From contig CAZULX010000442.1 of NCBI GenBank assembly GCA_964621335.1, positions 1-28,508 of the forward strand: 28,508 bases of DNA, written 5' to 3'. This DNA is from an uncultured Streptomycetaceae bacterium (GTDB lineage Bacteria; Pseudomonadota; Gammaproteobacteria; Burkholderiales; SG8-41). The translations under genes were made by a program, and so were the position numbers. Below the pieces are notes generated by a model. The model was not told where the DNA came from. It searched no databases and saw only the letters and a list, made by a program, of their open reading frames with translations. Below, in pieces: positions 1 through 28,508 of this stretch (within the stretch, counting starts at the first letter, position 1; the number at the start of each line of letters is the position of its first letter).

Positions 1-188
1 CGGCCGGGCTGCGTCAGTTCGACCTTGCGGCGCGTCCGGTTGAAGAGCGCCGTGCCCAGTTCCGCCTCCAGACCGCGGATCACCTGGCTCAGGGGCGGCT
101 GCGACATGTGCAGCCGCTACGCGGCGCGGCGAAAGCTCAGCTCCTCGGCCACGGCGACGAACTGCCGCAATTGGCGCAGGTCGATCAT
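1..188 (-). pseudogene. LysR-family transcriptional regulator, N-terminal HTH part (runs off window), in-frame TAG at codon 24
   Basis: Manual translation from ATG at 188: [61 protein letters not shown], a textbook LysR HTH. The stop codon is cta at 117-119 on the + strand. Confidence 0.9.
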
Positions 189-200
189 CGTCAGATACTA

Positions 201-1024
201 GGGCGTGTTAACAATCAAGCCAGCCACACGTAGGTGGTGGCAAGGTTGAGCATCGATAAGAAGTTCCGTGCAAGCTTTTCATAGCGAGTGGCGATGCGTC
301 GAAATTGCTTGAGACGATTGAACAGGCACTCGATGAGATGGCGTTCGCGGTAGGCATGGCGGTCATGGGCACGTTGAGCAAGGCGGTTCTTTCGGGAGGG
401 GATCACCGCCTGTGCGCCGGCGGCTTCGATGACAGCGATAAATGCATCGGAGTCATAACCTTTGTCTGCAATGACCTGTTCAGCGTCGATGCCGTCAATG
501 AGCGCAGGACCTTGTGTGATGTCATGTACTTCGCCGCCCGTCAAATGCCAACGCACAGGATTACCCAGCGCGTCGTTGGCCATATGAATCTTGGTGCTCA
601 ATCCCCCGCGCGAGCGCCCGATCGCTTGTGCGCCTTCTTTTTTTGGGCGCCGGCGGCATGCTGGTGGACGCGAACGATGGTGCTGTCCAGCATGAGTGAC
701 TGCAGATCAGCATCCGTGCCTACCGCTTCGACAACACGCTGCCACACGCCTGTCTTGCCCCAGCGCGAGAAGCGCGTCTACACGTTATGCCAGTTGCCCA
801 ACGACGGGGGAAGATCGCGCCACGGACTGCCGGTGCGCGCAATCCATAAAACGGCCTCTACGAATAGCCGGTTATCCTTCGCCGTGACGCCGCAGTCGCT
901 GGCTTTGCCCGGCAGCAGGTGCTCGATGCGTTCCCATTGGTCATTTCGCAGAACCTTTCGCATTGGCGCTGGCCTTTCCGGAAAGACCAGAATGTACCGA
1001 CATCGACCGATTGTGTACAGGCCC
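201..1024 (-). mobile_element. IS5-family insertion sequence (IS427-group-like), 824 bp
   Basis: Imperfect 16-bp terminal inverted repeats GGGCGTGTTAACAATC (201-216) and reverse complement of 1009-1024 GGGCCTGTACACAATC (13/16 identical). TA on both flanks (199-200, 1025-1026). Two-ORF DDE transposase inside. Confidence 0.88.
215..963 (-). pseudogene. IS5-family transposase (orfA/orfB joined by -1 frameshift), orfA broken by a premature TAG
   Basis: orfA: [18 protein letters not shown]...[11 protein letters not shown]...NWHNV*TRFSRWGKTGVW...LDSTIVRVHQHAAGAQKK, with TAG at 778-780 where homologues have Tyr. orfB frame: EGAQAIGRSRGGLSTKIH...ADKGYDSD...YRERHLIECLFNRLKQFRRIATRYEK. Slippery A-AAA-AAG at 637-643 links the two frames. 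Confidence 0.9.
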
Positions 1025-1028
1025 TAAT

Positions 1029-1541
1029 TCACCGTAGCAGCTTTGAGAGCGCGGCGAGCTCCGCCAGTGCGCCTTTCGCCGCGCGCTCGAGCGACTGTGC
1101 TGCCTGTTCCCCCTGTTCCTGATCTTCCTTGAAGCCATTTAGAGCTTCCTCCGCCTGCTCCTTCAGCTCGGCGTCGGACTCCAGGATCCGCCTTACCGCG
1201 GCTGTTTTGAGTACCGCAGCGACTTCGGCATCTGCGGCCGAACCCGCATCGTTGGCATTTTTCAGCTTCGCGGCTGCGGCCTCAAAACCGCTGCGCACAA
1301 GCTGCTGAAATTCGCCGACCACATCGTTCGCCATGGGGTCCGAAGCCGAAAGCTTGAAGCTCGTGGTCTCCGGCACGAGCAGCACTGTGCCGGGCGTAAG
1401 CTTTTTCAGGTCCACGTGCGGATTAAGCTTCTGCAACGAGTCAATGGCCGTTGCCGCTTTGTCTTCGGAGACGCGCTTCACCAGCAGCTGGTCTCTCAAC
1501 GTTTCGAGATTAGTGTCCTGTTTGATGACGAGCATGCGCAC
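1029..1541 (-). CDS. Hypothetical protein, N-terminal LysM-like motif plus helical/coiled-coil C-terminus; last eCIS operon gene
   Basis: 170-aa ORF, purine-rich RBS (AGGAGA) upstream. LQKLNPHVDLKKLTPGTVLLVP resembles the LysM core. C-terminal half is Ala/Glu/Lys-rich and helical. Confidence 0.7.
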   Translation of the reverse strand: MRMLVIKQDTNLETLRDQLLVKRVSEDKAATAIDSLQKLNPHVDLKKLTPGTVLLVPETTSFKLSASDPMANDVVGEFQQLVRSGFEAAAAKLKNANDAGSAADAEVAAVLKTAAVRRILESDAELKEQAEEALNGFKEDQEQGEQAAQSLERAAKGALAELAALSKLLR

Positions 1542-1572
1542 GGTTCATTCTCCTCGTTGAACGGCTCCACCC

Positions 1573-4500
1573 TCACGCGTGCAGATTCAAAGCATCCCAC
1601 GGCGGCTGAAGCCCGCCCGGAACGCTGATGCTGCCGGTCGTGATGTTACCGAGCACTGCAGCCGATTTCGTCCCGAGCACCTGTATCGAAAGGTCGCCGC
1701 CGCGCACGCGGTTGGCGCTCACGATCGCCACTGTGGTCGACAGTATGACGGCGATACTGGTGTTCGCCTGCGAGTCCACTTGATTATCGTTGAAGAGACA
1801 CTCGCCGGCCGCCGAAACCTGCGCGACCATGCCGCCGCGCGCGTTCAGCACGTTGCCAATCACGGAGCCGCGCGCCTGATCGATTCCGTCAGCAGCCGCG
1901 GCGACAGCTAGGCTCGCAACGTACGCGCGGCCGCCGCCCATTACGAGCACGCGGGTATTGTCCACGCGCAGCGTCGTGAGATTGCCGATACGCGCCAGGG
2001 GATTCCTCGGGTCGATATCGGCGGCGATCAATGCCAGCCGCGTGCCACCGACGGGCTGCGTAGAAGCTGACGTATCGCGCTCCACATGATTGTGGCTCAC
2101 CTCAAACTGCCTGAAAGGCGCGCGAAGCAGGATTCCCGCCACGACGCCTCCAAAATCACGCGGCGGCGCAATCTCGGTGACTTCGTTGCCACTCACGTGT
2201 GCTCGCATGACGCCCAGCGTGTGGATACCAGCGCAGAACGCGCCCAGTCTTGTCTGAGCACCGACGGTGCGGACGGTATTGCCGCGGATCGTCGCGGTAT
2301 CCGCGCGCCTAACGCCGATCGCGGCGACGGCCGTGTTGCGGCCTTCCACACTCGGCCCGATGTTTCGCAGATGATTGTTCTCGATGGAAACCGACGCCGC
2401 GCGCGCATTCTCGGTCGATACGATGCCGTTGCCGCAGTCTTCGACGATGTTCGACTTGACGATCAGCTCGCGGGTCGGTGCAGCGATCACGATACCGCCC
2501 TGCGAAAATCCGATCACCTGGTTCGACAGCACGTGGCACTGATCCGGACCGTTCCTGTCGAGGCCGCTCGCGACGGTAATTCCCGCAGTGGGCGGCGTGT
2601 CCGCTTGTTGCTCACGGGCGGAATTGACAAGCTTGTTGCCTTCCACCCACAGACCATCGACCCCACACCGGAAACCGCTGCCGGTAATATTGAACTGATT
2701 GCGGCTGACCCGCATCGATGAACCCGGAGCGCCCATGCCCAGCGCGCTCACAGCGAAGTCAGCGCAGCCGAATGCTTCGTTGCTGTCGATGCGCGTGCTC
2801 AGCATGTGCAGCACGTTGCCCGCAAGATTGATCCCCTGACGTCGGCACCAGAATGCGTTCCGTTCGATCGTGAGCGACGCTGCGAGCAGAAACCCTGCCG
2901 CAGATGCGTCGCCGCCCGGCGGGACTGCCACAGGATCGTTCGCCAGTACTCCGAAAGGCCCGATGATGAAGTTCTCCCGGATGGCCGCATCGGCTACCAC
3001 GCCTTCGAGCGAGATCGCCGCGCCGCGAGCGTCCTCACTGCCGAGCACGGCGAGCACCAGTTGCTTCAGCTCAAGGCCCAGTGCCGTGCGCACTGTTACA
3101 GCGGATTGGCGACCGAGTGATACGACGGAGAGGTTCTCCACCGCAACCGCCACACAGGCTTGCAACACAAACACGCCGCCCGGGCCTACGACAACGGTCG
3201 CCGGCCCCTGACCGCGTATGCGAACGGATCGGGTGTTCACGAGCCGCACCGGCTCACGCAGTGCGTACTGGCCACCGCCGAGACAAACGGTGCCGCCGTT
3301 CTCACGCACCTGATTCACCGCGTCCTGTATGGTGAACCGCCCGCTCGCGTGCGACTCGGCAGTGACGCACGCGGTGCAGCTGCAGTCTTGTCCTTCGACG
3401 CGTGGCGGCCATGGATGCCGGCAATCGGTTACCGTGCGCGCGCCCACATCCCAGAATCCGAGTCGTTCGTAATGGTGGTAAATGCCGCGCGGCGGCTCGT
3501 CGACGAGCGCTTCGACTGACGCATCCGCGGTGCGTGCGGCGAACACCCAGTGATCGCCGGCGCTGAATCCTTTGGCGCCGGCCGATGCGAAACGCACCGT
3601 TACCCCATTTTCGAGGATGAGTGTGGTGCCTGTCGGCGGCACATTGATCACGCCCCGCGTCCCCGTGGCGTCGAGGTCCTGGAACACCGAGGTCGCGCCG
3701 CCCGCGCCGGTCTGCAACACCTTGCGCTTTTGATCCCAGCGTCGAACGCGCAGGTTGCGGCTCGCCGGAAAGTCGTTGTCCGGGAATGCGCCGGGGAGCA
3801 TGTCGGCCGGCAGCGCACCATCGAACGTGATGCGCCGCACACCTTCCTTCACCGTGATCTGTCGCATCTCGCCGGCGCGCTGCGAGAGCTCCCGCACGTC
3901 GTCGGTGATCTCGACCCAGTCGCCGCTGTTCAAGCGCAGCACATCGTCACGGCCGAGCGTCTGCAGCTCGAGCTCGTTGCCTGAGATCATGCTGGCGATG
4001 CGGCTGCCGATGCTCGCGTTCTCGCGAGACCATTTAAATGTCGCGGTGCCGCCAGGCTGTCCGGGATCGTGGATCTCGACGCGATACGTCTGATTCTCCA
4101 AACCCCGATAGCCCCCGGTCGGGGGCAGCTCGCACGGATCCTCTTCGGGCGGCACCTCGAAGGTGCCCGTGGTGAGGCGTCCTGTGGACTGCGCGATCAG
4201 CTCCGCCCAGCCTTCGATGTCTTCATCATCCGCCTCGCACGTTGCGCTTCCCGCATCCGTATCGAGCACGCGCACCTGCCATACGGTCTGCAGGCGTGAG
4301 CTCGTCTCGACGCCGACCGCGAGTTCCACGAGACCGGGACGTTCGAGATGAGTGACTTCTCGCTGCCACACGTCGAGGTAGACGAGGTGTCTGCCGGCTT
4401 CGGGCAAAGGCGGCGGGACTGGCAAGTACGGCTGTGCGCCGTAGGCGATTGCATCGGCGAAGCTCACTTCCGCAAGGAGCGGGTCGAAGAGTTTCTTCGC

Positions 4501-4791
4501 CGGGTCCGTGGAGGAAGCGCCGTGGTTGTCGGCGAGTAAACCATCGACGTAGAGCCGCCCTTTTGCGATGGAAAGCGTCCCCGCCGCTACGCCGATCTTG
4601 AAGGCCTCCGGAGTCGTCGAGGGCACCGTGCTGCGGCCGAGAACGTCCGCGGCGAGCGCGCGCAGGCGTCGGTCCGTCAGCGCGACGTGCTCGTTGAAAT
4701 CGGAGTCGAGGACGACGCCGCCCTGCTTCAACTCGACGCCGGCGTAGTCGAGCAGTGGATTGACGCGGATTCTTGAAATGTCGGCACCCAT
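1573..4791 (-). CDS. DUF6519-domain protein with C-terminal right-handed parallel beta-helix (tail fibre/tailspike-like)
   Basis: N-terminus MGADISRIRVNPLLDYAGVELKQGGVVLDSDFNE, LYVDGLLADN, VYLDVWQREVT, YRGLENQTYRVEIH and FKWSRENAS match DUF6519 as recalled. C-terminal ~590 aa has repeated I.I..N.I / V..N.V beta-helix rungs. Confidence 0.8.
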   Translation of the reverse strand: MGADISRIRVNPLLDYAGVELKQGGVVLDSDFNEHVALTDRRLRALAADVLGRSTVPSTTPEAFKIGVAAGTLSIAKGRLYVDGLLADNHGASSTDPAKKLFDPLLAEVSFADAIAYGAQPYLPVPPPLPEAGRHLVYLDVWQREVTHLERPGLVELAVGVETSSRLQTVWQVRVLDTDAGSATCEADDEDIEGWAELIAQSTGRLTTGTFEVPPEEDPCELPPTGGYRGLENQTYRVEIHDPGQPGGTATFKWSRENASIGSRIASMISGNELELQTLGRDDVLRLNSGDWVEITDDVRELSQRAGEMRQITVKEGVRRITFDGALPADMLPGAFPDNDFPASRNLRVRRWDQKRKVLQTGAGGATSVFQDLDATGTRGVINVPPTGTTLILENGVTVRFASAGAKGFSAGDHWVFAARTADASVEALVDEPPRGIYHHYERLGFWDVGARTVTDCRHPWPPRVEGQDCSCTACVTAESHASGRFTIQDAVNQVRENGGTVCLGGGQYALREPVRLVNTRSVRIRGQGPATVVVGPGGVFVLQACVAVAVENLSVVSLGRQSAVTVRTALGLELKQLVLAVLGSEDARGAAISLEGVVADAAIRENFIIGPFGVLANDPVAVPPGGDASAAGFLLAASLTIERNAFWCRRQGINLAGNVLHMLSTRIDSNEAFGCADFAVSALGMGAPGSSMRVSRNQFNITGSGFRCGVDGLWVEGNKLVNSAREQQADTPPTAGITVASGLDRNGPDQCHVLSNQVIGFSQGGIVIAAPTRELIVKSNIVEDCGNGIVSTENARAASVSIENNHLRNIGPSVEGRNTAVAAIGVRRADTATIRGNTVRTVGAQTRLGAFCAGIHTLGVMRAHVSGNEVTEIAPPRDFGGVVAGILLRAPFRQFEVSHNHVERDTSASTQPVGGTRLALIAADIDPRNPLARIGNLTTLRVDNTRVLVMGGGRAYVASLAVAAAADGIDQARGSVIGNVLNARGGMVAQVSAAGECLFNDNQVDSQANTSIAVILSTTVAIVSANRVRGGDLSIQVLGTKSAAVLGNITTGSISVPGGLQPPWDALNLHA

Positions 4792-4810
4792 AATGTTCCC
4801 CGCTCTTCTC

Positions 4811-6979
4811 TTAGCTCGCGTAAAAGAGGCCCGCGTGCAGCCCGAACCGCAAGTATTCGTCCAGCCGGAGGCGCAGATTGGCTTCGCGCTGCGGCTGGGC
4901 GAGCGCGTGCATCACCCCGATCTCTCCACCGTCGTCGGCGCCTTCACGGACTACTTTGTGGGTCGCCGTGCGCAACTGCGCATAGCCGGGATCGCCGTAG
5001 TGCAGCGACGTGAAATGCGGCAGCGCGTCCGGGTGCCGTTCATCCGGCACGCAGCGAAAGCGCCTCGGCACGAGCGAACCTCTCGGAATGAAAGAGAAGC
5101 GCGCGCACCCGTTTTGTTTGCGCTCGATCCACACCGGCGCTTTCCACGCCGGATCGGCCGCGGCCAGTCGCGAGAAAAAAATCGTGTTGCTCGCCATGCG
5201 CATGAGGCGCACGTGCACCCTGCCGATCACCGTGCTGTCGCAGATGGAGAGCTCGGCGGCAGCCTCGCCGCCATTGATCCCTTCCAGGGCGACAGCATCA
5301 TCGGCGCCGCCATCGATGATCGACTCGATGATCCGCAGCTCGGCATCTGCGACGACGCGCAGACTGCCGACTATGCAGTGCTCGAGCGTCACGTTCGCAA
5401 AGCCATCGTTTACGATCAGGCTCGGCGCGCCCGGTGTCACCGCGCTGCCGTCGCCATTGAGCGCGAGTCCCGGCACCAGCGTGCAGTGACGCAGCACGAG
5501 CTCGCGCGGCTCGGAATCACCGCTGGCGGCGATCTCGAGCGCGCCGCCGCTGATGACAAGCCCTTCGAGGATGAGCGTGCCGCGCGTCCCGATCGCCAAG
5601 GTCATCGCTCCGCTGGCGGCAATCAGCGGCCGTGCTTCGTTGGCCGCCGTCACGACGACTTGAACGCCCGGCACTCCGTCGGCGGTAATGCCATCCACAT
5701 GAAGCGCCGGCGTTTCGCTGTACGTCCGGCTGTCTTCGATCACCAGTCGGCCGCCGCCTGCGATCGCATCGAAGTGCGGCTGCAGCGCTTCGCTGCCGCG
5801 TGCCACGCGCTGCGTCGCAAGCGCGCCGCCACTCAAACTGCGCTCGTACTCGCCGCCGCCAATAGGTCGCGAATACCCGTAGTGATAAGTCCCGAAAAAC
5901 GGATTGGACATGTGCTCTGCGGCGCGGGCGCTTCCGAGCACGACACGACCACGCTCCGGATCGATCAGGATGTCCTCGGCGAGTGCGCTCGCTTCATGCG
6001 CCCAGCCGCTGACGACGCCGCCGGAGACCAGCACGTCGCGCAGATCGGCAATGCGCATTTCAGGACTTGCGGGCGACGGCGGATCGCCGGCTGGCACCGC
6101 TGGACCCGGCCGATTGATCGGCACGACGGTCCCCGCCCGCCGCAGCACCAAGCTGCGGCCCGCGCCGTAGTCCTGCGTCTCGCTCACCACGTCGGTCGTG
6201 TCGTGCGCCTTGCGAACTTGCAGCGCGAGATCGCGCACGCGTAGGCGCTCGGGAACGTTGGCAGGCTCCGCGATGTGCGAGATCACGGTTTCGCTCACCG
6301 GTAGACGGAACAGCGCCTGGTCCGCGCCAAGCGGATTGAAGCGAAACCTGCGACCCGTCGTGTCTAGCGGATCGGGAATCAGCGGTACGTTGGTGAGCGA
6401 GAACGGCTGCAGCCGCCACAAGAACAAACCAATGTTGCGAATGTTGTAACGACCCGATCCGGCTTCGGGACGTCGCATCTCGGGCGTGTGGGCTGTGCGA
6501 TTGAAAGGGCCCCCGGCGTGCAGCATATCGGGCGCGGATCGAATGTTTGCGGTTCCCAAAGAGTGCAGCCGCGGATGGTTCATGTACTGTGTCACCGCGA
6601 GCTGCTCGAAGAACTCCACGGCGCGCGGGGGCCATTCCGTGACGTCTCGCGCCAGCTGCTCGAGCATGGCCGCCGTGCCTTTGCGCCGGCGATACGCGAT
6701 CGTATTCGCCACTTCCGCGCGCGGCGATGCGACGCGGGCGGTGACGCCGTGGAGCGGCCGATAGCCGATGAGGTCGCCGATATACGGCGCGACCCATTCG
6801 GCGCACGTCTCGATGAACTGGTCGTCGTAGAGCTGCTCGATGTTTTCTTCGAGCGCCTGGAATTCCTTTGCGATGAGCGCGAGGAGGGCACGCAAAGGTT
6901 CGCCTTGCGCCGCGTCGCGGATGCGGTAGACCGACGGCAGCAGTCGGTACAGTGCTTCGGCGTCCAGGCTCGCGCTCAT
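4811..6979 (-). CDS. Baseplate wedge / P2 tail protein I-like protein with beta-helix-like C-terminal region
   Basis: LYRLLPSVYRIRDA...LYDDQFIETCAEWVAPYIGDLIG...RRKGTAAMLE is typical of eCIS phage-tail (Tail_P2_I-like) proteins. Ends LRLRLDEYLRFGLHAGLFYAS. ATGA overlap with upstream gene. Confidence 0.75.
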   Translation of the reverse strand: MSASLDAEALYRLLPSVYRIRDAAQGEPLRALLALIAKEFQALEENIEQLYDDQFIETCAEWVAPYIGDLIGYRPLHGVTARVASPRAEVANTIAYRRRKGTAAMLEQLARDVTEWPPRAVEFFEQLAVTQYMNHPRLHSLGTANIRSAPDMLHAGGPFNRTAHTPEMRRPEAGSGRYNIRNIGLFLWRLQPFSLTNVPLIPDPLDTTGRRFRFNPLGADQALFRLPVSETVISHIAEPANVPERLRVRDLALQVRKAHDTTDVVSETQDYGAGRSLVLRRAGTVVPINRPGPAVPAGDPPSPASPEMRIADLRDVLVSGGVVSGWAHEASALAEDILIDPERGRVVLGSARAAEHMSNPFFGTYHYGYSRPIGGGEYERSLSGGALATQRVARGSEALQPHFDAIAGGGRLVIEDSRTYSETPALHVDGITADGVPGVQVVVTAANEARPLIAASGAMTLAIGTRGTLILEGLVISGGALEIAASGDSEPRELVLRHCTLVPGLALNGDGSAVTPGAPSLIVNDGFANVTLEHCIVGSLRVVADAELRIIESIIDGGADDAVALEGINGGEAAAELSICDSTVIGRVHVRLMRMASNTIFFSRLAAADPAWKAPVWIERKQNGCARFSFIPRGSLVPRRFRCVPDERHPDALPHFTSLHYGDPGYAQLRTATHKVVREGADDGGEIGVMHALAQPQREANLRLRLDEYLRFGLHAGLFYAS

Positions 6980-24740: not shown

Positions 24741-26336
24741 TTACGTGGGGATGTTCCCCGCGATCTGCTGCATCTTGATCACCACGAACTCGGCCGGCTT
24801 GAGCGGCGCGAAACCCACGACGATGTTCACGATGCCGAGATTGATGTCGGTCTGCGTCGTCGTCTCGCGATCGCATTTCACGAAATACGCCTCCCGCGGG
24901 GATGTGCCCTGGAACGCGCCCTGGCGGAAGAGGTTCTGGAGAAAAGCGCCGATGTTCAGCCGGATCTGTGCCCACAGCGGCTCGTCGTTCGGCTCGAACA
25001 CGACCCATTGCGTCCCGCGGTAGAGGCTCTCCTCCAGAAACAGCGCCATTCGCCGCACCGCGAGGTACTTCCATTCGCTTGCGAGGCTGTCGGCGCCTTT
25101 TAACGTGCGTGCGCCCCACACGACAGGCCCGGTGTTCGGGAAGTTGCGCAGGCAGTTGACGCCAAGCTGGTTGATCGCACCGTTCTCGAGATCGGTGAGA
25201 TTCACGTCGAGGCCCAGCACTCCGGTCAGAGTGGCGTCCACTCCCGCAGGCGATTTCCACACACCCCGCGCTGCATCGGTGCGGGCGAATACACCGGCTA
25301 CGGCGCCGGCGGGCGCCCACGATTCAGGCCGGTTCTCGTTCAGCGGATTCGCCGCGCGGATTCGCGGAAAGAACAGCGCCGCGTTTTCGCTCCGCGAAGC
25401 CAAGCTGGTGATCGCGTTCGTGGCAGTGACATCGGACATTTCATCCCAGCCGCTTGTGTTGAACGGCGGATCCACAAGCACCATCGCCCGGCGCTCTTTC
25501 GCATACGCGACCGCAGCGTCCCACGTGGTCTTGTCGACATCGGCAGTCGGGGAGAACGGCGAGATGCAAAGCAGGTTGAAGAGATCGGCTTTCTCCAGCG
25601 CAAAAAGGCCTTTCTTCGCGGCGCGCAGCCCCGGGTCCGAGATCTGGGTTGCGTCCACTGGGCTGCCGTTGTCGGCGTCGGTGGAGACGCTGGTCGCGCT
25701 GGGCTGGTCGAACGGGTCGGGCGCGGTCGAGGGCGCAGCCGCATTGGGCGTCGGCAGCCCGCTCAGTGTGGCCGTCGGCCCGCGCAGCAGCTTGCTGCTC
25801 TGCTTCAGCACTTCGCCCACGAAGCGCGGCTGGCCTTGAGTAATCGAAACGTTCAGGTGGGTTTCAGTGACACCGGTGGCGAGATCCTTCACGCGCAGGT
25901 TGAACAACGTGTTGGCTGGATGCAGCGCGGCCACTGCCGGATCGATGTCGGTATCGATGCGCAAGCGCAAGCGAGCAGCCCACGCGCCGGGGTTCGCCGC
26001 CGTGAACGTCGCGTTGCCGCCGCCCGCGAGCCCTACACTGGCCGTGCCCGGCTTCGCACCGTCGTGCACGCGCACGATCAATGCGTCGGATCCGCCGTTC
26101 AAAAAGTAGTGGTAGACGGCGAACGACATCGGGCTTTCGGCCCATAACCCTCCGAAGATGCGCTCGTACTCGGCGAAGCTGAAAATGCGTACCGGATTTT
26201 TCTCGTCCTCGTCGGCGGGGCCGCGCAGGGCGCGACCCACGAATGCCGTGATCGAAGTCCCCACGCCGGTGATCGTGCGCACGCCGCTCGGAATTTCTTC
26301 GATATAGACGCCGGGGTAGGAAAGGGCAACTGGCAT
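24741..26336 (-). CDS. Contractile phage tail sheath protein (Afp2/3/4-type)
   Basis: YPGVYIEEIPSGVRTITGVGTSITAFVG, GVWKSPAG, VVWGARTL, WKYLAVRR, WVVFEPNDEPLWAQIR, FAPLKPAEFVVI. Confidence 0.96.
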   Translation of the reverse strand: MPVALSYPGVYIEEIPSGVRTITGVGTSITAFVGRALRGPADEDEKNPVRIFSFAEYERIFGGLWAESPMSFAVYHYFLNGGSDALIVRVHDGAKPGTASVGLAGGGNATFTAANPGAWAARLRLRIDTDIDPAVAALHPANTLFNLRVKDLATGVTETHLNVSITQGQPRFVGEVLKQSSKLLRGPTATLSGLPTPNAAAPSTAPDPFDQPSATSVSTDADNGSPVDATQISDPGLRAAKKGLFALEKADLFNLLCISPFSPTADVDKTTWDAAVAYAKERRAMVLVDPPFNTSGWDEMSDVTATNAITSLASRSENAALFFPRIRAANPLNENRPESWAPAGAVAGVFARTDAARGVWKSPAGVDATLTGVLGLDVNLTDLENGAINQLGVNCLRNFPNTGPVVWGARTLKGADSLASEWKYLAVRRMALFLEESLYRGTQWVVFEPNDEPLWAQIRLNIGAFLQNLFRQGAFQGTSPREAYFVKCDRETTTQTDINLGIVNIVVGFAPLKPAEFVVIKMQQIAGNIPT

Positions 26337-26401
26337 CGCTCAAGCTCCTGGTCAGTTAGTAGTCCCGGGCTTCACGCAGCACGGACGAATTCCGCGCGTG
26401 C

Positions 26402-26653
26402 TCATGACCTGACGTCTTTCTTCCTGCGCTCGTAAATGACCGTCCCGTCGCGCAGCGTGTATCGCGCGACGTTTCCCCGCTCGATCAGCCGTTCCATCGC
26501 ACAGCGGACATCGCTCAGCCACTGCGCGTCGGCGTTTCCCGACAGCCACCATGTTGCGACTCCTTCCAGTGTGTCGGCAGCATTCGGATGCTTGTTCAGA
26601 TAGTCGCGAATCGTCTCCGCGAGCGCGTCAATACGCGCGTCGTCAGCATCCAT
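26402..26653 (-). CDS. Small winged helix-turn-helix protein; first gene of the operon
   Basis: Start ATG 26653 with AGGAGG RBS (83 aa). IRDYLNKHPNAADTLEGVATWWL...VRCAMERLIERGNVARYTLRDGTVIY. Confidence 0.75.
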   Translation of the reverse strand: MDADDARIDALAETIRDYLNKHPNAADTLEGVATWWLSGNADAQWLSDVRCAMERLIERGNVARYTLRDGTVIYERRKKDVRS

Positions 26654-26700
26654 GCTCCTCCTGATGAGAAGACGATGAGCCGCTCGTGCGCGAGCCTTGC

Positions 26701-26716
26701 GCAAGAGTCGTGCCGG
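26701..26716 (-). promoter_or_regulatory. Sigma-54 (-24/-12) promoter for the eCIS operon
   Basis: Minus strand CCGGCACGACTCTTGC, i.e. GG-N10-GC, close to the consensus TGGCACG-N4-TTGC. 48 bp upstream of the wHTH start codon and next to a bEBP gene. Confidence 0.88.
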
Positions 26717-26773
26717 AGCACGCAGCAGCAGAAGCTGTTTTAAAAACGAAGGGTTGCGGCGTCAGGCGCGGTG

Positions 26774-26797
26774 AACCGGGTCCACTTCAACCCGGTT
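26774..26797. promoter_or_regulatory. Palindrome, candidate upstream activator sequence 1
   Basis: AACCGGGT-N8-ACCCGGTT with perfect 8-bp arms, centred about -97 from the predicted start site. Confidence 0.6.
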
Positions 26798-26820
26798 GAG
26801 GTGCGTCGAACTTCGTCCAG

Positions 26821-26840
26821 GTGGGTCGGTGATGACCCAC
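26821..26840. promoter_or_regulatory. Palindrome, candidate upstream activator sequence 2
   Basis: GTGGGTC-N6-GACCCAC with perfect 7-bp arms. Same GGGT-N8-ACCC core as site 1, 45 bp away, centred about -142. Confidence 0.6.
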
Positions 26841-26852
26841 GTTCGCGAGACG

Positions 26853-27857
26853 CTAAGGCTGCCCCGCATGGGCGTCTTTGATCAGCCCGTGTTTCTTCAT
26901 GAGCTTGCCGAACGCTCGCCGCTCTTTTCCGCTCGAACGAGCCGCAGCAGAAACGTTGCCTCCCGCTTCGAGCAGCGCGCGCTGTATGAAAGAGCGTTCG
27001 AACTCCCGGACGGCGGCTGCTTTTGCACGCTGGAAATCCTGCTCATCGTGCTTCGTGTATGAAGGCAAATGCACGCTCGACCGTTCCGTAACTGCGGAAA
27101 GCGACGGCTGCACGAGTTCAACCGCTGTCCGTCCCTGGCTCTGCACCACTGCCCGGTGCACCAGGTTTTCCAGCTCACGCACGTTTCCGGGCCACGCATA
27201 GCCTCGCATCCAGGCAAGATCCGTGTCTGTAAGACGCTGCTCTTTCAACTGGTACTGCCTGCCGTAAATGCGCAGGAAATGATGGGCGAGCAGCTCTGCG
27301 TCGCCAGGACGCTCACGCAATGCGGGCAGCGAAAGCGAAAGTATGTTCAGCCGATAGAACAAGTCGGCACGGAACTGCTTCTGCGCCACGCTCTGTTCGA
27401 GTCTAGCGTTCGTGGCGGCGATGACTCGCACGTCCGCGACTTGGTCGCGTGCCGCGCCCAGAGGGCGATAGCGAAAGTCCTGCAGAAAACGCAGGAGCGC
27501 GACCTGACCTCGTGGCGGGAGCGCATCGACCTCGTCGAGAAAAAGCGTGCCGCCTTGCGCCTGCGCGATGAGGCCCTGCTGCGGTCCTCGCGCATCCGTG
27601 TAAGCGCCGCGGAGATGACCGAAGAATTCGTTCTCGATTAGGCTTTCGGGCAACGCGCCGCAGTTCGCGGGGATGAACGGCATCGCGCTGCGCGCGCCGT
27701 AGTAGTGCATCGCCCGCGCGACGAGCTCCTTCCCCGTTCCGGTTTCACCTTCAACCAGCACCGGCGCGTCGGTGCGAGCGATTGCTGTAACCTGGGAGAG
27801 AACTTCGCGAAATCGCGGCGCTTCGCCAACGAGCTTGGCGGCAGGATCGAACTCCAT
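26853..27857 (-). CDS. Sigma-54-dependent enhancer-binding protein (AAA+ plus Fis HTH) lacking an N-terminal sensor domain
   Basis: GETGTGKE, NCGALPESLIENEFFGH, GAYTDA loop, GGTLFLDEV, FRADLFYRL, WPGNVRELEN, GNVSAAAR HTH. AGGAGG RBS before ATG 27857. Confidence 0.95.
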   Translation of the reverse strand: MEFDPAAKLVGEAPRFREVLSQVTAIARTDAPVLVEGETGTGKELVARAMHYYGARSAMPFIPANCGALPESLIENEFFGHLRGAYTDARGPQQGLIAQAQGGTLFLDEVDALPPRGQVALLRFLQDFRYRPLGAARDQVADVRVIAATNARLEQSVAQKQFRADLFYRLNILSLSLPALRERPGDAELLAHHFLRIYGRQYQLKEQRLTDTDLAWMRGYAWPGNVRELENLVHRAVVQSQGRTAVELVQPSLSAVTERSSVHLPSYTKHDEQDFQRAKAAAVREFERSFIQRALLEAGGNVSAAARSSGKERRAFGKLMKKHGLIKDAHAGQP

Positions 27858-27979
27858 GGCGCCTCCTGGGACAACTGACGCTTGAGAGCCTTTTTGAGCT
27901 GCTACCGCTGGAGTCTAGAGCGCGATGCGTGTGAGGCCGTCGCACCTCATGGTCGCGCGACTGAAGTAGCTCACGCGAC

Positions 27980-28009
27980 ACTATAAAGAAGGATAACCGA
28001 GAGCGTCAA
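27980..28009 (-). promoter_or_regulatory. Candidate sigma-70 promoter for the bEBP gene
   Basis: TTGACG (28009-28004), N18, TATAGT (27985-27980); each box 5/6 to consensus. Confidence 0.55.
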
Positions 28010-28363
28010 TGTGCGGCAGATTCAGCGTCAGCGATGTCGCTGGGCACCGACACTCATCGGAAAACATGACATCGAAGCGTGCCCAGTTCAGCATGACATC
28101 GGACCAGCGAGCGTCGTGACGGTTCTATTTGCGCTTATCCGCACCATCGCTCTTAGCGGGGTGCGAAGCGTCGCCAGTCAGCCCCGGCTCAGGTGCAGGA
28201 TGCGCTCCGCGGGGACTCGCTCAGCTTGTGGAGTCGAAGGGTCTCTCAGCTCGGCAGTGAACTGGTTAATCTTGTCTACAACGCATGCTCAGCTACGCCT
28301 TCGCTAGCAGGCGTGCCTTGCCGCCATACTTCTGACGCAGCCGATATCCTTACGGATGAATGA

Positions 28364-28508
28364 CTACCGTTCCGGGGCGATCAGATCCGGCGCATTATTT
28401 TTCGGCGTGTTGACGCGCGTGCTCACCGGATAGCACTGAAGCATCTCGACAGGCGGCGGCTTTAGCAGGTCCTTCGGATCATCCGCCTCCAGCCACGTCC
28501 GATAGTCG
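28364..28508 (-). CDS. SOS response-associated peptidase (SRAP/YedK family), C-terminal fragment
   Basis: Manual translation DYRTWLEADDPKDLLKPPPVEMLQCYPVSTRVNTPKNNAPDLIAPER*. WL...LL.P...YPVS.RVN.P.NN is the SRAP C-terminal signature. Not in the ORF track because it is partial. Confidence 0.75.
   Translation of the reverse strand, partial: DYRTWLEADDPKDLLKPPPVEMLQCYPVSTRVNTPKNNAPDLIAPER

Follow-up and report, generated by a model that had tools for sequence, protein, structure and literature searches.

The 28,508-nt stretch of DNA analyzed here (the window) carries a gene cluster for a contractile injection system, which an earlier note had read as an uncharacterized subtype of extracellular contractile injection system (eCIS) with noncanonical architecture. 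This raises the question of what kind of system the locus encodes and how it may be controlled and used. We consider it likely that it is a complete, probably functional eCIS lineage II system of a soil or sediment bacterium, working as proposed below.

Gene content and placement of the cluster

Positions 1029 to 26653 of the minus strand form one tight and intact cluster of 22 genes, with a maximum intergenic gap of 65 nt and 12 overlaps of 4 nt. A scan of the coding strand within the cluster revealed no sigma-70-like promoter, and terminator-like matches were at or below the chance level. Dozens of metagenome loci have the same gene order, as do Rokubacteria and Betaproteobacteria MAGs and replicons of Cupriavidus, Ensifer, and Rhizobium; related loci are flanked by housekeeping genes. 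A fragment of an IS5-type transposase adjoins the 3' end of the cluster. Upstream of a gene for a bacterial enhancer-binding protein (bEBP) that precedes the cluster, the contig continues for only 650 nt; the context of the locus is thus incomplete. The locus sequence was present in no RNA run. The structural genes and those interspersed with them are as follows.

24741..26336, minus strand: single sheath protein, 531 aa, equivalent to Afp2-4/Cis2 (Pfam Phage_sheath_1, 1e-10; Phage_sheath_1C, 1e-9)
24178..24702, minus strand: inner tube protein, gp19/Afp1/Cis1 (Pfam Phage_T4_gp19, 8e-47)
23447..24181, minus strand: 244-aa protein with two CxxC pairs (weak T4_baseplate match, 2.6e-4, below cut-off)
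22737..23450, minus strand: 237-aa Pro/Ala/Arg-rich low-complexity protein (gene model)
21403..22740, minus strand: tail terminator/cap (Afp16/Pvc16; DUF4255), 445 aa, TTG start (Pfam Pvc16_N, 4.4e-50)
19445..21406, minus strand: Afp15-type AAA+ ATPase, 653 aa, with N-terminal winged-helix domain (Pfam AAA, 1.2e-25; WHD, 8.7e-12)
14917..15582, minus strand: CIS_tube, second tube-fold protein (Afp5/Afp7-like tube initiator), 221 aa (Pfam CIS_tube, 3e-8)
14530..14877, minus strand: putative LysM-like baseplate protein (Afp7 C-terminal/gpX-like), 115 aa (PHROG "baseplate wedge subunit," 0.003)
13394..14533, minus strand: hub, gp27-like N-terminal half of a split VgrG/Afp8, 379 aa (profile-PDB matches)
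12885..13397, minus strand: spike, gp5 OB-fold half of the split VgrG, 170 aa (Pfam Phage_base_V, 5.5e-21)
12562..12879, minus strand: PAAR-like tip, 105 aa (weak PAAR_motif match, E 0.026, below cut-off)
12188..12550, minus strand: gp25/Afp9 baseplate wedge protein, 120 aa (Pfam GPW_gp25, 5.8e-15)
9627..12191, minus strand: Baseplate J/Afp11, copy 1, 854 aa (Pfam Baseplate_J, 2.8e-8)
6976..9630, minus strand: Baseplate J/Afp11, copy 2, 884 aa (Pfam Baseplate_J, 1.4e-4)
4811..6979, minus strand: baseplate-periphery protein at the Afp12 position, 722 aa, central beta-helix (conservation and weak tail-protein matches)
1573..4791, minus strand: DUF6519 (eBAP5) baseplate anchor with right-handed beta-helix, 1072 aa (Pfam DUF6519, 6.7e-40; Beta_helix, 9e-8)
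1029..1541, minus strand: last operon gene, 170 aa, LysM-like N terminus and coiled-coil-like C terminus (position in relatives)

The eCIS parts named in the earlier note are therefore present, most of them by Pfam matches, the hub by a profile and the PAAR-like tip weakly. The sheath has more than 8000 homologs, the nearest 86% identical; in a phmmer search of the PDB, its best solved relative was Cis2 of Streptomyces coelicolor (8bky, matched over the full length, E 4.5e-74), along with Cis2 of Halogeometricum borinquense (9ezm, E 1e-69). The locus is near-identical to no characterized system. The hub gave no match in Pfam, PHROG, or single-sequence PDB searches. A profile of 28 homologs, however, matched solved CIS VgrG proteins in the PDB over their gp27-like N-terminal half (VgrG 9rce_F, 4e-14; tCIS All3320 7b5h, 6.9e-6; AlgoCIS 7aef_q, 8.8e-6; 9gtr_q, 0.0056), and hub homologs comprise 1589 representative clusters. 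The tip is encoded by an ORF nested in a longer overlapping one, which concealed it from a plain ORF listing until it was recovered by translation; an ORF of 102 to 118 aa between spike and gp25 is kept in the related loci L057, L085-L087, L088, and L090. Both Baseplate_J proteins matched S. coelicolor Cis11 in the PDB (9gtp_1K; 9.6e-14 for copy 1 and 7.9e-9 for copy 2), and copy 1 also matched T4 gp6 (1e-4). The CIS_tube protein is 40 to 83% identical among relatives, where the position of the 115-aa gene is also kept; the LysM-like label of the latter comes from reading its sequence pattern.

Three further genes belong to the cluster. The 244-aa gene, which comes after the tube gene in some 50 related loci, is a lineage-specific core gene; C71, C74, C181, and C184 are invariant in the alignment, a search for PDB relatives found none, and the product is a probable zinc ribbon. 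The 237-aa protein, which has no family match, keeps its position among relatives and not its sequence (a homolog occurs only in L001/L002); it is possibly a length-determining or tape-measure-like factor. The 170-aa product of the last gene likewise has no family match, and an ORF of 101 to 167 aa follows the fiber gene in L085-L087, the copy in L087 being 43% identical.

At the baseplate periphery, none of the 6904 homologs of the 722-aa protein carries a Pfam domain. Its N terminus weakly resembles P2 gpI/Mu gp48-type, TIGR02242, and phrog_521 tail proteins, AlphaFold2 was confident for residues ~390 to 600 only (a beta-helix), and searches gave no PDB sequence relative and no solid Afp12 homology. 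The 1072-aa protein, a tail fiber or receptor-binding protein, is kept at the same position in L085-L087 and L090. DUF6519 fibers with C-terminal beta-helix domains have been catalogued as the eBAP5 class, with 658 genes (PMC12923769).

Since sheath, tube, gp25, gp6-like, gp27/gp5, and fiber genes are common to phage tails and the locus adjoins an IS fragment, one might suspect an R-pyocin-like tailocin or the tail module of a decayed myovirus prophage rather than a cargo-delivering CIS. We regard this as highly improbable. Capsid, terminase, portal, TssJLM, and ClpV domains are absent from every large ORF of the window, as the earlier note had stated, and also from relatives within 10 kb; lysis genes are missing over the same range. 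Moreover, the best match to a phage sheath has an identity of only 27%, compared with 50 to 86% for sheaths from CIS loci, scanning viral contigs with the second Baseplate_J copy gave no matches, and the eCIS-specific DUF4255/Pvc16_N cap, Afp15-type AAA+ ATPase, and DUF4157 protein are all encoded. The assignment to the eCIS class (Afp/PVC/MAC-type), neither prophage nor canonical T6SS, thus stands.

The proposed novelty, in contrast, is not supported, since the departures from Afp/PVC are published hallmarks of lineage II (PMC6899500). According to Chen et al. [quoted passage not shown] The split VgrG is accordingly real and already described, and the single sheath gene is common to all relatives examined. 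The gp19 tube is accompanied by a second tube-fold gene (CIS_tube), and two of three supposed wedge proteins are Baseplate_J paralogs, the third being the 722-aa protein with weak tail-protein similarity. The DUF6519 protein is present and belongs to a known class. In PDB matches, sheath and Baseplate_J are nearest to lineage II systems, and the locus fits subtype IIa by gene-content rules, as opposed to an Afp11 tree or other phylogeny. The unusual layout is normal for a catalogued but barely studied lineage.

The cargo slot

A cargo slot, variable among relatives, separates the ATPase gene from the second tube gene and contains four genes here.

19197..19448, minus strand: 83-aa protein opening the slot (position in relatives; no family match)
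17059..19200, minus strand: DUF4157/eCIS_core protein, 713 aa, HELAH motif (Pfam eCIS_core, 1.1e-28)
16017..17021, minus strand: candidate cargo, 334 aa (homologs and AlphaFold2 model)
15579..16001, minus strand: 140-aa protein adjoining the cargo gene (no family match)

A small ORF of 66 to 116 aa fills the opening position in most relatives, and DUF4157-type genes in the slot differ in size and number. The earlier note had considered the cargo inserted into the operon; the position of DUF4157 and cargo genes is instead a conserved layout of the clade. DUF4157 is a toxin-linked eCIS core domain (PMC8213781), and the protein encoded here, which has a long, uncharacterized C-terminal region, is a candidate effector or effector-processing/loading protein.

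In the 334-aa protein, a disordered N terminus of ~100 aa precedes a domain of ~225 aa with the invariant motif WHTxxASxxHExHHxxEW. A precomputed DUF4157 (PF13699) match occurs in 9 of its 58 homologous clusters, and at least 6 clusters show DUF4157 fused N-terminally to the cargo domain. AlphaFold2 modeled residues 105 to 334 with a pLDDT of about 98, and a Foldseek search of the PDB with the domain gave no match at E ≤ 0.001. The gene is missing from the equivalent slot in L003, L086, and L087. No counterpart of the 140-aa protein was found in the relatives examined; possibly, it is an immunity or accessory protein. The variable slot and a cargo domain with a confident model but no PDB match are among the less explored aspects of such loci.

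The sigma-54 module

Upstream of the sheath gene lies a set of regulatory genes and elements.

27980..28009, minus strand: sigma-70-like promoter candidate of the bEBP gene, TTGACG-18-TATAGT (consensus scan)
26853..27857, minus strand: sigma-54 bEBP, 334 aa, AAA+ domain and Fis-type HTH (Pfam Sigma54_activat, 1e-60; AAA_lid_14; HTH_8)
26821..26840, minus strand: palindrome GTGGGTC-N6-GACCCAC, about 110 nt upstream of the -24 element
26700..26715, minus strand: candidate sigma-54 promoter CGGCACGACTCTTGCG (GG-N10-GC), 47 nt upstream of the first operon ATG
26402..26653, minus strand: first operon gene, 83 aa, HPxAxDTLEGIxxWWL, winged-helix-like C terminus (alignment of 18 orthologs)

The dedicated module suggested in the earlier note is real and conserved in relatives; the bEBP gene itself, at 26853 to 27857, lies outside the range 1029 to 26653 given there. 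The bEBP lacks an N-terminal sensory or receiver domain, and its L1 loop motif is GAYTDA, with GA[FY]T[GDSN]A kept in orthologs adjoining related loci. Its sigma-70-like promoter, a consensus match alone, agrees at 10 of 12 positions, with 0.3 such matches expected by chance in the region. The palindrome may serve as an upstream activator site for the bEBP. The first operon gene, whose product has no family match, is present in 16 of 23 bEBP loci versus 1 of 22 without bEBP (p = 7e-6) and would be part of the regulatory module.

It could be argued that the bEBP is a mere neighbor regulating something else while another promoter drives the operon. Nearby bEBPs occur in 23 of the 45 relatives (≤3.5 kb upstream of the sheath) and are missing from the other 22. 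Across eCIS loci in general enrichment is weak, with 49 neighboring Sigma54_activat genes and an odds ratio of 1.59 in the supplementary tables of Geller et al., whose text is silent on it. Furthermore, the sigma-54 promoter motif by itself does not exceed the chance expectation for the window, so that only its comparative position carries weight. This position is fixed directly upstream of the first operon gene: in 11 of 26 bEBP-positive loci, an equivalent -24/-12 motif precedes the sheath ATG by 325 to 366 nt. Scores of ≥19 (of 20.9) were reached in 12 of 26 bEBP-positive versus 1 of 22 bEBP-negative loci (Fisher p = 0.001), with no such match in the reverse-strand control. The motif is also present in Cupriavidus sp. 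P-10, and in the Rokubacteria-MAG locus L003 both it and the palindrome (TGGGTCA...TGACCC) are retained despite a mostly diverged spacer. Since bEBP, small gene, and motif co-occur across loci with differing flanks, and the coding strand from bEBP to sheath contains no sigma-70-like promoter, we consider a mere neighbor quite unlikely.

In-cluster sigma-54 bEBPs also drive some T6SS clusters, e.g., VasH in Vibrio cholerae, where they act on -24/-12 promoters before the structural genes; these clusters are canonical, with TssJLM and ClpV. Here, in contrast, a small winged-helix-like protein accompanies the bEBP, which lacks an N-terminal domain, as do PspF and HrpR/S. A module of bEBP, winged-helix-like small protein, and -24/-12 promoter, found in about half of the relatives, is a further less explored feature.

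Proposed mode of action and known systems

We propose that the bEBP, made from its own sigma-70-type promoter, would bind palindromic sites directly past the stop codon of its gene and, on a signal, remodel sigma-54 RNA polymerase at the promoter at 26700-26715. As it has no sensory domain, control is probably exerted in trans, and the first candidate partner would be the co-inherited 83-aa winged-helix-like protein. A single transcript of roughly 25.7 kb would then yield all parts. The baseplate would consist of gp27-like hub, gp5-OB spike, PAAR-like tip, gp25, and two gp6/Baseplate_J paralogs, together with the 722-aa peripheral protein, the CIS_tube initiator, and the LysM-like protein, and would carry a gp19 tube inside a single-species sheath with a DUF4255 cap. 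The Afp15-type ATPase and the DUF4157 metallopeptidase-like protein may load or mature slot-encoded cargo, here presumably the C-terminal region of the DUF4157 protein itself along with the 334-aa protein, whose domain contains the HExHH motif. After release of the particle, DUF6519 (eBAP5)/beta-helix fibers would bind a surface glycan of the target cell, and sheath contraction would drive spike and cargo into it.

Since the nearest characterized sheaths come from Streptomyces, where the system is cytoplasmic, and from a haloarchaeon, where it is membrane-bound, we treat "extracellular" as an assumption and not as a result. CIS-Sc of S. coelicolor is cytoplasmic (PMC10066040); the CIS of H. 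borinquense is bound to the membrane and resembles a T6SS (PMC11566945). The same hardware might thus fire inside or from within the producer, either as a cytoplasmic CIS for stress-induced death or as a baseplate-anchored, contact-dependent device, with sigma-54 providing a stress or nutrient trigger. In line with this, holin and endolysin are missing from the operon, and clade IIa Cis12/Cis13 periphery proteins may contact the membrane (PMC11566945). However, none of the operon proteins has a convincing transmembrane segment or resembles the CisA/Hbor_38620 anchors, and the window encodes no trans-envelope conduit of the kind required to cross a Gram-negative envelope. In addition, the 1072-aa eBAP5 fiber with its receptor-binding-type domain is conserved, whereas CIS-Sc has no fibers. 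We therefore consider firing from within the producer unlikely and prefer a released, fiber-bearing particle.

Among known systems, Afp/PVC of Serratia and Photorhabdus (subtype Ia) share the sheath-tube-baseplate-cap particle, here deduced from genes, with Afp15 ATPase, Afp16 cap, fiber, and cargo with disordered N-terminal leaders. They differ in having three sheath paralogs, a contiguous VgrG, one Afp11, an adenovirus-like Afp13 fiber, and an Afp14 tape measure; their toxin genes lie at the 3' end, and their control is of the RfaH/LuxR type. CIS-Sc (subtype IId, PMC10066040) likewise has a single sheath, no typical tape measure, and no ClpV, and provides the best solved matches for the sheath and both Baseplate_J proteins (PDB 8BKY, 9GTP). 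It has one contiguous VgrG and one Cis11, in contrast to the split VgrG and two J copies of the window, and requires the membrane protein CisA for a cytoplasmic action that leads to cell death. The H. borinquense CIS ("archaeal T6SS," clade IIa, PMC11566945) shares the single Cis2 sheath, two Cis11 copies, Cis12/Cis13-type periphery proteins, the lack of tape measure or plug homologs, and cargo genes within the cluster; it is archaeal, plasmid-borne, split into two subclusters, and devoid of a bEBP. With the IIa/IIc architecture defined in dbeCIS (PMC6899500), the locus shares the core tube, sheath, gp25, Afp15, and Afp16, an Afp8 divided between a gp27-like and a gp5-like ORF, Afp11 (Baseplate_J) in two copies, PAAR, divergent Afp12 and Afp13, and additional lineage-specific conserved genes, and it likewise has no recognizable Afp6 or Afp14. 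Unlike that published description, it carries a sigma-54 module and a small first gene.

Gene content and organization of the operon

The window, which is the entire contig, has a G+C content of about 65% over 28,508 bp, and all credible genes lie on its - strand. Open reading frames (ORFs) on the + strand were dismissed as chance, since long antisense ORFs are typical of 65% GC DNA and the ones tested gave no family match. Family scans assigned the following genes.

Genes assigned by family scans (coordinates, strand, product, and basis)
26853-27857, -, sigma-54 enhancer-binding protein (bEBP); family scan, Sigma54_activat 1e-60
24741-26336, -, sheath; Pfam family scan
24178-24702, -, gp19 tube; Pfam family scan
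21403-22740, -, Pvc16_N/DUF4255 cap (Afp16); Pvc16_N 4.4e-50
19445-21406, -, AAA+ ATPase with winged-helix domain (Afp15); AAA 1.2e-25
17059-19200, -, DUF4157/eCIS_core protein of 713 aa with HELAH motif; eCIS_core 1.1e-28
14917-15582, -, CIS_tube protein; Pfam family scan
12885-13397, -, gp5-type OB spike; Phage_base_V
12188-12550, -, gp25; Pfam family scan
9627-12191, -, Baseplate_J copy 1 (Afp11); Pfam, S. coelicolor Cis11 closest
6976-9630, -, Baseplate_J copy 2 (Afp11); Pfam, S. coelicolor Cis11 closest
1573-4791, -, DUF6519 and beta-helix protein (fibre); Pfam family scan

After refinement of start codons, the cluster downstream of the bEBP gene comprised 22 genes (26653 down to 1029) with intergenic gaps of at most 65 nt and 4-nt overlaps at twelve junctions. 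Within the cluster, no sigma-70-like promoter was found on the coding strand, and terminator-like matches were at or below shuffle expectation. The packing is consistent with a single predicted transcription unit. None of the RNA-seq runs searched for the sheath gene contained it.

The contractile tail module is complete, with sheath, gp19-type tube, gp25, Baseplate_J, and a VgrG-like hub and spike (identified with Pfam, the hub by profile), and the eCIS-specific markers are all present, namely, the Afp16/DUF4255 cap, the Afp15 AAA+ ATPase, and the DUF4157 core domain. Together, these two sets bear out the assignment to the eCIS class (Afp/PVC/MAC superfamily) made in the earlier note. The hub (13394-14533) had no match as a single sequence in Pfam, NCBIfam, PHROGs, or the PDB, nor did shallow profiles (a 4-member alignment against Pfam and a 4-sequence profile against the PDB) yield one. 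An exhaustive search of representative sequences returned hub relatives in 1,589 clusters, and a profile of 28 sequences drawn from this search detected VgrG proteins of solved CIS structures, aligning with their gp27-like N-terminal halves. The best match was the Salmonella salamae CIS (9rce_F, 4e-14), and Anabaena tCIS All3320 (6.9e-6), AlgoCIS 7aef_q (8.8e-6), and Streptomyces 9gtr_q (0.006) were also detected. Because the Phage_base_V spike is encoded by the neighboring ORF, with a 4-nt overlap, the match confirms the proposed split VgrG. A 105-aa ORF at 12562-12879, nested in a longer overlapping frame, matches PAAR_motif weakly (E 0.026); an ORF of 102 to 118 aa lies between spike and gp25 in every relative extending that far, and the 105-aa product is probably the PAAR-like tip.

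Other operon proteins were more divergent. The 244-aa protein encoded at 23447-24181 (- strand) carries four invariant cysteines as two CxxC pairs, and in about 50 related loci its gene comes directly after that of the tube. A family search gave no assignment and a PDB search no credible relative; it is a lineage-specific core component. The 722-aa protein (4811-6979) resembles tail proteins weakly in its N-terminal part, and no Pfam domain occurs among its roughly 6,900 homologues; its profile found no sequence relative in the PDB, and its AlphaFold2 model was poor (mean pLDDT 49.6). Likewise, phmmer detected no sequence match for the Afp16 homologue in the PDB. The C terminus of a 237-aa low-complexity protein (22737-23450, - strand), VVHVTIDRIDVRA, resembles the N terminus, NVHVRIRRLVVDG, of the 83-aa protein encoded after the ATPase gene (19197-19448, - strand), and this likeness may reflect a shared short docking motif.

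At the contig edges, a 128-aa C-terminal fragment of an IS5-family DDE transposase (DDE_Tnp_1 6e-17) is encoded at 215-601 (- strand), some 430 nt past the final gene of the operon, and another frame at 602-1028 reads like the N-terminal part of the same transposase; the IS copy at the 3' boundary of the operon may thus be frameshifted or divided over two frames. At positions 1-200 (- strand), the contig end cuts off what looks by eye like the N terminus of a LysR-type regulator, MIDLRQLRQFVAVAEELSFRRAA.... At the other end, 28364-28508 (- strand) looks by eye as though it encodes the last ~47 residues of a SRAP/YedK-like peptidase (SOS-response-associated), separated from the bEBP gene by a gene-poor spacer of about 500 nt.

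Placement among contractile injection systems

Family scans of the ORFs in the window, whose sequence stops 650 nt past the bEBP gene, revealed no domain of the capsid, portal, terminase, or lysis type and no TssJLM or ClpV, and the flanks of related loci (10 kb on each side) carry housekeeping genes, including Tat, SelA/SelB, Mfd, and IspD/F. The closest sheath in 50,697 phage records shares 27% identity with that of the window, compared with 50 to 86% in CIS-type loci, and a scan of viral contigs with Baseplate_J copy 2 found no relative. A prophage or R-type tailocin was therefore rejected on the distance of its sheath, the absence of lysis genes, and the presence of Afp15, Afp16, and DUF4157. 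A prophage-type sheath with head genes nearby, or near-identity to a system already characterised, had been named in the earlier note as grounds for refutation; both were looked for and not found. The locus is no phage, tailocin, or canonical T6SS.

In phmmer searches of the PDB, the alignment spanned the whole sheath for S. coelicolor Cis2 (8bky, 4.5e-74; subtype IId) and for H. borinquense Cis2 (9ezm, 1e-69; clade IIa), whereas lineage-I sheaths (Pvc2, Afp2-4, tCIS, and AlgoCIS) matched only its C-terminal third. The scores of 253, 244, and 239 bits to IId, IId, and IIa structures, versus at most 160 bits to lineage I, group the sheath with lineage II without resolving subtypes. Both Baseplate_J proteins also have S. 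coelicolor Cis11 as their closest PDB relative.

According to the published rules for lineage II (Chen et al. [quoted passage not shown] The window contains the split afp8 (hub and spike ORFs) and two afp11 copies; for afp10, afp12, and afp13, the PAAR-like ORF keeps its position but matches the family weakly, the DUF6519 fibre is clear, and the tail-protein similarity of the 722-aa protein is weak and N-terminal. The rules account for the divided VgrG, for the additional baseplate proteins, and for a fibre not of the Afp13 type, and this combination points to subtype IIa as a label by gene content. The DUF6519 protein is a member of the eBAP5 class of eCIS fibres, which covers 658 genes and often has C-terminal beta-helix pectin-lyase folds (PMC12923769), and DUF4157 is an eCIS core domain linked to toxins (PMC8213781). 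A single sheath gene is common to every relative examined. Thus, the layout read in the earlier note as non-canonical and as an uncharacterised subtype is canonical for a catalogued lineage.

Sheath homologues number more than 8,000, the nearest being 86% identical. Gene order was compared in 80 metagenome loci gathered by sheath profile and six further loci. The conserved order runs from sheath, tube, CxxC protein, low-complexity protein, cap, ATPase, small ORF, and DUF4157 protein(s) through CIS_tube, LysM-like protein, hub, spike, PAAR-like protein, gp25, both Baseplate_J copies, 722-aa protein, and DUF6519 fibre to a small terminal gene. Near-identical sequence occurs in several soil and sediment metagenomes, and an exact query of an assembly index with the sheath of the window gave no record. 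The layout was found in one Rokubacteria-labelled and one betaproteobacterial metagenome-assembled genome (MAG), and named matches to the sheath or 722-aa protein include Comamonadaceae, Rhizobacter, and Polaromonas. A scan of genome contigs with the sheath protein matched at least one locus, in the Rokubacteria MAG. This locus (CAVVJF010000009.1; MAG labelled Candidatus Rokubacteria) is the closest one from a named genome, with a sheath 78% identical, and other close matches belong to Burkholderiales; this reflects either horizontal movement between phyla or an unreliable bin label. Within a known lineage that is catalogued and very abundant, the locus is a typical case, and lineage II accounts for a large share of soil CIS loci. 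Work on the branch is made easier by cultured strains with the locus on large replicons, namely, Cupriavidus sp. P-10, Ensifer adhaerens, and Rhizobium leguminosarum; in the first of these, the pMTS1 locus has the bEBP, the small gene, and the conserved order.

A sigma-54 module upstream of the operon

The bEBP has 334 aa with an AAA+ domain and no N-terminal sensor or receiver domain. Its L1 loop, GAYTDA, is two positions off the canonical GAFTGA, and orthologues conserve a GA[FY]T[GDSN]A loop. A sigma-70-like promoter candidate lies upstream of its gene. Upstream of the operon, a GG-N10-GC element, CGGCACGACTCTTGCG, is located at 26700-26715, 47 nt before the first ATG, with a palindrome, GTGGGTC-N6-GACCCAC, further upstream (26821-26840). 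By itself, the CGGCACGACTCTTGCG motif is within chance expectation for the window. Among related loci with at least 2.5 kb of upstream sequence, a bEBP gene lies within 3.5 kb upstream in 23 of 45. Using a weighted score (maximum 20.9, threshold 19), -24/-12 sites reaching the threshold were found in 12 of 26 bEBP-positive versus 1 of 22 bEBP-negative loci, with none on the opposite strand (p = 0.001), and the best site lay 325 to 366 nt upstream of the sheath start in 11 of the 26 positive loci. Element and palindrome are both kept in the Rokubacteria MAG despite a diverged spacer around them, and Cupriavidus sp. P-10 has a similar element 46 nt upstream of the small gene. Judged across these relatives, the element is not a chance match.

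The product of the first operon gene (26402-26653) is 83 aa long, contains the motif HPxAxDTLEGIxxWWL, and ends in a winged-helix-like tail. Its gene accompanies the bEBP gene in 16 of 23 loci and occurs in 1 of 22 loci without it (p = 7e-6). The bEBP, the positioned -24/-12 motif, and the co-occurring small gene argue for the dedicated sigma-54 module listed in the earlier note. We found no relevant paper linking sigma-54, RpoN, or bEBPs with eCIS or CIS. The supplementary tables of Geller et al. list 49 genes of eCIS operons with Sigma54_activat (odds ratio 1.59, 'shell'), with one example in Leptothrix cholodnii of a bEBP and small ORF ahead of a differently ordered eCIS; the association is therefore visible in public data, though unanalysed. 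In the closest metagenome relatives (L001/L002), whose sheath is 84% identical, the bEBP has 459 aa, more than that of the window, and a hybrid histidine kinase of 967 aa that combines PAS and GAF domains with several receiver domains is encoded divergently upstream of it (4627-7530). The sigma-54 module of some relatives may thus be linked to a phosphorelay, whereas the bEBP of the window is sensor-less. The bEBP, candidate -24/-12 promoter, and small partner protein would form a defined switch, and overexpression of one regulator could activate the system.

Variable cargo and mode of action

Across related loci, the slot between the ATPase and CIS_tube genes measures 317 to 4,521 nt and usually holds a small ORF of 66 to 116 aa, after which come one or two HExxH/DUF4157 proteins with lengths of about 270 to 1,300 aa; in one related locus it is empty. 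As the slot recurs with changing content, mid-operon cargo is the standard design of the clade and not an insertion peculiar to the window, as the cargo had been described. It constitutes a defined variable site between ATPase and second tube gene, which aids study of the branch. Four proteins are encoded there in the window: one of 83 aa, the DUF4157 protein (713 aa), and two, of 334 and 140 aa, that the closest complete relatives lack.

The 334-aa protein (16017-17021, - strand) consists of about 100 disordered N-terminal residues and a domain of about 225 residues that is conserved in 58 clusters, 9 of which have a precomputed DUF4157 match. In at least six aligned homologues, DUF4157 is N-terminal to the domain, by sequence the classic arrangement of eCIS-associated toxins. 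The domain carries an invariant motif, WHTxxASxxHExHHxxEW, and was predicted by AlphaFold2 with a pLDDT of about 98, and Foldseek found no match in the PDB at E <= 0.001. The protein is a candidate effector, as yet uncharacterised and possibly with metal-dependent activity; its 140-aa neighbor might, speculatively, be an immunity or accessory protein. In most homologues, an acidic motif, (K/R)-x-E-A-A-F-(D/N)...D-D-x-x-K-x-E, lies just upstream of a variable linker, with or without DUF4157, and several carry glycine-zipper-like segments instead; the motif may act as a signal for packaging or mark a site of processing. With this domain, the locus adds a candidate effector that is confidently folded in the model and lacks a structural relative.

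As to where the system acts, a released, fibre-targeted particle is probable. Extracellular action is favored by the large conserved fibre with its receptor-binding-type beta-helix in the C-terminal region (residues ~480-1072), the lack of a convincing transmembrane segment in any operon protein, and the presence of Afp15, Afp16, and DUF4157. It cannot be taken for granted, since the locus has no lysis cassette and neither of the two nearest characterised systems is extracellular: one, the S. coelicolor system CIS-Sc, is cytoplasmic, and the other, the haloarchaeal system, is membrane-bound and contact-dependent. An intracellular or anchored mode appears unlikely. Improbable, too, is a more specific reading in which the abundant soil lineage-II branch is sigma-54-gated and, in the manner of its two nearest characterised relatives, acts otherwise than as a freely released particle, firing from within its Gram-negative producer (contact-dependent killing or regulated self-lysis), with the 83-aa product of the first operon gene as a new bEBP partner or anti-activator and the HExHH-motif domain as a new enzymatic effector fold.

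We know of no experimental study of bacterial systems that combine a split VgrG, two Baseplate_J copies, and an eBAP5 fibre. The lineage of the locus is catalogued, yet its bacterial members are without experimental study, and three moderately interesting leads are worth pursuing, namely, the sigma-54/bEBP/small-protein module, the defined slot of variable cargo, and the effector domain that has no structural match. Current understanding is not overturned; instead, a known but unexplored section of the CIS family is filled in.

What the first reader, a model, noticed from the sequence alone, without database searches (positions are those of the whole stretch)
26689..26850. Fully readable sigma-54 enhancer architecture driving an eCIS
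Seen, in order: -24/-12 box (26701-26716), an AT tract GTTTTAAAAAC (26737-26747, about -50) in GC-rich DNA, and two palindromes sharing GGGT-N8-ACCC (cores at 26778-26793 and 26823-26838). Established: bEBPs bind paired sites about 80-150 bp upstream and loop to sigma-54 polymerase, helped by a bend in between. Best-known eCIS regulators are of other types (LuxR-type, RfaH-type), so this is a directly testable alternative circuit and gives a motif for finding the regulon.
Basis: partly seen in the sequence, partly recalled or inferred. Interest (0 to 1): 0.72.

Follow-up and report, generated by a model that had tools for sequence, protein, structure and literature searches.

The report
Sigma-54 enhancer promoter driving an eCIS
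The 200-base gap between a regulator gene and a phage-tail-like injection-machine operon holds a conserved sigma-54 promoter, an AT-rich spacer and upstream binding-site palindromes; this is a familiar kind of switch, attached here to a poorly understood class of soil-bacterial nanomachines for which it gives a testable control circuit.

Summary
All features lie on the minus strand.

- **Layout:** a sensor-less enhancer-binding protein (bEBP, 27857..26853) is followed by a 199-nt gap, then an 83-aa winged-helix ORF, sheath, tube and the rest of an Afp/PVC-like eCIS.
- **Promoter:** the gap holds cGGCACGactcTTGCg, the only exact -24/-12 match in the window. Predicted +1 is about 26689.
- **Spacer:** an AT tract lies at about -53.
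- **Upstream sites:** the window's only two GGGT-N8-ACCC dyads lie at -96 and -141, with a degenerate third site at -121.

Across metagenomic relatives:
- 40 of 54 loci have a -24/-12 box in the same place, against about 1 expected.
- Perfect GGGNN-N6-NNCCC dyads are about 150-fold enriched in the enhancer zone.
- An AT-rich peak sits at -60..-41.
- The dyads persist where the bEBP gene is divergent, so they are not its terminator.
- The dyad half-site tracks an E/D change in the bEBP recognition helix.

No transcript, rpoN or binding data exist, and IHF is unproven. The mechanism is textbook and has T6SS precedents (VasH, Sfa2). Sigma54_activat already appears as an eCIS "shell" domain in a published supplement. 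I class it as a new member of a known kind, of moderate interest.

The parts
26853..27857 (-). bEBP gene (334 aa). It has an AAA+ sigma-54 interaction domain, an AAA lid and a C-terminal Fis-type HTH, and no N-terminal sensor domain (PspF-like). Walker A is GETGTGKE. The GAFTGA loop reads GAYTDA. The recognition helix begins KERRAFGKLMKKHG.
   Evidence: Pfam Sigma54_activat 1e-60, AAA_lid_14 3e-18, HTH_8 3e-6. NCBIfam hits all cover only the C-terminal two-thirds of sensor-bearing bEBPs, or the whole of PspF. The GA(Y/F)TDA loop is family-wide. Orthologues are 330-335 aa.
27980..28009 (-). Sigma-70-like promoter candidate (TTGACG-18-TATAGT) upstream of the bEBP gene.
   Evidence: Consensus scan, 10/12 matches. 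It is the only sigma-70-like site in 26300-28508. This is a pattern match only.
26821..26840 (.). UAS site 1 (distal dyad) GTGGGTC-atcacc-GACCCAC, centre about -141. It matches the family consensus TGGGTCA-N4-TGACCCA.
   Evidence: Perfect 7-bp arms. It is one of only two GGGT-N8-ACCC in the window. The GGG/CCC columns are invariant in 12 aligned relatives. Dyads of this type are about 150-fold enriched in the enhancer zone.
26802..26819 (.). UAS site 2, degenerate in the window (TGGACGaagttcGACGCA), centre about -121 and 20 bp from site 1. In relatives the left half, TGGGTC, is nearly invariant.
   Evidence: Alignments. L002 has a perfect second dyad at the same spacing, -141/-121.
26774..26797 (.). 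UAS site 3 (proximal dyad) AACCGGGT-tgaagtgg-ACCCGGTT, centre about -96. It aligns with the relatives' GGGGyGAAnTyCACCCA.
   Evidence: Perfect 8-bp arms. It is the second GGGT-N8-ACCC of the window. The GG...CCC columns are invariant.
26737..26747 (.). AT tract GTTTTTAAAAC at about -53, between the proximal UAS and the promoter. It is a candidate intrinsic bend or IHF/HU site.
   Evidence: Local GC minimum of 43%. AT content at -60..-51 is 19 percentage points above locus background, averaged over 47 loci. Close relatives carry a conserved T-rich GTTTCAG block. The IHF consensus is matched only with 2 mismatches at 26744-26756.
26701..26716 (-). Sigma-54 -24/-12 promoter element ccGGCACGactcTTGC (GG 26714-13, GC 26702-01).
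   Evidence: It is the unique exact match in the window, against 0.17 expected. An orthologous box is present in 40 of 54 loci, against about 1 expected. TTGC is invariant in the 12-sequence alignment, and -24 GG is present in 10 of the 12.
26689..26689 (-). Predicted transcription start, 12 nt downstream of the C of the -12 GC. The 5' UTR is about 36 nt.
   Evidence: Inference from the standard sigma-54 promoter geometry. There is no transcript evidence.
26402..26653 (-). First gene behind the promoter: an 83-aa conserved acidic winged-helix protein (AGGAGG at 26662-26657). It has no Pfam or NCBIfam family.
   Evidence: 37 homologues, all metagenomic, with an invariant AADTLEG-A-WWL-G...DGTVIYE motif. 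The AF2 model has pLDDT 90.6 and an H-b-H-H-b-b topology. Fold hits are generic winged helix: Fur/Zur/MarR/Z-alpha/ScpA. Median pI is about 5.
1573..26336 (-). eCIS structural operon downstream. Named genes, in transcription order:
- sheath 26336..24741
- tube 24702..24178
- T4_baseplate-like 24181..23447
- Pvc16_N/Afp16-like 23169..21403
- AAA+ ATPase (Afp15-like) 21811..19445
- eCIS_core/DUF4157 19200..17059
- CIS_tube 15711..14917
- spike OB domain 13397..12885
- gp25 12841..12188
- two Baseplate_J proteins 12191..9627 and 9630..6976
- DUF6519/beta-helix 4791..1573
   Evidence: Pfam scans. There is no further exact -24/-12 box or GGGT-N8-ACCC dyad anywhere in it.

Best explanation
The 199-nt gap between the bEBP gene and the eCIS operon is an enhancer-dependent sigma-54 promoter region.

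1. **Closed complex.** Sigma-54 RNA polymerase binds the -24/-12 box (GG 26714-13, GC 26702-01) and stays closed.
2. **Activator binding.** The adjacent sensor-less AAA+ activator binds through its C-terminal Fis-type HTH. Its targets are a cluster of TGGGTC-N6-GACCCA-type dyads at about -141, -121 (weak in this window) and -96. It assembles there into a hexamer.
3. **Looping.** The AT-rich tract at about -53 lets the DNA bend so that the GAYTDA loops reach sigma-54.
4. **Initiation.** ATP hydrolysis opens the promoter and transcription starts near 26689. It runs through an 83-aa winged-helix gene into sheath, tube and the rest of the eCIS.

**Shown from sequence and comparison:** the identity of the genes; the presence, uniqueness and cross-family positional conservation of all three cis elements; and the independence of the dyads from bEBP gene orientation.

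**Inferred:** that the bEBP, and not another protein, reads the dyads; the bend; the start site; rpoN dependence; and a single promoter for the operon.

**Input signal.** The bEBP has no sensor domain, so the signal must act on bEBP synthesis or through a partner. The co-conserved acidic winged-helix protein is my candidate partner. This would follow PspA/PspF or Hcp/VasH-type feedback logic, and it is speculative.
For: **Genes**
- bEBP domains are confirmed.
- The eCIS gene set is confirmed.

**Window**
- The -24/-12 box is unique in the window.
- The dyads are unique to this gap.
- There is no sigma-70-like promoter in the gap.

**Conservation across relatives**
- bEBP -> small ORF -> sheath synteny is conserved.
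- A -24/-12 box sits in 40 of 54 loci at the same place, against about 1 expected.
- Perfect dyads number 31 per 11.2 kb in the -30..-300 zone, against 3 per 163 kb elsewhere, and there are no GGGTC-type dyads outside it.
- Invariant alignment columns fall exactly on the GGG/CCC of sites 1-3 and on TTGC(-12); -24 keeps one invariant G and GG in 10 of 12 sequences.
- AT content peaks at -60..-41.
- The same architecture appears beside a 55%-identical bEBP with a different CIS-like gene set (L078).

**Who reads the dyads**
- The recognition helix starts KERR in all 18 GGGTC loci.
- It starts K/Q-DRR in the four GGGAC/GGGAT loci. Fisher p is about 1e-4, uncorrected for phylogeny.

**Activator competence**
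- GAYTDA and GAFTDA are listed as sigma-54-competent natural variants in D. vulgaris EBPs (PMC4641369).
Against: - There is no experimental or transcript evidence, and no RNA run holds the locus.
- The host genome is unknown, so the presence of rpoN cannot be checked.
- Two lineages among the 16 closest relatives (L005/L070 and L074/L075) keep the UAS and TTGC but have AG instead of the normally essential GG at -24.
- The E/D versus T/A correlation is not absolute. KDRR locus L020 and KERR locus L049 carry mixed GGGTC/GTCCC dyads, and the loci are not phylogenetically independent.
- The IHF consensus is not met above chance.
- Site 2 is degenerate in this window.
- The proximal site has a different arm sequence, and one base different spacing, from its counterparts in the closest relatives.
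Confidence: 0.8

Rival explanations
1. The promoter is sigma-54-dependent, but the GGGT-N8-ACCC dyads are read by a different DNA-binding protein. That could be the co-conserved 83-aa winged-helix protein or an unlinked regulator, acting as repressor or co-activator. The bEBP would then act from other sites or from solution.
For: - The small ORF folds as a winged helix, a common DNA-binding fold.
- It is as tightly linked to the gap as the bEBP.
- Some loci carry the small ORF, the promoter and the dyads without a bEBP gene within 1.5 to 3 kb upstream: L013 (about 1.5 kb of flank) and L050 (3 kb).
- Sensor-less bEBPs can activate from solution at high concentration (established knowledge, e.g. 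PspF lacking its HTH).
Against: - The small protein is acidic, with median pI about 5, and its helix 3 is not basic.
- Its invariant residues (AADTLEG-A-WWL) sit around helix 2, which is more typical of a protein-protein surface.
- The dyad half-site co-varies with the first residues of the bEBP recognition helix.
- Position (-96 to -141), multiplicity and a 20-bp spacing are classic for bEBP UAS (Bush and Dixon 2012, PMC3429621, cited; my own knowledge).
Confidence: 0.1
2. The palindromes act mainly as RNA hairpins, serving as terminator or stabiliser of the bEBP transcript. They would insulate the eCIS operon from read-through and would not be protein-binding sites.
For: - Both palindromes lie 13-80 nt after the bEBP stop codon.
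- As RNA they fold into 7- and 9-bp GC-rich stems, and the MFE structure contains both.
- Some high-GC bacteria use terminators without U-tracts (my own knowledge).
Against: - No T-run follows either stem, and the terminator scan calls nothing on this strand.
- The fold z-score is only -1.9.
- Relatives conserve the arm sequence itself, with no compensatory changes, while the loops vary. Site 2 is conserved as a half-site that cannot pair.
- The dyads are kept at the same distance from the promoter where the bEBP gene is divergent (L042, L030) or convergent downstream (L011), so no bEBP transcript crosses them.
- There is no Rfam match.
Confidence: 0.04
3. The matches are chance or non-functional relics, and the eCIS operon is transcribed from an unrecognised sigma-70-type promoter or by read-through from the bEBP gene.
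For: - GC-rich DNA produces GG/GC-containing strings easily. One-mismatch matches to the -24/-12 pattern are at chance level in the window, 7 against 5.1 expected.
- Two related lineages lack the -24 GG.
Against: - The exact box is unique in the window.
- It is positionally conserved in 40 of 54 loci, against about 1 expected.
- The dyads are about 150-fold enriched.
- There is no sigma-70-like site in the gap.
- A dedicated bEBP is co-inherited with the locus.
Confidence: 0.03

Closest known systems
T6SS clusters controlled by sigma-54 and a cluster-encoded bEBP: VasH in Vibrio cholerae, Aeromonas and V. fischeri; Sfa2 in the Pseudomonas aeruginosa H2-T6SS (review PMC10482370; Bernard et al. 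2011, PMC3133059, as cited there)
   Same: - A contractile injection machine gene cluster carries its own bEBP gene.
- That bEBP switches on a -24/-12 promoter in front of tube and sheath-type structural genes.
- Feedback from a structural component onto the bEBP is known there (Hcp-VasH), comparable to what I propose for the small winged-helix protein.
   Different: - Here the machine is an extracellular Afp/PVC-type eCIS (Pvc16_N cap, Afp15-like ATPase, DUF4157), not a membrane-anchored T6SS.
- The bEBP is a 334-aa sensor-less protein with a GAYTDA loop.
- A defined dyad, TGGGTC-N6-GACCCA, can be read directly from comparison.
- The hosts are uncultured soil bacteria.
PspF / pspA promoter of E. 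coli. This is the prototype of a bEBP without a regulatory domain (Bush and Dixon 2012, PMC3429621; recalled from my own knowledge, not tested here).
   Same: - The activator consists only of an AAA+ domain plus an HTH. NCBIfam PspF models align end to end with this protein.
- There are multiple upstream sites at about -80 to -130, an intervening bend site and a -24/-12 promoter.
- The first gene of the activated operon is a small protein that could feed back on the activator.
   Different: - The NCBIfam score is far below the PspF cut-offs (232 against 444 bits), so this is not a PspF orthologue.
- The first gene product is a winged-helix protein, not a PspA coiled coil.
- The target operon is an eCIS, not an envelope-stress operon.
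- The IHF site is not demonstrable.
Described eCIS regulators: GerE/LuxR-type (next to 25.8% of loci), BTAD and RfaH/AnfA1-type (Geller et al. 2021, PMC8213781)
   Same: A dedicated transcription regulator is encoded at the 5' edge of the eCIS operon.
   Different: - These are a different regulator class, with sigma-70-dependent activation or anti-termination.
- Sigma54_activat appears only in that paper's supplementary table: 49 genes, odds ratio 1.59, q 0.04, "Shell", 4 phyla. Examples are Leptothrix cholodnii Lcho_3032 and Pelobacter propionicus Ppro_0378, each followed by an ORF of about 70 aa.
- No promoter or binding site was described there. My full-text searches found no paper linking eCIS to sigma-54.

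Membership tests
Sigma-54 (RpoN)-dependent promoter | GG and GC doublets exactly 10 nt apart, matching TGGCAC-N5-TTGCW | tested here: met
   cGGCACGactcTTGCg scores 10 of 12 specified positions. It is the only exact GGCACG-N4-TTGC in the window.
Sigma-54 (RpoN)-dependent promoter | Positional conservation of the element in orthologous upstream regions | tested here: met
   40 of 54 loci carry a box of at least 9/12 within 110 nt upstream of the small ORF, against about 1 expected. TTGC is invariant in the alignment. The exceptions are L005/L070 and L074/L075, which have AG at -24.
Sigma-54 (RpoN)-dependent promoter | Transcription starts about 12 nt downstream of the GC and requires rpoN and an activator | not testable with these tools
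   No RNA runs hold the locus. The host genome and its rpoN are not available.
Bacterial enhancer-binding protein (AAA+ sigma-54 activator) | Sigma54_activat AAA+ domain with Walker A/B, plus a C-terminal HTH | tested here: met
   PF00158 1e-60, AAA_lid_14 and HTH_8. GETGTGKE and the DEVD motif are visible in the translation.
Bacterial enhancer-binding protein (AAA+ sigma-54 activator) | GAFTGA loop that contacts sigma-54 | tested here: inconclusive
   The loop reads GAYTDA. GAYTDA or GAFTDA occurs in 35 of 36 related bEBPs. The critical T is kept. Both variants are listed as compatible with activation in D. vulgaris EBPs (PMC4641369). Neither has been tested for this protein.
bEBP upstream activating sequence (enhancer) | Two or more dyad-symmetric sites about 80-150 bp upstream of the -24/-12 element | tested here: met
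   Dyads are centred at -141 and -96, with a degenerate one at -121. The family-wide position distribution runs from -85 to -217.
bEBP upstream activating sequence (enhancer) | Sites are bound by the cognate bEBP HTH | not testable with these tools
   Only indirect evidence exists. KERR helices go with GGGTC half-sites (18 loci) and K/Q-DRR helices with GGGAC/GGGAT (4 loci). Mixed cases are L020 and L049.
IHF-assisted sigma-54 promoter | Match to WATCAANNNNTTR between the UAS and the promoter | tested here: inconclusive
   The best hit is AAACGAAGGGTTG at 26744-26756, with 2 mismatches. Hits at that level are not above chance in the window, 48 against 54 expected. AT-richness at -60..-41 is nevertheless conserved.
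Extracellular contractile injection system (Afp/PVC-like eCIS) | Sheath, tube, spike, gp25, Baseplate_J, Afp16-like cap (Pvc16_N), Afp15-like AAA+ ATPase and DUF4157/eCIS_core, without phage head or replication genes | tested here: met
   All were found on one strand in 1573..26336. No capsid, terminase or T6SS membrane-complex domain was hit among the ORFs scanned. The ends of the window were not annotated.
Rho-independent terminator (rival for the palindromes) | GC-rich hairpin followed directly by a U-tract | tested here: not met
   The hairpins can form, but there is no T-run and no terminator call on the minus strand. The dyads persist without an upstream co-directional bEBP gene.
PspF orthologue | Score above the curated NCBIfam equivalog cut-off | tested here: not met
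   TIGR02974 scores 232 bits against a cut-off of 443.6. PRK11608 scores 203 against 529. The architecture is the same, but this is not the same family member.

The most novel reading that the evidence does not exclude
A three-part regulatory cassette travels with one clade of eCIS across several bacterial phyla. It consists of a sensor-less GA(Y/F)TDA bEBP, an acidic 83-aa winged-helix protein encoded as the first gene of the activated operon, and a TGGGTC-N6-GACCCA enhancer. In this reading the winged-helix protein is the missing input or feedback element. It would bind the bEBP, or a structural eCIS component, to gate production of a lysis-released particle. That would be a partner-switch mode of eCIS control not yet described.
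Probability: 0.2. Interest if true: 0.65.

Novelty: new member of a known kind. Interest (0 to 1): 0.5.

Why it matters
Almost nothing is known about when environmental bacteria make eCIS particles. Published surveys name LuxR/GerE-, BTAD- and RfaH-type regulators (PMC8213781).

This locus and more than 50 relatives give a concrete circuit that can be read from sequence:
- a dedicated sensor-less bEBP;
- a defined 16-18 bp dyad;
- a -24/-12 promoter.

The circuit can be rebuilt in E. coli as a reporter. It could be used to switch on silent eCIS clusters from uncultured soil bacteria, and it could be scanned for in genomes to find co-regulated effector genes. The apparent E/D to T/A correspondence between recognition helix and half-site also offers a small natural specificity-swap experiment for Fis-type HTH domains.

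It does not change how sigma-54 regulation is understood.

Tried and rejected
- **Genome search.** The genome-contig scan with the sheath gave one relative only, a Rokubacteria MAG (L001). The host remains unidentified. Relatives are labelled Rokubacteria, Burkholderiales or Vicinamibacterales MAGs.
- **Transcripts.** A search for RNA runs found none. DNA runs show the sequence in many soil and sediment metagenomes, but that says nothing about transcription.
- **Known RNAs and tRNAs.** An Rfam scan of 26300-28508 at E<=1 found nothing. There are no tRNAs in the window.
- **Terminator reading.** Rejected.
- **IHF consensus.** Not above chance.
- **More promoters or dyads in the operon.** There are none at exact match. 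One-mismatch promoter hits are at chance level and lie inside genes.
- **Small winged-helix protein as the dyad reader.** I consider this unlikely because the protein is acidic. It is not excluded.
- **Literature.** No paper in the held library links eCIS with sigma-54 or enhancer-binding proteins. The one co-occurrence, in Geobacter (PMC10599522), is coincidental.
Full report
**1. What is in the window**

All relevant genes run on the minus strand.
- A 334-aa protein at 27857..26853 carries Sigma54_activat (1e-60), an AAA lid and a Fis-type HTH_8, with no N-terminal sensor domain.
- NCBIfam models of sensor-bearing bEBPs align only with their C-terminal two-thirds. PspF models align end to end but far below cut-off.
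- After a 199-nt gap comes an 83-aa ORF (26653..26402) with no family assignment.
- Then follow sheath (26336..24741), tube (24702..24178), a Pvc16_N/Afp16-like protein, an Afp15-like AAA+ ATPase, an eCIS_core/DUF4157 protein, a second tube-like protein, spike, gp25, two Baseplate_J proteins and a DUF6519/beta-helix protein.
- This is a complete Afp/PVC-type extracellular contractile injection system.

**2. Check of the observation**

Read on the minus strand, the gap contains the following elements.
- *Promoter.* cGGCACGactcTTGCg has GG at 26714-13 and GC at 26702-01. GGCACG-N4-TTGC occurs once in 28.5 kb, against 0.17 expected. With one mismatch the pattern is at chance level. With C(-12) at 26701, the predicted +1 is about 26689.
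- *AT tract.* It lies at 26737-26747, at about -53, and is the local GC minimum.
- *Palindromes.* They are GTGGGTC-N6-GACCCAC (26821-26840, centre -141) and AACCGGGT-N8-ACCCGGTT (26774-26797, centre -96).
- *Uniqueness.* GGGT-N8-ACCC occurs exactly twice in the window, both here, against 0.14 expected.
- *No competing promoter.* No sigma-70-like promoter is called in the gap. One (TTGACG-18-TATAGT, 28009..27980) precedes the bEBP gene.

**3. Related loci**

- The sheath found one genome relative, a Rokubacteria MAG (L001).
- The small ORF has 37 homologues, all from metagenomes.
- An alignment-driven scan returned 60 metagenome loci.
- Eleven look-ups by exact protein added L062-L078.
- In 31 of the first 61 loci a bEBP gene ends a few hundred bases upstream of the small ORF on the same strand, often with the sheath downstream. 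In seven others it is divergent (L030, L042-44, L061) or convergent (L011).

**4. Phylogenetic footprinting**

- *Promoter.* A GG-N10-GC element matching at least 9 of 12 consensus positions lies within 110 nt upstream of the small ORF in 40 of 54 non-redundant loci. About 1 is expected from the background rate in the same loci. At 10 or more of 12 the figures are 25 against 0.15.
- *Dyads.* Perfect dyads GGGNN-N6-NNCCC occur 31 times in 11.2 kb of the -30..-300 zone. They occur 3 times in the remaining 163 kb. Twenty-one of the 31 are GGGTC-N6-GACCC, and none of the 3 outliers is.
- *Dyad positions.* Centres fall into groups at about -85 to -110, -121 to -141 and -156 to -217.
- *AT content.* Relative to each locus's background, AT content peaks at -60..-41, reaching 19 percentage points above background at -60..-51 over 47 loci.
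- *Alignment blocks.* In alignments of the 12-16 closest gaps the conserved blocks are: site 1 TGGGTCA-N4-TGACCCA; site 2 20 bp downstream, with only its left half TGGGTC well conserved; site 3 GGGGyGAAnTyCACCCA; a T-rich GTTTCAG block; GGCATGGCTCTTGC; and the ribosome-binding site with the ATG.
Site 2 is degenerate in this window (26802-26819).
- *Wider reach.* The same layout, TGGCACGGTGCTTGC plus two perfect GGGTC dyads, appears next to a 55%-identical bEBP that precedes a different CIS-like gene set (L078).

**5. Who reads the dyads**

- The bEBP recognition helix begins KERR in all 18 loci whose dominant half-site is GGGTC.
- It begins KDRR or QDRR in the four loci with GGGAC or GGGAT.
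- A naive Fisher test gives p of about 1e-4. The loci are phylogenetically related, and two loci (L020, L049) carry mixed dyads. I treat this as suggestive.
- The alternative reader, the small ORF, is predicted with high confidence to be a stand-alone winged helix (pLDDT 90.6). Fold matches are generic.
- That protein is acidic, with median pI of about 5, and its invariant residues cluster around helix 2 rather than on a basic helix 3. This favours a protein-protein role.

**6. The terminator alternative**

- As RNA the two palindromes can form 7- and 9-bp stems.
- No U-tract follows them and no terminator is called. There is no Rfam match.
- Relatives conserve the arm sequence without compensatory changes, and site 2 survives as an unpairable half-site.
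- The dyads stay at the same distance from the promoter where no bEBP transcript can cross them (L042, L030, L011).

I consider this alternative effectively refuted as the main function.

**7. Competence of the activator**

- The sigma-54-contacting loop is GAYTDA rather than GAFTGA.
- The whole eCIS-linked family has GAYTDA (22), GAFTDA (13) or GAYTGA (1).
- A study of Desulfovibrio vulgaris EBPs lists both GAFTDA and GAYTDA among natural variants expected to retain activation. A GAFTDA protein there has an experimentally assigned regulon (PMC4641369).
- The conserved threonine is present.

**8. Mechanism proposed**

- Sigma-54 holoenzyme sits closed on the -24/-12 box.
- The bEBP is probably made from its own sigma-70-type promoter.
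- It binds sites 1-3 and oligomerises.
- The AT-rich tract lets the DNA loop.
- ATP hydrolysis opens the promoter, and transcription from about 26689 runs through the winged-helix gene into the eCIS operon.
- The protein has no sensor domain, so control must come from its synthesis or from a partner. The co-inherited winged-helix protein is the obvious candidate. Precedents are PspA on PspF (my own knowledge) and Hcp on VasH (PMC10482370). This last step is speculation.

**9. Weak points**

- There is no transcript, binding or rpoN evidence.
- The host is unknown.
- Two related lineages have AG instead of GG at -24.
- The IHF consensus is not met above chance.
- The proximal site differs in arm sequence, and by one base in spacing, from its counterparts in the closest relatives.

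**10. Comparison with what is known, and novelty**

- The mechanism is the textbook bEBP/sigma-54 enhancer.
- The nearest functional analogues are the T6SS clusters switched on by cluster-encoded VasH or Sfa2 with RpoN (PMC10482370).
- For eCIS, the main survey names GerE/LuxR-type, BTAD and RfaH regulators in its text (PMC8213781).
- Its supplementary tables already list Sigma54_activat as a weakly enriched "shell" domain: 49 genes, odds ratio 1.59, q 0.04. Examples are Leptothrix cholodnii Lcho_3032 and Pelobacter propionicus Ppro_0378, each followed by an ORF of about 70 aa.
- Four full-text searches found no paper describing sigma-54 control, a promoter or a binding motif for any eCIS.
- New here are the cis architecture, the dyad motif, the dedicated sensor-less GA(Y/F)TDA bEBP subfamily and the linked winged-helix gene. 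The kind of system is not new.

**11. Verdict**

- Confidence is about 0.8 for the full model, and higher for "conserved sigma-54 promoter plus conserved upstream dyads".
- I class it as a new member of a known kind, with interest 0.5.

Noticed in passing
window 26402-26653 (-): An 83-aa ORF is the first gene behind the promoter. It belongs to a small, purely metagenomic family with no Pfam or NCBIfam model and an invariant AADTLEG-A-WWL-G...DGTVIYE motif. It is predicted to be an acidic stand-alone winged helix and is co-inherited with the sensor-less bEBP. It may be the bEBP's partner or feedback protein.
   Followed up: partly
window 26853-27857 (-), and bEBPs of L001-L078: The sigma-54-contacting loop reads GAYTDA or GAFTDA in 35 of 36 eCIS-linked bEBPs, not GAFTGA. 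This is a family signature.
   Followed up: partly
L005 about 1500-1530; L070 about 2930-2960; L074 about 1895-1925; L075 equivalent: Two related lineages keep the dyads and the -12 TTGC but have AG instead of the normally essential GG at -24 (gagAGTCCggttCTTGC and gtAGCACaactCTTGC). This is unexplained. The promoter may be weakened or differently read, or these may be decaying loci.
   Followed up: no
L077 2662-4999: A Vicinamibacterales MAG carries two tandem sensor-less bEBP genes (366 and 332 aa), reminiscent of the HrpR/HrpS pair. No eCIS genes lie within the stretch retrieved.
   Followed up: no
L078 4001-8597: A 55%-identical bEBP is followed by a 78-aa ORF, a 130-aa ORF and an 864-aa protein with a faint tube-protein hit. 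The gap has TGGCACGGTGCTTGC and two perfect GGGTC-N6-GACCC dyads. The same regulatory cassette therefore sits on a different CIS-like gene set.
   Followed up: partly
window 26682-26719: A 10-bp perfect palindrome, CTTGCGCAAG, overlaps the -12 element. A short hairpin-forming repeat, GCTCGcgcaCGAGC, lies just upstream of the predicted +1, at about -2 to -15. These could be an operator or a chance feature.
   Followed up: no
window 27980-28009 (-): The only sigma-70-like promoter match in 26300-28508 (TTGACG-18-TATAGT) lies about 120 nt upstream of the bEBP start codon.
   Followed up: no
L042 1160-2398 (-); P0112, P0126, P0147, P0149 (461-465 aa): Some family members are longer: 412 aa for the maximal ORF in L042, and about 460 aa in several database hits. 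Pelobacter Ppro_0378 carries a receiver domain according to the Geller supplement. Sensor-bearing versions of this eCIS-linked bEBP therefore seem to exist.
   Followed up: no
window 26300-27300: Near-identical sequence is present in contigs of about 20 soil and sediment metagenome runs from many studies, with up to 90% of sampled words shared. The carrier is therefore a widespread soil organism. No RNA run was found.
   Followed up: partly
window 1573-4791 (-): The last large gene of the operon (1072 aa) combines DUF6519 with a right-handed beta-helix. It is probably the tail-fibre or receptor-binding protein, or an effector.
   Followed up: no
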